A DNA stretch of 64,000 bases. Source: an uncultured Chloroflexia bacterium (GTDB lineage Bacteria; Chloroflexota; Dehalococcoidia; DSTF01; JALHUB01). Below, one piece after another: positions 1 to 64,000 of the stretch. The stretch's first letter is position 1. The number at the start of each line of letters is the position of its first letter. Location of the stretch: assembly GCA_963726245.1 (NCBI GenBank), contig CAVSBT010000019.1, positions 85,855-149,854 on the forward strand. Direction: 5' to 3'. A program made the position numbers and the translations under genes. The notes under the pieces were generated by a model. That model had not been told where the DNA came from. It did not search any database and worked only from the letters and a program-made list of their open reading frames with translations.

Positions 1-918
1 GGCGTTCTTGATCGCCTGCGCGCGGCTACGCCCGTGGCAGATGATGACCACGCCGTTCACCCCCAACAGCGGCACGCCCCCATACTCGGCGTAGTCCAAG
101 CGCCGGCGCATGTCGCGCAGGGCGTCCAGCATGAGGAGGGCGCCCAGGCGGTAGCGGAGGCGGCTCTCGACCACTTGGCGCAGTTCGCGAAAGACGAACT
201 CCGCTATCCCCTCGCCCATCTTGACAGCCACGTTGCCCGTGAAGCCGTCTGAGACCACCACCTCCACGGCGCCGTTCATGATGTCCTTCCCCTCCACGTT
301 GCCCACGAAGTTGAGGGACGAGCCGTTGAGCCGGCCGTACACCTCCCGCGTCAGGGCGTTGCCTTTGCTCTTCTCCTCGCCGATGCTGAGAAGTCCCACC
401 CGCGGTCGCTCCGCCCCGTAGACGCGCTCCATGTAGATGGAGCCCATGTGGGCGAACTGGACAAGGTACGAGGCCTTGCAGTCGGCATTGGCGCCCACGT
501 CCAGCGCCAGCACTCCGTACTTGCCCGTGGGGAAGTAGGCGCTCAGGGCCGGCCTCTTGATGCCGCCCAGTCTTCCCAGCACCAGTAGGGCCGAGGCCAC
601 CACAGCCCCGGTGTTCCCGGCCGAGACCACGGCGCCCGCCTGGCCCTCTTTGACAAGGCGCAGGGCTTCATTGATGGAGGAGTGGCGCTTCTGCCGCACG
701 GCCTGGGCCGGCGGCTCCTGCATGCCCACCACCTCGCTGGCGGGCACCACCCGCACCAGGGGGTCGCGGCGACCCTGACGGGCCAGCTCCGCCTCCAGAA
801 CGTCGGGGAGGCCGACCAGCGCCACCTCCACGTCCGTCTCACGCACGGCCATCAGGGCGCCCTTCACCGTCTCCGTGGGGGCATAGTCGCCCCCCATGGC
901 GTCCAGCGCGATGAGCAT
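1..918 (-). CDS. plsX: Phosphate acyltransferase PlsX (3' end beyond window; frameshift near 770)
   Basis: Manual translation from ATG at 918: MLIALDAMGGDYAPTETVKGA; later SAGNTGA, LDVGANAD, NFVGNVEG and VVIICHGRS motifs. Confidence 0.93.
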   Translation of the reverse strand, partial: MLIALDAMGGDYAPTETVKGALMAVRETDVEVALVGLPDVLEAELARQGRRDPLVRVVPASEVVGMQEPPAQAVRQKRHSSINEALRLVKEGQAGAVVSAGNTGAVVASALLVLGRLGGIKRPALSAYFPTGKYGVLALDVGANADCKASYLVQFAHMGSIYMERVYGAERPRVGLLSIGEEKSKGNALTREVYGRLNGSSLNFVGNVEGKDIMNGAVEVVVSDGFTGNVAVKMGEGIAEFVFRELRQVVESRLRYRLGALLMLDALRDMRRRLDYAEYGGVPLLGVNGVVIICHGRSRAQAIKNA

Positions 919-934
919 GCGGCCTTTGTTCTCG

Positions 935-1756
935 TCAGCCAGAGGGTTTCTCCTGACGTGGGGACAGAGTCTTCCGCGAGGGGGCGAGGCCCGCTACGAA
1001 GATCATTCTAGGGGCATGGAGGTCGTAAGGGGAGAGGTCATAGGCGCCGTAGAGGTCCCTTGTCTGCAGGCCGGCCTGGCTGAGCAGGAGCTCCATCTCG
1101 TGCCGGAGGACAAAGCGCAGCTCGAAGGTGACCAGGCGGCGGCGTAGCGACCCCTGTGGCCCCCACTCCTCGTAGATGTGGGTGACATGCTGGACCTGAC
1201 GGGCCGGGTCGGCCTGGCAGCTCTGGAACTTGCTCACCAGCACGTCCCGCACGGCGTCCTTGCGAGTCCACACCAGGCTCAGGGGTTGCACACCCGGCTC
1301 CCACTCCTGGGGCTCGAAGGCGGGCAGGTCGATGACCAGGAGCCCGTCGGAGGCCAGGTGACGGCGGGCGCATTCCAGGGCGCGCACCTGGGCCTCCTGG
1401 CTGCCCAGGTGCATGAAGCCGCCCAGCGCGCAGCAGACCAGTCCGAAGCTCTCCCCGAGGTCGAAGTCCGTCATGTCCTCTTTCAAGAGGCGCAGGTTCG
1501 CGGCCAGCCGCTGGGGGCGCAGGGCTTCCAGCTTGCGTCGGGCCACGGCCAGCATGGCTTCCGAGCGGTCGATGCCCACCACCTTGAAGCCGGCCCGCAG
1601 CAAAGGGATGGCGACGCGCCCGGTGCCGACGCCCAGATCCAGGACCGGCAGGTCGTGACGGCGGCCGAGGTTCTCGTAGATGCCGACGTCTTCCTCGTAG
1701 CCTGCCAGGTCGAGGTCATAGTAGTCAGCGATGACGTTGAAAGGGTCTTCGGTCAT
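935..1756 (-). CDS. Class I SAM-dependent methyltransferase
   Basis: VLDLGVGTGR motif I, VVGIDRS, DMTDFDL, 273-aa ORF. Confidence 0.9.
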   Translation of the reverse strand: MTEDPFNVIADYYDLDLAGYEEDVGIYENLGRRHDLPVLDLGVGTGRVAIPLLRAGFKVVGIDRSEAMLAVARRKLEALRPQRLAANLRLLKEDMTDFDLGESFGLVCCALGGFMHLGSQEAQVRALECARRHLASDGLLVIDLPAFEPQEWEPGVQPLSLVWTRKDAVRDVLVSKFQSCQADPARQVQHVTHIYEEWGPQGSLRRRLVTFELRFVLRHEMELLLSQAGLQTRDLYGAYDLSPYDLHAPRMIFVAGLAPSRKTLSPRQEKPSG

Positions 1757-1810
1757 GGCGATAGCTCTGTTACCCTTGTGTTCATTGATGTTCTAATTCG
1801 CCAAGGCTGG

Positions 1811-2155
1811 TCCTTCGACCCTTCGGCTGTGCTCAGGGCAGGCAGACTCAGGACGAGCGGAACTTGCCCGCTCATGGTGAGCTTGTCGAACCACGAGCGG
1901 GCCACCAGCCTTTTTCAGGACCTTGCCCGGGCGCCTCCTGCGGACTGATGGGCATGATATGTTTGGTCCGAGACGCCCTGGGGGTAGGTGGTTCTGCCCG
2001 CCCGCCCACCCTGGGGAGAAGTGGAATCTGGGGGACACCCCCAGACCCCCGGCAGAGGGGACATGCCCCCTCTGCACTCCCCCAGGGCTGTGTCGCGTTG
2101 TTCTGTCCATCACACAATCCGCGGCTTCCTCGAAGCTGAGGGTTTGAACCCTCAG
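1811..2155. repeat. Cluster of short palindromic/REP-like intergenic elements
   Basis: ccttcgac...agactcaggacgagcgg / ccgctcatggtgagcttgtcgaacc; gggggacacccccagacccccggcagagggg...cccctctgc; ctgagggtt-tg-aaccctcag (2136-2155). Confidence 0.6.
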
Positions 2156-2181
2156 AGATGAATCTCAGTGGTCGATGGCCT

Positions 2182-3359
2182 TCACGGCTGGGCCAGGAAC
2201 TCCTCCTGGATGCGCCGGCGCAGCTCCGGGTCCGTGAGAACGTCGATAGCGGTCATGGCCATGGCTTTGGCGGCGTCCAGGAGGCCTCGCTGTCCGTCTT
2301 CGGAGGCGGCGCAGGCGGCGAACTCGCGGCTGTGGATGCCTACCTCGGGCGGCGCCACGGCGATCGTGGGATGGATGGCGGGCACCAGGGCGCTGACGTT
2401 GCCCATGTCCGTGCTGCCCATGTGCCGGCTGGGCTGATCGTGCGTCTGGCGGCCGACGGCCGCCAGGTTCGCCTTGTGGGCTTCGGCCAGGGCGCTGTTG
2501 CTACGCATGGCGGCGAACTGGTTCTCCGACCAGCGGTACTCCAGGCGGGCGCCGCTTGCCCGTCGCGCCGGCCTCGAAGCAGGCGATGACCTTCGACTTC
2601 AACTCGTCCAGGTAGGCGTCGTCCTCCGCCCGAACCAGGAAGCTGGCCGCCGAGTGGTTCGGCACGACGTTCGCCGCCTGGCCGCCGTCGGTGATCACGC
2701 CGTGGATGCGGGCGCTGTCGCGGATGTGCTGGCGCAGGGCGCCGATGGCGTTGTAGGCGAGGATGAGGGCGTCAAGGGCGTTGACGCCGGTCTCCGGCCG
2801 GGCGGCGGCGTGGGCCTCCCTCCCGAAGTACTCGACCTCCAGGGAGACGCAGGCCAGTGCCCGCGAGTGGACGGCGTTACGGGAGCCGGGATGGGTGAGC
2901 ATAGCGACATCCAGGCCGTCGAAGGCGCCCTGGCGGGCCATGATGACCTTGCCGCCCACGATCTCCTCGGCCGGCGTGCCGATGACAACGAGGGAGCCGC
3001 CCGTCGAGTCGAGGGCTGTTCGCGCCGCCAAGGCGGCGGCCGCGGCGCTGACGCCGATGAGGTTGTGGCCGCAGGCGTGGCCAACGCCGGGCAGGGCGTC
3101 GTACTCGGCCAGGAAGGCGACGCGGGGCCCGCCCTGGCCCGCGGTGGCCCGGAAGGCGGTGGGCAGGCCGCAGATCCCCCTCTCGACCTGGAATCCGGCC
3201 TTTCTCCAGGAGTTCGCAGAGCCAGGCGCTGGCCTTGTGCTCCTGGAGGCCCGCCTCTGGGTTGTCGTGGATGCGGCGGCTCAGGTCGATGAGCTCTTGC
3301 CGGTGGACCTCGACCTCGGCGACGGCGCGGGCTTTGAGACGTTCCTTGTCAATGGCCAT
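2182..3359 (-). CDS. M20 family metallopeptidase/amidohydrolase (frameshifted)
   Basis: MAIDKERL...IHDNPE, AEYDAL..GHACGHNL, GTPAEE, GREAHAAARPE, GSTDMGNVS across several frames. Confidence 0.88.
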
Positions 3360-3556
3360 AGAGTGGCCCCCCGCGCGAGCCGGACGGCGGCCGCGGCATC
3401 GAGGCACCGCATTGTAGGGATGCCCCCGCCCGTCCGTCAAGCGGACTATGTGGCTAATCTGGCATCCGGCCTGCCAACGTCGGGGCGCAGCAGGCTGCGC
3501 CCCTAGAAGGTCAGACGAATAGGGAGCCGACGGGGTTCGACGGGCTCAGCGCCCTG

Positions 3557-5413
3557 CTACCCGTGGATGACGTCCGCCACGTCCTTGAGGCCCAGCTCCT
3601 CCAGCTTCCGGCGGCTGGGCTTGCTGGTCTCGGGGTCCCAGTCGCAGGTCTCCAAGAACTCCTTCTCCTGCGTCTTCCAGTCCAGGGTGAAGTCCTTCAA
3701 GGGCCCTTCGTGCAAGGAAGGAGAGCCCACCAGCCGGCCTGGGACCTCGCGCTTGGCCGGGTTGCCGCCCTCGCGCACCTCGAAGGCCATGCGCAGGTTG
3801 GCGATGCGCTCGCCGGCCTTCAGGAGCTCCTCGTTGGTGGTGTCCCAGCCCGTGGCGGCGTTGATCCACTCCGGGAGGCGGTCGTTGGGCGCCGCCATCA
3901 TGATGAACAAGCACATGCCGGTAGCGTTGACGACGTGGACGTACTCGGCGCCTCCCTTGTGGTGGGCGGCGCGGCCGGTGCCGACGCCCTTCTCCTGCTG
4001 GGTGGCAGGTATGCCCCACTGGGCGCGGGGGCTGCCTTCGTACTGGGTGTGGCGGGCCGGCGTGGCGTCCAGCTTATAGGTCGTGTAGAACTCGGGCTGG
4101 TGCTTCGGGTCGTGCATGGGAAGCTCTTCGCCGCCGACGTGCATGGCGAACGGCTGCGCCCGCGGCCCGAGGCGCTCCGCCGCCTTCTGGATGCCGTCGG
4201 CCAGGACATCGCCGAAGCCCTCGCGCTTCCCGATCTTGTGCAGCATCTCGATGCTGGCATCGGGGTTGCTCCAGCGGAGGTCGATGCCGTCGGTGTCCTC
4301 CTTGGTGATGACGCCGTTCTCAAAGCACTCGGTGGCGAAGGCGATGACGGCCCCGGCGGAGATGGTGTCCATGCCGTAGAGGTTGCAGATGTGGTTGGCG
4401 TGCTGGATGAAGTCGACGTCGGCGTTGAGGGTCAACGCCCCGAAGGAGGCGGCCGTCTCGTACTCGGCGCGGTGCGTCTTGGCCGGGTAGGGGTACTTCG
4501 GGTTCTCCGACTCCTTGCTCTCGGCGCCGCAGGCCAGCGGACAGTGCCAGCAGGCGTAGTGCTTCTGCATCCTCTTGTTGAAGTTGTCGCCGAGCAGCTC
4601 CATGGCCTGTGGAAAGTCCGACGCGCCCGCGCCGCCCCAGTTCTTCACCGGCGAGTCGCCGGAGAAGGCGGAGCCCACCGTGATGCCGGTGGTGCCGTAG
4701 GTGCGGAAGAACTTGGCCACGGGCTGTACGAACTCGTCCAGCGCGGCGCGTACCAGGGCGCGGACCTCCTTGTCGGCGCCGAGGATGATGGCCCGGGAGG
4801 AGTTGATGACCACGGCCTTGAGCCGTTTGGAGCCCATCACGGCGCCCAGGCCGCTGCGGGCGGCCAGGCGGCCCCTCTCGTTGGAGATGCCCGCCATGTA
4901 GGAGAGCTTCTCCCCCGCCTCGCCGATGCAGGCGACGCTGGCCTTCTTGCCGTGGCGCTCCTTCAGCTTCTCCTCCACCGCGATGGCGTCCATTCCCCAG
5001 AGGTCGCGGGCGTCCTCCAGGGTCGCCCTCTCGTCCTCTATGTGGAGGTAGACGGGCCGGTCTGCGATGCCGCTGAAGAGGACGGCGTCCCAGCCCGCGT
5101 TCTTGAGGTAAGGACCCACGTCGCCGCCGGAGTTGGCGTCGCCCCAGCCTCCCGTCTTCGGCGACTTGCCCACCGCCTGGTAGCGGATGCCGAAGAGGGG
5201 AGTGCCGGTCAGGAGGCCTGGGAACAGGCCGAGGACGTTGTCGCGCCCGAGGGGATCGGCTCCCCGGGGTATGCGGTCGAACAGCAGACGTGCCCCCAGC
5301 CCGTAGCCGCCGAGGTAGGTGCGATACATCTGCTCGGGCAGGTGCTCTGCCTCAATGACATCGGTGCCGAGGTGGACATTCAGGATCTTGCCGTTGAAGG
5401 CTCGTTCTTCCAT
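3557..5413 (-). CDS. aor: Aldehyde:ferredoxin oxidoreductase (W/Mo-pterin AOR family)
   Basis: YLGGYGLG, KSPKTGG, ARSGLGAVMGSKRLKA, CWHCPLAC Fe-S motif, EYET, GMDTISAG; 618 aa. Confidence 0.93.
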   Translation of the reverse strand: MEERAFNGKILNVHLGTDVIEAEHLPEQMYRTYLGGYGLGARLLFDRIPRGADPLGRDNVLGLFPGLLTGTPLFGIRYQAVGKSPKTGGWGDANSGGDVGPYLKNAGWDAVLFSGIADRPVYLHIEDERATLEDARDLWGMDAIAVEEKLKERHGKKASVACIGEAGEKLSYMAGISNERGRLAARSGLGAVMGSKRLKAVVINSSRAIILGADKEVRALVRAALDEFVQPVAKFFRTYGTTGITVGSAFSGDSPVKNWGGAGASDFPQAMELLGDNFNKRMQKHYACWHCPLACGAESKESENPKYPYPAKTHRAEYETAASFGALTLNADVDFIQHANHICNLYGMDTISAGAVIAFATECFENGVITKEDTDGIDLRWSNPDASIEMLHKIGKREGFGDVLADGIQKAAERLGPRAQPFAMHVGGEELPMHDPKHQPEFYTTYKLDATPARHTQYEGSPRAQWGIPATQQEKGVGTGRAAHHKGGAEYVHVVNATGMCLFIMMAAPNDRLPEWINAATGWDTTNEELLKAGERIANLRMAFEVREGGNPAKREVPGRLVGSPSLHEGPLKDFTLDWKTQEKEFLETCDWDPETSKPSRRKLEELGLKDVADVIHG

Positions 5414-5557
5414 GGCGGGGATCTCCTCCAGAGCGTGGGGACAGCGGCCAGGCAGAGCCTGCGAGACCGATTATAGGCTCGCGTGGAGCGATTGGTCAAT
5501 CAAGTGCTTATTTTACTTTCCCTATGCCCTCACGTTTGGAGGGCCGGCGGAGGCGCC

Positions 5558-6806
5558 CTACTCGACGCGGATGCCCGGCGCCGGGAAGGACCGGCAGAGC
5601 TCGCGCACCTCGCCGCTGATGCGCTCCAGGACCGCCTCGTCCTCCACGTTGGACACCGCCTCCTCCATCCAGGCGGCGACCTGTCGCATCTCCGCCTCAC
5701 CCATGCCGCGTGAGGTGACGGACGGTGTGCCGATGCGCACGCCGCTGGGGCTGAAGGGCCGGCGCGGGTCGTAGGGGATGGTGTTGTAGTTGGTGACGAT
5801 GCCGGCGCGGTCCAGCGCCTTCGCCGCCTTCTTGGCGATCACCTCCTTGTTCGTCAGGTCGATGAGGATGAGGTGATTGTCGGTGCCGCCGGAGATGAGG
5901 GAGAAGCCGCGCTCCCGGAGCTCCGCCGCCAGCACCTTGGCGTTGCGGACTATCTGCTGTCCGTACTCCCTGAACTCGGGCGTGGCCGCCTCCTTCAGCG
6001 CCACGCCGATGGCCGGCCGTAGTGTGGTTGTGAGGCCCTCCCTGGAGCGCCGGGAAGACGGCCCTATCGATCTTGGCCGCCAGGTCGGCGCGACAGAGGA
6101 TCATGGCGCCTCGAGGGCCCCGGAGCGTCTTGTGCGTGGTGGTGGTGATCACATCGGCGTACGGCGCGGGGTCCGGATGCGCCCCTGCCACCACGAGGCC
6201 TGCTATGTGGGCGATGTCCGCCAGGAAGTAGGCGTCCACCTCGTGGGCGATCTCGCCGAAGGCCTTGAAGTCGAACAGCCGGGGATACGCGGTGGCGCCG
6301 GCGACGATGATGCGGGGCCTCTCGCGTCGCGCCATGTCGCGCACGGCGTCGTAGTCGATGAGGTGGGTCTTGGGGTCCACCGTGTACTGAACGGAGCGGT
6401 AGAAGCGGGCGGAGAAGCTCACCTCCCAGCCGTGGGTGAGGTGCCCGCCGTGCGGCAGGCTGAGCCCCATGATCGTCTCGCCGGGCTCCAACAGGCCGTA
6501 GTAGACCGCCATGTTGGCCGGCGAGCCCGAGTAGGGCTGGACGTTGGCGTGATCCATGTGGAAGAGGGCCTGGGCCCGCTCCTTCACCAGCTCTTCCAGC
6601 CGGTCGATGTTGCGCTGCCCTTCGTAGTAGCGCTTTCCCGGGTAGCCCTCCGAGTACTTGTTGGTGAGGACGGAGCCCACAGCCTCCATTACCGCCGCCG
6701 AGGCGTAGTTCTCGGACGGGATGAGGCGCAGGGTCTCGAACTGGTACCTCTCCTCCTCCCGGATCAGGGAGTAAATCTCAGGATCGGTCTGCTGTAGCTC
6801 TAGCAT
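5558..6806 (-). CDS. glyA: Serine hydroxymethyltransferase (frameshift near 6015)
   Basis: [40 protein letters not shown] (PLP Lys), GGTDNHL; ATG at 6806 with GGAGG RBS. Confidence 0.96.
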
Positions 6807-6933
6807 GTTCGCCCTCCTCCGGATGCCGTTTTGCCCGGACGAATCCGCCCCGTCTGTGGGATGCCCGTTTGCCCGTCTGTCCGGCAAACACGCAAACAGG
6901 CAAACGGGCAGGTACGCCTGCCTGCCGCAGGCA

Positions 6934-6965
6934 GAAAAACAGCCACGTCACGGGCCGACGTGGCT
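6934..6965 (-). terminator. Intrinsic terminator in the glyA 5' leader (attenuator)
   Basis: Minus strand: AGCCACGTC-GGCCCGT-GACGTGGCT followed by GTTTTTC. Confidence 0.75.
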
Positions 6966-6993
6966 CAACGCAGGGCAAGACCGGCCGCCAGCC

Positions 6994-7050
6994 CTAGTCG
7001 TGACGCGGCCCGCGTCCGTCTCCCCTCGAAACTACAGTCCTGGAAGGCAT
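6994..7050 (-). CDS. Putative glyA leader peptide MPSRTVVSRGDGRGPRHD
   Basis: AAGGAG RBS then ATG at 7050, TAG at 6996-6994; lies between promoter and terminator. Confidence 0.55.
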   Translation of the reverse strand: MPSRTVVSRGDGRGPRHD

Positions 7051-7067
7051 CTTCTCCTTACGTGGGC

Positions 7068-7097
7068 AGTGTAGCGGAGCCCTCTCGCGGGTGTCAA
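7068..7097 (-). promoter_or_regulatory. Sigma70-type promoter for the glyA leader
   Basis: TTGACA-18 nt-TACACT on minus strand. Confidence 0.7.
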
Positions 7098-7116
7098 CGA
7101 CTGTGGGAATAGCTCG

Positions 7117-8509
7117 TTAGTCGCTGGCTGTTTCGTCCAGGCCCAACTGCTGGCGGTAGTCGGGCTCCACGGCCTGGACGGCGCCCATCTCCTGCATCTT
7201 CTCGAAGGGGAGCCGGAAGATCTCCCGCACCATGTCCTGAACCATCGCGAACGTCAGGCCCTCCGGCAGCTCCAGGATCGGCTCGCTGCCGGTGACGCCC
7301 TCCGCCTCGAGGGAGGCCAGCTCCTCGTCGGAAAGGCCGAGCATGCCCTGGAGCACCTCGCGGTTGTGCTGGCCCAGCACGGGCGCCGCCGAGCCCACGC
7401 GCGTCTCGAAGCGGTCGAACCTGGCGACGAGATGGCGGGGCACCGGCCGCCGGCCCAGGACGGGGTGATCCACCAGGTGGAAGTGCTGGCGCTCGCGGAA
7501 GTGCGGGTCCACGAGCAGGTCCTTGCCGGTTGAGCACCGGCGCCGCCTTGACGCCGGCGCGCTGGAGGAGGTGGAAGGCCTCGTAGTGGTCCTGTTCGCG
7601 GGTCCAGCCCTCGATGAGCGCGTCGAGGGTATCGTGGTTCTCGTGGCGCGCGAGGACATCGGCGAAGCGCTCGTCCTCGGTCCACTCAGGGTGGCCGGTG
7701 GCGCGGCAGAAGGCGGCCCACTCGTCGTCGTTCTCGATGGAGATGACGAGCCAGTCGTCGTCGCCGCGGCAGTGGTAGCAGCCCTGCGGCGCCGCCCACG
7801 AGCTGCGATTGCCCATGCGCTCGGGCAGCCGGCCGTTCATCTGGTAGTCCATGAGCGCGGCGCCCATGACGGCCATCGCCCCCTCCTGCTGTGAGAGGTC
7901 GATGAACTGCCCCCGACCCGTGCGCTGCCGGTAATGAAGGGCGGCTAGCACCGCTCCAGCGGCGAGGACGCCCGTCAGCGGGTCGGTTAAGGAGATGCCG
8001 CTGCGGATGGACGGCCCGCCCGGGTAGCCCGTGGCCGACGATATGCCGGAGGCGGACTCCAGCCCCATGCCGTAGGCGCTCCAGTCGCTGTAGGGCCCAG
8101 TTTGGCCGTAGCCGGACATGGAGAGCATGATGATGTCCGGCTTCAACTGCCGGACCGTCTCATACTCCAACTCGAAGGCCTTCATGACACGCGGCGTGAA
8201 GCTCTCCACCAGGACGTCGCTATCGGCGATGAGGCGGTGGAGGAGGCCGCGGCCCGGCTCGCTGGTCAGGTCCAGGGTGATGCTCCGCTTGCCGGCGTTG
8301 TGAACGGCGAAGTAGCAGGTCCGGTTCCAGGGCTGATCGGCGGAGTCGTTGTCGGTCATTATGAGGCCGCGGGCGATGTCGAGCCGCTGCCGCGCCTCTA
8401 TCTTGATGACATCGGCTCCGAGCTCGGAGAGGATGCGGGTGCACGTCGGCCCGGCGAAGACGTGGGAGAGGTCCAGCACCCGGACGCCGTCGAGGGGTAG
8501 CGCCGCCAT
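7117..8509 (-). CDS. Family III CoA-transferase (CaiB/BaiF), subunit with catalytic Asp (frameshift near 7525)
   Basis: VRVLDLSHVFAGP, NAGKRSITLDL, SGYGQTGPY, SGISLTD, APVLGQHN. Confidence 0.9.
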
Positions 8510-8511
8510 GC

Positions 8512-9744
8512 CTAGATCACCCCCCGGTCTCGCAGGATGCCCAGGTCCTGCCGGTCATAGCCCACCTCGCCGAGAACAGCCTCGTTGTCCTGCCCCAGGG
8601 TCGGGGCCGGCCCGCTGCGAAGCGGCGTCTCGCTCATCCGGAGGGGCGCTCCCGGATGGCGGAGGCTGACGCCACCGGGGTGCTCGATCTCCACGAAGAA
8701 GGCCCGCTCCGCCAGGTGCTCGTCCTCCAGCAGGTCGGCCGCCGTCGGCACCAGAGCGAAGGGCATGCGCAGCTCCTGCGCCGTCTCCACGATCTGGCGG
8801 CTGGAGTGCGTCGTCAGCCAGGGGAGGAGCAGCTCATCCAGCTCGCGCCAGCGGATGAAGCGCGCCTGCATGTCCTGGAAGAGGGGGTTCTGGTCCAGCT
8901 CCAAGTCCTCCAGGAGGAGCGACATGGGCGAGGCGCCCTGGTCCAGCAGCGGCCTGGGGAAGCCCTGGGCGCCGGGGATCACCACCACGTATCCGTCCTG
9001 GCTGGGCAGGATGTCCATGGGATAGCCGAAGACGTGTCGCGAGTAGAAGCGCCGGCGGATGGCCCCCAGGTAGGCATACATGGCGGCGTTGTACTCGTCG
9101 GCGGCGGCGACCGATTCGACCAGCGAGACGTCGACGTGCTGGCCGCCGCCGTTTCGCTCGCGGTAGGCGAGGGCGGCCAGGATGCCCACGAACGCCTGGA
9201 GCCCGGCGAAGTAGCCGGCCGGCTCGCAGCCTGTCGACAGCGGCTCGCGGTCCGGCTCGCCGGTGGTGTACATTATGCTGCTCATCGCCATGGCGACCAG
9301 GCTGTTGGCGTCGTAGTCGCGGTAAGGCCCCGTCTGCCCGAAGGGGCTGATCGAGGAGTAGATCAGCTCCGGGAAGTCTGCCCGAAGCTGCTCGTAGCCG
9401 ATGCCCCAGTCGTCCACGCGGCCCGGCGGGTAGCTCTCGACCAGCACGTCGGCCCGGGCGAGCAGCTTCTTGAGGACGACCACCCCGGAGGCGGTGGCCA
9501 CGTCCAGCGTCACGCTCTTCTTGTTCGTGTTCAGGTGGAGGAAGAGGCCGCTCCTCTCTGGGTGAGGGAGGTCGCTGGGGAAGGGCCCCAGACGGCGGGA
9601 CACGTCGCCGCCGGGCGGCTCGATCTTGATGACCTCCGCCCCGCAGTCGGCGAGCAGCTTGGTGCAGTAGGGGCCGGCCACGCCCTGAGTCAGGTCGACC
9701 ACACGCAGGTCGGAGAGGGCGGCGTCGGTCAAGGGGTCCTCCAA
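8512..9744 (-). CDS. Family III CoA-transferase, subunit lacking the catalytic Asp
   Basis: LRVVDLTQGVAGP, NTNKKSVTLD, SPFGQTGPY, APTLGQDN; TGCEPAG at the Asp position. Confidence 0.88.
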   Translation of the reverse strand: MEDPLTDAALSDLRVVDLTQGVAGPYCTKLLADCGAEVIKIEPPGGDVSRRLGPFPSDLPHPERSGLFLHLNTNKKSVTLDVATASGVVVLKKLLARADVLVESYPPGRVDDWGIGYEQLRADFPELIYSSISPFGQTGPYRDYDANSLVAMAMSSIMYTTGEPDREPLSTGCEPAGYFAGLQAFVGILAALAYRERNGGGQHVDVSLVESVAAADEYNAAMYAYLGAIRRRFYSRHVFGYPMDILPSQDGYVVVIPGAQGFPRPLLDQGASPMSLLLEDLELDQNPLFQDMQARFIRWRELDELLLPWLTTHSSRQIVETAQELRMPFALVPTAADLLEDEHLAERAFFVEIEHPGGVSLRHPGAPLRMSETPLRSGPAPTLGQDNEAVLGEVGYDRQDLGILRDRGVI

Positions 9745-9863
9745 TTCGCCGGCAGCGAGGCCTGAAGAGGGAGACGGGGGCGTGAGTCACGCCCCCGTGA
9801 ATATACATACAACGGCCGGCGGGTAGGCGCAACGGCGGCCTTACTGCGCAACGCGGGGGTCGA

Positions 9864-9891
9864 GTAGGGGCGCACGGCCGTGCGCCCCTAC
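9864..9891. repeat. GTAG-type REP-like perfect palindrome
   Basis: gtaggggcgcacgg-ccgtgcgcccctac. Confidence 0.7.
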
Positions 9892-10030
9892 CACAGCGGC
9901 GTCCGTTCGCGCAGCATCTTCTCGATGAGGGGCAGGGCCTCTCGCGCCGCCTCCTCGCCGCGACGGAGGCTGAGCGGCATGTGGAAGGGTGAGTTGGCGT
10001 TGGTCATGCCGCCGCTGATGGCGTCGAAGG
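9888..10030 (-). pseudogene. C-terminal gene remnant, possibly patatin-like
   Basis: AFDAISGGMTNANSPFHMPLSLRRGEEAAREALPLIEKMLRERTPLW*; no convincing N-terminal part before lgt ends at 10077. Confidence 0.35.
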
Positions 10031-10076
10031 CATGTTTGCCCTAGTGGTGGGCGTGTTGTCGTTAAGAGGCCCGCGG

Positions 10077-10934
10077 TCAGCGGCGCGCGGGCGCTCCGCC
10101 TGTCGCCGGGCTTGGGTAGCCAACCGCCTCGGCCGTCCGGCGGCCGGGGGGCTGTCGCAGACAGTAGGCGAACCCCAGGATGGAGATAGCGATGACGCCC
10201 AGCGCTATCACCTGCGCCATCTTGAACTCCCAGAGAACCTGGTTGTCGAGGCGCAGGGCGCTGGTCCCGACCCGCATGAGCGAGTAGAGGAAGGCGTAGC
10301 TGAAGAAGACCAGACCATCCCGCTTGTAGAAGCGCCAGAGAAGGAAGAGCAGCCCGAATATGAGGAGGTCGCCCAGGAACTCGTAGGCCACGGCCGGGTG
10401 CTGTGGGGCCCGTCCGAAGCTGGGGCTGTTAGCGTGCGTGTAGATGACGGCCCACGGCAGGTCCGTCGTCTTCGCGAAGTGCTCGCCGTTGATCATGTCG
10501 CCGATACGCCCGATGGCCTGGCCGAGGACCATGCCGAAGGCGGCGGCGTCGAGGCCGGCCCGGATCGGCAGGCGTTGCCAGATGCCGTAGGCCAGGCCAC
10601 CCAGGACGCCGCCGATCAGCGCTCCGTAGATGGAGATGCCGCCTTCATTTATGCGGAAGATGTCCAGCAGCCTGCCTGCGAAGAGGCTATGGTTCTCCAT
10701 GACAAAGAGGGCGCGGGCGCCGATTATGCCCGCCGGCACGCCGACCAGGGCCACGGTGTAGGAGACATCCTCGATGAAACCCACCCGGGCCGCCATCTTC
10801 ACAGCTACCCACACGCCCAGGGCGATGCCGATCGCTGTGAAGACGCCGTGCCAGGTCAGCAGCAGCCCACCGAAGTGCGCTATTTCAGGATCGATGCCGA
10901 TCTTGATCGGGTCCCAGCCCCCAATGAGGCCCAT
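10077..10934 (-). CDS. lgt: Prolipoprotein diacylglyceryl transferase
   Basis: IIGARALFV, EGGISIYGALIGG, GQAIGRIGDMINGE, HPAVAYE. Confidence 0.93.
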   Translation of the reverse strand: MGLIGGWDPIKIGIDPEIAHFGGLLLTWHGVFTAIGIALGVWVAVKMAARVGFIEDVSYTVALVGVPAGIIGARALFVMENHSLFAGRLLDIFRINEGGISIYGALIGGVLGGLAYGIWQRLPIRAGLDAAAFGMVLGQAIGRIGDMINGEHFAKTTDLPWAVIYTHANSPSFGRAPQHPAVAYEFLGDLLIFGLLFLLWRFYKRDGLVFFSYAFLYSLMRVGTSALRLDNQVLWEFKMAQVIALGVIAISILGFAYCLRQPPGRRTAEAVGYPSPATGGAPARR

Positions 10935-11071
10935 CTTAGAGCTCTCCTTCCCGCGCCCCGGCGTTGAGCTGCGCTCGCATCTCCGCTATCAACCAAGACG
11001 CCTTCTTCTCACGTTCTTGCGGCGCGTCCGCCCTTGCTTCGTCCCAGTTCCAGTTCCCAGGTCCAGGTTCC

Positions 11072-11797
11072 TCACGGGCCGGCGGAGAAGGCCTTCTCGT
11101 AGAGGGCCCTCACCTCAGCCGGTGGCAGGTCCTGACCCAGATAGTGGCTGCCCAGCCAGATCTCGAAGTGAAGGTGGTTCTCGGTGTCGGGAGCGGTGAC
11201 CGACTCCGGGGTGCCGGAGTCGCCGACGTAGCCCAGCTCCTGGCCTACCTCCACCGTCACACCCACGTCGATTCCGGTCGCGATGCCCTCCAGGTGGGCG
11301 TAGCGCGTTACCAGCCCTCCGCCGTGGTCCACCCAGATCTGACGGCCGCGAAAGGTGTCCAGGATGTCGGGGGCATTCGCCTCGCCCTGAGCAAGCCGCT
11401 CATTCAGCGACTGTAGCTCGTCCGCGGTCAGGTCGTGGTAGTTCCAGGTGGCGCGAACCACGCGCCCCGCCTTCACCGCCCGCACCGGCGTTCCCCGCAC
11501 AATGGACACGCAGTTGTCGATGCCGTAGAAGTCGACTCCCTGGTGGATGCCGTTGCGGTACTGGCGAGGGGCGTTCGGCATCATGTCGTCACTGGTTGGC
11601 AGACAGGCGCCCTCGATAGGAAAGATGAGGCCCTGCACCTCGGTCACCGGCGCTACCGTCGCCGTCGGTTCCGCGACCGGCGAAGGCGTCGGCGCTAGGG
11701 GCGTAATCTGTACCTTCGACGAGCCCTCGCCGCTGTTGCAGGCGGAGACCAGCACAGCTAGGCATGCCAGCAGGGCCGGCACAAAGGCGGTGCGCAG
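11072..11797 (-). CDS. M23 family metallopeptidase, lipoprotein
   Basis: HQGVD, YAHL, HLHFEI motifs; lipobox LVSAC; AAGGAGG precedes CTG at 11797 (start uncertain). Confidence 0.85.
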   Translation of the reverse strand: MRTAFVPALLACLAVLVSACNSGEGSSKVQITPLAPTPSPVAEPTATVAPVTEVQGLIFPIEGACLPTSDDMMPNAPRQYRNGIHQGVDFYGIDNCVSIVRGTPVRAVKAGRVVRATWNYHDLTADELQSLNERLAQGEANAPDILDTFRGRQIWVDHGGGLVTRYAHLEGIATGIDVGVTVEVGQELGYVGDSGTPESVTAPDTENHLHFEIWLGSHYLGQDLPPAEVRALYEKAFSAGP

Positions 11798-11876
11798 GTC
11801 GGCTGCCTCCTTTCCCCGACGAGGGGAGATCGATTCAGGATAACCAGAGCCCGCGAGTCGGGCAAGTGTGTGGGTG

Positions 11877-13431
11877 TCAGGCAATCTGTCCACTCTGCCA
11901 GGCTATCTCGCCTCCCACCACCGTCATCTCCACTGTCAAGGCGCCCGTCGGCTTCTCCGACAGCACATAGCCTGCCCTCTCGACCCGCAGGCCGGACAGC
12001 AGCACCAGGTCGGCGCGCTTGCCGGCACACAGGCTGCCACGCTCGGGCTCGTCGAAGGCGGCGTAGGCGGCGGCGCGGGTGTGCATGGCCAGCGCCTCCT
12101 CGACCGATACCGCCTGGCCAGGCGCCACGGCTGCGCCTCCCGACGAGAGGCGCCGGACGGCTCCCACCAGGCCAGCGAGGGGGCCGGGCGGCGCAACAGG
12201 GGCATCGGAACCGGCCGCCACCAGCACGCCGGCCTCCAGCAAGGTGCGCAACGGGTAGAGGTGGGGCAGTTCCTTCTCCGGTACCTGCCTGAGATAGCGG
12301 TCGCCGTTGTGGTAGACGAAGGAGGGCTGGGTGACTACCAGCACACCCAGGGCGGCCAGGCGGCGGGCCAGGGCCGGCGGGCAGACCCCGCAGTGCTCGA
12401 TGCGATGCCGGTGGTCGCGGCGGGGTTTGCGCCTCAACGCGGCGGCCAGCGCGTCGGCGGCGGCTGCCACGGCGGCCTCGCCCACGGCGTGGATGGCCGC
12501 CTGCCGGCCGGCCTGGTGGACGCGCCACACCGTCTCCGCCAGCTCCTCCGGGCCGGGATGCAGCTCCTCGCCCAGCTCGGCGATGACAAGTTTGACGGGG
12601 CCGCGGCGCAAGGGCAGGGAGCCGTCAGCCTCCGGCATCTCACCCAGATGACGATAGCCCTCCATGAGAGTGACGGAAAGGGGCAGGCAGCCTTCGGCCA
12701 TGAGACGGCGGAAGAGCGCCCATTCCTCCGGGCCATTCGTCACCGTGGCGTCCTGAATGGCTGTCACGCCCTCGGAGAGCAAGGCCTGCGCCGCTCGACG
12801 CACCCCGGCCGAGAGCTCGTCGTAGGGCAGCGGCGGCACGAAGCCGTCTACGATGTCGTTCATCTCCAGGAGGAGCCCGCTGGGCTCGCCGGTAGAGACG
12901 TCTCGCTCCATGTAGCCGCCGGGCGGCTCCTCGCTGCCGGCGTCGAGCCCGACCAGGGACAGAGCGCGGCTGTTGAGGACGCAGGCCCGGCCGGTGCGGT
13001 GCACGAGGCGCACCGGATGGCGCGGCGCGGCCGCGTCCAGGTCCCAGCGCGTGGGATGGCGGCCCTCGGCCAGGTCCGTCTCGTCGTAGCCGGTGGCGCG
13101 CAGCCAGCGGCCCTCGGGCGTGCGGGCGGCCGCCGCGGACAGGGCGGCCTGGATGTCGGCTATCGAGCGGGCGGCCCGCGGGCTGCAGTCGATCGGAGAG
13201 GAGGGAGGCGGCGTAGGAGAGCAGGTGGCAATGGGCGTCGATGAAGCCGGGCAGTAGCGTCAGGCCGCGGCCGTCGACGAGTCGCGTCTCGGGCCGGCGG
13301 TGACGCGCCACCCACGCCTCGGAGCCCACGGCCAGGAGCCGGTCGCCGGCGACAGCGACCGCCTCCGCCAGCGGCCGGGACAGCTCCATGGTGAGGGCGC
13401 GCACGTTATGGAAGATGAGGCTGGCTGGCAA
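11877..13431 (-). CDS. Amidohydrolase family 3 (YtcJ-like), frameshift near 13195
   Basis: LLPGFIDAHCH, IHAVGE, HRIEHC, GSDAPV, GSLCAGKRADLV. Confidence 0.9.
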
Positions 13432-13539
13432 GCCGTCCTCCTCTGGGCGAGGCCGTCGAGCACGGCCCGCTTCTGGGGACGAGTAAGGCCGCCCGGAGGC
13501 TACCCGCGCGGCCCAGAGATCGATCGAGTGGGCGGGAGG

Positions 13540-13683
13540 TCAGTCGGCGGAAGGGAGGACCTTGGGCTGCATCAGCTTCATGGGAGCGCCGCAGCACTCA
13601 ACCCCGCCTTCTCCCGGCTTGATGCAGAGCACCTCGGTGCCACAGCTTTCGCACTGAAATCGCTTTCCCAGTTGGTTGGGCAT
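13540..13683 (-). CDS. Desulforedoxin-like microprotein, 47 aa
   Basis: MPNQLGKRFQCESCGTEVLCIKPGEGGVECCGAPMKLMQPKVLPSAD; CxxC...CC; AGGAGG RBS. Confidence 0.8.
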   Translation of the reverse strand: MPNQLGKRFQCESCGTEVLCIKPGEGGVECCGAPMKLMQPKVLPSAD

Positions 13684-13723
13684 TTGCGCCACCTCCTGGC
13701 CCCGGGGCGGTCCCTTCCAGCCC

Positions 13724-13843
13724 TCAGCTCTTGAGTTGCATAGGCTGGCCGCAGCAAACCAGCTCGCCGCTGCCCGCCCTGGTGACAATCATCTCGGTGC
13801 CGCACTTGGCACAGAAGTAGCGCTTTCCGACCTGGTTCGCCAA
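13724..13843 (-). CDS. Desulforedoxin-like microprotein, 39 aa
   Basis: (M)ANQVGKRYFCAKCGTEMIVTRAGSGELVCCGQPMQLKS; TTG start, GGAGG RBS. Confidence 0.8.
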   Translation of the reverse strand: MANQVGKRYFCAKCGTEMIVTRAGSGELVCCGQPMQLKS

Positions 13844-13906
13844 GGCGCTGCCACCTCCACGAGTCGAGAAGACAAGCTCCCCATCCGGCTTCGGGAAGCC
13901 GCTCAC

Positions 13907-13935
13907 AGTCTAGCCAGCGGACTCAAGGCAGTCAA
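13907..13935 (-). promoter_or_regulatory. Sigma70-type promoter for the microprotein pair
   Basis: TTGACT-17 nt-TAGACT. Confidence 0.6.
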
Positions 13936-13951
13936 GCGCTGGAGTTCTGGC

Positions 13952-15027
13952 CTACGTCTGGACCCCTGCGATGATGCCGCCCCCCAAGACCTCTTCGCCG
14001 CGGTAGAAGACGACAGCCTGCCCCGGCGTGATCGCCCGCTGTGGCCGCCGGAAGACCACGCGCGTGCCGCCGCCCTCCGGGTACACCTCGGCCGGGGCGG
14101 CCGGCGTTCGATAGCGGATCTTGGCGTCGACAGCGCTGCCGGCCGGGGGCGGCTCGCCGGCCACCCAGCGCACGTCCTCGGCCCAGAGTTCGTCCGCCAT
14201 CAGCTCTTCCTCGGAGCCGACGGTCACCAGGTTGTGGGCGGGGTCGATGGCGGTGACGAAGCGCTTCTCCCCCAGGGCCACGCCCAGGCCGCGGCGCTGC
14301 CCCACCGTGAACGCGGCCACGCCCTGGTGCCGCCCGATGATGCGTCCGCCGGCGTCGCGGATGTCGCCCGCAGACTGGGCCAGGCGCTCGCTGATGAACG
14401 AGCGGTAGTCGTTGTCAGGTATGAAGCAGATGTCGGTACTATCGGGCTTGCCGGCCACCGGCAGCCCCATCTCGCGGCCAGACCGCGCACCTGCTCCTTG
14501 CGGTAATCTCCGATGGGGAGGAGAAGACGGGAGAGCTGGGTCTGGTCCAGCGTGAAGAGCACGTAGGACTGATCCTTCTCGCCGTCCACGGCACGGAGGA
14601 GGCGGTAGCGGCGGTTGGAGCGCTCGATGCGCGCGTAGTGGCCGGTGGCCAGGAAGTCGGCCTCCAGGGCCACGGCGCGGGAGAGCAGCGAGGAGAACTT
14701 GACGTGCTCGTTGCAGGCGAGGCAAGGGTTGGGCGTACGGCCCCGCTGGTACTCCCGCAGGAAGTAGTCCACCACTGACTTCTGGAACTCGCGCTCCAGG
14801 TTGAGGACATAGTGCGGTATGCCCAGGGCCTGAGCGGCCTGCCGGGCGTCGTCGATGTCTTCAACTGAGCAGCAGCGGCGGCGATGGCGGGGCGCTTGCG
14901 GGTCGTCCAGGGTCCAGAGGCGCATGGTGACGCCGATGACTTCGTAGCCCCGGCGGGCCAGGAGGCCGGCCGCGACAGCGGAATCGACGCCGCCGCTCAT
15001 GGCGACGACGACGCGGGGTAGCTTCAT
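13952..15027 (-). CDS. mnmA: tRNA 2-thiouridylase MnmA (frameshift near 14478)
   Basis: AMSGGVDSAV, TPNPCLACN, ATGHY, KDQSY, DSTDICF, TVGQRRGL, ITPGQAVVFY. Confidence 0.95.
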
Positions 15028-15317
15028 GACAATTCATGGTATAACATCGAGGTTTGCAGGGGAATCGGTTTAACGAGGCCAGGGCATCAGGCTAGCATGT
15101 CGCTATCTGGCCTCACACGTTCGATTGGTGCCAACCACCACAACCCTGAGAACCAGGCCATCTTCGAGAACGTAAGAGATATGGGGGAGTCGGCGACTTT
15201 CGCGCCAGGGCATTCGTGTATCGTGGACACGTGGGAGACGCCGTCCGTCGGTCGCGATCGCATGCATAGGGGTCTCGCATACGTATACTGGGCGCCGGCA
15301 ACGAAGTTGGGATCGAC

Positions 15318-18300
15318 ATGGATGAATTGAGGCAGTCCGGGATCGAGGTCGAACTACTGTACGACACGGCGTTGTTCGCGAACCTGAACGACGCCATCAT
15401 AGCCACCGACACGAACTGGGTGCTCACGGCCTGGAACCGCGCTGCGGAGGAGATGTTCGGCTGGAAGGCCGAGGAGGTGCTGGGGAGGCCCTCGCAGGAG
15501 GTACTCCCCACCATCGAGCTCGCTGGGCGGCCCCCGCCGAGAGACGATGCGCGCCGCGCTCTGGCCGAGGCAGGTCGGTTCCGTGGTGAGTTAGCCTATC
15601 TGCGTAGGGACGGACGGCCGGTCGACGTCGAGACCAACGCCATCACCCTCCGAGACCACGAAGGCGCGGTCACCGGCTACGCCACGGTCATGCGTGACAT
15701 CACCGAGCGCAAGCGGTGGGAGGAAGAGATTCAAGAGCCTCGCCAGGTTCCCCTCCGAGAACCCCAACCCGGTGTTGCGAGTGAGCGAGGATGGCAGGCT
15801 CCTCTATGCCAACGAGGCGAGCAACCCCTTGCTGCCTGAGTCAGGCGCCGCGATCGGCGGGCCTGCCCCTGCATTCCTCCAGGCCCTGGCCAGGGAAGCA
15901 CTCAACAAGCAGTCAGCCACGACTACCGATGTCGAGGCGTCCGGCCGCACGTGGTCTCTCTCGGTCTCACCCGTTGTTGAATCTGGCGACGTCAACATTT
16001 ATGGGCGTGACGTCACCGAGCGCAGCCGGGCCGAAGAGATGGTCCGCAAGAGTGAAGAAGAGCTTAGCAGACTAAACAGAACGCTGAAGGCGTTAAGCGA
16101 TTCTAATCAGGCGATGATGCGCGCACGCAATGAGGCGGATTATCTGGACGAGGTCTGCAAGATCATTGTCGAGGACTGCGGTCATTCTATGGCGTGGATA
16201 GGATTCGCCGAAGAGGATGAAGCAAAGACCGTACGTCCGGTGGCGCAGGCAGGGTTTGAAGAAGGGTACCTTGAAACTGCGGATATCACATGGGCGGACA
16301 CCGAACGCGGCCGGGGGCCAACAGGCACGGCTATACGCACCGGAGAACCCGCTATTTGCAGGAACATGCTGACTGATCCCAGTTTTGCACCCTGGCGCAA
16401 AGAAGCTGTGAAGAGAGGATATGCCTCATCGATAGTTCTCCCGTTGACCATAGAGGGTAAGGCATTCGGCGCGATAAACATATATTCAAGAGACCCTGAT
16501 CCTTTCTCCGAGAAGGAAGTGCGGTTGCTTTCCGAATTGGCCGATGACCTTGCTTATGGAATAGCGGCCATACGATTACGTGAGGAGCACGCAGAGGCCG
16601 AGGAGGCGCTGCGCGACGCCAAGCAGTCGTGGGAGCGAACCTTCGATGCCGTACCAGACCTGATTGCAATCATAGACGAGCACCATCGCATCGTGCGAGC
16701 CAACCGCGCCATGGCCCAGCGGCTGGGGGTGACCCCCGACGAGTGCGTCGGCAAGGTGTGCCATGACGCGGTGCACGGACTGGGCTGCCCGCCGGGGTTT
16801 TGCCCGCACGTGCGCACCCTGGCTGACGGCCGGGAACACGTTGCCGAAGTGCACGAGCCGCGCCTCGGCGGGGACTTCCTGGTCACGACCACGCCGCTTG
16901 CGGACGAGCAGGGGCGGCTCATCGGTTCGGTGCACGTCGCCCGGGACATCACGGAGCGCAAGCAGGCCGAGGAGGCGCTGCGGGAGACGCGGGACTACCT
17001 GGAGAAGCTGGTCGACTACGCCAATGCGCCGATCATCGTCTGGGACCCAAGCTTCACCATCACGCGCTTCAACCACGCGTTCGAACGGCTGACAGGGCGT
17101 CCGGCGGGCGAGGTGGTTGGCCAGCGGCTGGAGGTGCTCTTCCCCGAGGCCGAGCGCGCCGCTTCGATGGAGCAGATCGAGCGGACGCTGCGGGGCGAGT
17201 TCTGGGAGCTGATCGAGATTCCCATCCTGCACCAGAGCGGCGAGGTGCGGCGGGTGCTGTGGAACTCGGCCAACATCACCGCAGCCTGACGGCCGGACGG
17301 TCGTCGCCACCATCGCCCAAGGCACGGACATCACCGAGCGCAAGCAGGCGGAGCGGGAGATTGAACTGGAGCGCCAGCGACTCCAAACGCTGGTAGACGC
17401 GTCTCCCGTCGGCATCGTCCTCGCTGACGCCGCCGGACGTCTGCTGCTGGTGAACCGCGAGGCGCAACGCATATTTGGCTATTCCCATGTCGAGGGCGAC
17501 TCCGGATGGCACGATCGGGCGGTTCGTCGCCGCCCGGACGGTAGCGTCTATAGTCGCGACGAGCTGCCGCTCGAGCGGGCCCTCCGTCAAGGCGAGACGG
17601 TGCAGGCTGAAGAAGTCTGGTTCCACTTCCCCGACGGTCGGACCGTTCCGACGCTGACAAATGCCACACCGTTGTACGGCGCCAGCGGGGAGATAACGGG
17701 TGCCATTGCCATCATCCAGGACATCACTCCGCTGGAGGAGATAGAGAAGCTACGCAGCGAGTTCCTGGGCATGGTGACCCACGAGCTGAAGACGCCACTG
17801 ACCGCCATCAAGGGCTCGGCGGCCACGGCGCTCGGAAGCTCCAGGCCGCTGGACGCCGCTCAGGTGCGGGAGCTGTTCCAGATCATCGATGGGCAGGCGG
17901 ACCGGTTGCGCGAGTTGGTGGACGACCTCCTGGACATGACCCGGGTCGAGGCGGGCTCCCTTTCCATCAACCCTGAACCCCTGGATCTGCGGGCAGTCGT
18001 CGAAGAAGTTCTGCCAACCTTTGCCAGGAGCGCCGGCCTGCGAGAGGTCCGGCTGGAGTTGCCGGACGATCTGCTGCCGGTCAAGGCGGACCGGGGCCGG
18101 ATCGGGCAGGTGATGGCGAACCTTCTCACAAATGCTGCCAAGTTCTCACCGGCCGAGACGCCGATCACCATTTCGGCGGAGCAGGACCCCCTCAACGTCA
18201 CGGTCCACGTCCGAGATGAGGGCCGCGGGATCGCCAGGGAGAAGCTGCCCCTGCTGTTCAAGAAGTTCGCGCGTTTGCACGAAGACAGCGGGCACGGATT

Positions 18301-19195
18301 ATCGAGCACCGGCCTGGGCCTTGCCATCTGTAAGGGGCTCATCGAGGCGCATGGCGGGCGCATCTGGGCAGATAGCGCCGGAGAGGGCCATGGGACCACC
18401 TTCAGCTTCACGCTGCCGGTCGCCGCCCGGGACGTAAGCGTCGCGCCTGCCAGCGTCGAGCGGGGACCCGTCCAAACGCAGAGGGTCACCCGGCCCAGTG
18501 AGCGGACGCGCGTCCTCGCCGTAGACGATGAGCCGCATATCCTGCGCTATCTCCAGCGTTCCCTCAGTGAGGCAGGGTACCAGGCGATAGTGACCGGCGA
18601 TCCTTCGGATGTCGTGGGACTCGTGGAGCTGGAGGAGCCGGACCTGGTCGTGCTAGACCTCAGGCTTCCGGGCACGAGCGGGTTCGAGCTGCTCCAGCGC
18701 ATCCGGGAGCTTTCGCAGGTGCCGGTCATCTTCCTCACCGCCAGTGGCCGCGAGGAGGATGCGGTGCAGGCCCTCAAGTCGGGCGCGGATGACTACATCA
18801 CCAAGCCTTTCTCGCCCTCTGAGCTGCTCGCCCGAATCGAGGCCGTTCTCAGGCGCAGGGCAGCGGCCGGCGAGACCGAGGCGCGGCACCCCCTGGCGTT
18901 CGGCGACCTGACCATCAACTTCGCAGAGCGTGAGGTGACGCTGGCGGGCCAGCCGGTCTCCCTCTCCGCTACCGAGTACAAGCTGCTCTACGAGCTGGCA
19001 ACCCACGCGGGGAGGGTGCTCACCTACGACCAGATCCTCCAGCGCGTGTGGGGGCCCGAGTACTCGGGTGAGACCGAGCTGGTGCGCTCCTTCATCCGCA
19101 ACCTTCGTCGCAAGCTGGGCGAAGACGCCCGCAATCCCCGGTTCGTATTGACGGAGCGCCAGGTCGGCTACAGGATGCCCAAGCCCCAGGGTTAG
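15318..19195 (+). CDS. Multi-PAS/GAF hybrid histidine kinase fused to receiver and OmpR-type winged-helix domains (frameshifts near 15735 and 17285)
   Basis: Several PAS-end RDITERK motifs, GAF (GRGPTGTAIRTG), HELKTPLT, NAAKFS, GLGLAIC, VDDEP/LDLRLP/KPF receiver, LSATEYKLL...VGYR wHTH. Confidence 0.88.
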
Positions 19196-19485
19196 GCCGA
19201 CTCCCTCTCTCCAACCTTCACGCCGTTTTCATGAACCAGGCCCACGTCTTCATACTCGCTACACAGGCCGGGGCGAAAATGCTTCTTGGCCTCGCGGTGA
19301 GGGCGACGCTCTGATGTCGGCTCACACCAGGCCGGTGAAAGCGCGGTGGTTCGCGAGAGGACAGGCGGCTTCTCCTCGCGGACAAGAGTTCGCCGGCAAG
19401 CAGGGCCAGGGGGGATGTTATTAGCGGGCCCCGACCTGCGGAGGGAGGGTTGGACCCACGGCTTGCGGAAGCCACGGGTCGAGAC

Positions 19486-19935
19486 ATGATGGCGACAGCA
19501 GCTCTCCGGGAGGTCCGGGTGGAGATCAGGCCCGACAAAGGCCGGCGGCGGGTTCTGGTGGTAGAGGATGACGACGGCGTGGCGGGTATGCTCGCCATAT
19601 GCCTGGCGGCAGGCGGGTTCCAGGCCTCCAGAGTCGCCTTCGGCGGCGAGGCGCTCGCCATCCTGGAGCGCGAGCCGATCGATGCCGTCGTCCTCGACCT
19701 CTCCCTCCCGGATGGTCTTGGGAAAGCGGTACTGGACCGGCTGCGTGAGCCCGGCAGTTGCTCCCCGGCCTACCTGGTCATCTCCGCCCTCGAGCGTGGA
19801 GAGGTGATGAGTAAGTTCGGGCCCCCGCGGGAGAGATTCGTGCCCAAGCCCTTTGACCCTTGGGTTCTCATCGGGAAGCTGGAGGAGCTGTTGAAAGGGT
19901 CGGAACAATTGCCGACAGAAGGAGAGTCAGGATGA
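19486..19935 (+). CDS. Single-domain response regulator (receiver)
   Basis: VLVVEDD, VLDLSLPDG, ISA, KPF motifs. Confidence 0.85.
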   Translation: MMATAALREVRVEIRPDKGRRRVLVVEDDDGVAGMLAICLAAGGFQASRVAFGGEALAILEREPIDAVVLDLSLPDGLGKAVLDRLREPGSCSPAYLVISALERGEVMSKFGPPRERFVPKPFDPWVLIGKLEELLKGSEQLPTEGESG

Positions 19936-20118
19936 CCCTGGCAGTTCGAGAGCCGGTCAGCGCAGTCAGTGACGACGACCTCCTTCACTTCGCCATCAAG
20001 TGGGTCAAAGAGAACCGAGAGGATGGGTCCGGACTTCGTGTCGGAGGTGGCGGTGGTCCTCGAAATACTAAGGTCTGAGATGCGAGAGCCGCCCTCCCTG
20101 GTCGAGAGCTACGGATAG
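19932..20118 (+). CDS. Small hypothetical protein (probable frameshift near 20020)
   Basis: ATGA overlap with the receiver gene; MTLAVREPV...KENRE then GPDFVSEVAVVLEILRSEM...YG* in the next frame. Confidence 0.4.
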
Positions 20119-20201
20119 CTCGTGCGCATGTTTACAGCGATGGACGCCATGCCCATAGGAGAACGGCGATGCTCACGTGGAGCCGCACCCGCGAAAGGAG
20201 A

Positions 20202-20408
20202 ATGATGATGGTCTGGCCAAAGGCGTGCCCCCATTGCCACGGAGATCTCATTCGCGACCTGGACCTGGACGGACCCTACGTGGGCTGTATCCAGTGCGGC
20301 CGCGCCCTGAACGAATCGCAGGAGCGCACGCTGCTGGGACTGTCCACCACCCGCTCCAACGGGAAGATTACGACCTCCTGGTCACGAGCGGGAAACCGAG
20401 CCGCGTAG
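20202..20408 (+). CDS. Small zinc-ribbon protein
   Basis: CPHCHGDL...CIQCG; AAGGAG RBS before ATGATGATG. Confidence 0.7.
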   Translation: MMMVWPKACPHCHGDLIRDLDLDGPYVGCIQCGRALNESQERTLLGLSTTRSNGKITTSWSRAGNRAA

Positions 20409-20486
20409 TCTGTGGAGTACCGTAGCCCGCAAACGCTTGCAGTCGGCCGTGCTATAATGCTCCCAACTACAGCCGGGAGGGAGCTT

Positions 20487-20831
20487 CTGGGCGGAGCCGA
20501 CCTCGCGCGACACATGGTTGACCTGCTGGCCGAGAAGCAGGCGGAGGACGTCCTGCTTCTCGACATAAGCAAGGTCACGACCTTCGCCGACTACTTCGTC
20601 ATCGCCTCGGTACCGAACGTTCGCCAGATGCAGGCCCTGCGGGACGCCCTGGACGAGGCCCTGGACCGCGACGGCCACGGCCCCGTCCGCAGCGAGGGCG
20701 ACATCGACTCCGGCTGGGTGCTGGTCGACGCGGGCGACGTCATCATCCACCTCTTCTCGCCGGAGCAGCGCGCCTACTATGACATCGAGCGGCTGTGGAG
20801 CAGCGGCACGCCGGTGGTGCGCATCCAGTAG
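20487..20831 (+). CDS. rsfS: Ribosome silencing factor RsfS
   Basis: EKQAEDVLLLD, ADYFVIAS, WVLVDAGDVIIHLF, YYDIERLW; TGCTATAAT -10 at 20450-20458; start uncertain (CTG 20487 or ATG 20514). Confidence 0.93.
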   Translation: MGGADLARHMVDLLAEKQAEDVLLLDISKVTTFADYFVIASVPNVRQMQALRDALDEALDRDGHGPVRSEGDIDSGWVLVDAGDVIIHLFSPEQRAYYDIERLWSSGTPVVRIQ

Positions 20832-20850
20832 CCCTTCCTCTACCCCTCGC

Positions 20851-21300
20851 CTATTCCACCAGCCAGCGGTCAATGGCTCGCTCGTAGCTAAGGATATCGG
20901 CTTCTCCGAAGAAGATGGGGATCTCCTTGGCTGCGCTCTCCGGCGAGTCTGAGCCGTGTACCATGTTGCGGCTGATCTCCAGTCCCAGGTCGCCGCGGAT
21001 GCTGCCGGGCGCGGCCGCCGAGGGCGCCGTCTCGCCCATCGTGCGACGGACGGCCTCGATGGCGTGGGGCCCCTCGAGGACGGCGGCTATGATTGGGCAG
21101 GAGGTGATGTAGGAGACCAGCCCTTTGAAGAACGGCTTCCCTTCGTGCACCGAGTAGAGCCGGCGGGCCTGGGCCTCGTCCACCTGGAGCAGGCGCAGGG
21201 CGGCGATGCGCAGCCCGCGGCCTTCCAGGCGCCTCAGCACCTCCATGGCCAGGCCTCTCTGAATGGCATCCGGTTTGACCAGGACCAGGGTTCTCTCCAT
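20851..21300 (-). CDS. ndk: Nucleoside diphosphate kinase
   Basis: ERTLVLVKPDA, PGSIRGD, NMVHGSDS. Confidence 0.97.
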   Translation of the reverse strand: MERTLVLVKPDAIQRGLAMEVLRRLEGRGLRIAALRLLQVDEAQARRLYSVHEGKPFFKGLVSYITSCPIIAAVLEGPHAIEAVRRTMGETAPSAAAPGSIRGDLGLEISRNMVHGSDSPESAAKEIPIFFGEADILSYERAIDRWLVE

Positions 21301-21321
21301 TTAGCTCTTCTCCTCTTGTGC

Positions 21322-22003
21322 TCAGTCGCCGCTCTTCTGGGGCCCGATGGCGGGCTCTCGTAGGTAGAGGGGAACCAGGCTGCGCGGGTCGTCGCTGAGG
21401 CCGGCGGCCAGGCGGCGCCAGCCCAGGCTGGCCAGGTGGCTCGGTCGACGCAGGGCGGCCGCCATCCTTGCCGGCTCGACGCCTCGCTGGGCGAGCTCCG
21501 GCGCCAGCCGTTCGATGTCCTCGCCGCAGAAGAGGGCGTCCGCAGGCGCCAGCCGCGGCAGGTCGTCGATGGGGCTGAGTCGCGGCGGCGACAGCTCCTG
21601 CCACTCGGAGGCAGGGCCCGCTGTAGAGCGCCCAGGCGACCTCCCGCCGCCCGGCCAGGTGCAGCGGGCAGATGGGGCCGGAATGCGGGTGCGAGCTGTG
21701 GGCGTAGGCCTCCACCTCCAGCCGTCCGACGCCTACCAGCGGGATGTCCAGCGCGAACGCGAGGCCCTTGGCGGTGCTGACGCCCACCCTCAGGCTGGCG
21801 TAGCCGCCGGGGCCGGTGCAGACGAAGACGGCCGTCAGTTGCTCTTTCGAAACCCCCGTGCGCTCCAGGAGCCCCTGGACGGCCGGCATGAGCTCCACCG
21901 AGTGCCGGCGCGGGCAGTGCCAGGTCAGCTCGGCGAGGGTACGCCCTTCCTCAGATAGGGCGATGCCCGCCCAGTCGCTCGCTGTGTCCAGTGATAGCTC
22001 CAC
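21322..22003 (-). CDS. tsaB: t6A biosynthesis protein TsaB (frameshifted)
   Basis: LSLDTAS, HSVELMP, GPGGYASLRVG, C-terminal LVPLYLREP. Confidence 0.9.
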
Positions 22004-22011
22004 AGTCTCCC

Positions 22012-22518
22012 TCAGGCGCGCCGTCGCCCGCGAGCGGCCCCGGCAGGGGACCGCTTCGTCGCTGGCGACAGGGCGCGCACCAGCTCCTCGTAGCGATGGC
22101 CGCGGGCCTCGAAGGTGAGGCGCCGGCGGCGTTCGTCTTCCCACTCCAGGCGTACCAGCAGGTGCTCGGGCGGCAGCTCGTCCCAGGCGCGCTCCGGCCA
22201 CTCGACCGCCAGGACGCCGTCGGCGGCGGTCTCCTCCAGGGCCAGCTCCATGACCTCTCTTGGGTCCTCCAGCCGGTAGAGGTCGGCGTGGTACAGCTTC
22301 AGGCGTCCGCCGTATTCATTCAAGAGGACGAACGACGAGCTCTTCACCTGGTCGGTCGCCCCCAGGCCGCGCCCGACGCCCTGCGTGAAGCAGGTCTTGC
22401 CGGTGCCCAGCTCCCCCAGGAGGAGGATGACGTCGCCGGGACGGAGGTGGCGACCGAGGCGGGCGCCGAGGCGGCGGGTAGCGGCCGGGCTGTCGCTGTC
22501 GAGGGTGAGGGGGCCCAC
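22012..22518 (-). CDS. tsaE: t6A biosynthesis ATPase TsaE
   Basis: LLGELGTGKT, VKSSSFVL, HADLYRL, VEWPE. Confidence 0.93.
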   Translation of the reverse strand: MGPLTLDSDSPAATRRLGARLGRHLRPGDVILLLGELGTGKTCFTQGVGRGLGATDQVKSSSFVLLNEYGGRLKLYHADLYRLEDPREVMELALEETAADGVLAVEWPERAWDELPPEHLLVRLEWEDERRRRLTFEARGHRYEELVRALSPATKRSPAGAARGRRRA

Positions 22519-23591
22519 TAGCGCCGCCGCTCCCGGCTGGCGAAATGGTCCCAACCGGCCTCCGCCAGGTCTATCTCTCGGCCGCGGCTGTCCACGACAC
22601 GCGGCCGGTGCGGCTCCCCCGCCACCATCTCGCCGATGATCGTCAGCGGCACGTTCACCTTGCCTCGCAGCTCCTCGAGGGTTGCAGCGGGCCCGGTCAG
22701 CAGCAGCTCGTAGTCCTCGCCGCCGGCGGCGGCCAGGGCTGTCGCCTCCTTGGGAAAGGCGCGGCGCAGTTCGTCGCTGACCGGCAGGCGGTCGGCGTGG
22801 ACCACCGCTCCCAGGCCGCTCAGCTCACAGACGTGGCCCAGGTCCTGTACCAGGCCGTCGCTGATGTCGATGGCGCAGCGTAGGCCCGCGGCGACGGCGG
22901 CGCGGCCCAGCTCGACGGGCGGGTCGGGCCGCAGGTGGGCGCGCCGCAGGCGCTCCGCCGCCTCCGGTGGGCAGTCCACGCTGCTGGTGAGGAGGCGCAG
23001 CCCTCCCGCCGAGTCGCCCAGGTGCCCGCTGACGGCGACGGCGTCGCCGGCGCGGGCGCCGTCGCGACGCAGCAGGAGCGGCGTGCCGTCGCCGGCCGTG
23101 GAGGGGCGGCCGCTGAGGGCGACGGTGACAATGAACTGGGCGGCGCGCACGACATCGCCGCCCGCCACCACCACGCCGAAGCGCCGCCCGGCCTCGGCGA
23201 GGCCACGGTAGAAGTCCAGGGCGTCCTCGACCCGGAACTCGCCGGGGAGGGCGAGGGTGATGAGGGCGTACTCGGGCGTGCCGCCCATCGCGGCCACGTC
23301 GCTGACGTTGATGGCGAGGGCCTTCCAGCCCAGGTCCTTCCAGGGAGCGCCGGGCGGGAAGTGGACCCCTTCCACCAGGGTGTCGGTGGTCGCGATCTGC
23401 GCCGTCGATGGGCTCACCCAGACGGCGGCGTCGTCGCCGATGCCCAGCAGGAGGCGGGAGCCGGCGGGCTGCATCGCCAGCGCCTCGTGCTGGTCGCCCA
23501 GCTCTTCCTGGAGGCGGGCTATGAGGGCGAATTCGCCGAGCTCGGAGACCCTACGGGCGTCTGCCCTGCGCGCACGTGCCATCACGGGCAC
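22518..23591 (-). CDS. thiL: Thiamine-monophosphate kinase
   Basis: GEFALI, IGDDAA, TDTLVEGVHF, NVSDVAAMGG, DISDGL, GGEDYEL. Confidence 0.95.
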   Translation of the reverse strand: MPVMARARRADARRVSELGEFALIARLQEELGDQHEALAMQPAGSRLLLGIGDDAAVWVSPSTAQIATTDTLVEGVHFPPGAPWKDLGWKALAINVSDVAAMGGTPEYALITLALPGEFRVEDALDFYRGLAEAGRRFGVVVAGGDVVRAAQFIVTVALSGRPSTAGDGTPLLLRRDGARAGDAVAVSGHLGDSAGGLRLLTSSVDCPPEAAERLRRAHLRPDPPVELGRAAVAAGLRCAIDISDGLVQDLGHVCELSGLGAVVHADRLPVSDELRRAFPKEATALAAAGGEDYELLLTGPAATLEELRGKVNVPLTIIGEMVAGEPHRPRVVDSRGREIDLAEAGWDHFASRERRR

Positions 23592-23671
23592 GATTATAGC
23601 CTTGCCCAGAGGGCGCCCACAATGCGAAGGGTGGGCGGCCGGAGGGACAGGCTGATATAGTGGACAGAGCG

Positions 23672-24405
23672 ATGCGGATAGTCATCGTCGCCGATATCCA
23701 CTCCAACCTGGAGGCCTTCGAGGCGGTGCTGGCGCACGCCGCTGGCGGGCCCATCGACCGCCTCTGGTGCCTGGGGGACGTCGTGGGCTACGCGGCGGAC
23801 CCCGCGGCCTGCATCGCCCTCCTGCGGCGCTACCCGCACACGGCGGTGGTCGGCAACCACGACCTGGCGGCCATCGGCGGAGCTGGGTACCGGCGATTTC
23901 AACCCCGTGGCCGCTCAAGCTGCGGCCTGGACGGGCGAGCGTCTCTCGGCGGACGAGCGCCAGTACCTCTCCTCGCTGCCCCTCGTGGTGGTGGAGGACG
24001 ACTTCACTCTGGTGCACGGCAGCCTGCGCCAGCCCGAGTGGGAGTATCTGCTCTCCGCCGAGGCCGCGGCGGAGCACCTCCGGCTCCAGGAGACGCCCTA
24101 CAGCCTGGTGGGCCACTCGCACGTCCCCTTTGTCGTGGTGGAGAACGAGGGGTCGCCTGCCGACCATGACTCCGTTGGAGGACGGCGACGTGGTCAGGCT
24201 GGGCGAAGGCCGGCTCATCATCAACCCGGGCGGCGTGGGACAGCCGCGGGACGGCGATCGCCCGCGCTTCCTACGCCGTGTACGATACCAAGGCCCGCAC
24301 GATCACCCTGCACCGCGTGAGTACGATCTGGAGAGGGCCCAGCGCAAGATACGGGAGGCCGGCCTGCCTCCCTACCTGGCCGAGCGGCTGGCGCACGGCC
24401 GGTAG
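23672..24405 (+). CDS. Metallophosphoesterase (frameshifted)
   Basis: ADIHSN, LGDVVGY, GNHD, VHGS, GHSH, INPGGVGQPRDGD. Confidence 0.88.
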
Positions 24406-24423
24406 GCGTGCGCTGGGGAGGTG

Positions 24424-27400
24424 TTACTGGAGGCTTTCTGCCCGCTTGATCCAGCCGGTCATGCCCAGGGCACGGAACTGCTGCAGGGCGGCGTCCAGCA
24501 AGGGAGAAGCCCGCTCCCTATCGCCGGGGGCGCCGCGGCGGATGTACATCAGCGCCTCGTCGAAGTCGGTGATGGCGCGAAGAGGGCGGGCGCCCTGCTC
24601 TTCGAGGACGGCGCGGGCCCTGGCGAACCACTCGACCGCCTCGTCGTGGCGGCCCTGGAGGGCGCAGAGACATGCCATGGACCGCCGCGAGTCCTGCATG
24701 GGGTAGCGGAAGTCGGGCTCAACAACCTTCTCTCGCAGGTTTCGCTCGATGACCTCGATGTGGTCGACGCGCTCCAGGAGCCAGAGGGTCTCGACGGCGA
24801 GACAGGCGACCACTGTGTAATTCGCTGCCCAGCCCGGTGCCCGCTCCAGCGGGGCCATCAGCGTTCCCAGCCAGTGCAGAGCCTCCTCTGTTCGTTCCAA
24901 CCGGGCGCAGACGGCGGCAGCGTTCGCTCGAATGGCGGCAAAGACCCACTGGTACTCTGGCGCCCGCTGTTGCAGAGTGATTTGCACCGCGCGGAGGTAG
25001 TCCTCCCACTTAACTTCCAGCCGGGCGGTGGCCATCTCAAACCTGGCAGCAGCCTAGTTGTATGACCTGCCGCGATGGACCGGCCAGCCGTCCGGCCAGC
25101 GCCGATCCCCGATCGTAGCCGGCCTGCGCCGCAGCGAAGTCGCCGAGGGCATTGTGGCAGCGGGCCGCCTGCGCCCAGTGAAACACAGCCCAAGCGATCT
25201 GCCCCTGTTGCTCCGCCCGGACGGCCTGCTCTTGCCAGAGGGGCAGGCTACGGCGGAACTCGCCCGCCCAGAACGTCAGGAACACCGAGTCGTCACTGGC
25301 GTGCGTTAGGACATCTTCTCTCGAAGAGAAAGGCGTGAAAGACCCGAGGGCTTCGCGCTCCTCGGCTGGCAGATCCGGCACGATGCGCGCCACTTCACGG
25401 CGCTCGGGCCTATCCAGCGGGATGCCAAGGTCGTCGGGGTCCTCTGCCTCCTGACGCAGAAGATCCACCGCCATGAGCCAGGCCCATGTGCGGTCCCGGC
25501 GCGCCGCCGCGTACCCCACTCCCTGTTCGGCCAGCGCCCACGCACCACGAATGAACCCGGCAAGAAACATCACCCGTACTGCCTCCGCCAGGTAGTCGGC
25601 CGCCGCGTCCGCGCCCTCAGATTCAGCGATGAGGTGGCCGGCCTTGCTCGCCGCCCTTAGAGCCTCGTCGAAGTCGAGCGCCCAGCCCAAAGCCAGCCCG
25701 AGGCGACCAAGCAGGCGAGGTCGCCGCTGATCCTGCGCCGGCAGCAGATCCAGGGCGATACGCAGGAAGACGGCTGACTCGTCGCAAGCGTAGGCCGCCT
25801 CCGCCCGGTCGGCCGCCGCCAGGGCGTGGGCGACGCCGCGCTCGGCGCCGGGGAGGGCCGCGCTGCGATGATATTGATAGGCCAGCTCCGCCGCGTGGTC
25901 AGCCGCCTCGATCACCGTAGGAACGCTCCATCGCCTCGGCAATCTGGCGGTGCAGCCGCACCTGCCGTGAGGGGCTCAGCTCGCCGTAGAGGGTGTGGCG
26001 GATGAGGGCATGGGTGAAGTCGTAGGTGTCTGCTTCGCCGCCCGGCCTCAGGAGCTGCACCGCCAGGGACTCGTCGACGGCGTCGAGGGCCGCTGTCTCC
26101 TCAAGGCCCGCCACGCTCGCAGCGATGTCGAAGGGGAAGAGACCGTTGAACGCCGACGCCACGGTGAGCAGGCGGTTTGCGTCCTCGGAGAGGCGTGAGA
26201 CACGCCGGCCGATGACCTGGCGCACGCCCTCCGGTATGCCCATCTCGGCGATTGATAGGTTTGTCGTCCACTGGCCCTTTTCGCGGTAGATCTTCCCCTC
26301 CTCCACCAGGTGCGCCAGGACCTCGCGGATGAAGAAGGGGTTGCCGTCGGTCTCGGCGCTGATGGCGCTCACGAGGGCGTCCGGGACATCCTGTTCCGCC
26401 AGACTCGCCAGGAGCTGACCTACCTCCTGCGTGTCAAGGCCCTTGAGCAGGATGCGCTCGTAGTTCGTCTCCCGGCGCAGGGCGCCCAGGGCATCGGCCA
26501 GCGGATGCTGGCGGTCCAGCTCCACGTCCCGGTAGGCGCCGAGGAGCAGGATCCGGTTGCGGGGCGCGAAGCGGGCCACGTGCCGCAGCATGGCGATAGT
26601 CCCCCTGTCCGCCCAGTGCAGGTCGTCCAGCACCAGCACCACTGGCGCCCGCGTCGACGCCCCGATGAGGAACTGGGAGACGGCGTCGAGCAGGCGGAAG
26701 CGCTCCTCGTCGGGTTGGAGGCTCGCGGGCTCTGGGATGTCGGGCAGGCTGTTCCGCAGCTCCGGCACCACGCGGGCGATGGGACCTGCGCCAGCGCCCA
26801 GGTCGTGGCGCAGCTCGCGGGGATCGGCAGAGCGGCTGTACTCGCTGATGGCCTCGGCGAAGGGGCCGTAGGGCGGCGCCCACTCGCCTTCGTAGCAGCG
26901 GCCCCAGAGGATGACTGTGCCCTCCTTGCGGGCGGCCTCGGCGCACTCCTCGGCGAGGCGTGTCTTGCCGATGCCGGGCTCGCCAACGAGCATCACCAGC
27001 CCGCCGTGGCCAGCGCGGGCCTCTCCGAGCTTCTGGCTCAGCTTCCCGACTTCGGCGGACCGGCCGACGAACGGCGTATGGACCAGCAGGGCCGCCGGCT
27101 GGTCGACATCGTACAGGACCTCGCAGGCGGCAACGGGCTCAGCGATCCCTTTCAGCTCCAACTGACCGCAGTCGCGGAACGCTGAAGGCCTGGCGGCCCG
27201 AGAGCAGACCTGCTACGAGGGAGCTACACAGGATCTGCCCGGCCTCGGCGCGGTCGCACAGGCGCCTGGCGACAACGACGGGCGTCCCGAAGTAGTCGGT
27301 CTCCTCCCGCAGCGCCTCGCCCACGTTCAGGCCCACCCTGACCTCGAGGCGCTCGCCGAGGGTGGGCCGGCGGGCAGCCTGCTGCATGGCGATAGCGCAG

Positions 27401-27621
27401 CGTACCGCATCTGCCGCCGAAGGGAAGGCTACCATCAGGCCATCGCCGAGCCACTTCACCTGGTGGCCACCGCTGGCGGCGACGGCCTCTTGGAGCAGCC
27501 TGTGATGGGCCTGGAATATGCGCTGCGCGCTCTCGTCCCCGACCCTCTGGAGCAGCTCGGTCGAGCTGACGAGGTCGGTGAAGAGGATGGTGGTCGTGGC
27601 CGTACGCGGCCGGGTAGTCAT
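24424..27621 (-). CDS. Class III nucleotide cyclase + STAND AAA ATPase + TPR-like C-terminus (frameshifts near 27170, 25920, 25040)
   Basis: LFTDLVSST, KWLGDG, RVGL, ELKGI; FVGR, GEPGIGKT, LDDLHWAD, GNPFF, FTHALIR; helical C-terminus. Confidence 0.85.
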
Positions 27622-27843
27622 GGCGAACGGATTATAGCAGGTGCCGGGATGCTCGTGTGTTGCGCTCGGGAATCTCGCGCCTCAAGTCCGTCCGGTCTTG
27701 TTAGACACGGCCCTGTCGTTGAATGAAGCCGCGATCCCACTCTCGACTCATCGTGGCAAGACGGGCCGTGGCGCGCTACACTGTGAAGGCTGCCGACGAT
27801 GACGGCATTGCGGCAGCAAGGAGCTGGACTGCGACTTCAAGAC

Positions 27844-28881
27844 ATGAGAGGGCGCGCCGTGAAGGTGTTGATAGCCATCGGCCTGGAGGAGGCGCTGGTG
27901 GAGCAGGTGCGCGCCGTCGACCCGCGCCTGGAGGTGACCGTCCTCGACCGTGACGCGGCCTGGCTGCTCCGGGGCCGGCCGCTGCCGCCCGAGGTGGATG
28001 CCGAGGCCGCCGAGCGGCGCCTGGACGCCGCCCTGGCGGAGACCGAGGTGCTCTACGGCTTCCCTCCCTCGCCGGAGCGGGCCGGCGAGCTCCAGGCCCG
28101 GGCGCCGCGGCTGCGCTGGTTCCAGGCGGCCAGCGCCGGCGTCGACCGGCTGGAGCGCGGGGGCTTCTTGGGGCGGCAGGTCGTGGTCACCAACTCGAGC
28201 GGCGTTCACGCTACGCCCGTCGGTGAGTACGTCCTGATGGTGATGCTGATGTTCGCCAAGGGGGCGCATCGCCTTCTGCGCGCCCAGGCCGAGAGGCGCT
28301 GGACTCGGCTGCTTCCCGCGGAGCTGCGAGGCAAGACGGTGGGAGTGGTAGGCATGGGTCACATCGGGACGGAGGTGGCGCGGCTGTCCCGGGCTGCCGG
28401 CTGCCGGGTGCTGGCCATCCGGCGCTCGGCGCTGGAGCGGCGCCCCGGCCGGCCGCCGGCCGACGAGGTGCTGCCGCCCTCTGACCTTCCGTACCTGCTG
28501 TCGGAGAGCGACTACGTGGTGCTGGCGGTGCCCCTCACCCAGCAAACGCGGCATCTCATCGGTCCCGAGGAGTTGCGGGCCATGAAGCCGACGGCGGTGC
28601 TCATCAACATCTCCCGCGGCGCTGTCGTGGACGAGGAGGCCCTGGTGCAGGCCCTGAAGGAGGGCTGGATCGGAGGCGCCGGCCTGGACGTTTTCGAGCG
28701 AGAGCCCTTGCCGGAGGACAGCGAGCTGTGGGGCATGGAGAACGTGATCCTCACCCCGCACATCTCCGGTGGGACGGAGCGCTACTTCGAGAGGGCGGTG
28801 CCCATCTTCTGCGAGAACCTGCGCCGCTACCTGGAGGGCCGCCCCCTGCTGAACGTGGTGGACCCCCGGCGGGGCTACTAG
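27844..28881 (+). CDS. D-2-hydroxyacid dehydrogenase
   Basis: SAGVD, GMGHIG, INISRG, LDVFEREPL, TPHISG. Confidence 0.92.
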   Translation: MRGRAVKVLIAIGLEEALVEQVRAVDPRLEVTVLDRDAAWLLRGRPLPPEVDAEAAERRLDAALAETEVLYGFPPSPERAGELQARAPRLRWFQAASAGVDRLERGGFLGRQVVVTNSSGVHATPVGEYVLMVMLMFAKGAHRLLRAQAERRWTRLLPAELRGKTVGVVGMGHIGTEVARLSRAAGCRVLAIRRSALERRPGRPPADEVLPPSDLPYLLSESDYVVLAVPLTQQTRHLIGPEELRAMKPTAVLINISRGAVVDEEALVQALKEGWIGGAGLDVFEREPLPEDSELWGMENVILTPHISGGTERYFERAVPIFCENLRRYLEGRPLLNVVDPRRGY

Positions 28882-28897
28882 CGAGGGTCAGGGACGG

Positions 28898-29527
28898 ATG
28901 GTAGCTGAAGAAAAGGCAGGCGAAGCGACACCGGTCGCAGCGGCAGGCGGCGGCCTCGTGCTACGGTCGGCCCGCTTCTTCTACCTCACGCGCGGGCTGT
29001 GGAACCTGGCCTCGCTGGGCCTGGCCCTGGCGTTGAAGGCGCTCGCCGGCTCGTCGGTGCCGCCGTGGGCCTACGGCCTGCTGGGAGCGGTGGTGCTGGC
29101 CACCCAGGGCTGGCGCATCTGGGCGGCCGGCTTCGTGGGCCGGCCGGCCCGCGGTGGCGAGCCCGCCGGCGAGACCCTGGTCACGGCCGGCCCCTACGCC
29201 CGCCTCCGCAACCCCATGTACCTGGGGACAGTCATCGGCGTCCTGGCCTTCGCCGGCATGTCCGGCCTCTGGTACGCCGTCCTCGCCGTGGCGGTCATGC
29301 TGGGTCTGGTCTACGCCGGGGCCATCGCCTACGAGGAGGCCTTTCTCTCGGCCCGCTTCGGCGAGGAGTACCGGCGCTACCGGGAGGCTGTCCCCCGCCT
29401 CCTGCCGGCGCTCCGTGCGCGTGGCGACCGTAAGGGGCGCTTCCGCCTGGCCGACGGGCTGGCCAACGAGGGCGGCTCGCTGGTCTTCCTGCCGCTCTTC
29501 TTTGTCCTCTTCTGGTTCGTGGGCTGA
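28898..29527 (+). CDS. Isoprenylcysteine carboxylmethyltransferase/PEMT family membrane protein
   Basis: LVTAGPYARLRNPMYLG, EEAFLSARFGEEY...VPR. Confidence 0.88.
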   Translation: MVAEEKAGEATPVAAAGGGLVLRSARFFYLTRGLWNLASLGLALALKALAGSSVPPWAYGLLGAVVLATQGWRIWAAGFVGRPARGGEPAGETLVTAGPYARLRNPMYLGTVIGVLAFAGMSGLWYAVLAVAVMLGLVYAGAIAYEEAFLSARFGEEYRRYREAVPRLLPALRARGDRKGRFRLADGLANEGGSLVFLPLFFVLFWFVG

Positions 29528-29621
29528 GGGGACGGCTCCGTAGGGGCCGAGCTTCGGCCACGGCCCAGGACGGAGCTGAAGCTCCGTCCTTACGGGCAGC
29601 TTCTGGTTCGTGGGCTGAGGG
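29509..29621. repeat. 22-bp direct repeat flanking a REP-like hairpin element
   Basis: cttctggttcgtgggctgaggg at 29509-29530 and 29600-29621; internal aggacggagc-tgaa-gctccgtcct. Confidence 0.8.
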
Positions 29622-29684
29622 CAGGCGCTCTACGCGACGCTTCCACGCTGACGGGCTCTTCTTCGACCCGAGGGCTGACAGGAG

Positions 29685-30669
29685 CTAGTCGTGCGCCGGC
29701 CGCGGAATGATGCGGTCGAGCCGCTCCCGGACCTGGATAGCCTGCTCCACCGTGCGGTCGAAGAGCTCCTTGACGGTGGGGATGTCATGGACGAGCCCCA
29801 CTGCCTGCCCCACACTGGCGAAGGTGTCTTCCACCTGCCCCTCCTCGAAGGCGGCGTTGGGGCTGCCCGGTGATGACAGGAATCAGCTCCTCGATGGTGG
29901 TGCCGCGGGCCTCCATCTCCAGGACCTTGTCGGTAAGGGCGTTCTTGGCCACCCGGATGGCGTTGCCTATGGAGCGCATGACATAGGCGGTGTCTGACTC
30001 CGTGGCCTTGACCAGGTACTCCTTCCAGGCGGGGTGGCCGTAGCACTCCTGGGTGGCCATGAAGCGGGTGCCCATGAGGACGGCGTCGGCGCCAAGGGCC
30101 AGGGCAGCCGCCAGGCCGCGGCCGTCGGCGAAGCCACCGCCGGCCACCACCGGGATGTTGACGGCGTCCACGCACAGAGGCACCAGGACCAGGCTGGTGA
30201 CCATGTCCAGCCCAGGGTGGCCGCCGCACTCGTAGCCGACGATGCAGACGGCGTCGCAGCCGAGCCGCTCGGCGGTGCGGGCGTAGCGCACGCCAGCCAC
30301 CTTGTGCATGATCTTGACCCCGCCCTCGTGGAGGGCCTGGACGATGCCCTCCGGGCTGCGGCCCGATGTCTCCACCACGGGGATCTTCTCCTCCACCGCT
30401 ATCTGGACCCACTCCTCGATGGGCTGGCGGCGGACGGCGGGGAAGAGGTTGATGTTGAGGCCGATGGGGCCGTCGGTCAGGTCGCGGGCCTTGCGGATCT
30501 CGGCCCGCAGGGCGTCCAGGTCCTCGCCGAAGGTGGCGCCGACCATGAAGCCGAGGCCGCCGGCGTTGGCCACGGCGGCCACCAGCTCCGCCCTCCCGAC
30601 CCAGAACATGCCGCCGCAGATGATGGGGTAGCGGATGCCGAACATCTCGGTGATACGGGTCTGGAACAC
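29685..30669 (-). CDS. Nitronate monooxygenase/FabK-like flavin oxidoreductase (frameshift near 29860)
   Basis: YPIICGGM, NAGGLG, GYECGGHPG, VAGGGFADGRG, MGTRF. Confidence 0.9.
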
Positions 30670-30731
30670 ATCAATCTCCTTTCCCTGTGCAGGGAGCGGT
30701 CAACGCCGATCGCTGGACAACATCCAAGGGG

Positions 30732-33155
30732 TCAGCCCACGGGAGCCAGACGGCTCTTCTCCTCCACCGCCTCCGGGTGGAGGGCAGTGTTCAGGACATC
30801 ATCGACGAATTCGGCCAGCACGATGTTCAGGTCCTGGCGCACGTCCGCCGGCACCTCCTCCAGGTCCGACTCGTTGTCCTTGGGGATGACCACGGTCTTG
30901 ATGGAGGCGCGGTGGGCAGCCAGGACCTTGTCCTTGATGGCGCCCACGGGCAGGACGCGGCCGCGAAGGGTGATCTCGCCGGTCATGGAGACCTGGCGCC
31001 GCACCGGACGGCGTGTCATGGCCGAGACCAGGGCCGTGGCCATGGTGACGCCGGCCGAGGGGCCGTCCTTGGGTATGGCGCCGGCCGGCACGTGGATGTG
31101 GATGTCATGGGTGTCCAGGAAATCCTGGGGGACGTTGAGTTGTTCGGCGCGGCTGCGGGCGAAGGTGAGGGCGGCCTGGGCCGACTCCTGCATGACGTCG
31201 CCCAGCTTGCCGGTGAGGGTGAGGCGGCCCTTGCCCGGTATGCAGCGGGCCTCCACGTAGAGGATGTCGCCCCCGGCCATGGTGGCGGCCATGCCGGTGG
31301 CCACGCCCACCTCGTCCTCCTCTTCGGGGATCTCCCAGCGAAAGCGGATGGGCCCCAGGTAGGGATGCAGGTCGCCGGCGTCGACGGTCGTGGTCTCGGT
31401 GACGCCCCGGGCCAGCTCGCGGGCCACGCCGCGGCAGATGGCGCCGATCTCGCGCTCCAGGTTGCGCACGCCCGCCTCCCGGGTGTAGCTGCGGATGATC
31501 TCCAGGAGAGCGGCGTCGGTGATGATGAGGCGGCCTTCGGGGATGCCGTTGGCCTCCATCTGGCGGGGCACCAGGTAGCGGCGGGCGATGGCCAGCTTGT
31601 CGCGCTCCGTATAGCCCGGCAGCTCGATGATCTCCATGCGGTCGAGCAGGGGCGCCGGGATGGTGTCGAAGAGATTGGCGGTGGTGATGAACATGACCTT
31701 CGAGAGGTCGAAGGGGACATCCAGGTAGTGGTCGGAGAAGGAGAAGTTCTGCTCCGGGTCCAGCACCTCCAGAAGGGCGGAGGCCGGGTCGCCGCGGAAG
31801 TCTATGCCCAGCTTGTCCACCTCGTCCAGCATGATGAGGGGGTTGTTGGAGCCGGCGCGTCGGATCTCCTGGATGATGCGCCCGGGCAGAGCGCCCACGT
31901 AGGTGCGGCGGTGCCCCCGGATCTCGGCCTCGTCCCGCATGCCGCCCAGGGACATGCGGACGAACTTGCGGCCCAGGGCGCGGGCGATGGACTGCCCAAG
32001 GGACGTCTTGCCGACGCCGGGCGGCCCCACGAAGCAGAGGATCGGCCCCTTGCTTTCCCGCTTTAGCTTGCGGACGGCCAGGAAGTCCAGGATGCGCCGC
32101 TTGACCTTCTCCAGGTCGTGGTGATCGGCGTTCAGGATCTCCTCGGCGCGCTCGATGTCCAGGTTGTCCTCGGTGGACTTGTCCCAGGGGAGGTCGGCCA
32201 GCCATTCCAGGTAGGTGCGCACCACCTGGTAGTCGGCGGCGGCCTGCGGCATGGTGCGCAGCCGGTCGAGCTCGCGGTCGGCCTCGCGACGGGCCTCGGG
32301 CGGCAGGTGCGCCTCGTCCAGGCGCTTCCGCAGGTCTTCCACCTCCGGCGCCAGCTCCGACTCGCCCAGCTCCCTCTGGATGGCCTTGAGCTGCTCGCGG
32401 AGGATGAACTCCCGCTGATGCTTCTCCATCTCGCCGTGCACCTGCGACTTGATCTGGCGCTCCACCTCCAGCACCTCGACCTCGCGGTTGAGGAAGCCGA
32501 CGATGATGCGCAGGCGCTCGGCGACGTCGGCGGCCTCCAGGACAGCCTGGCGCTCCTCCGTCTTGATATTGAGATTGGCGGCGATGAGGTCAGCCAGGTG
32601 GCTGGGGTCCTGGACACCGGCGACCATGAGGGCCATCTCCTGGGGGACGTTCTCCGCCAGGCTAATGGCCCTCTGAAAGAGAGAGCTGGCGGCCCGGGTC
32701 AGGGCCTCCAGCTCCGTGCCGGGCTTGGACACCTCCTGTAGCCTCTCCACGCGGGCCCGGAGCCAGGGCTTCTGCTGCTGGAGCTCCAGGAGGGTGACGC
32801 GGGCCACCCCCTGGATGATGGCCTGGACAGCGCCGTTGGGGGCCTTGGCCATGCGGGCGATGACGGCGGCGGTGCCCACGGAGTAGGTCTCGCCGGTGGG
32901 CTCGCCGTCCTCGCCCGGCTTCTGCGCGAAGATGGCGAGCATCTTGTTGGGGCTGCCAGCGGCCTCGTCGATGGCGCCGACGACAGACTGCTCCTGGGAG
33001 GCCAGGGGCACCATCAGGCCCGGGAAGAGCACCACGCCGCCACTGGCCAGAGCCGGCAGGACCTCCGGCACGCGTATGCGCTCTTCTGGCGTCTCGACTT
33101 CCGGTGCCGAGGGGGCGGGGATGGGCGGAGCGGCCTCGCTCTGGGAGTCGTTCAT
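30732..33155 (-). CDS. lon: ATP-dependent Lon protease
   Basis: GPPGVGKTS, RGHRRTYVGALPG, LDEVDK, PKDGPSAG catalytic Ser; 807 aa. Confidence 0.97.
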   Translation of the reverse strand: MNDSQSEAAPPIPAPSAPEVETPEERIRVPEVLPALASGGVVLFPGLMVPLASQEQSVVGAIDEAAGSPNKMLAIFAQKPGEDGEPTGETYSVGTAAVIARMAKAPNGAVQAIIQGVARVTLLELQQQKPWLRARVERLQEVSKPGTELEALTRAASSLFQRAISLAENVPQEMALMVAGVQDPSHLADLIAANLNIKTEERQAVLEAADVAERLRIIVGFLNREVEVLEVERQIKSQVHGEMEKHQREFILREQLKAIQRELGESELAPEVEDLRKRLDEAHLPPEARREADRELDRLRTMPQAAADYQVVRTYLEWLADLPWDKSTEDNLDIERAEEILNADHHDLEKVKRRILDFLAVRKLKRESKGPILCFVGPPGVGKTSLGQSIARALGRKFVRMSLGGMRDEAEIRGHRRTYVGALPGRIIQEIRRAGSNNPLIMLDEVDKLGIDFRGDPASALLEVLDPEQNFSFSDHYLDVPFDLSKVMFITTANLFDTIPAPLLDRMEIIELPGYTERDKLAIARRYLVPRQMEANGIPEGRLIITDAALLEIIRSYTREAGVRNLEREIGAICRGVARELARGVTETTTVDAGDLHPYLGPIRFRWEIPEEEDEVGVATGMAATMAGGDILYVEARCIPGKGRLTLTGKLGDVMQESAQAALTFARSRAEQLNVPQDFLDTHDIHIHVPAGAIPKDGPSAGVTMATALVSAMTRRPVRRQVSMTGEITLRGRVLPVGAIKDKVLAAHRASIKTVVIPKDNESDLEEVPADVRQDLNIVLAEFVDDVLNTALHPEAVEEKSRLAPVG

Positions 33156-33159
33156 TGCT

Positions 33160-33606
33160 TCATGCCCTCTGCGGGCGGACGGTCACCCGCACCCGGTGTC
33201 TCTGCCGCTGGCGCTTGGGCAGCACGATCTTGAGGAAGCCGTCCCGGTAGGAGACCTGGACCCCCTCCGGGTCCACCTCGGCTGGCAGGCTCACGGTGCG
33301 CTCGAAGGTGCCGTAGCAGATCTCCATCTGGCTGTGGCGGTGGCCCGGGGCGGCGTGATAGTCGTTCTTCTGGCCGTGGAAGCGGAGGCGGTCGCCGTGC
33401 AGGTCGATCTGCACCTCTTCGTCGCCGATGCCGGGGATCTCGGCCAGGATGACTACCTCCTCGGCGGTCTCGTAGACGTCCACGGGCGGCTCCAGGATGG
33501 GTGGGCAGAAGCGGGGGCGCCCGCCTTGACCGCCGGTGAGGCGGTCCCACATCTCATCCATCTCCTGGTGGAGGTATTCGAAGTCGGCGAAGAGCTTCTG
33601 TGCCAT
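33160..33606 (-). CDS. Hsp20/alpha-crystallin small heat-shock protein
   Basis: PPVDVYET, AEIPG, YGTFERTVSLP, YRDGFLKIVLPK. Confidence 0.92.
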   Translation of the reverse strand: MAQKLFADFEYLHQEMDEMWDRLTGGQGGRPRFCPPILEPPVDVYETAEEVVILAEIPGIGDEEVQIDLHGDRLRFHGQKNDYHAAPGHRHSQMEICYGTFERTVSLPAEVDPEGVQVSYRDGFLKIVLPKRQRQRHRVRVTVRPQRA

Positions 33607-34097
33607 GGGAGTCCCCCAGTACTGGCTGGCGGCCGCCGGCTAGAGCAAGAGGCGGAATCCCTCGTGGGTGGCCGCGAAGCCCATCTTCTGGTAGAAGCGG
33701 TGGGCCTCGACGCGGCGCTTGTTGCTGGTGAGGGAGACCTTGTAGCAGCCGGCGCGTCGCGCTTCTTCTATAGCATACCGCAAAAGGGCCTCGCCATAGC
33801 CTTTCCCACGCGCCGAACTGTCAACGACAAGGCCTTCCACGAAGGCCCAGGGCCTGCCTCGATAGGAGAGGTTGGGGATGATGCCCAGGGTGGCGGTCGC
33901 CATCACGCGCCCGTCAACCTCCGCCACCAGGAGCTGCTGCCGAGGGTCGGCCTCAATCTGGCGGAAGGCGGCGCGGTAGCTCTCGGGGAGGGGCTCCGCT
34001 GGGGAATCCCGGTCGTCGTCCAGGGAGAGCTGGCTCAGAAGCTCCACGATGCGAGGCAGGTCGGCCTCGGTGGCGCGGCGGATGGTGAAACGGGGCG

Positions 34098-37006
<2,909 letters not shown>

Positions 37007-37219
37007 TCCCCTCCTGTGGGGGCATAGTACCATTGTTCGAAGCTGGAATCAAAGCGGAGGCGATGGGTGGCCGGGGCGGAGGAAGACCGATGGGGGACGG
37101 TATTCACACCCAGGGCATCGAGAATGCTGGTCACTCTTGAAGCGCGGTCTGTAGGAGTCTTCACCACGTCAGACGTGGGCGCACCTGCGCAGGCTACCTG
37201 GATGAATTTCAGTACAGGT

Positions 37220-37423
37220 TCAACCTGCAGGAGGGTTTGCGACGAGGAGCGGTTCGCTTCCTTGATGGGGCAGACGCAGGGCCGCGTTCTGTGGTACTGC
37301 CGGACCCGCAGCCTGAGAATCCGTACGCTTAGGGGCGTGGGCGAGGGCTGCTATCGCTTCCTCGAAGGTGAGAGGGTGAAGCGAGACCGTGGTGTCTTCG
37401 TGCTTGCGCCTCCTGTTTGGCAA
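37220..37423 (-). CDS. Small hypothetical protein
   Basis: TTG start with AGGGAG upstream; VSLHPLTFEEAIAAL. Confidence 0.4.
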   Translation of the reverse strand: MPNRRRKHEDTTVSLHPLTFEEAIAALAHAPKRTDSQAAGPAVPQNAALRLPHQGSEPLLVANPPAG

Positions 37424-37523
37424 AGCTGTCTCTCCCTAAGTACGTGTCGCGGGTTGATAGGGAGCGTGTGTCGCCGCTAGCTGCACGTCTTGTTGGAGTG
37501 CCGGCGCGTTTGCCGCGTACGTG

Positions 37524-37842
37524 TCACCGACAATGGACATTAGCAGACCACCGCTCGTGCCTTGGGCAAATACTACAGCGCTCCCAGCCGCCATTCGTGC
37601 GCGTCACTTGGTAAGCCTGACGAAAGTCATACGCGATCATAAGAGCAATCCGAGAGATTGGAACCTGGTGATCCTTAATTCTCTAGAATACTTCTATGGT
37701 CGAATCAGAGAAGACCTCGCCGCCACACCTTACGCACACCTGCGCTGGTACGTTCTAGATTAGGATTAGAGGCGATAAGTCACATACACAGAATGGCACG
37801 GTCCGTGCACACCATTTCACCACCACACCTTGAACAACTCAT
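37524..37842 (-). pseudogene. YgiT-type zinc-finger antitoxin, disrupted
   Basis: MSCSRCGG...[frameshift]...I*NVPAQVCVRCGGEVFS...F*RI; TAATG overlap with upstream gene; in-frame TAGs at 37757 and 37685. Confidence 0.7.
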
Positions 37843-38192
37843 TATCTTGCCTTCTGCCGATAATTATCGTCAAATTCAGTTGGTTCTGTATCGGGCCAAT
37901 AGGCCGTCACGACAACGGGGGCAGGTGGATACGACAATAATACATGACCCACTCGCCCATCGGCTATTATACCCCAGACGAGGCAGCTTCTTCGCCCTTC
38001 ATCTTCATTCTCCTCTATGATCTGAGGGTCATCATCGCACAGGATATACGCGATGTCCTCCCTAGTGGGCATGGAGCGTTGGAAGAGGCGCATCCCGTAA
38101 TGGCGAGAGTATTGCATGCGCCTTGCTCGCACCTCGGCACAAAGGGTAGCGACCACAGACTCCCGCACGGCCGTGTCACCAATCACTATCAA
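37842..38192 (-). CDS. DUF4258-like putative toxin
   Basis: YSRH...R, IIEE, RSCLVWG...GRVGHV...VVTAYWPD; translationally coupled to a YgiT-like gene. Confidence 0.7.
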   Translation of the reverse strand: MIVIGDTAVRESVVATLCAEVRARRMQYSRHYGMRLFQRSMPTREDIAYILCDDDPQIIEENEDEGRRSCLVWGIIADGRVGHVLLSYPPAPVVVTAYWPDTEPTEFDDNYRQKAR

Positions 38193-38452
38193 GGGATATG
38201 TGTTGCTCCTCCAAGAGAGCCGGGCGGCACGGCAATTTCGGCGCCTAGGGCGGCCTCGTAGTCCTTCATCGCTTTCTTGAAGACAATCGCCATGACCTTT
38301 GCGTGGAGAGGGCTCATTCTCACGGATACTAGCTCCTTTGGCTGGCCGGTTGGTACTCAGACAGAGAAGGTCAGATGTACCGTGTATGCAGAGCCGCGAA
38401 AGGCGAACTGGTCGGCGTAGAACTCAGGGATTGTTCCGTTGTCCATAACCAT
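38189..38452 (-). pseudogene. DUF3467-like small protein with in-frame TGA
   Basis: MVMDNGTIPEFYADQF...LTFSV*VP...VRMSPLHAKVMA...YE; TGA at 38359-38357. Confidence 0.5.
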
Positions 38453-38516
38453 GTGTATTAGTCCCCCTCGCGTTCAGATTTCGAGCCAATGAACGCGCCG
38501 GTATCTTACCACAGTG

Positions 38517-38535
38517 TGTCAAAGGGATAATCGCC
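38517..38535 (-). mobile_element. Possible orphan IS1595-family (ISNwi1-type) terminal inverted repeat
   Basis: Minus strand GGCGATTATCCCTTTGACA at the edge of the AT-richer islet; fits recalled GGnnATTAT end consensus; partner end not found. Confidence 0.35.
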
Positions 38536-38593
38536 GCTAAAGCTCTGTCCCTACGAGTCCATACGAGCTACAGCTCGGCCCCCACGGAGTGAC

Positions 38594-39352
38594 TTAGGGG
38601 CGAACGGGCATCTGGCTCGCCTGGCGCACCAGCTCTTGGAACAGCCGCGCTGAGGCCTGCGCGAAGCCGTCTTGCTGCGGCTCCGGGCGCTCAGGGTGCC
38701 ACTGTACCCCCACTACCCAGCGGTGGGCCAGGCTCTCGACGCCCTCCACCAACCCGTCGGGCGAACTGGCGACGACTTCGAGGCGGGGGGCCAGGCGCTC
38801 GGGCGTCACCGCCTGGTGGTGGCGGGAGTTGACCAGGGCGCTGGCGGCCCCTGCCTGTCCGGCAGGCAGGCCCAGGGCGGCGTGCAGGCGGCTGCCCTGG
38901 CGGATGGTGACCTCGTGCCAGCGGGAGGGGAAGCCCTCGCTGTGGTAGTCGGCCACGTGGCCGTCGCCGTCGACGTGCTGGAGGAGGCCGCCCCCGAAGG
39001 CGACGTTCAGGAACTGGTGACCGCGGCAGATAGCCAGGATGGGCAGGTCATGGGCCAGGGCCTGCCAGAGGAGGACCAGCTCGAACTCGTCCCGGGTGTG
39101 GTCGGTGTGCTTCACCCGCGGGTGGGGCGTCTCCCCGTAGAGGGCGGGGTCGACGTCGACGCCGCCGGTGAGGATAAGGCCGGTGGCGCCGCCCAGGGTG
39201 TCCACGCAGCGGAGCCCGCGATCGACCACGAACTCGATGCAGAGGTCCAGGGGCTCGCCGCCGGCCTCCAGGACGCGCCGGTGGTACGCGGCGATCTCCT
39301 CGCCGGGCACCTTCTCCCAGCGCGTGATGGCGATGCGAGGTCGATAGTCCAC
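38594..39352 (-). CDS. Peptidase C26 / gamma-glutamyl-GABA hydrolase family (class I glutamine amidotransferase)
   Basis: LTGGVDVDP, AICRGHQ, VNSRHHQAV, VQWHPE. Confidence 0.92.
   Translation of the reverse strand: MDYRPRIAITRWEKVPGEEIAAYHRRVLEAGGEPLDLCIEFVVDRGLRCVDTLGGATGLILTGGVDVDPALYGETPHPRVKHTDHTRDEFELVLLWQALAHDLPILAICRGHQFLNVAFGGGLLQHVDGDGHVADYHSEGFPSRWHEVTIRQGSRLHAALGLPAGQAGAASALVNSRHHQAVTPERLAPRLEVVASSPDGLVEGVESLAHRWVVGVQWHPERPEPQQDGFAQASARLFQELVRQASQMPVRP
38850..38870. repeat. CCTGCCTG-GGCAGGCAGG palindrome inside a coding sequence
   Basis: cctgcctgtccggcaggcagg (21 nt); related copies at 6917-6934, 42535-42554, 48090-48108, partial at 58361-58378. Confidence 0.7.
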
Positions 39353-39452
39353 GGGCAGCTCCGGCTGTCAGGATAGCAAGGCCGAGGATCGGGGACAAGG
39401 AACGGGGAACAAGGACCAAAGGGCGTGGTCTGCGCCCTTCGTTCCTTGGCTC

Positions 39453-40235
39453 CTACCTGATGAGCCTTCTCCGCATGAGGAAGATGGCGAGCCGGAAGAA
39501 GACGGCCGACACCACCAGTACCCAGACAAGGTCGCCCAGGTGGCTCCAGTGGAGGTTGCCCTCCACCAGGGCCCGGTCGATGGCCGCCACGTGGGAGACG
39601 GGGAGGAACCAGGCCAGTACCTGAAAGCCTCGGGGCAGGCTGTCGAGGGGGAAGAAGACGCCCCCCAGCCAGAACATGGGCGTCACCACCAGGCTGAAGA
39701 AGTAGTTCAGGGAGGTCACGGACACGGCGGTGGATGTGTAGGACATGGAGATCGATGCGAACATGATCCCCTGAAGGAGCGCCACGATGGGGACCAGGAT
39801 GACCAGGGGGGAGTTCACCAGACCGTAGGAGGGCGTGAAGGCCAGGGCGACGAGGAGGATGTAGAAGGTGCTGATGAGGCCCCGTGTAGTGCCCCACAGG
39901 ATCTCAGCGGCGATGACATCCTCCAGGTTTACCGGCGTGGCTATGATGGCGTCGAAGGTGTGCTGCATGGACATCCGCACGTAGGAGCCCCAGCCGCATT
40001 CGCCCACGGCCGCCCACATGGGGTAAACAGCCAGGATGCCGGGCGTCAGGAACTGCATGTAGGTCTGGTCGCCGCCCAGTTCCACGAAGGTACCCAGTCC
40101 CAAGCCCAGGGCCAGGATGATGAGGATGGGCTCGACGACGGGCCAGACCAGTTCGGCGCGCCACAGGCGCAGGAAGACATCGCCGTTGCGCTGCCATACG
40201 CGGAAGGTGCGATAGGAGACGCCGCCGAAGGTCAT
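39453..40235 (-). CDS. ABC-2 type exporter permease (NodJ-like)
   Basis: YMQFLTPGIL, IIATPV, PMFWLGGVFFPL, LPVSH. Confidence 0.9.
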   Translation of the reverse strand: MTFGGVSYRTFRVWQRNGDVFLRLWRAELVWPVVEPILIILALGLGLGTFVELGGDQTYMQFLTPGILAVYPMWAAVGECGWGSYVRMSMQHTFDAIIATPVNLEDVIAAEILWGTTRGLISTFYILLVALAFTPSYGLVNSPLVILVPIVALLQGIMFASISMSYTSTAVSVTSLNYFFSLVVTPMFWLGGVFFPLDSLPRGFQVLAWFLPVSHVAAIDRALVEGNLHWSHLGDLVWVLVVSAVFFRLAIFLMRRRLIR

Positions 40236-41171
40236 TCCGTGAGCCCCCTCCCGGTCAGTCGCAAGAAGACATCCTCCAGGGTGGCGCGGCGCAGGCGTGC
40301 CTGCTGCCCCTGACGGAGGAGCTCGGCGGCGACGTGAGGGCCGTGCGGGCCCAGCCCCAGCACGAAGACAACGTCCTCCACGTCCTCGACAGTGACATCG
40401 CCCAGGCGGGCCAGGTGCTCCAGGACCTGCGTCTTCTCCTCCTGGCCGGCGGCCTGGAGTTCGAGCACTTCCTCGCCCACATGGCGAGTGATCAGGTCGG
40501 CCGGCGGGCCCTGGGCCAGGATGCGGCCCAGGTGCATGATCACGATGCGGTCGCAGAGGTGAGCAGCCTCCTCCATGTTGTGGGTGCTGAGGAGCATGGT
40601 GACGCCCTGGCCCTTCATGAGGCGAAGCTTCTGCCAGACGAGGTGGCGTGCCTGAGGGTCCAGGCCGGTGGTAGGCTCATCGAGCACCAGGATCCTGGGC
40701 TGGTTGAGCAGGGCCCTGGCGATGCTGAGGCGGCGCTGCATGCCGCCCGACAGGTTGTCCACCACCTCGTTGGCCCGATCCTGGAGCTGGAAGAGGGTGA
40801 GCACCTCATCGATGCGCTGGCGGGCTACGGGGGCCGGAATGTCGAAGTAACGGGAGTAAACGAAGAGGCTCTGCCTCACCGGTAGGTCAGGGTCAAGGTT
40901 GTCCTCCTGAGGGACCACGCCCAGGCGGGCCTTGATGCGGCGCCCGTCGCGCCGCACGTCGAGGCCGTCCACCAGCAGCTCGCCGCTCGGTGACAGGGGA
41001 GACGCAGGTGATCATGCGGATGGTGCTGCTCTTGCCGGCGCCGTTGGGCCCCAGGAAGCCGAAGCACTCGCCGGCGAGGACATCGAAGTCGATGCCGTCG
41101 ACGGCGGTGAGGGCGCCGAAGCGCTTGACCAGCCTCCGGGCGCTGATCACGGCCGCTGCATCGCTGTCCAT
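40232..41171 (-). CDS. ABC exporter ATP-binding protein (NodI-like; frameshift near 40990)
   Basis: [45 protein letters not shown]. Confidence 0.92.
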
Positions 41172-41242
41172 GAGCCTACCGTGGCAGAAGAATTAGGGCG
41201 GAGGGTTGCCTCCGCCCTGGGTTGCCGTTATCCGGGGGAGGG

Positions 41243-42091
41243 TTACTCCTCGTCCTCCTCGTCGTTTTCGCCTTCGGTGGCCTGCTGGTAGTCGGAGAGG
41301 CGGACATCGCCTTCTTGGGCTTCGACCTCCTCCTCCCATTCCTCGCCGCCCCCCTCGACCTCCTCGGTGATCTCCGGTTCCTCCTCTGCTCCGCGCTTGA
41401 GGATGCTCTCCTTGATATAGGGGCGGATCACCTCAGGGCCGGTGGCGGGGAAGGAGGGTCTGCCGGCCTGACTGGGATGCTGATAGACCTCCTTGATGAT
41501 AACGCGTCCCGTAGCGTTGGCCAGGCTGGTGAGGGCGGCGGCATACTGATTACCGCTCTGCATGAGCTTGAGGAGGCGCAGTCCCAGCTTCGGCTCCACC
41601 TCACCCAGGCACTCGCCGCGGGTGTTCTCCACCAGCAGGACGTTGCCTTCCGGACGCAGTTCCACCCGGTCGCCGGCCGTCATGCGGACTAGGACCTCCT
41701 GATTCACCCGGTGGAGGGTGGTGATGCCCGTCTTACCCGTCTCCTCGATGAAGATCTGGGGGTCGAGCTGCTGTTTGGGTTCGGCGCGGGCGGGTGCCAC
41801 CTCACCGAGGACCGCCAGGCGTGCCAGGTTCTTGCGGGCGATGGTGTTGGTGGAGTCGAGTTCCAGGGTTTTGGTGTAGGCCTCGCGGGACTCCTGATAG
41901 CGCCCGAGTTCAGCCAGCGCTTTGCCCAGCCGGTTCCAGGCATCCACGTCCGACGGGTAGAGCGACAGGATGTCCCGGTTCACGGCCACGGCTTCTTCCC
42001 AGCGGCTCTGAAGGGCCAGCCGGATAGCCAGGTCGGCCCTCTGACGGCGGATCCTGGCCCGTTCTTCAGTTTGATATGTCACTTGCCTCAC
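41243..42091 (-). CDS. TPR-containing protein with beta-rich middle domain and acidic tail
   Basis: AWNRLGKALAELGRYQESREAYTKTLELDSTN TPR; FIEETGKT; E/D-rich C-terminus. Confidence 0.8.
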   Translation of the reverse strand: MRQVTYQTEERARIRRQRADLAIRLALQSRWEEAVAVNRDILSLYPSDVDAWNRLGKALAELGRYQESREAYTKTLELDSTNTIARKNLARLAVLGEVAPARAEPKQQLDPQIFIEETGKTGITTLHRVNQEVLVRMTAGDRVELRPEGNVLLVENTRGECLGEVEPKLGLRLLKLMQSGNQYAAALTSLANATGRVIIKEVYQHPSQAGRPSFPATGPEVIRPYIKESILKRGAEEEPEITEEVEGGGEEWEEEVEAQEGDVRLSDYQQATEGENDEEDEE

Positions 42092-42399
42092 CTCTTCTCC
42101 AGAGACATGCTCTAGAGACCGTAGGATTTTAGCTTTTCAAAAGGAGTCCTTCAAGATGGGCTGGCCCCTTTTCTGGCGGGTTCTGGCGCCCTATTTCTCG
42201 ATTTTGGCGTTCTCGTGTACTATTCCTGAGGGCCATCGCCTCAGCCCGCCAATCAGGCGGGTGTCTGGCTCCTCATCAAGGGCATAATCGACAGGCCGTC
42301 GTCCAGGAATAGCCCCGGCCCCATATCTGTACGAAGGTTGTGCCCGGACGGATGGAGTGAAGGGCCCCCTGGCTCGCTCTTGGAGGGGGCAGGAGGGGA

Positions 42400-42477
42400 T
42401 GGTCGGGGTGGGCAGATTCGAACTGCCGACCTCACGGTCCCGAACCGTGCGCTCTAGCCAGGCTGAGCTACACCCCG
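42400..42477 (-). tRNA. tRNA-Pro (anticodon CGG)
   Basis: CGGGGTGTAGCTCAGCCTGGCTAGAGCGCACGGTTCGGGACCGTGAGGTCGGCAGTTCGAATCTGCCCACCCCGACCA; full cloverleaf with encoded CCA. Confidence 0.97.
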
Positions 42478-42555
42478 ACCGGATGAGGCAGCCCGATCAT
42501 AGCAAACGGCATCCCTGCTGTCGAGGCGACTACGCCTGCCTGCCGGCAGGCAGGT

Positions 42556-42584
42556 TTGACCGGTCCTTGGGGCGGGCCTACACT
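42556..42584 (+). promoter_or_regulatory. Sigma70-type promoter of the glycosylation locus
   Basis: TTGACC-17 nt-TACACT upstream of 42621. Confidence 0.6.
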
Positions 42585-42620
42585 GGGCCGCGAGCTCCCC
42601 GCGGCTAGCGCGGCATCAAG

Positions 42621-43883
42621 ATGAATATCCTGATGGTCTGTGCCCTGGACCTCTGGTCGCTTTCGGAGGGCCGGGGTGCCCCCACTCTCTACCGAACGCT
42701 GGAGGCCTATGGCCGGCGGGGGCACCGCGTCTACTGCGTAGCGCCGACCATTGGCGCTAACCACTCGTATGAGCCCCTGACGAAGGCCACCCCAGTCGAG
42801 CCCCCGGCTATCGCCAACGTGAGCTTCAGTCGCTTCCACATGCCCAGCCTGAGCGAGGGGAGATGGCCCCTGCCCGGCCTGGTGGCCAAGGCCGACCAGA
42901 AGCTGCGTTTTGCTCTCCTGTTCCCCTGGCTGGCTGGCCGCTGCGCCGAGGGCATCCTGCGCAGCCACCCAGTTGACGTCCTCTACGGCTACGAGGTGCA
43001 CGGCGTCCTGGCGAGCCGCCGGCTTCGCCAGCGCTGGAAGCTGCCCACCGTCTCCCGTTTCCAGGGGACCGTCATGTACCCGGCGCTGTCCAGTCGCCTC
43101 ACCTATCTCCGCAAGTACGAGGAGGTGCTGGCCCTGCGCGCCCCCGCCGACCTGTATATCATGACGGACGACGGCACCCGCGGCGACGAGGTGCTGGCCC
43201 GCTGGAACCCTGGCTCGCGGGGTCGCCTGCGCTTCTGGCGCAACGGCCTCGACCTGGAGCGGTTGGTGCCCGCATCCGCCGAGAAGGTGCGAGAGGAGCG
43301 ACAGGCCCTGGGCATTCCGGAGGATGCCTTCGTGCTGGTGATGGCCACCCGCCTGGCGCGCTGGAAGCGGGTCGATCGCGCTCTCTGCGCCATGCCCCTG
43401 GTACGGGCGGTCCTGCCCCAGGCCCTGCTGCTGGTGCTGGGCGACGGCGAGGAGCGGGCAGGCCTGGAGGCCCTGGCCCGTCACCTTTCCCTGGGCGAGG
43501 CGGTGCGCTTCCTGGGAGCGGTGCCTCAGAGCGAGGTGGCGCGCTACATGTGGGCGGCTGACCTCTTCCTGAGCATGAACGACCTCTCGAACGCCGGGAA
43601 CCCTCTGCTGGAGGCTATGGCCTGCGGCAAGGCCATCATCACCCTGGACACGGGCGACACCCGCGACCTCATCCGGGACGGCGAGACGGGCCGCCTCCTC
43701 TCGTCGGGCGACGCCGAGGCGGTGGCGACGGCGGTAGTGGACCTGGCGCGTGACCCCTCGCTTCGGCGGCGACTGGAGGAGGGGGCACGGCGGTATGCCC
43801 GGGACCACTTCTGGACCTGGGAGGAGCGCATGGCCGCCGAGGTGGCGGAGGTGGAGCGGCTGGCGGCCGCCGTCGAGCGGTGA
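42621..43883 (+). CDS. Glycosyltransferase family 4
   Basis: RNGLD, TRLARWKR, GDGEER, NPLLEAMACG. Confidence 0.9.
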   Translation: MNILMVCALDLWSLSEGRGAPTLYRTLEAYGRRGHRVYCVAPTIGANHSYEPLTKATPVEPPAIANVSFSRFHMPSLSEGRWPLPGLVAKADQKLRFALLFPWLAGRCAEGILRSHPVDVLYGYEVHGVLASRRLRQRWKLPTVSRFQGTVMYPALSSRLTYLRKYEEVLALRAPADLYIMTDDGTRGDEVLARWNPGSRGRLRFWRNGLDLERLVPASAEKVREERQALGIPEDAFVLVMATRLARWKRVDRALCAMPLVRAVLPQALLLVLGDGEERAGLEALARHLSLGEAVRFLGAVPQSEVARYMWAADLFLSMNDLSNAGNPLLEAMACGKAIITLDTGDTRDLIRDGETGRLLSSGDAEAVATAVVDLARDPSLRRRLEEGARRYARDHFWTWEERMAAEVAEVERLAAAVER

Positions 43884-45239
43884 GCTTCGTCTTCAACGTC
43901 AACCTGGTCTTCCTCACCTACGTCGCCAGCTATCTGCTGGCCTTCCTGATGCGGGTGCTGGTGACGCGGGCCGTGGGCGCCGACGGTCTGGGCTCTTACA
44001 CCCTGTTCCTGCTGACGGTCTCCATCGCGGCGGCCGTCCTGGGCCTGGGCCTCAACGTATCCAGCATCTACCACATCGGGAAGCGGACCTTCGGCCTGCG
44101 GGACATCGTCTCCAACAGCCAGGCGGTGGTGCTGGGCTCGCTGGTGGTGAGCGGCGCCCTGGTGGGGCTCACTGCCCTCACCTTCGGCGACCGGCTGGAC
44201 AGGGAGGGAGTGCCGTACTGGCTCTTTGTGTTCGCCGTGCCCCTCTTCGTCAACTTCAACATCCTCACCGCTATCCTTCAGGGTGCCAACCGTTTCCTGG
44301 CCATGAACCTGCTGGTGCTCTTGCGACCCCTGGTCGTGGTCTGTCTCCTGGTGGCCGGCATGGCTGCGGGGGGCCTGGACTTGAGGGGGATCCTGGTCTT
44401 CTGGACGATCTCCAGCTTTCTCACCATGGCCGTTGGTCTGGCCGTGGTGGGCCTGCGGCACCTGCACCTGCCGACAGTCCTGAGACCCCGCTGGTCCGTC
44501 CTCAAGGAGCAGGTGCGCTTTGGCCTGCAGGGGCAGGCCGGCAACCTGCTCCAGTTGCTGAACTACCGGCTCGACTCGTTCCTGGTGCTGGCGTTCGTCA
44601 ATACCGCCGGGGTCGGCTTGTACGCCGTGGGGGTGGGCGTCACCGAGAGCGTGTGGTTCATCGCCAACGCGGTGGCTGTCGTGCTGGTGCCCCGCCTGAC
44701 CCACGCTGAGGCCGAGGACGCCGCCCGCCTCACGCCCGTGGTCTGCCGGAACACATTGCTGGTGAGCCTGGCGGCGGCGACGGGCGTGGGGGTTCTTTCG
44801 CCGGTGCTGGTGAAGCCCATCTTCGGCGCCGATTTCGGGCCATCGGTGACGGCGGTCTACTGGCTTCTGCCGGGCACCGTCGCCCTCGCCGGCACGAAGA
44901 TCGTGGCCAGCTACATCTTCAGCCAGGGGAAGCCCCTCATCAACAGCTACATCACCCTCGCCATTCTGGCTGCGACGGTCCTGTTCGACCTGGCCCTGAT
45001 CCCGCCCTTCGGCGTGGCGGGGGCAGCGGCCGCCTCCTCCATCGCCTACAGCCTATCGCTGGTACTGAGCCTGGCCGTGTACAGCCGCATGTCGGGACGG
45101 GGCGTCTGGGAGGCGGTCCTGGTGCGAGGGCAGCGACCTCCAGATGTACCTGGACGCCGCCCGCAGCCTGCGGGCCCGCTATGCCCTCCCAGACGGGCCG
45201 TCCGACCTGAGCGGCTCGGGTCCCTCGCCGGGGGTGTAG
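43880..45239 (+). CDS. Polysaccharide flippase (Wzx/MOP family; frameshift near 45130)
   Basis: Many hydrophobic segments, LNYRLD, VGLYAVG, LIPPFGVAGAAAAS. Confidence 0.88.
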
Positions 45240-45245
45240 GCGGCG

Positions 45246-46434
45246 ATGCCCTCTCCTCTCCGCATCTGCGTGGTCGGCGACCTGGACGGGGTGCACACGC
45301 ATCACTGGGTACGGTGGTTCGTGGAGCGGGGCCACGAGCTCCACGCTGTCTCCTACTATGCGCCGCGGCGGCCGCCGCCGGGGGTGACGGTGCACGCCCT
45401 GGTGGGTAGTGGCGTTTCGACAGCGCCTGCCGGGCGGCTGGCGGCCGGCGGCCCGCCGCCTGGCCGAGGCGGCGTCGCCCTCGCTCTGGCGGCTGGTGAA
45501 CGGCCTCCGCTACCAGCGCCGGGGCCTGGGGCGAACAATCGAGAGCGTGAGGCCGGACGTGATCCATGCCCACTACGTCGTCGAGCACGGCTTCTATGCC
45601 GCGCTGGCCGGTCGCCGGCCCCTGGTGGTGACGGCCTGGGGCTCCGATGTGCTGGTGGCGCCGCGTCGCTCGCCGCTGACCCAGGCCATCGCCCGCTACG
45701 CTTTGCGGCGGGCGGACCTGGTGACATCCTCCAACGAGTACATGGTCCAGCGCCTGGTCGAGCTGGGTGCGCCGCCTGAGCGGGTGGCGCTGGTCGTCCT
45801 GGGGGTCGACGCCTTCTTCCTCCAGGCGCCGGAGGCTTCCGTCAACCTCCGGCCCGCCGGCGAGACGCCGCCCACGGTCATCAGCCTCCGTTCCCTGGAC
45901 TCACGCTTGTACAACGTGGACGTCATCCTGCGGGCGATGGCCCTGGTACGCAAACGCGTCCCCGACGCCCGGCTGCTGGTGGCCGGCGAAGGTCGTTTGC
46001 GGGCCGGGCTGGAGCGGCTGGCCCTTCGCCTGGGCCTGGAGGGGGCGGTGGCCTTCCTGGGCTACCTGGATCGTGAGGCCCTGCGCGACGCCCTGGCCTC
46101 GTCCCACGTGTACGTCTCCGTGCCGCGCTCCGACGGCACGGCCGTGAGCACCCTGGAGGCCATGGCCGTGGGCTGCTTCCCCATCCTCTCCGACCTGCCG
46201 AGCCAGGAGGAACTGGTGCGGAACGGCGAGAACGGCTTTCGCGTTCCGGTGGGGGACGCCGGCGCCCTGGCGGGGCGCATCGTGGAGGCCCTGGGGCGGC
46301 CGGACCTGCGCCGCCAAGCCCTGGAGTCGAATCGTGACCTGGTGAGGCGAAGGGGCCTGCTGGAGGAGAACATGGCCCGCATGGAGGAGCTGTACCGGAG
46401 CCTGGCGGCCCGAGGTGGGGCCACGTGCGGTTGA
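45246..46434 (+). CDS. Glycosyltransferase family 4 (frameshift near 45410)
   Basis: HTHHWVRWF, PDVIHAH, TAWGSDV, STLEAMAVG. Confidence 0.88.
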
Positions 46435-46459
46435 CGCCTGCCGCTGGGCTGGATATGAT
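46431..46459 (+). promoter_or_regulatory. Internal sigma70-type promoter for the secreted repeat protein
   Basis: TTGACG-17 nt-TATGAT; GGGGAGG RBS before ATG 46488. Confidence 0.6.
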
Positions 46460-46487
46460 GCCCGCTGGCGGGGGTCAGGGGAGGCGG

Positions 46488-48071
46488 ATGCTGCTGCGTT
46501 TCTTGTGTAGCTTCTCTCGGGGACTGCGCCACCCGTGGAAGGTGTACTTGGGTGTCGCAGTCCTTGTCTTGGTCCTGGTGAGCGGAACGGGCGGCTCCCG
46601 GCGCGTCGAGGCCGCCTATACCTTCGGCGTCGAGAACTCCTGGATCCGGGTCCAGAACATCGGCGAGGCCTATGCCACCGTCGAGGTGGACTACTACGAC
46701 GAGAACGGAGTCTTCGTCGCCCGCGATGTGTGCCCTACGCCGGGTGTCTGCCCGTTGCTGGCGCCGGGGAGCGGCTGGACTTTCTTCACCCGCGACAACC
46801 CCGCGCTGCCGTCGGGCTTCAGGGGCTCCGCCGTCATCACCACCGACCAGCCTGTCGCTGCCATCCTGGCGAAGGAGGTCTTCCGGGGGGACAAGTTCGC
46901 CATCGCGGGCGACTCGGTGACAGTAGGAGCGGGCTCCCACCGCCTCTACCTGCCTCTGGTGAGCAGTCAGGATGGGCCTCTCAGGGACTGGAACGGGCGC
47001 TTCGTCATCCAGAACCTCAGCGACACGACGACGGCCTGCGTCACCATCACCTACCTGAGCAACTACACGGACTCAGAGGTCTACTGGGACCCCTATCGGC
47101 CCGCCGATCCCGCCGCTACGCGCCTGCCCGGATGCCCTCAAGGTGGGATGCCGCTGCCGCCCCGGGGCAGCATCTTTCGCGACCCCGACAACATGGGTGT
47201 CGGGCCTGCCTTCACGGGCTCCGTCCGCATTGACCTCTCCGCCAATGGCCAGGGGGTGCCCGCCAGCCGCCAGTTCATCGCCGCCAGTGCCGAGACCTGG
47301 AACCGGCTCTTCAGCCCCTTCTCTTCCTACCGGGGCCTGGACGAGAGCGAGCTCGATGCGACCATCCTCTTGCCCTTGGTGGATTGGGAGGTGGGGCCCC
47401 AGAACCAGTGGAGCACTTACTTCCAGATCGAGAACAAGGACCCCTCGCGGCCGGCGGATGTGACCTTGCGCTTCGAGGGGTGGGATCTGGGGAAGTCTGT
47501 CCCTGAGCTCGTGGTCAAGCAGAACACGCTGCACATCGTCGGTGCCCGCATGTGCTTCCAGAACAGGGACGACTTCGCCAACTGCCTGGCGGCGGGCGAC
47601 CGTCTGCCGCGCAACTTCGTGGGCACGGCGCGCCTCACCTCCACGCAGCCCATCGGCGTCATCGTCAACCGCAGCTCGAACCTCATCGACGTCTTTACCA
47701 GCTATCGGGGCGTGCGACCCGGCGACTCTGCCCAGAAGGTGCTGCTCCCCGTCCTCAACAAGAACTATGGGCCCTACAATGGCCACAATGGCTGGAACTC
47801 CTGGTTCCGGGTGCTGGTGGCCGATGGCGGTCAGGCCAACGTGACGGTGCACTACTATGGGCTGGACCTGCCCGGCGGCACCGTCTCCTACACGAAGGCG
47901 GTATCCCGCGAGTTCACCGTCTTCCAACAGCAGGAGGGGTTCCTGCCCGACGGCTTCGCAGGCTCGGCCATCCTGGAGTCGGACCGGCCTATCGTCGCCC
48001 TGGCCAACCTCACCACCGATGTCTTCGAGGGCGACACGGACCTCCTCTATAACGGCGTCCCGCTGCCCTGA
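46488..48071 (+). CDS. Secreted four-repeat beta-rich protein (candidate surface/S-layer glycoprotein)
   Basis: Hydrophobic leader ending RVEA-A; four modules LP..W.S.F.(V/I)QN..A.VT..Y..F.GSA.I..D.P. Confidence 0.7.
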   Translation: MLLRFLCSFSRGLRHPWKVYLGVAVLVLVLVSGTGGSRRVEAAYTFGVENSWIRVQNIGEAYATVEVDYYDENGVFVARDVCPTPGVCPLLAPGSGWTFFTRDNPALPSGFRGSAVITTDQPVAAILAKEVFRGDKFAIAGDSVTVGAGSHRLYLPLVSSQDGPLRDWNGRFVIQNLSDTTTACVTITYLSNYTDSEVYWDPYRPADPAATRLPGCPQGGMPLPPRGSIFRDPDNMGVGPAFTGSVRIDLSANGQGVPASRQFIAASAETWNRLFSPFSSYRGLDESELDATILLPLVDWEVGPQNQWSTYFQIENKDPSRPADVTLRFEGWDLGKSVPELVVKQNTLHIVGARMCFQNRDDFANCLAAGDRLPRNFVGTARLTSTQPIGVIVNRSSNLIDVFTSYRGVRPGDSAQKVLLPVLNKNYGPYNGHNGWNSWFRVLVADGGQANVTVHYYGLDLPGGTVSYTKAVSREFTVFQQQEGFLPDGFAGSAILESDRPIVALANLTTDVFEGDTDLLYNGVPLP

Positions 48072-48117
48072 CGCCAGGCCGCTGGCGGGCCGCCTGCCGG
48101 CAGGCAGGGAGAAGAGG

Positions 48118-49194
48118 TTGCGCCTCTGTTACCTGGCCGACGCGCCCTATATACACACCCGTCGTTGGGTGCGCCACTTCGTCGGCCGGGGCTGGGAGGT
48201 GCACGTCGTCTCCTTCCGCCCGGCCGAGATCGAAGGAGCCACCGTGCACTATGTGTCGGGCTGCGAGTGGCTGGGCAAGCTTCGCTACCTGCTCCGCATC
48301 CCCCGCGTGCGGCGGCTGGTCCGCGGCCTGCGACCGGACCTCTTGCATGCCCTCCACCTGACGAGCTACGGCTTCCTCTCGGTCTTCTGTGACGTGCGCC
48401 CGACCCTGGTCTCGGTCTGGGGGACCGACGTGCTGGAGGCGCCTCGCCTCAGTCCCTTCCACTACCTCATCACTCGCTACGCCCTGCGCCGGGCCGACCA
48501 CATCACGGCCACCGGCCTCCGCCTTGCTGAGGCCACCGCTCGCTACGCGCCCGCCGGCAAGCCGGTGACGGTGGTGCCCTACGGCGTGGACCTGCGGGAG
48601 TTCCGCTCGCGGCCGAGGGAGGAGCGCTCCGAGGTGGTGGTGGGAGCGGTGGCCCGCCTCTCGAAGGAGAAGGGGCTCCACTATCTGCTGGAGGCCTTCG
48701 CGGTGGTGGCCGGACGTCACCCCCAGGCTCGCCTGGTGCTGGTTGGGGAGGGCCCTGAACGCCAGCGACTGGAGCGGCTGGCGGCGCGACTGGGCCTGGG
48801 GGAGCGGGTGCGATTTCTGGGCGAGGTGCCCCACGAGCAGGTGCCGGAGGTTCTCCAGCAGCTCGACATCTTCGCCATGCCGTCCACCTACGAGGGCTTT
48901 GGGGTGGCGGCCCTGGAGGCGGAGGCCATGGAGCTGCCGGTAGTCGCCTCCCGCGTGCACGGCATCCCGGACGTGGTGCTGGACGGCGAGACGGGTCTGC
49001 TGGTGCCGCCCCGGGACCGGCAGGCCCTGGCAGCGGCCCTGGACCGCCTGGTCAGCGACGGCGACCTCCGCCGCCGGCTGGGGCAGGCGGGACGGGCTTT
49101 CGTCGCCGAGCACTACTCCTGGGAGGAGAACACCGCCCAGATGGAGGCCCTGTACCAGGCGGCGCTGGGGGAGAGGGAGTCGCAGGCCGAGTGA
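48118..49194 (+). CDS. Glycosyltransferase family 4
   Basis: HTRRWVRHF, PYGVD, ARLSKEKG, EGFGVAALEA. Confidence 0.92.
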   Translation: MRLCYLADAPYIHTRRWVRHFVGRGWEVHVVSFRPAEIEGATVHYVSGCEWLGKLRYLLRIPRVRRLVRGLRPDLLHALHLTSYGFLSVFCDVRPTLVSVWGTDVLEAPRLSPFHYLITRYALRRADHITATGLRLAEATARYAPAGKPVTVVPYGVDLREFRSRPREERSEVVVGAVARLSKEKGLHYLLEAFAVVAGRHPQARLVLVGEGPERQRLERLAARLGLGERVRFLGEVPHEQVPEVLQQLDIFAMPSTYEGFGVAALEAEAMELPVVASRVHGIPDVVLDGETGLLVPPRDRQALAAALDRLVSDGDLRRRLGQAGRAFVAEHYSWEENTAQMEALYQAALGERESQAE

Positions 49195-49281
49195 CTGCCC
49201 GATGAGTGCCCCCTTCGGCGGCTGCCTCCCTCGGTTTACACAAGACGGGCCTCATGCTAACTTTCTAGCACCTGCCACACT

Positions 49282-50349
49282 ATGGAAAGTGCCGTGAGGG
49301 AGCGAGAGTTGGGAGGACGGGCGCCCCTGCCCTTCGTGTCGGTCATCGTGCCCATGCGCAACGAGGAGCGGCATATTGAGGGCTGTCTGCGCTGCCTCGC
49401 CGCCCAGGACTACCCCAAAGACCGCTTCGAGGTGCTGGTGGTGGACGGCGGTTCGACGGACGGCTCCCGTCGGGTGGCGGAGGACGTGGCCCGTGAGACG
49501 GGTCTTCCCCTGCGGCTCCTCTCCAACCCGGGGCGGAGCACGCCCTGCGGCCTCAACGTGGGCATTGCCCAGGCCCGGGGTGAGCTCATCGCCCGCGTGG
49601 ACGCCCACGCCGAGGTCGCTCCGCGCTTCCTGTCTGAGAGCGTCTCTGTCCTCCTGAAGAGCGACGCCGACGCCGTGGGCGGGCCCATCCGCAGCGCCGG
49701 CGACGGACTCGTGGGGGGCGCCATCGCCCTGGCCATGTCGTCGCCCTTCGGCGTGGGGAACGCCGCCTTCCGCTACAGCCAGGAGGAGCAATACACGGAT
49801 ACGGTGGCCTTTCCGACCTACCGCCGCAACGTTTTCGATCGTGTCGGCCTATTCGCCGAGGACCTGGAGTGGGGCGAGGACGACGAGTTTCATTACCGTC
49901 TGAACGACGCCGGGGGCCGTATTCTGATGACACCGCGCGTCGCTTCCATCTATTTCACGCGCTCTTCGTTGGGGGGCCTGGCGCGCCAGTACTTCCGCTA
50001 CGGGCGGGTGAAGGTGGAGGTGCTGCGCCGGCACCCGCGCCAGACGCGGCTGCGGCAGTTGGTGCCGGGCGCTTTCGTGTTGGGGCTGGCGGCCACGGGC
50101 GCCCTGGCGACGTTGCGCGGGCTCTTTGTGCTGCCTCTGGCGGCGCTGGCTGGCGCCTACGGCCTGGCCTCGCTGGCCGCCTCGCTGCGAGCGACGGGCC
50201 GCGGGGATCGGCGCTACCTGCCGGTCCTGCCAGTCGCCTTCGCCTGCCTCCACGTCAGCTATGGTCTGGGCTTCCTGGTCGGGCTGGCACGCACGGCCGC
50301 AGCGGCGGCGACGCCGCTGGCTCGCCGGAGCCGGGAGGCGCGGGCGTGA
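49282..50349 (+). CDS. Glycosyltransferase family 2 (ExoA-like)
   Basis: VSVIVPMRNE, VVDGGSTD, RVDAH, EDDEF, RQYFRYG. Confidence 0.92.
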   Translation: MESAVRERELGGRAPLPFVSVIVPMRNEERHIEGCLRCLAAQDYPKDRFEVLVVDGGSTDGSRRVAEDVARETGLPLRLLSNPGRSTPCGLNVGIAQARGELIARVDAHAEVAPRFLSESVSVLLKSDADAVGGPIRSAGDGLVGGAIALAMSSPFGVGNAAFRYSQEEQYTDTVAFPTYRRNVFDRVGLFAEDLEWGEDDEFHYRLNDAGGRILMTPRVASIYFTRSSLGGLARQYFRYGRVKVEVLRRHPRQTRLRQLVPGAFVLGLAATGALATLRGLFVLPLAALAGAYGLASLAASLRATGRGDRRYLPVLPVAFACLHVSYGLGFLVGLARTAAAAATPLARRSREARA

Positions 50350-51047
50350 GGGAGGCGGAACGCATCCGTGCTGCCTATGCCCGCCGCGAGGAGCGGGGGC
50401 TGGAGGGCCGCTACTCGTACTGGGAGCCAGCCAACCTCTACCTCTACCAGGGCCGTGAGCGGGCTCTCGTCTCTCTGCTGGCCGGCGCCGGCCTGCTGCC
50501 CATGACGAACCTGCGGGTGCTCGACGTGGGCTGCGGCGAGGGCGCTGTCCTCCGCGACTTGCTGCGGTTCGGCGCCCGACCCGAGAACCTGGTCGGCGTC
50601 GACCTGCTGGTGAGCCGGCTGGCCAGGGCGGGGGCCTTGAACGCCAATATGGCCTTCTCGGTGGCCGACGCCGCCAACCTGCCCTTTCCCGACGCCAGCT
50701 TCGACCTCCTCCTGGCCTTCACCCTCCTCAGCTCCATCATCGATGGCGAGGCGCGAGGCGCCGCCTCCTCCGAGATGCTGCGCGTCCTCCAGCCCGGCGG
50801 TGTGCTCATCGTCTACGACTTCTGGGTGAACCCGCGGAACCGGGACGTGCGGCCCCTGAGTCGTGGTGAGGTCCGGCGGCTGTTCCCCGGATGCACGTTC
50901 AACTGGCGGCGGGTGACGCTGGCGCCACCGCTGCTGCGACTGCTGGCGCCGTTCGCCCCCGGCGGATGGTTGGCCTGCTACCTGCTGGAGAAGTTGCCCT
51001 TCCTGTGCACGCATTTCCTGGTGACGGTAACGAAGGGGCATGCCTGA
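50346..51047 (+). CDS. Class I SAM-dependent methyltransferase
   Basis: VLDVGCGEG, LPFPDASFD, RVLQPGG; GTGA overlap with the GT2 gene. Confidence 0.88.
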   Translation: MREAERIRAAYARREERGLEGRYSYWEPANLYLYQGRERALVSLLAGAGLLPMTNLRVLDVGCGEGAVLRDLLRFGARPENLVGVDLLVSRLARAGALNANMAFSVADAANLPFPDASFDLLLAFTLLSSIIDGEARGAASSEMLRVLQPGGVLIVYDFWVNPRNRDVRPLSRGEVRRLFPGCTFNWRRVTLAPPLLRLLAPFAPGGWLACYLLEKLPFLCTHFLVTVTKGHA

Positions 51048-52218
51048 GATGACTGAGACGACTGAGACCTTTCTTCCCTACTGCCGGCCGGACCTGGGGC
51101 CTGAAGAGATCGAGGAGGTGGTGGAGACGCTGCGCTCCGGCTGGCTGGCTACCGGGCCGCGCTGCAAACAGTTCGAGGAGCGCTTCCGGGAGTACGTCGG
51201 CGCCAGCCACGCCGTGGCCGTATCCTCCTGCACGGCGGGGATGCACCTGGCGCTAGCCGCCGCTGGCATCGGCCCCGGCGACGAGGTCATCACCTCGCCC
51301 CTCACCTTCTGCTCTACAGTCAGCGTCATCATTCACCGGGGGGCCACCCCCGTTCTGGCCGATATTTGCCTGGACGACTACGACCTGGACCCGGAGGAGG
51401 TCGAGCGCCGGATCACGCCCCGGACGCGGGCCATCATGCCCGTACACTATGCGGGCCAGCCCTGCCGCATGGACGAACTGCTGGACATCGCCCGCCGCCA
51501 CAAGCTGCTCGTCATAGAGGACGCCGCCCACGCCGTGAGCGCCCGCTACCGCGACCGGCCTGTCGGCTCGCTGGGAGACGCCACCGTCTTCAGCTTCTAC
51601 GTCACCAAGAACATGACCACGGGCCAGGGTGGCATGGTGACTACCGAAGACGGCGATCTGGCGTCTCAGGTCCGGCAGCTCAGCCTGCACGGCATGAGCC
51701 ACGACGCCTGGCGCCGCTACGAGGCGCGGGGCTCCTGGTATTACGAGGTGACCGCTCTCGGCTTCAACTTCGCCATGACGGACATTCAGGCCGCTCTGGG
51801 GCTGAGGCAGCTCTCTCGCCTGGAGGGCTTTCAGGAGGTGCGGGCGCGCTACGCCGCCGAGTACCAACGCCTCCTGGGCGACCTCGAGGAGATCGTCCTG
51901 CCGTCGGCGCGTCCGGAGGTGCGCCACGTGTGGCACCTCTACCCGGTGCGCGTGCGCGGTGAGCGCCTGACCATCGGGAGGGACGAGTTCATTGAGGCCC
52001 TGCGGGAGCGGGGCATCGGCACCTCGGTGCACTTCATCCCCATCCACTACCACCCTTACTACCGGGAGGGCTTCGGGTTCCGCAAGGGCGACTACCCCCG
52101 CTGCGAAGAGGTCTTCGAAGGGCTGCTCTCCTTGCCTCTCTATCCCTTGATGTCGATGGACGACGTAGCCCGAGCGGCGGAGGCCGTGCGGGAGATCGTT
52201 AGCGCGCACAGGCGATGA
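51040..52218 (+). CDS. DegT/DnrJ/EryC1 sugar aminotransferase
   Basis: SGWLATGP, SSCTAGMH, EDAAHA, FSFYVTKNMTTGQGG. Confidence 0.93.
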   Translation: MPEMTETTETFLPYCRPDLGPEEIEEVVETLRSGWLATGPRCKQFEERFREYVGASHAVAVSSCTAGMHLALAAAGIGPGDEVITSPLTFCSTVSVIIHRGATPVLADICLDDYDLDPEEVERRITPRTRAIMPVHYAGQPCRMDELLDIARRHKLLVIEDAAHAVSARYRDRPVGSLGDATVFSFYVTKNMTTGQGGMVTTEDGDLASQVRQLSLHGMSHDAWRRYEARGSWYYEVTALGFNFAMTDIQAALGLRQLSRLEGFQEVRARYAAEYQRLLGDLEEIVLPSARPEVRHVWHLYPVRVRGERLTIGRDEFIEALRERGIGTSVHFIPIHYHPYYREGFGFRKGDYPRCEEVFEGLLSLPLYPLMSMDDVARAAEAVREIVSAHRR

Positions 52219-52822
52219 AAGACCAACTGAGCATACGCCTCTTCGAGACGACGGTGGCCGTACTGATGCTGGCCGTCTTCGGCCCTTTGATGCTCCTCAT
52301 CGCCATCCTCATCAAGCTGGGTTCCCCGGGGCCGGTCCTCTTCCGCCAGAGGCGAATCGGCTTCGCCGAGAAACCGTTTCTCATGTACAAGTTCCGGACC
52401 ATGAAGACGGGGTCACGAGAACCAGAGAGGGCACCCCCAGCGGGTGAAGGATATCGCCTCCCTCGTGTTCAACCCGCCGCAGCGCGACCGCCGGGTGACG
52501 CCCATCGGGCTGGTGCTGCGCAGCACCAGCCTGGACGAGTGGCCTAACCTGCTGAACGTCATCAAGGGGGACATGCGGCTGGTGGGGCCCCGCCCCGACG
52601 AGCCGGAGCTGGTGGAGCAATACCTGCCTCTCTATCACCTGCGCCACTGGGTGAAGCCAGGCATGACCGGGCTGGCCCAGGTGAACGGCCGCTCCAATTT
52701 GACGTACCATCAGATGATGACTTACGATCTCGACTACGTAAGGAATCACTCCTGGCGCCGGGACCTGGCCATCCTGGGCCGAACCCTAGCGCGTGGTACT
52801 GAAGAAGGAAGGAGCGCGCTAG
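52215..52822 (+). CDS. Initiating phosphoglycosyl transferase (PglC/WbaP-like; two frameshifts)
   Basis: GPVLFRQRRIG, YKFRTM, SLDEWP, LVGPRP, KPGMTGLAQV, DLDY, C-terminal VVLKKEGAR*. Confidence 0.88.
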
Positions 52823-52889
52823 CGGCCGGAGGAGTGGCCGCCGTCGACCTCTCATGGGCGGTGGGCGCGCCCTCGACCGTGGTCCGTTC

Positions 52890-54767
52890 ATGCCTAGCTT
52901 GACTGGGCAGATCCTCCGCCGACTACCCGCCATCGGCACGGACGCCGTCATCGTCCTGGGAAGCTACGCCCTGGCCCTGGCCCTCCGCTTCGATGGCAAC
53001 GTCCCCAGCGAGTCCTGGACCTGGTTCTCCTGGGCCGTCCCCATCATCGCCCTCGGCTACATCTTCGCCAATACGGTCTTCGGGGTTTACCGCACCGCCT
53101 GGCAGTACGGCGGCACCCTGGACGCCGTCTACCTGGGGCTGGCGGTGAGCCTGGTGACGGTCATCGCCATCGGCGTCAATCGGACGCTGGAGCACCGGCC
53201 CATTCCCCTCAGCGTCAACCTCATCAGCGGCGTTCTCATCTTCCTGTTCATGGGCATAGTGAAGCTTTCGCCCCGGCTCATGGTCAGGGGCGGCCTTCCC
53301 TTCGTGGGCTGGATGGAGGAAGGCGCGCAGCGGGTGCTCATCGTGGGGGCCGGGAACACCGGCCAGCTCCTGGCGCGCGAGATGCGACAGAACCGGGAGT
53401 GGAACTACCGGCCGGTCTGCTTCGTCGACGACGACCCCCGTAAGAAAGGGATGCGCATCCACGGCGTGCCGGTCACGGGCACCCGACACGAGATACCCTC
53501 CCTGGTCGAGAAGATGGGCGTGGACCTGGTGGCGCTGGCCATACCCTCGGCCCATGCCAGCACGATCGAGGAGATCCTGACCCTCTGCGAGGCGACCAAG
53601 GTGCCGGTACGTATCGTGCCGGGCGTGCCGGAGATCGTCAGCGGCCGTGCTCGCGTGGGCGAGCTGCGGGAGGTGACCACCGACGACCTGGTGGCCCGCG
53701 ACCCGGTGGAGGTGGACCTGGAGGCCTGCCGGCAGGCGTTGCAGGGCCGCTCGGTGCTCATCACGGGGGCGGCTGGCTCCATCGGGTCGGAGCTGGCCCG
53801 CCGGGTGCTCGACTTCGGGCCCTCCGCTATCCACCTCTTCGATGCCAGCGAGGGCGGCCTGCACGAGCTGCGCCTGCGCCTGATGCAACTGAACCAGGAG
53901 TGCCAGGTGCGGCCGTGGCTCGGCAGCATCGCCGACGGGTCCAAGGTTTCGCAGGTGTTCGCGGCGGCCCGGCCCCAGGTGGTCTTCCATTGCGCCGCCT
54001 ACAAGCATGTGCCCCTTGTGGAGGAGCACCCGGACCAGGCCTTCCAGGTCAATGTGCTGGGTACCCTGCATGTCTTCCAGGCCGCCGAGCGCTGGGGAGC
54101 TGAGAAGGCGGTGTTCCTCTCCAGCCACACGGCGGTGAACCCTTCCAGCGTCATGGGGGCCAGCAAGCGCGTGGGGGAGCTGATGGTGAGGGGCATGGGA
54201 CACGGTGGCAAGACAGCTTTGGCCGCCATCCGCCTGACCAACGTCATCGATAGCCGGGGGGGCGTGGTAAGCATCTTTGCCCGCCAGATCCAGAAGGGCG
54301 GGCCGCTGTCGGTGACGCACCCGGAGGTGGCGCGCTACTTTCTTACCCTTCATGAGGTGGCCACCCTCATTATCCAGGTGGCGGCCCAGGCACAGGGCGG
54401 CGAGATCTTCATACTGGACGTGGGCGACGAGATCCGCATCGTCGAGCTGGCGGAGCGGATGATCCGCTCTCAGGGGATGGAACCGGGTCGGGACGTGGAG
54501 ATCGTGTACACTGGGCTGCGCCCTGGCGAGAAGCTGCGGGAGAACCTGGCGGGCCCGGACGAGGTTCTGTTGTCGACGGCGCATTCCAAGGTGTTCGAGG
54601 TCCAGGGCGGCGGAACGCTGTCTTCGGCAGAGCTGCTGGCGGAGATCAGCGCCCTCGAAGCCTGCCTTCCCGAGAGCAGCGAGGAGATGGCCGCCCGCAT
54701 TCACGCCCTGGCCCGCCTGGACGAACGCCGGGCCCGCGCTTCCACGACCTCTGAGCCGCTTACCTAG
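52890..54767 (+). CDS. CapD/PglF/WbpM-like nucleotide-sugar dehydratase with atypical active site
   Basis: N-terminal TM region, IVGAG, ITGAAGSIGSEL, AAYKHVP, MGASKR, GLRPGEKL. Confidence 0.9.
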   Translation: MPSLTGQILRRLPAIGTDAVIVLGSYALALALRFDGNVPSESWTWFSWAVPIIALGYIFANTVFGVYRTAWQYGGTLDAVYLGLAVSLVTVIAIGVNRTLEHRPIPLSVNLISGVLIFLFMGIVKLSPRLMVRGGLPFVGWMEEGAQRVLIVGAGNTGQLLAREMRQNREWNYRPVCFVDDDPRKKGMRIHGVPVTGTRHEIPSLVEKMGVDLVALAIPSAHASTIEEILTLCEATKVPVRIVPGVPEIVSGRARVGELREVTTDDLVARDPVEVDLEACRQALQGRSVLITGAAGSIGSELARRVLDFGPSAIHLFDASEGGLHELRLRLMQLNQECQVRPWLGSIADGSKVSQVFAAARPQVVFHCAAYKHVPLVEEHPDQAFQVNVLGTLHVFQAAERWGAEKAVFLSSHTAVNPSSVMGASKRVGELMVRGMGHGGKTALAAIRLTNVIDSRGGVVSIFARQIQKGGPLSVTHPEVARYFLTLHEVATLIIQVAAQAQGGEIFILDVGDEIRIVELAERMIRSQGMEPGRDVEIVYTGLRPGEKLRENLAGPDEVLLSTAHSKVFEVQGGGTLSSAELLAEISALEACLPESSEEMAARIHALARLDERRARASTTSEPLT

Positions 54768-54777
54768 GGTCTCCGCC

Positions 54778-55845
54778 GTGAAGGTTGTCTCCATCGTGGG
54801 GGCGCGTCCCCAGTTCATCAAGGCAGCGGTTCTGAGTCCTGCCCTCCGCCGGGAGCACCACGAGGTGCTGGTCCACACCGGCCAGCACTATGACGAGCCC
54901 ATGTCCCAGGTGTTCTTCGAGGAGCTGGGCCTGCCCGAGCCCGACTACCACCTGGGGGTCGGCTCCGGCAGCCACGGCGAGCAGACAGGCCGCATGCTGG
55001 AGCGCATCGAGGAGGTGCTGCTGCGGGAGCAGCCCGACTGCGCCCTGGTCTACGGCGACACCAACTCCACCCTGGCCGGGGCCCTGGCCGCCGCCAAGCT
55101 GGGCGTCCGCCTGGGGCACGTGGAGGCCGGCCTGCGCAGCGGCAATCGCCGCCTGCCTGAGGAGATCAACCGCATAGTGGCTGACCACTGCTCGGACCTG
55201 CTCTTCTGCCCGACGATGACCGCGGTCAACAACCTGGAATGCGAGGGAATTACGTCGGGCGTGCATCCGGTGGGCGATGTCATGTACGATTCGCTCCTCC
55301 AGCACCTGCCTGTGGCCGAGGAGAAGAGCGATGTGCTGAAGCGGCTGGGGGTGTCGCCCGGCGCCTACTACCTGGCAACCATCCACCGCGCGTCCAACAC
55401 CGATGACGCGGCGCGGCTGGCGGACATCCTGGAGGGCCTCCGGCGCCTCGATGGGCCGGTGGTCTTCCCCGTCCACCCGCGTACCCGCAAGGCGGTGGAG
55501 GCGGCCTCACTGGCGATGAGCGATGGTATGCTGGCGGTGGACCCGGTAGGCTACGGCGACATGCTGGTGCTTCAGAAGAACGCTCGCCGCGTGCTCACCG
55601 ACTCCGGGGGTGTGCAGAAGGAGGCCTATCTCCTGGCCGTGCCCTGCGTCACCCTGCGCGAGGATACAGAGTGGCCGGAGACCCTGGAAAACGGCTGGAA
55701 CGTCCTGGCGGGGACGGACCCGGAGCGCATCGTCAGCGCTGCTATGCGGCCCGCTCCGAAAGGGCGGCGCGCCTCCTGTTTCGGCGACGGCCGGGCGGCG
55801 GAGCGCATCGTGAAGGCCATCGAGGATGATTCATCCCACGGCTGA
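54778..55845 (+). CDS. wecB: Non-hydrolysing UDP-GlcNAc(-uronate) 2-epimerase (WecB/WbpI-like)
   Basis: VGARPQFIK, HTGQHYD, GDTNST, HVEAGLRS, TDSGGVQKEA. Confidence 0.93.
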   Translation: MKVVSIVGARPQFIKAAVLSPALRREHHEVLVHTGQHYDEPMSQVFFEELGLPEPDYHLGVGSGSHGEQTGRMLERIEEVLLREQPDCALVYGDTNSTLAGALAAAKLGVRLGHVEAGLRSGNRRLPEEINRIVADHCSDLLFCPTMTAVNNLECEGITSGVHPVGDVMYDSLLQHLPVAEEKSDVLKRLGVSPGAYYLATIHRASNTDDAARLADILEGLRRLDGPVVFPVHPRTRKAVEAASLAMSDGMLAVDPVGYGDMLVLQKNARRVLTDSGGVQKEAYLLAVPCVTLREDTEWPETLENGWNVLAGTDPERIVSAAMRPAPKGRRASCFGDGRAAERIVKAIEDDSSHG

Positions 55846-56464
55846 GGTCTCGCCGGAGGCCCGCATTGGGCAGGGGACGCGCATCTGGCACGAAGCACAG
55901 GTGTGCGCAGGGGCCGTCGTGGGCGCCGACTGCAACATCGGCAAGGGCGTCTACATCGGCCCAGGCGTGGTGGTGGGGGAGCGGGTCAAGATCCAGAACC
56001 GGGCCTCGCTATATCCAGGACTGACCGTGGAGGACGGCGTCTTCATTGGGCCCCACGTCGTCTTCACCAACGACCGCTACCCCCGCTCCATCACCCCTGA
56101 GGGGCGTCTCCTCACCGACGCCGACTGGGAGCCGGGGGTCACGCTGGTACGGCATGGCGCCTCCATCGGCGCCGGCGCTGTTATCATCTGCGGCCTGACC
56201 ATCGGTCGCTGGGCGCTGGTGGGGGCGGGAGCCTTGGTAACTCACGACGTGCCCGACCACGGCCTGGTGATGGGAGCGCCGGCTCGCCTCGTGGGCTACG
56301 TCTGCCAGTGCGCCCGCAAGCTCGAGCCCGAGGGCCCGTCGGGGCCTGCCGGCCGGTCGAGCGGGAGCTGGCGCTGTCCGGCCTGCGGCAGGACCTTTGA
56401 ACTGGCGCCCTTGCCTGGGCGCGTCCGGCGGAGTCGGGCACGCCTGACAGCGAGGGGCGCATGA
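55826..56464 (+). CDS. Hexapeptide-repeat N-acetyltransferase (WbpD-like)
   Basis: IHPTA, RIWH, VKIQN, FTND, GASIGAGA; C-terminal CQC...CPAC. Confidence 0.9.
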   Translation: MIHPTAEVSPEARIGQGTRIWHEAQVCAGAVVGADCNIGKGVYIGPGVVVGERVKIQNRASLYPGLTVEDGVFIGPHVVFTNDRYPRSITPEGRLLTDADWEPGVTLVRHGASIGAGAVIICGLTIGRWALVGAGALVTHDVPDHGLVMGAPARLVGYVCQCARKLEPEGPSGPAGRSSGSWRCPACGRTFELAPLPGRVRRSRARLTARGA

Positions 56465-57575
56465 TCCGCATTGCGCAGCCCCTCCTGGGTGAGGAGGAGG
56501 AGCAGGCCGTCCTCGCTGTGCTGCGGTCGGGACAGCTATCCCAGGGCCCGCTGGTGCGGCGCTTCGAAGAGGCCTTCGCCCGCTACATAGGCGTGCGGGA
56601 AGCGGTGGCCGTCTCCTCGGGGACGGCGGCCCTGCACGTCGCTCTCCTGGCTCACGGTATCGGCCCCGGCGACGAGGTCGTCACCAGCCCCTTCACCTTC
56701 GTCGCCACCGCCAATGCCATCCTGGCGACGGGCGCGCGGCCCGTCTTCGCCGACGTGTCGGAGGATGACTTCAACCTCGACCCGGCCCGGGCCGGGGAGA
56801 GCATCAGCGAGCGGACGCGGGCTCTGTTGCCGGTGCATCTCTACGGCCAGGCGGCGGACATGGAGGCGTTCTCGGCGCTGGCGCATCGCCACGGCCTGGC
56901 GCTCATCGAGGACGCCTGCCAGGCAGCGGGGGCTTTGTTCGGCGGGCGCAAGGCCGGTTCCTTCGGCACAGGCTGCTTCTCTTTCTACGCCACCAAGAAC
57001 ATGACGACCGGCGAAGGGGGCATGATCACCACCGACGACCCCGAAGCTGGCGGCACGGGCGCGCCTCCTGCGCGACCACGGCCAGCGACGCCGCTACGTG
57101 AGCGAGACGCTGGGCTACAACCTGCGCATGACGGAGGTGGCTGCCGCCCTGGGCCTGGCCCAGCTCCAGAAGCTGGACGCCCTCAACGAGCGACGGCGCG
57201 CCAACGCCCGCTACCTGACGGAGCGTCTGCCTGGTGTAACGACGCCGCGAGAGCTCCCCGGCCGCCGCCACGTCTACCACCAGTACACGATACGGGCTGG
57301 GCCGGGGCCGCGACGCGCTGCTAAGATACCTGCGCGATAGGGATATCGAGGCTGCGGTGTTCTACCCTTTGCCTATCCATAGGCAGCCACTCTATCGGGG
57401 CCTGGGCTATCGCCAGCGGCTGCCGGTAGCGGAGCGGCTGAGCCGGGAGGTGCTGTCGCTGCCGGTGCACCCCGGGTTGAGCCGGGAGGAGCTGGACGCT
57501 GTGGTGTCGGCCGTGCGAGAGGGCCTGGCGGCGGGCCGAGCAGGCCGCGTGGCCATGAGGGGCGCCGGTGGCTAA
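56461..57575 (+). CDS. DegT family aminotransferase (WbpE-like; frameshifts near 57050 and 57320)
   Basis: SSGTAAL, PVHLYGQ, EDACQA, SFYATKNMTTGEGG, GYNLRM, LSLPVHP. Confidence 0.88.
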
Positions 57576-58626
57576 CCAGGGCGGGAGACTTCTTGCGGCC
57601 GGCGTCATCGGCCTGGGGGCCATGGGCATCAACCACGCCCGCGTCTACGGCGAGATGGAGGGCGTGGAGCTGGTGGCCGTGGCCGACCCGGCGCCCGAGA
57701 GGCGGCGCCTGGCTGCCCGCTGGCGGCGCCTGCGGACCTATGTTGACTACCAAGAGATGCTGGCCCGCGAGCGGCTGGACCTGGTGTCGGTGGCGGTGCC
57801 CACCCGCCTGCACCGGGAGGTGGCCCTGGCCGCTCTGGAGCGCCGGCTGGGCACCCTGGTCGAGAAGCCCATCGCCGCCGAACCGGAGGAGGGGCGGGCG
57901 ATCCTGGCCGCCGCCGGCGAGGCCGGCTGCCAGCTTATGGTCGGGCACGTCGAGCGCTTCAACCCGGCGGTGCAGGAGCTGAAGCGGCGTCTGGAGGCGG
58001 GTGAGCTGGGTCGTGTCTTCCTGGCCCGGGCCGAGCGGGTGGGGCCCTTCCCTCAGCGCATCCGCGACGTGGGTGTGGTGCAGGACCTGGCCACCCATGA
58101 CATCGACGTCATGCGTTTCCTGCTGGCCTCGGAGGTGGAGCGTGTCTATGCCGAAACGGAGGCCGGCCTCCGCACCGAGCACGAGGACCTGCTCTCGGCG
58201 GTGATGCGCTTCCGCAGTGGCGTCGTGGGGCTCTTGGAGGTGAACTGGCTCACCCCCACCAAGGTGCGGCGCCTGGCGTTGGTGGGCGAAGCGGGCATGT
58301 TCGTCGTGGACTACCTGACGCAGGAGCTCCTGTTCTACGAGCGGGAATCGGCTGGGGCTGCCTGCCTGCCCGGTCAGGGGCCCAGCCTGGCCGCCCTTAC
58401 CGGTGGAGGCGAGGGGGCCATGACCCGTATCCCCGTCGAGAAGAAGGAACCCCTGCGGGCGGAGCTGGAGGCCTTCGTGGAGTCGGTGGCCCGGGGGTCG
58501 CCTTCCCCCGTGCCGGCGGAGGACGCCCTGGCCGCCGTGGAGGTGGCGACCCGGCTGGTGGAGTCGGGCCGGACGGGGCGCGTGGTGCAGGTGGGCGCCG
58601 AGCCAATCGGTCGGAGCGAGGTCTGA
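57568..58626 (+). CDS. Gfo/Idh/MocA oxidoreductase (WbpB-like)
   Basis: GLGAMGINH, EKP, GHVERFNPA, DLATHDID. Confidence 0.9.
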   Translation: MANQGGRLLAAGVIGLGAMGINHARVYGEMEGVELVAVADPAPERRRLAARWRRLRTYVDYQEMLARERLDLVSVAVPTRLHREVALAALERRLGTLVEKPIAAEPEEGRAILAAAGEAGCQLMVGHVERFNPAVQELKRRLEAGELGRVFLARAERVGPFPQRIRDVGVVQDLATHDIDVMRFLLASEVERVYAETEAGLRTEHEDLLSAVMRFRSGVVGLLEVNWLTPTKVRRLALVGEAGMFVVDYLTQELLFYERESAGAACLPGQGPSLAALTGGGEGAMTRIPVEKKEPLRAELEAFVESVARGSPSPVPAEDALAAVEVATRLVESGRTGRVVQVGAEPIGRSEV

Positions 58627-58631
58627 GAGCC

Positions 58632-59894
58632 GTGCGGGTGTGCGTTGTCGGTCTGGGCAAGATTGGGCTTCCCCTGGCGGCCCAGTACGCCTCCAAGGGG
58701 CTCTCGGTGGTTGGCTGCGACCCGGACGCCGAGCTGGTAGCAGAGGTGCGGGAAGGACGCTGCCCCCTGGTCGGCGAGAAGGGGCTGGCGCGGTCGATCC
58801 GCAAGGCGGTGGCTGCGGGGTGCCTGGAGGCCACCACCGACACAGCGGCGGGCGTGCGAGAGGCCCAGGTGGTGGTAGTCATCGTCCCCGTGGGTCTGAC
58901 ACCTGACCGGCGGCCGGACTTCTCGCGCCTCGACGAGGCGGCGGCGGCCGTGGCCCGCGGCCTGCGGCCCGGCACGCTGGTTATCCTGGAGACGACGGTA
59001 CCCGTAGGCACCACCCGCGGCCGGCTGGGGCCGGCGCTGGAGGCCTCTGGGTTGCGCATGGGCGCCGACTTCCGCCTCGCCTACAGCCCGGAGCGAGTGT
59101 CTGTGGGGCGCATCTTCGCCGACCTGAAGCGATACCCGAAGGTCGTGGGCGGCATCGACGAGGCGAGCCGGGAAGACGCTGTCGCCTTCTACCGTCAGGC
59201 GCTGGATGCCAGGGTGATGACGGTACGGGATGCCGAGACGGCGGAGTTCGTCAAGCTGGCGGAGACCACCTATCGCGATGTGAACATCGCTCTGGCCAAC
59301 GAGCTGGCCGTCTACGCCGACCACCGCGGCCTGGACGCCGTCGAGGCCTTCGCCGCCGCCAATAGCCAGCCCTATTCGCACCTGCACCAGCCCGGCGTCG
59401 GTGTGGGCGGTCACTGCATCCCGGTTAACCCGCACCTGCTGATGGACGAGGGCTTCCCCCTGCCCCTGGTGGCGGCCGCCCGTCAGATGAACGACGGCAT
59501 GGCGGCCTACGGCGTGGGGAAGCTGGAGGAAGCGCTGGGCGGCCTGCGAGGGCGTACCGTGCTTATCCTGGGCCTGGCCTACCGGCCGAACGTGAAGGAG
59601 GCCGCCGGCTCCAGCGCCTTCGCGCTGGCCCGGGAGCTGGAGGCGCGCGGCGCCCGGGCGCTGGTGCACGACCCCCTCTTCAGCGCCCGCGAGGTGGAGG
59701 CGGCGGGCCTGCGACCTGCGTACCCCTTCCCGCACGAAGTGGACGCCGTGGTGATCCAGGCCCTGCACGACCAGTACCGGGACCTGGACCTGGGCACTTT
59801 CGCGGGCTGCCGGGCGGTGCTGGACGGGCGCAACGCCCTGTCGCGGTCTGAGGTGGAGGCGAAGGGGATGCTCTACCTGGGCATCGGGAGGTAG
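58632..59894 (+). CDS. UDP-hexosamine 6-dehydrogenase (WbpA/WecC-like)
   Basis: GLGKIGLPLA, ETTVPVGTT, YSPER, RDVNIALANE, GVGGHCIP. Confidence 0.92.
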   Translation: MRVCVVGLGKIGLPLAAQYASKGLSVVGCDPDAELVAEVREGRCPLVGEKGLARSIRKAVAAGCLEATTDTAAGVREAQVVVVIVPVGLTPDRRPDFSRLDEAAAAVARGLRPGTLVILETTVPVGTTRGRLGPALEASGLRMGADFRLAYSPERVSVGRIFADLKRYPKVVGGIDEASREDAVAFYRQALDARVMTVRDAETAEFVKLAETTYRDVNIALANELAVYADHRGLDAVEAFAAANSQPYSHLHQPGVGVGGHCIPVNPHLLMDEGFPLPLVAAARQMNDGMAAYGVGKLEEALGGLRGRTVLILGLAYRPNVKEAAGSSAFALARELEARGARALVHDPLFSAREVEAAGLRPAYPFPHEVDAVVIQALHDQYRDLDLGTFAGCRAVLDGRNALSRSEVEAKGMLYLGIGR

Positions 59895-59956
59895 GCGCAG
59901 AGGGAGCGCGGCCGGTCCGGCCCGCTCCGTCCAGTCGGCGGCTGCCGGAAGGGAAG

Positions 59957-59981
59957 GCAACCGCCCTAGCGAGGCGGTTGC
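59957..59981. terminator. Hairpin between convergent genes
   Basis: gcaaccgcc-ctagcga-ggcggttgc. Confidence 0.5.
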
Positions 59982-60009
59982 ATGCTATCTGGCGGGGGTT
60001 CTGAGCGCC

Positions 60010-60222
60010 CTAACGGTAGCGGGGACTGTGCAGGGCGCCGCTAGTGATGGGCTCGTCGATGTAGAGGTCGCCGTTGCGGATCTTGATGTTGAAGCCGCAG
60101 TCTGGATTGGTGCAGGCCCAAGCCTTGAAGTGAATCGCGGCCCCCTGGCTGCCGAAGTCTGAAAGCGGAACCAGGTCGCCGATCTTACACTTCTGACACT
60201 TGGGAAAGTTACCGATCTCCAC
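60010..60222 (-). CDS. Small zinc-finger protein, 70 aa
   Basis: CQKC...LVPLSDFG...KAWACTNPDC; GGAGG RBS, TGCTATACT -10. Confidence 0.8.
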   Translation of the reverse strand: MEIGNFPKCQKCKIGDLVPLSDFGSQGAAIHFKAWACTNPDCGFNIKIRNGDLYIDEPITSGALHSPRYR

Positions 60223-60419
60223 TAGCCACCTCCCCGGCCATCAATCGGCAGGAGTATAGCAGAGGCCCCGCGTACTGACAACACGCGTAGGGCCAGGCGC
60301 GCCGCTGCGACGTATATTCTTTGGAGGCCAAGCGAACGCGCCGCCGCTAGCTTCACTCCGCCCTTCGGCGGGTGCGGCGTGCTATCCTTGATCTGGTGGG
60401 CGGAAGAGGAGGTGTGTTC

Positions 60420-61277
60420 TTGAGGAGAGAGTTGTTGCTGCCCCTGGCCGCGCTGGCCCTTGGCCTGGCCGCGGCGGGCGGCTTCTTCGCCGCCTCGGCG
60501 GTCGGCGGCGAGGGTCATGAGCAGAAGAGCACCCGTGTTCAGGTTGTCACTCGTGGGGGTCAAGTCGAGCCGCGGGTGCTCGGGCAAGCCTTCGTCGGGA
60601 TGGTGCTGGCCGAGGAGCCCAATGGTGGCGGAGTGCGCATCACGCAGGTGATATCCGGAAGCCCCGCCGACGGCGCTGGGCTTAAGAAGGACGATATCAT
60701 CACAGCCGTCGATGGGAGCTCCGTCAAGAGTGTGGATGACGTTCAGAACGCCCTGAAGGACCGGAGCCCCGGCGACACGGTGACCTTCAGCGTGAGTCGG
60801 GGTGGTCAGGAGGAGGAGGTGGCCGTTACCCTTGGTCGGCGCGGCGAGACGCTGCCGGTGCAGCCGGCGCTCCCTGGCCAAATGGCTCAGCCCTACCTGG
60901 GAGTGAGCCTGGCGGACATCACACCGGAGATACAGAAGGAGCTGGGCCTGACCCGCGACCATGGCGTGGCCATCGTTGAGGTGGACCAGCAGGGGCCGGC
61001 GCAGAAGGCGGGCCTGCGCCGCGGTGATGTCGTCCTGATGATCGGGTCTCAGCAGGTCGCGACCGCAGAGGAGGCCAGAAACGCGATCCTCGGCCATCAG
61101 CCTGGCGAGGCGGTGTCAGTGCGGGTCCAGCGGGGCGGCGATGAGGTGAGCATACAGGTCGAGTTGGGCACCCGGCCGGGCATAGGTTCGCCGATGCCGA
61201 TGGTGCCGGGGCAGGGCCCGTTCCGGCAACAGCCCGGGGTGCCTCAGGCAATCAACCCCTTCGCCAACGGGTATTAA
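60420..61277 (+). CDS. Secreted/anchored tandem-PDZ protein without protease domain
   Basis: Hydrophobic N-terminus; GSPADGAGLKKDDII and GPAQKAGLRRGDVV PDZ motifs. Confidence 0.85.
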   Translation: MRRELLLPLAALALGLAAAGGFFAASAVGGEGHEQKSTRVQVVTRGGQVEPRVLGQAFVGMVLAEEPNGGGVRITQVISGSPADGAGLKKDDIITAVDGSSVKSVDDVQNALKDRSPGDTVTFSVSRGGQEEEVAVTLGRRGETLPVQPALPGQMAQPYLGVSLADITPEIQKELGLTRDHGVAIVEVDQQGPAQKAGLRRGDVVLMIGSQQVATAEEARNAILGHQPGEAVSVRVQRGGDEVSIQVELGTRPGIGSPMPMVPGQGPFRQQPGVPQAINPFANGY

Positions 61278-61299
61278 AGGGTCAGAGCGCACAGACATC

Positions 61300-61415
61300 G
61301 GGGCGCCCTCTCAAGAGGGCGCCCCTCTATAGCGTTCAGCAGATTGATGGCACCGTGCGCGGAGGGGCAGGGCTCGCCCCTGCCCCTCTGAGGGCGCCCG
61401 CGAGGGGCGGCCCTA
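61300..61415. repeat. Stacked hairpins/REP-like elements between convergent genes
   Basis: gggcgccctc-tcaa-gagggcgccc; gaggggcaggg-ctcgc-ccctgcccctc. Confidence 0.55.
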
Positions 61416-62624
61416 CCCAGCTTTCTCGTCGAGGCGCTGGATGATGCGCCGCAGGTAGCGATAGCAGCGCTCCAGCGAGGCGCCGTCAATGTTCTCCGGC
61501 GTGTCGCTGGGCCAGTGGTAGTGGGGAGAACGGCCGTCGGCGGCCAGGGACATGACAGTGATGGCCGGGAAGCCGTAGTGGTGGGCCGCCAGGGCGTCGC
61601 TCTGGGACCGGCGATGTCATGCCCTCTACGCCCTCGAACTCCGGCTCACGGCCCACCTCGGCGACCAGGGAGACGGCCTCGGCGTGCAAGCGGAACGGGG
61701 TGACATGGCCCTCGGCCTGCGAGTAGGCGGGCCGGCCCGAGCCCAGCATCTCCAGGTTCAGGACGAAGGGGTGGCGGCCCTCCAGTTCGGCGTGGTGCCG
61801 CTCCAGGAAGGCATACATGCCGCCCACGATGCCCTCTTCGCAGCCGGTAACCAGGAACCAGACCTCCAGGTTCTGGGGAGGGCTGGCGGTCAGCTCCTGG
61901 GCCAGGGCGAGGACGGTGGCGACGGCGGAGGCGTCGTCGTTGGCGCCGGGCACCACGGGGTTGCGGCGGATGTCGGCCAGGAAGCCCACCGTGCGGCGGA
62001 GAGGACGGCGCCGGGCATGCGCGACCATCTTCGCCAGGGATCGCGGCAGGCCGATGGCGCGGAGGGAGGAGGCGGCGGCCAGGGAGAGGAGTGCCCAGAA
62101 GGACAGGAGTAAGCGTCGGCGGCATCTCGCCGTCGGCGTAGCGGCGGCGGCAGCCAGCCTTGGACGGCCGGATGAAAGACGAAGCCGGAATGGGCGGCGT
62201 CGACGTGGGCGGAGACGACCAGCAGGCGCTGCGCCTGGGGGTTGGGCAATCGCGCCAGGGCGTTGATCGACGGCCGGGCCGGGAAGAGGCGGCGCAGCCA
62301 GTAAAAGCGGGCAGAGGCATCGCCCCAGAAGGAGGCGGCCAGGAAGGAGGTGGCGGCGGCCCCCAGGAGGCGCCGGCGGCGGCCGCCCCGGCCCAGGAGC
62401 AGCCAGGCGCCCAGGGCGCCTAGCACGTGGGCGCCCCAGACGTTCCAGTACTCCGGGTAGAAATGAAAGGTCTCCAGCTCAGGCTCCAGGCCGATCTCCT
62501 GGAAGCGGGAGGCCACCCAGCGGGATGCCTCTCGCTCCCCCTCGGAGGCGGAGCCGCGCGGGAAGCGGCAGAGCGCTTCGATGTCGGACTGGATGCGGGC
62601 CTGCGGTTCGGCGGGTGCAACCAT
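61413..62624 (-). CDS. M28 family peptidase with membrane insert (frameshifted)
   Basis: PRGSAS, VSAHVDA, GANDDASA, TGCEE, NLEMLG, SDALAA, YHWPSDTPEN. Confidence 0.85.
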
Positions 62625-62657
62625 GAGAGGTCTCCTTAGAGATTCAGAGCGGTTAGA

Positions 62658-64000
<1,343 letters not shown>

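Follow-up and report, generated by a model that had tools for sequence, protein, structure and literature searches.

Control of glyA by premature termination tied to one-carbon or glycine status has been described elsewhere (PMC2864571, PMC12452182). The leader reported here resembles the ZMP/ZTP riboswitch (RF01750), the glycine riboswitch (RF00504), and the T-box (RF00230) in this premature-termination control of glyA, but those RNAs bind a ligand or a tRNA directly, whereas the present leader appears to use the ribosome. Biased control codons are given as a hallmark of the attenuator (PMC1183508, PMC2836559), and repeated complementary motifs common to the helices are described for classical attenuators (PMC1183508, PMC2836559, PMC1262725). 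Like trpL, hisL, leuL, thrL, and pheL of enterobacteria and the trp leader of Actinobacteria, the present leader combines a promoter, a biased upstream open reading frame (uORF), an antiterminator, a terminator, and a biosynthetic gene. Two control codons are found in trpL, as here. The leader differs from the classical attenuators in its amino acid and target (glycine and glyA), in its non-adjacent control codons, and in an antiterminator of two helices, one of which is formed by a copy of the terminator 5' arm inside the uORF that captures the 3' arm. It also differs in that a conserved protector helix was not found and in that most copies lack a Shine–Dalgarno (SD) site.

The sequence features of a classical attenuator (conserved uORF, biased Gly codons, terminator, and exclusive antiterminator) were all found at this locus, and its stall/stop behaviour was reproduced in silico only, with G025, G084, and G087 as exceptions. 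We consider it probable that the leader is a ribosome-mediated transcription attenuator that senses glycyl-tRNA and turns glyA on when it is short. It would work like the trp, his, and leu attenuators, with glycine, the glyA target, and the two-helix antiterminator among the differences. A sequence-only reading of this DNA had proposed a leader-peptide transcription attenuator of glyA, and comparison across relatives backs that proposal through the conservation of the uORF frame, the Gly codons, and GGA, the covariation of one antiterminator helix, and the exclusive link to glyA. A search of the full-text literature returned no leader-peptide attenuator for glycine or glyA; supplementary motif tables of RNA-discovery papers and surveys in subscription journals (Lopatovskaya 2010, Vitreschak 2004) could hold one.

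Three described uORF systems are closest in other respects. The leaderless short polycysteine ORFs of mycobacteria are attenuators that control translation of the downstream gene (bioRxiv 10.1101/834739, PMC9031893); the present leader shares with them a short ORF near the 5' end that reports amino-acid supply, but has two Gly codons and an intrinsic terminator instead of Cys runs and translation control. The whiB7 uORF senses alanine, and its stalling leads to antitermination under many stresses and controls a transcription factor (PMC10274678). There, as probably here, uORF stalling opens antitermination and uORF composition serves to sense a small amino acid, but whiB7 shows alanine enrichment in a variable uORF, whereas fixed GGA positions and one enzyme gene are found here. 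The cysS motif uORFC-8-2 of Rhodobacterales is a lineage-restricted predicted attenuator (PMC8632094). It is similar in having two conserved cognate codons and in coming from comparative genomics, and different in its tandem Cys codons and synthetase gene, compared with non-adjacent Gly codons and glyA.

All features of the leader lie on the minus strand of the window, which is the whole 64,000-nucleotide stretch of DNA analysed. A sigma-70-type promoter (7068..7097) was composed of a −35 box at 7097-7092, an 18-nt spacer, and a −10 box at 7073-7068, and its position predicts a transcription start near 7061. The range 6500-7600 contained one promoter-like site, where shuffles predict 0.1, and homologous leaders were preceded by a similar promoter layout. 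Because the upstream neighbour, a CoA-transferase, ends near 7117, the promoter belongs to the leader itself. A purine-rich SD-like site (7054..7059) lies only 3 nt ahead of the ATG of the leader uORF (6994..7050), which has 18 codons and a TAG stop. The candidate control codons, both GGA, are Gly10 (7021..7023) and Gly12 (7015..7017). Codons 14-17 contain copy A (7000..7010), which repeats the terminator 5' arm, and segment 2 (6986..6994) comprises the last base of the stop codon and the following 8 nt. A stop-codon hairpin AGGGC..GCCCT (6967..7000) was obtained by folding and recognised by eye in families f1 and f3; in folding, it conceals segment 2 and can coexist with the terminator. The predicted intrinsic terminator (6935..6965) has its stem at 6965-6941, followed by G and five T; two overlapping terminator-like sites were counted against 0.7 expected. 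The putatively regulated gene, glyA (5558..6806), has an SD site at 6813..6820, recognised from the sequence, and its ATG at 6806 is 129 nt past the T run. Its product is a serine hydroxymethyltransferase (SHMT), with a score for family NF000586 that exceeds the cut-off. The promoter, SD-like site, 18-codon uORF, hairpin, terminator, and glyA were thus found on the strand and at the places given in the sequence-only reading.

Some irregularities were observed around the locus. Relative to G001, one extra base near 6016 shifts the glyA frame and another near 7529 shifts the CoA-transferase frame, and an amidohydrolase-like gene (2182-3440) is likewise fragmented; these are probably assembly indels. 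Between the terminator and glyA, 6862-6911 makes up a long, imperfect hairpin that looks periodic at 8 nt. It was missing from the aligned relatives, and short repeats like it occur in multiple copies in other genomes of the order.

The Rfam scan of 6500-7600 gave six weak matches well under the gathering scores and none over the leader, so a known riboswitch, which the earlier reading wished to see excluded, was not matched there. Among 20 homologous loci, only a tRNA was matched. RF01750 matched neither the leader nor any of the 93 genomes of the order, RF00504 had none at the leader or the homologous loci, and RF00230 had none at the leader. Outside the order, RF01750 detected a ZMP/ZTP riboswitch upstream of glyA (L211:2323-2414, genome G216). 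Other contigs of the own genome showed four T-box matches (G000:C5, C12, C25, and C17), two of them above the cut-off; one is followed by a gene that we take to be acetolactate-synthase-like.

A DNA search with the promoter-to-terminator stretch showed matches in relatives of several families. A GlyA search of 93 genomes of this Dehalococcoidia order gave 71 matches, and the upstream DNA was read for 69, with G058 and G078 left out for insufficient upstream DNA. The terminator-motif rule selected 36 of these 69 regions, 35 of them with a uORF; in G006 the terminator was present and the uORF absent under the selection rule. A metagenome pattern of which glyA was not part gave 30 matches, 24 directly upstream of glyA on the same strand, and the remaining six, without glyA, look like chance. 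Removal of four duplicates left 56 distinct elements. The core consisted of 52 copies (32 genome-derived and 20 metagenomic), with G006 excluded and three divergent f5 copies kept separate. The metagenome pattern predetermined Gly12, the following codon, and copy A in its 20 copies; therefore, codon counts use the 32 genome-derived copies. The copies are kin, and all counts overstate the number of independent events.

The covariance model R1, built on 53 copies, gave a single match per genome, every time at glyA, in 35 of the 93 genomes; this is largely by construction, as 33 of them supplied the model. No second copy was found by R1 in the own genome, and G045 enters the counts solely as a non-match. 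Among 151 genomes of the class, searched with strict filters and 27 candidates scored per genome, R1 gave five matches, all inside the order, and nothing outside it. Four families of the order conserve the leader by R1, and a fifth has a variant form. R1 left 15 of the 17 other genomes of f1 and 13 of the 16 of f5 unmatched, and in many genomes of the order the leader has been lost or was never present. The leaders of G031 and G028 appear decayed. A pattern for the terminator alone gave 76 matches in genome contigs; six in Dehalococcoidia/Chloroflexi records represented the same five leaders already found by the DNA search, and the others were unrelated, by chance.

Chance alone could have placed a short ORF next to a terminator in GC-rich DNA, and the folding of 6930-7062, which was not more stable than shuffles (z −0.45), would agree with this, so stability by itself is no evidence. 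The genome has 238 consensus promoter-like sites, only five of which come with a short ORF and a terminator-like hairpin, and the leader is among these five. The comparison across the order already refutes such an explanation, since the leader is conserved in four families, varies in a fifth, and is exclusively linked to glyA; we regard chance as extremely improbable.

Several glyA regions of relatives showed other arrangements. In family f2, chiefly genus g9, 17 of 21 genomes lacked a glyA match to this query at E ≤ 1e-40, and several of these are >90% complete. Four class-level relatives (L224, L225, L228, and L231) have a different conserved promoter, leader, and terminator upstream of glyA; the two leaders scanned (L224 and L225) had no Rfam match. 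Outside the order, L214 and L219 showed a glyA promoter and a terminator opening with the same GCCACG arm, and the 17-codon ORF of L214 encodes Gly-x-Gly by GGC codons. These two are possibly distant relatives overlooked by R1.

The uORF frame was held firmly. An in-frame start and stop were present in 52/52 core copies; the other two frames gave starts in 0 and 2 copies and stops in 1 and 2. Counted were starts within the first 22 nt from which the frame remains open past both Gly codons, and stops at most 30 nt past the second Gly. The control frames hold the information, since it was the rule-chosen ORF that set the reference frame. In the 32 genome-derived copies the stop varied (TAG 21, TGA 7, and TAA 4) and the codon between the two Gly codons had eight forms. 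Gly stood at positions 10 and 12 in 32/32, as GGA in 28 and GGC in 4 at Gly10 and as GGA in all 32 at Gly12, in agreement with the Gly codons noted there earlier, and these two are the candidate control codons. Gly14, named alongside them, was Gly in just 9/32 and does not qualify. Serine sensing, which had been suggested from the Ser codons, was also rejected; Ser was absent from 19/52 rule-chosen uORFs, a few of these being rule-shortened.

GGA is a rare Gly codon in this genome: its long ORFs have 39037 Gly codons, and 3465 of them (8.9%) are GGA. It was found in 8/268 cases at the invariant Gly columns of glyA from 31 leader-bearing loci and at 3/27 of the other Gly codons of the uORFs. 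The tRNA-Gly genes in the genome number one with TCC, two with GCC, and two with CCC. Judged from these sequence comparisons, the uORF is under selection. Departures from the usual arrangement kept GGA as well: G022 and G087 have three tandem GGA, and G025 has two. Against the attenuator stand G037, which retains only a single GGA at the control site, the small number of control codons (two, and these not adjacent), and the codon after Gly12, which was CGC in 28/32 and for which a reason was not found.

Two other explanations for GGA were rejected. For a protector helix, pairing did not outdo shuffled sequence (better in 32/52 core copies and in 14/32 genome-derived copies), and a conserved partner for the Gly12 GGA was not found. 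The other, that GGA would report the wobble modification of tRNA-Gly(UCC), which depends on methylene-THF and glycine, is ruled out so far as mnmG is concerned, because mnmG was found in 0/93 genomes.

A nascent-peptide sensor of the TnaC or SpeFL type, in which Gly-x-Gly and the tail stall on a tunnel-bound small molecule or report translation stress, is quite unlikely on these data. In TnaC and SpeFL, conserved residues upstream of the stall site line the exit tunnel; here the codons ahead of the first Gly, whose residues would occupy the tunnel, varied freely and showed no conservation. The tail past the Gly codons was Arg/Pro-rich in most copies, and the Pro near the stop was retained in the three f5 copies without copy A, both of which speak for such a sensor. 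Against it, the tail is conserved at the nucleotide level, consistent with RNA pairing, the f2 form with another tail still keeps GGA, and a peptide sensor would have no need for GGA rather than GGC. This f2 leader (L108/G022 and L120/G087) is remodelled: its uORF is leaderless and 13 codons long, and it has a protector helix of the 1:2 kind and a terminator related to that of the other copies. Upstream of glyA in L107 (G086), just the 3' part of the leader was seen, at the contig end.

The outer six pairs of the terminator were present in 53/53 aligned copies, where the outer motif doubled as the selection rule, and three of its inner pairs showed compensatory changes. A conserved antiterminator that is mutually exclusive with it was observed as two helices. 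In helix 2:3, segment 2 (6994-6986) pairs with the inner 5' arm and loop of the terminator (6960-6952). As segment 2 was out of register between families in the alignment, this helix was tested through anchored duplexes. In the 32 genome-derived copies the energies were −14.0, −12.0, and −10.2 kcal/mol for cognate, non-cognate, and shuffled partners, respectively, and the cognate duplex was better than the non-cognate in 25/32 and than the shuffled in 30/32. Compensatory forms were GGCTG:CAGCC, GGCGG:CCGCC, GGGCG:CGCCC, GACGG:CCGTC, and GTACG:CGTAC.

In helix A:4, which belongs to the read-through fold, copy A (7010-7000) pairs with the terminator 3' arm (6951-6941). It was retained without clear two-sided change: 89% of the cells were paired, and eight A-to-G and three C-to-U changes kept G-U pairs, but two-sided change was not significant, with 73-274 of 500 shuffles scoring equally high. 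Something other than pairing could be what preserves copy A. Helices 2:3 and A:4 are nested and jointly occupy all of 6960-6941, and the minimum free energy fold (MFE) of the window with the ribosome on Gly10 or Gly12 contains the pairing of copy A with the 3' arm. A conserved protector helix 1:2 was not found, and a clear one was seen only in f2.

A different antiterminator had been read from the window alone, in which codons 13-16 (7014-7003) pair with 6961-6949, across the terminator 5' arm and loop. In the window this helix has a strong −21.6 kcal/mol and does form in the truncated transcript, but it is not conserved in relatives, where over 32 copies the cognate duplex gave −8.7 compared with −8.0 kcal/mol for shuffled and was better in 16/32. 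By folding, it may act locally in the window. The proposed comparison of glyA upstream regions therefore had a divided result, with the uORF, Gly10 and Gly12, and the covarying helix 2:3 kept, and the Ser codons and the codons 13-16 helix not.

RNAalifold on the MAFFT alignment gave the terminator only and no aptamer-like consensus; alignment A2 was used without G071 and G072, which have long insertions. This result, together with the lack of any matching Rfam family, counts against a terminator switched by a ligand or a protein, with the uORF incidental or setting the basal level only, and we judge such a switch very unlikely. Strong nucleotide conservation from Gly12 through copy A does favour it, as does the precedent of the Streptomyces ilvB and leuA leaders, which were attenuator-like yet failed the codon test, the ilvB leader being independent of its candidate control codons (PMC1262725). 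Here, the frame, with its in-frame start and three kinds of stop, is kept in 52/52, and synonymous GGC is present at the first Gly.

The response to the ribosome was computed by equilibrium folding, with an assumed ribosome edge at +12 nt, counted from the P-site codon's first base, up to which the RNA was masked. With the A site at Gly10, the next codon, Gly12, the next codon, and the stop, the terminator probability exceeded 0.5 in 4, 1, 9, 22, and 31 of the 32 genome-derived copies, respectively, and the window copy showed values of 0.01, 0.00, 0.17, 0.97, and 1.00. The switch from read-through to termination was therefore computed to lie at the second Gly codon with the +12 edge. With a +15 edge, the curve moved one codon earlier, so that the first Gly was the effective site and a stall at Gly12 terminated in 35/52. 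In these models, stalling near Gly codons 10 and 12 would open read-through and full translation would permit termination, both as had been expected from the sequence. Shuffling of copy A raised termination under a Gly10 stall from 6/52 to 37/52, compared with 9/52 for a control stretch. Likewise, shuffling of segment 2 raised termination under a second-Gly stall from 11/52 to 32/52, compared with 16/52 for the control.

The copies did not all behave alike. G022 switched across its second and third GGA and the following codon, and G087 did not switch in folding. Two leaders without copy A, G025 and G084, never switched at equilibrium; in their truncated transcripts, helix 2:3 lasted until the ribosome was close to the stop. 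In the truncated transcript of the window, the terminator 5' arm was occupied in every state, early by the codons 13-16 helix and by another helix with the ribosome at the stop, which does not support kinetic discrimination there.

Without a ribosome, the window copy (0.97) was among the 12/32 genome-derived copies that terminated, and 20/32 folded as read-through. The earlier idea that failed initiation frees the antiterminator was not borne out in silico for the window copy and, given the 20 copies, may apply in the family. These folds bear on an alternative that makes initiation the main input. Met-tRNA is formylated with one-carbon units from GlyA, and slow initiation on the leader under folate stress would lead to the read-through fold, with the Gly codons as a second input or for timing. 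The absence of a conserved protector helix from our findings fits this alternative, and so do the starts, which are weak or near the 5' end. An SD-like site was present in 16/55 copies, an SD-led minority to which the window copy belongs and whose starts include GTG, TTG, ATT, and ACG; the other 39/55, without SD, start 7-12 nt past the −10 box. The genome has fmt, and the ZTP riboswitch, which covers glyA elsewhere (PMC2864571) and also in G216, was the RNA found in 0/93 genomes of the order. The terminating copies point the other way, and the invariant GGA at the computed switch point would be left unexplained; initiation as the main input is, in our judgement, unlikely.

For the attenuator that senses glycyl-tRNA, we infer the following course of transcription, translation, stalling, and termination, with glycine as the signal. 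RNA polymerase would initiate near 7061, and a ribosome would follow and translate the uORF. With ample glycine, the ribosome would clear both GGA codons and cover copy A and then segment 2, so that the terminator could form and transcription end near 6935. When glycine is scarce, the ribosome would halt when its A site reaches Gly10 or Gly12, the GGA being read via tRNA-Gly(UCC), for which the genome has one gene. Segment 2 would then bind the inner 5' arm and loop of the terminator, copy A would take the 3' arm, and the polymerase would continue into glyA, whose product would make glycine from serine. A-site pauses at Gly codons upon lowered tRNA charging have been described (PMC6377232). 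Both serA and gcvP are in the genome, and the attenuator logic fits it because serA is present and SHMT can convert serine to glycine.

A tentative extension, to which we give a low probability, is a two-input ribosomal sensor of both SHMT products, in which stalls at GGA report glycine and slow initiation reports a lack of formyl-tetrahydrofolate through formyl-Met-tRNA. The weak or near-leaderless start would report the shortage of formyl-Met-tRNA, and the decoy copy of the terminator arm in the uORF would act as a one-codon ruler of ribosome position. Such a leader would do the jobs of a ZTP riboswitch and an amino-acid attenuator together, in an order whose genomes gave no ZTP riboswitch match.

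If the glycyl-tRNA attenuator is real, leader-peptide transcription attenuation would be extended to glycine as a sensed amino acid, and a new control route would be added for glyA, the gateway to one-carbon metabolism. Coupled transcription–translation control would extend to Chloroflexota, where regulation has been little tested. The leader would be a compact (~130 nt), genetically encoded glycyl-tRNA sensor, directly testable by reporter. It would also allow a clean test of selective-charging theory with Gly isoacceptors (GGA vs GGC) and a test of an antiterminator built on a terminator-arm decoy that is exposed with a precision of one codon.

A second leader was observed in the own genome. 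At G000:C31, about 30370-30698 on the minus strand, a promoter, a leaderless 33-codon uORF, and a terminator precede a gene that is presumably argC-like, judged from its N-terminus. Within six codons, the uORF encodes Arg five times, three times as CGA. With the A site on the second Arg, the terminator disappeared from the MFE, which did not happen at the other positions tried, so in folding this is a possible arginine attenuator. An Arg-cluster leader upstream of an argC-like gene suggests that the lineage uses such attenuators.
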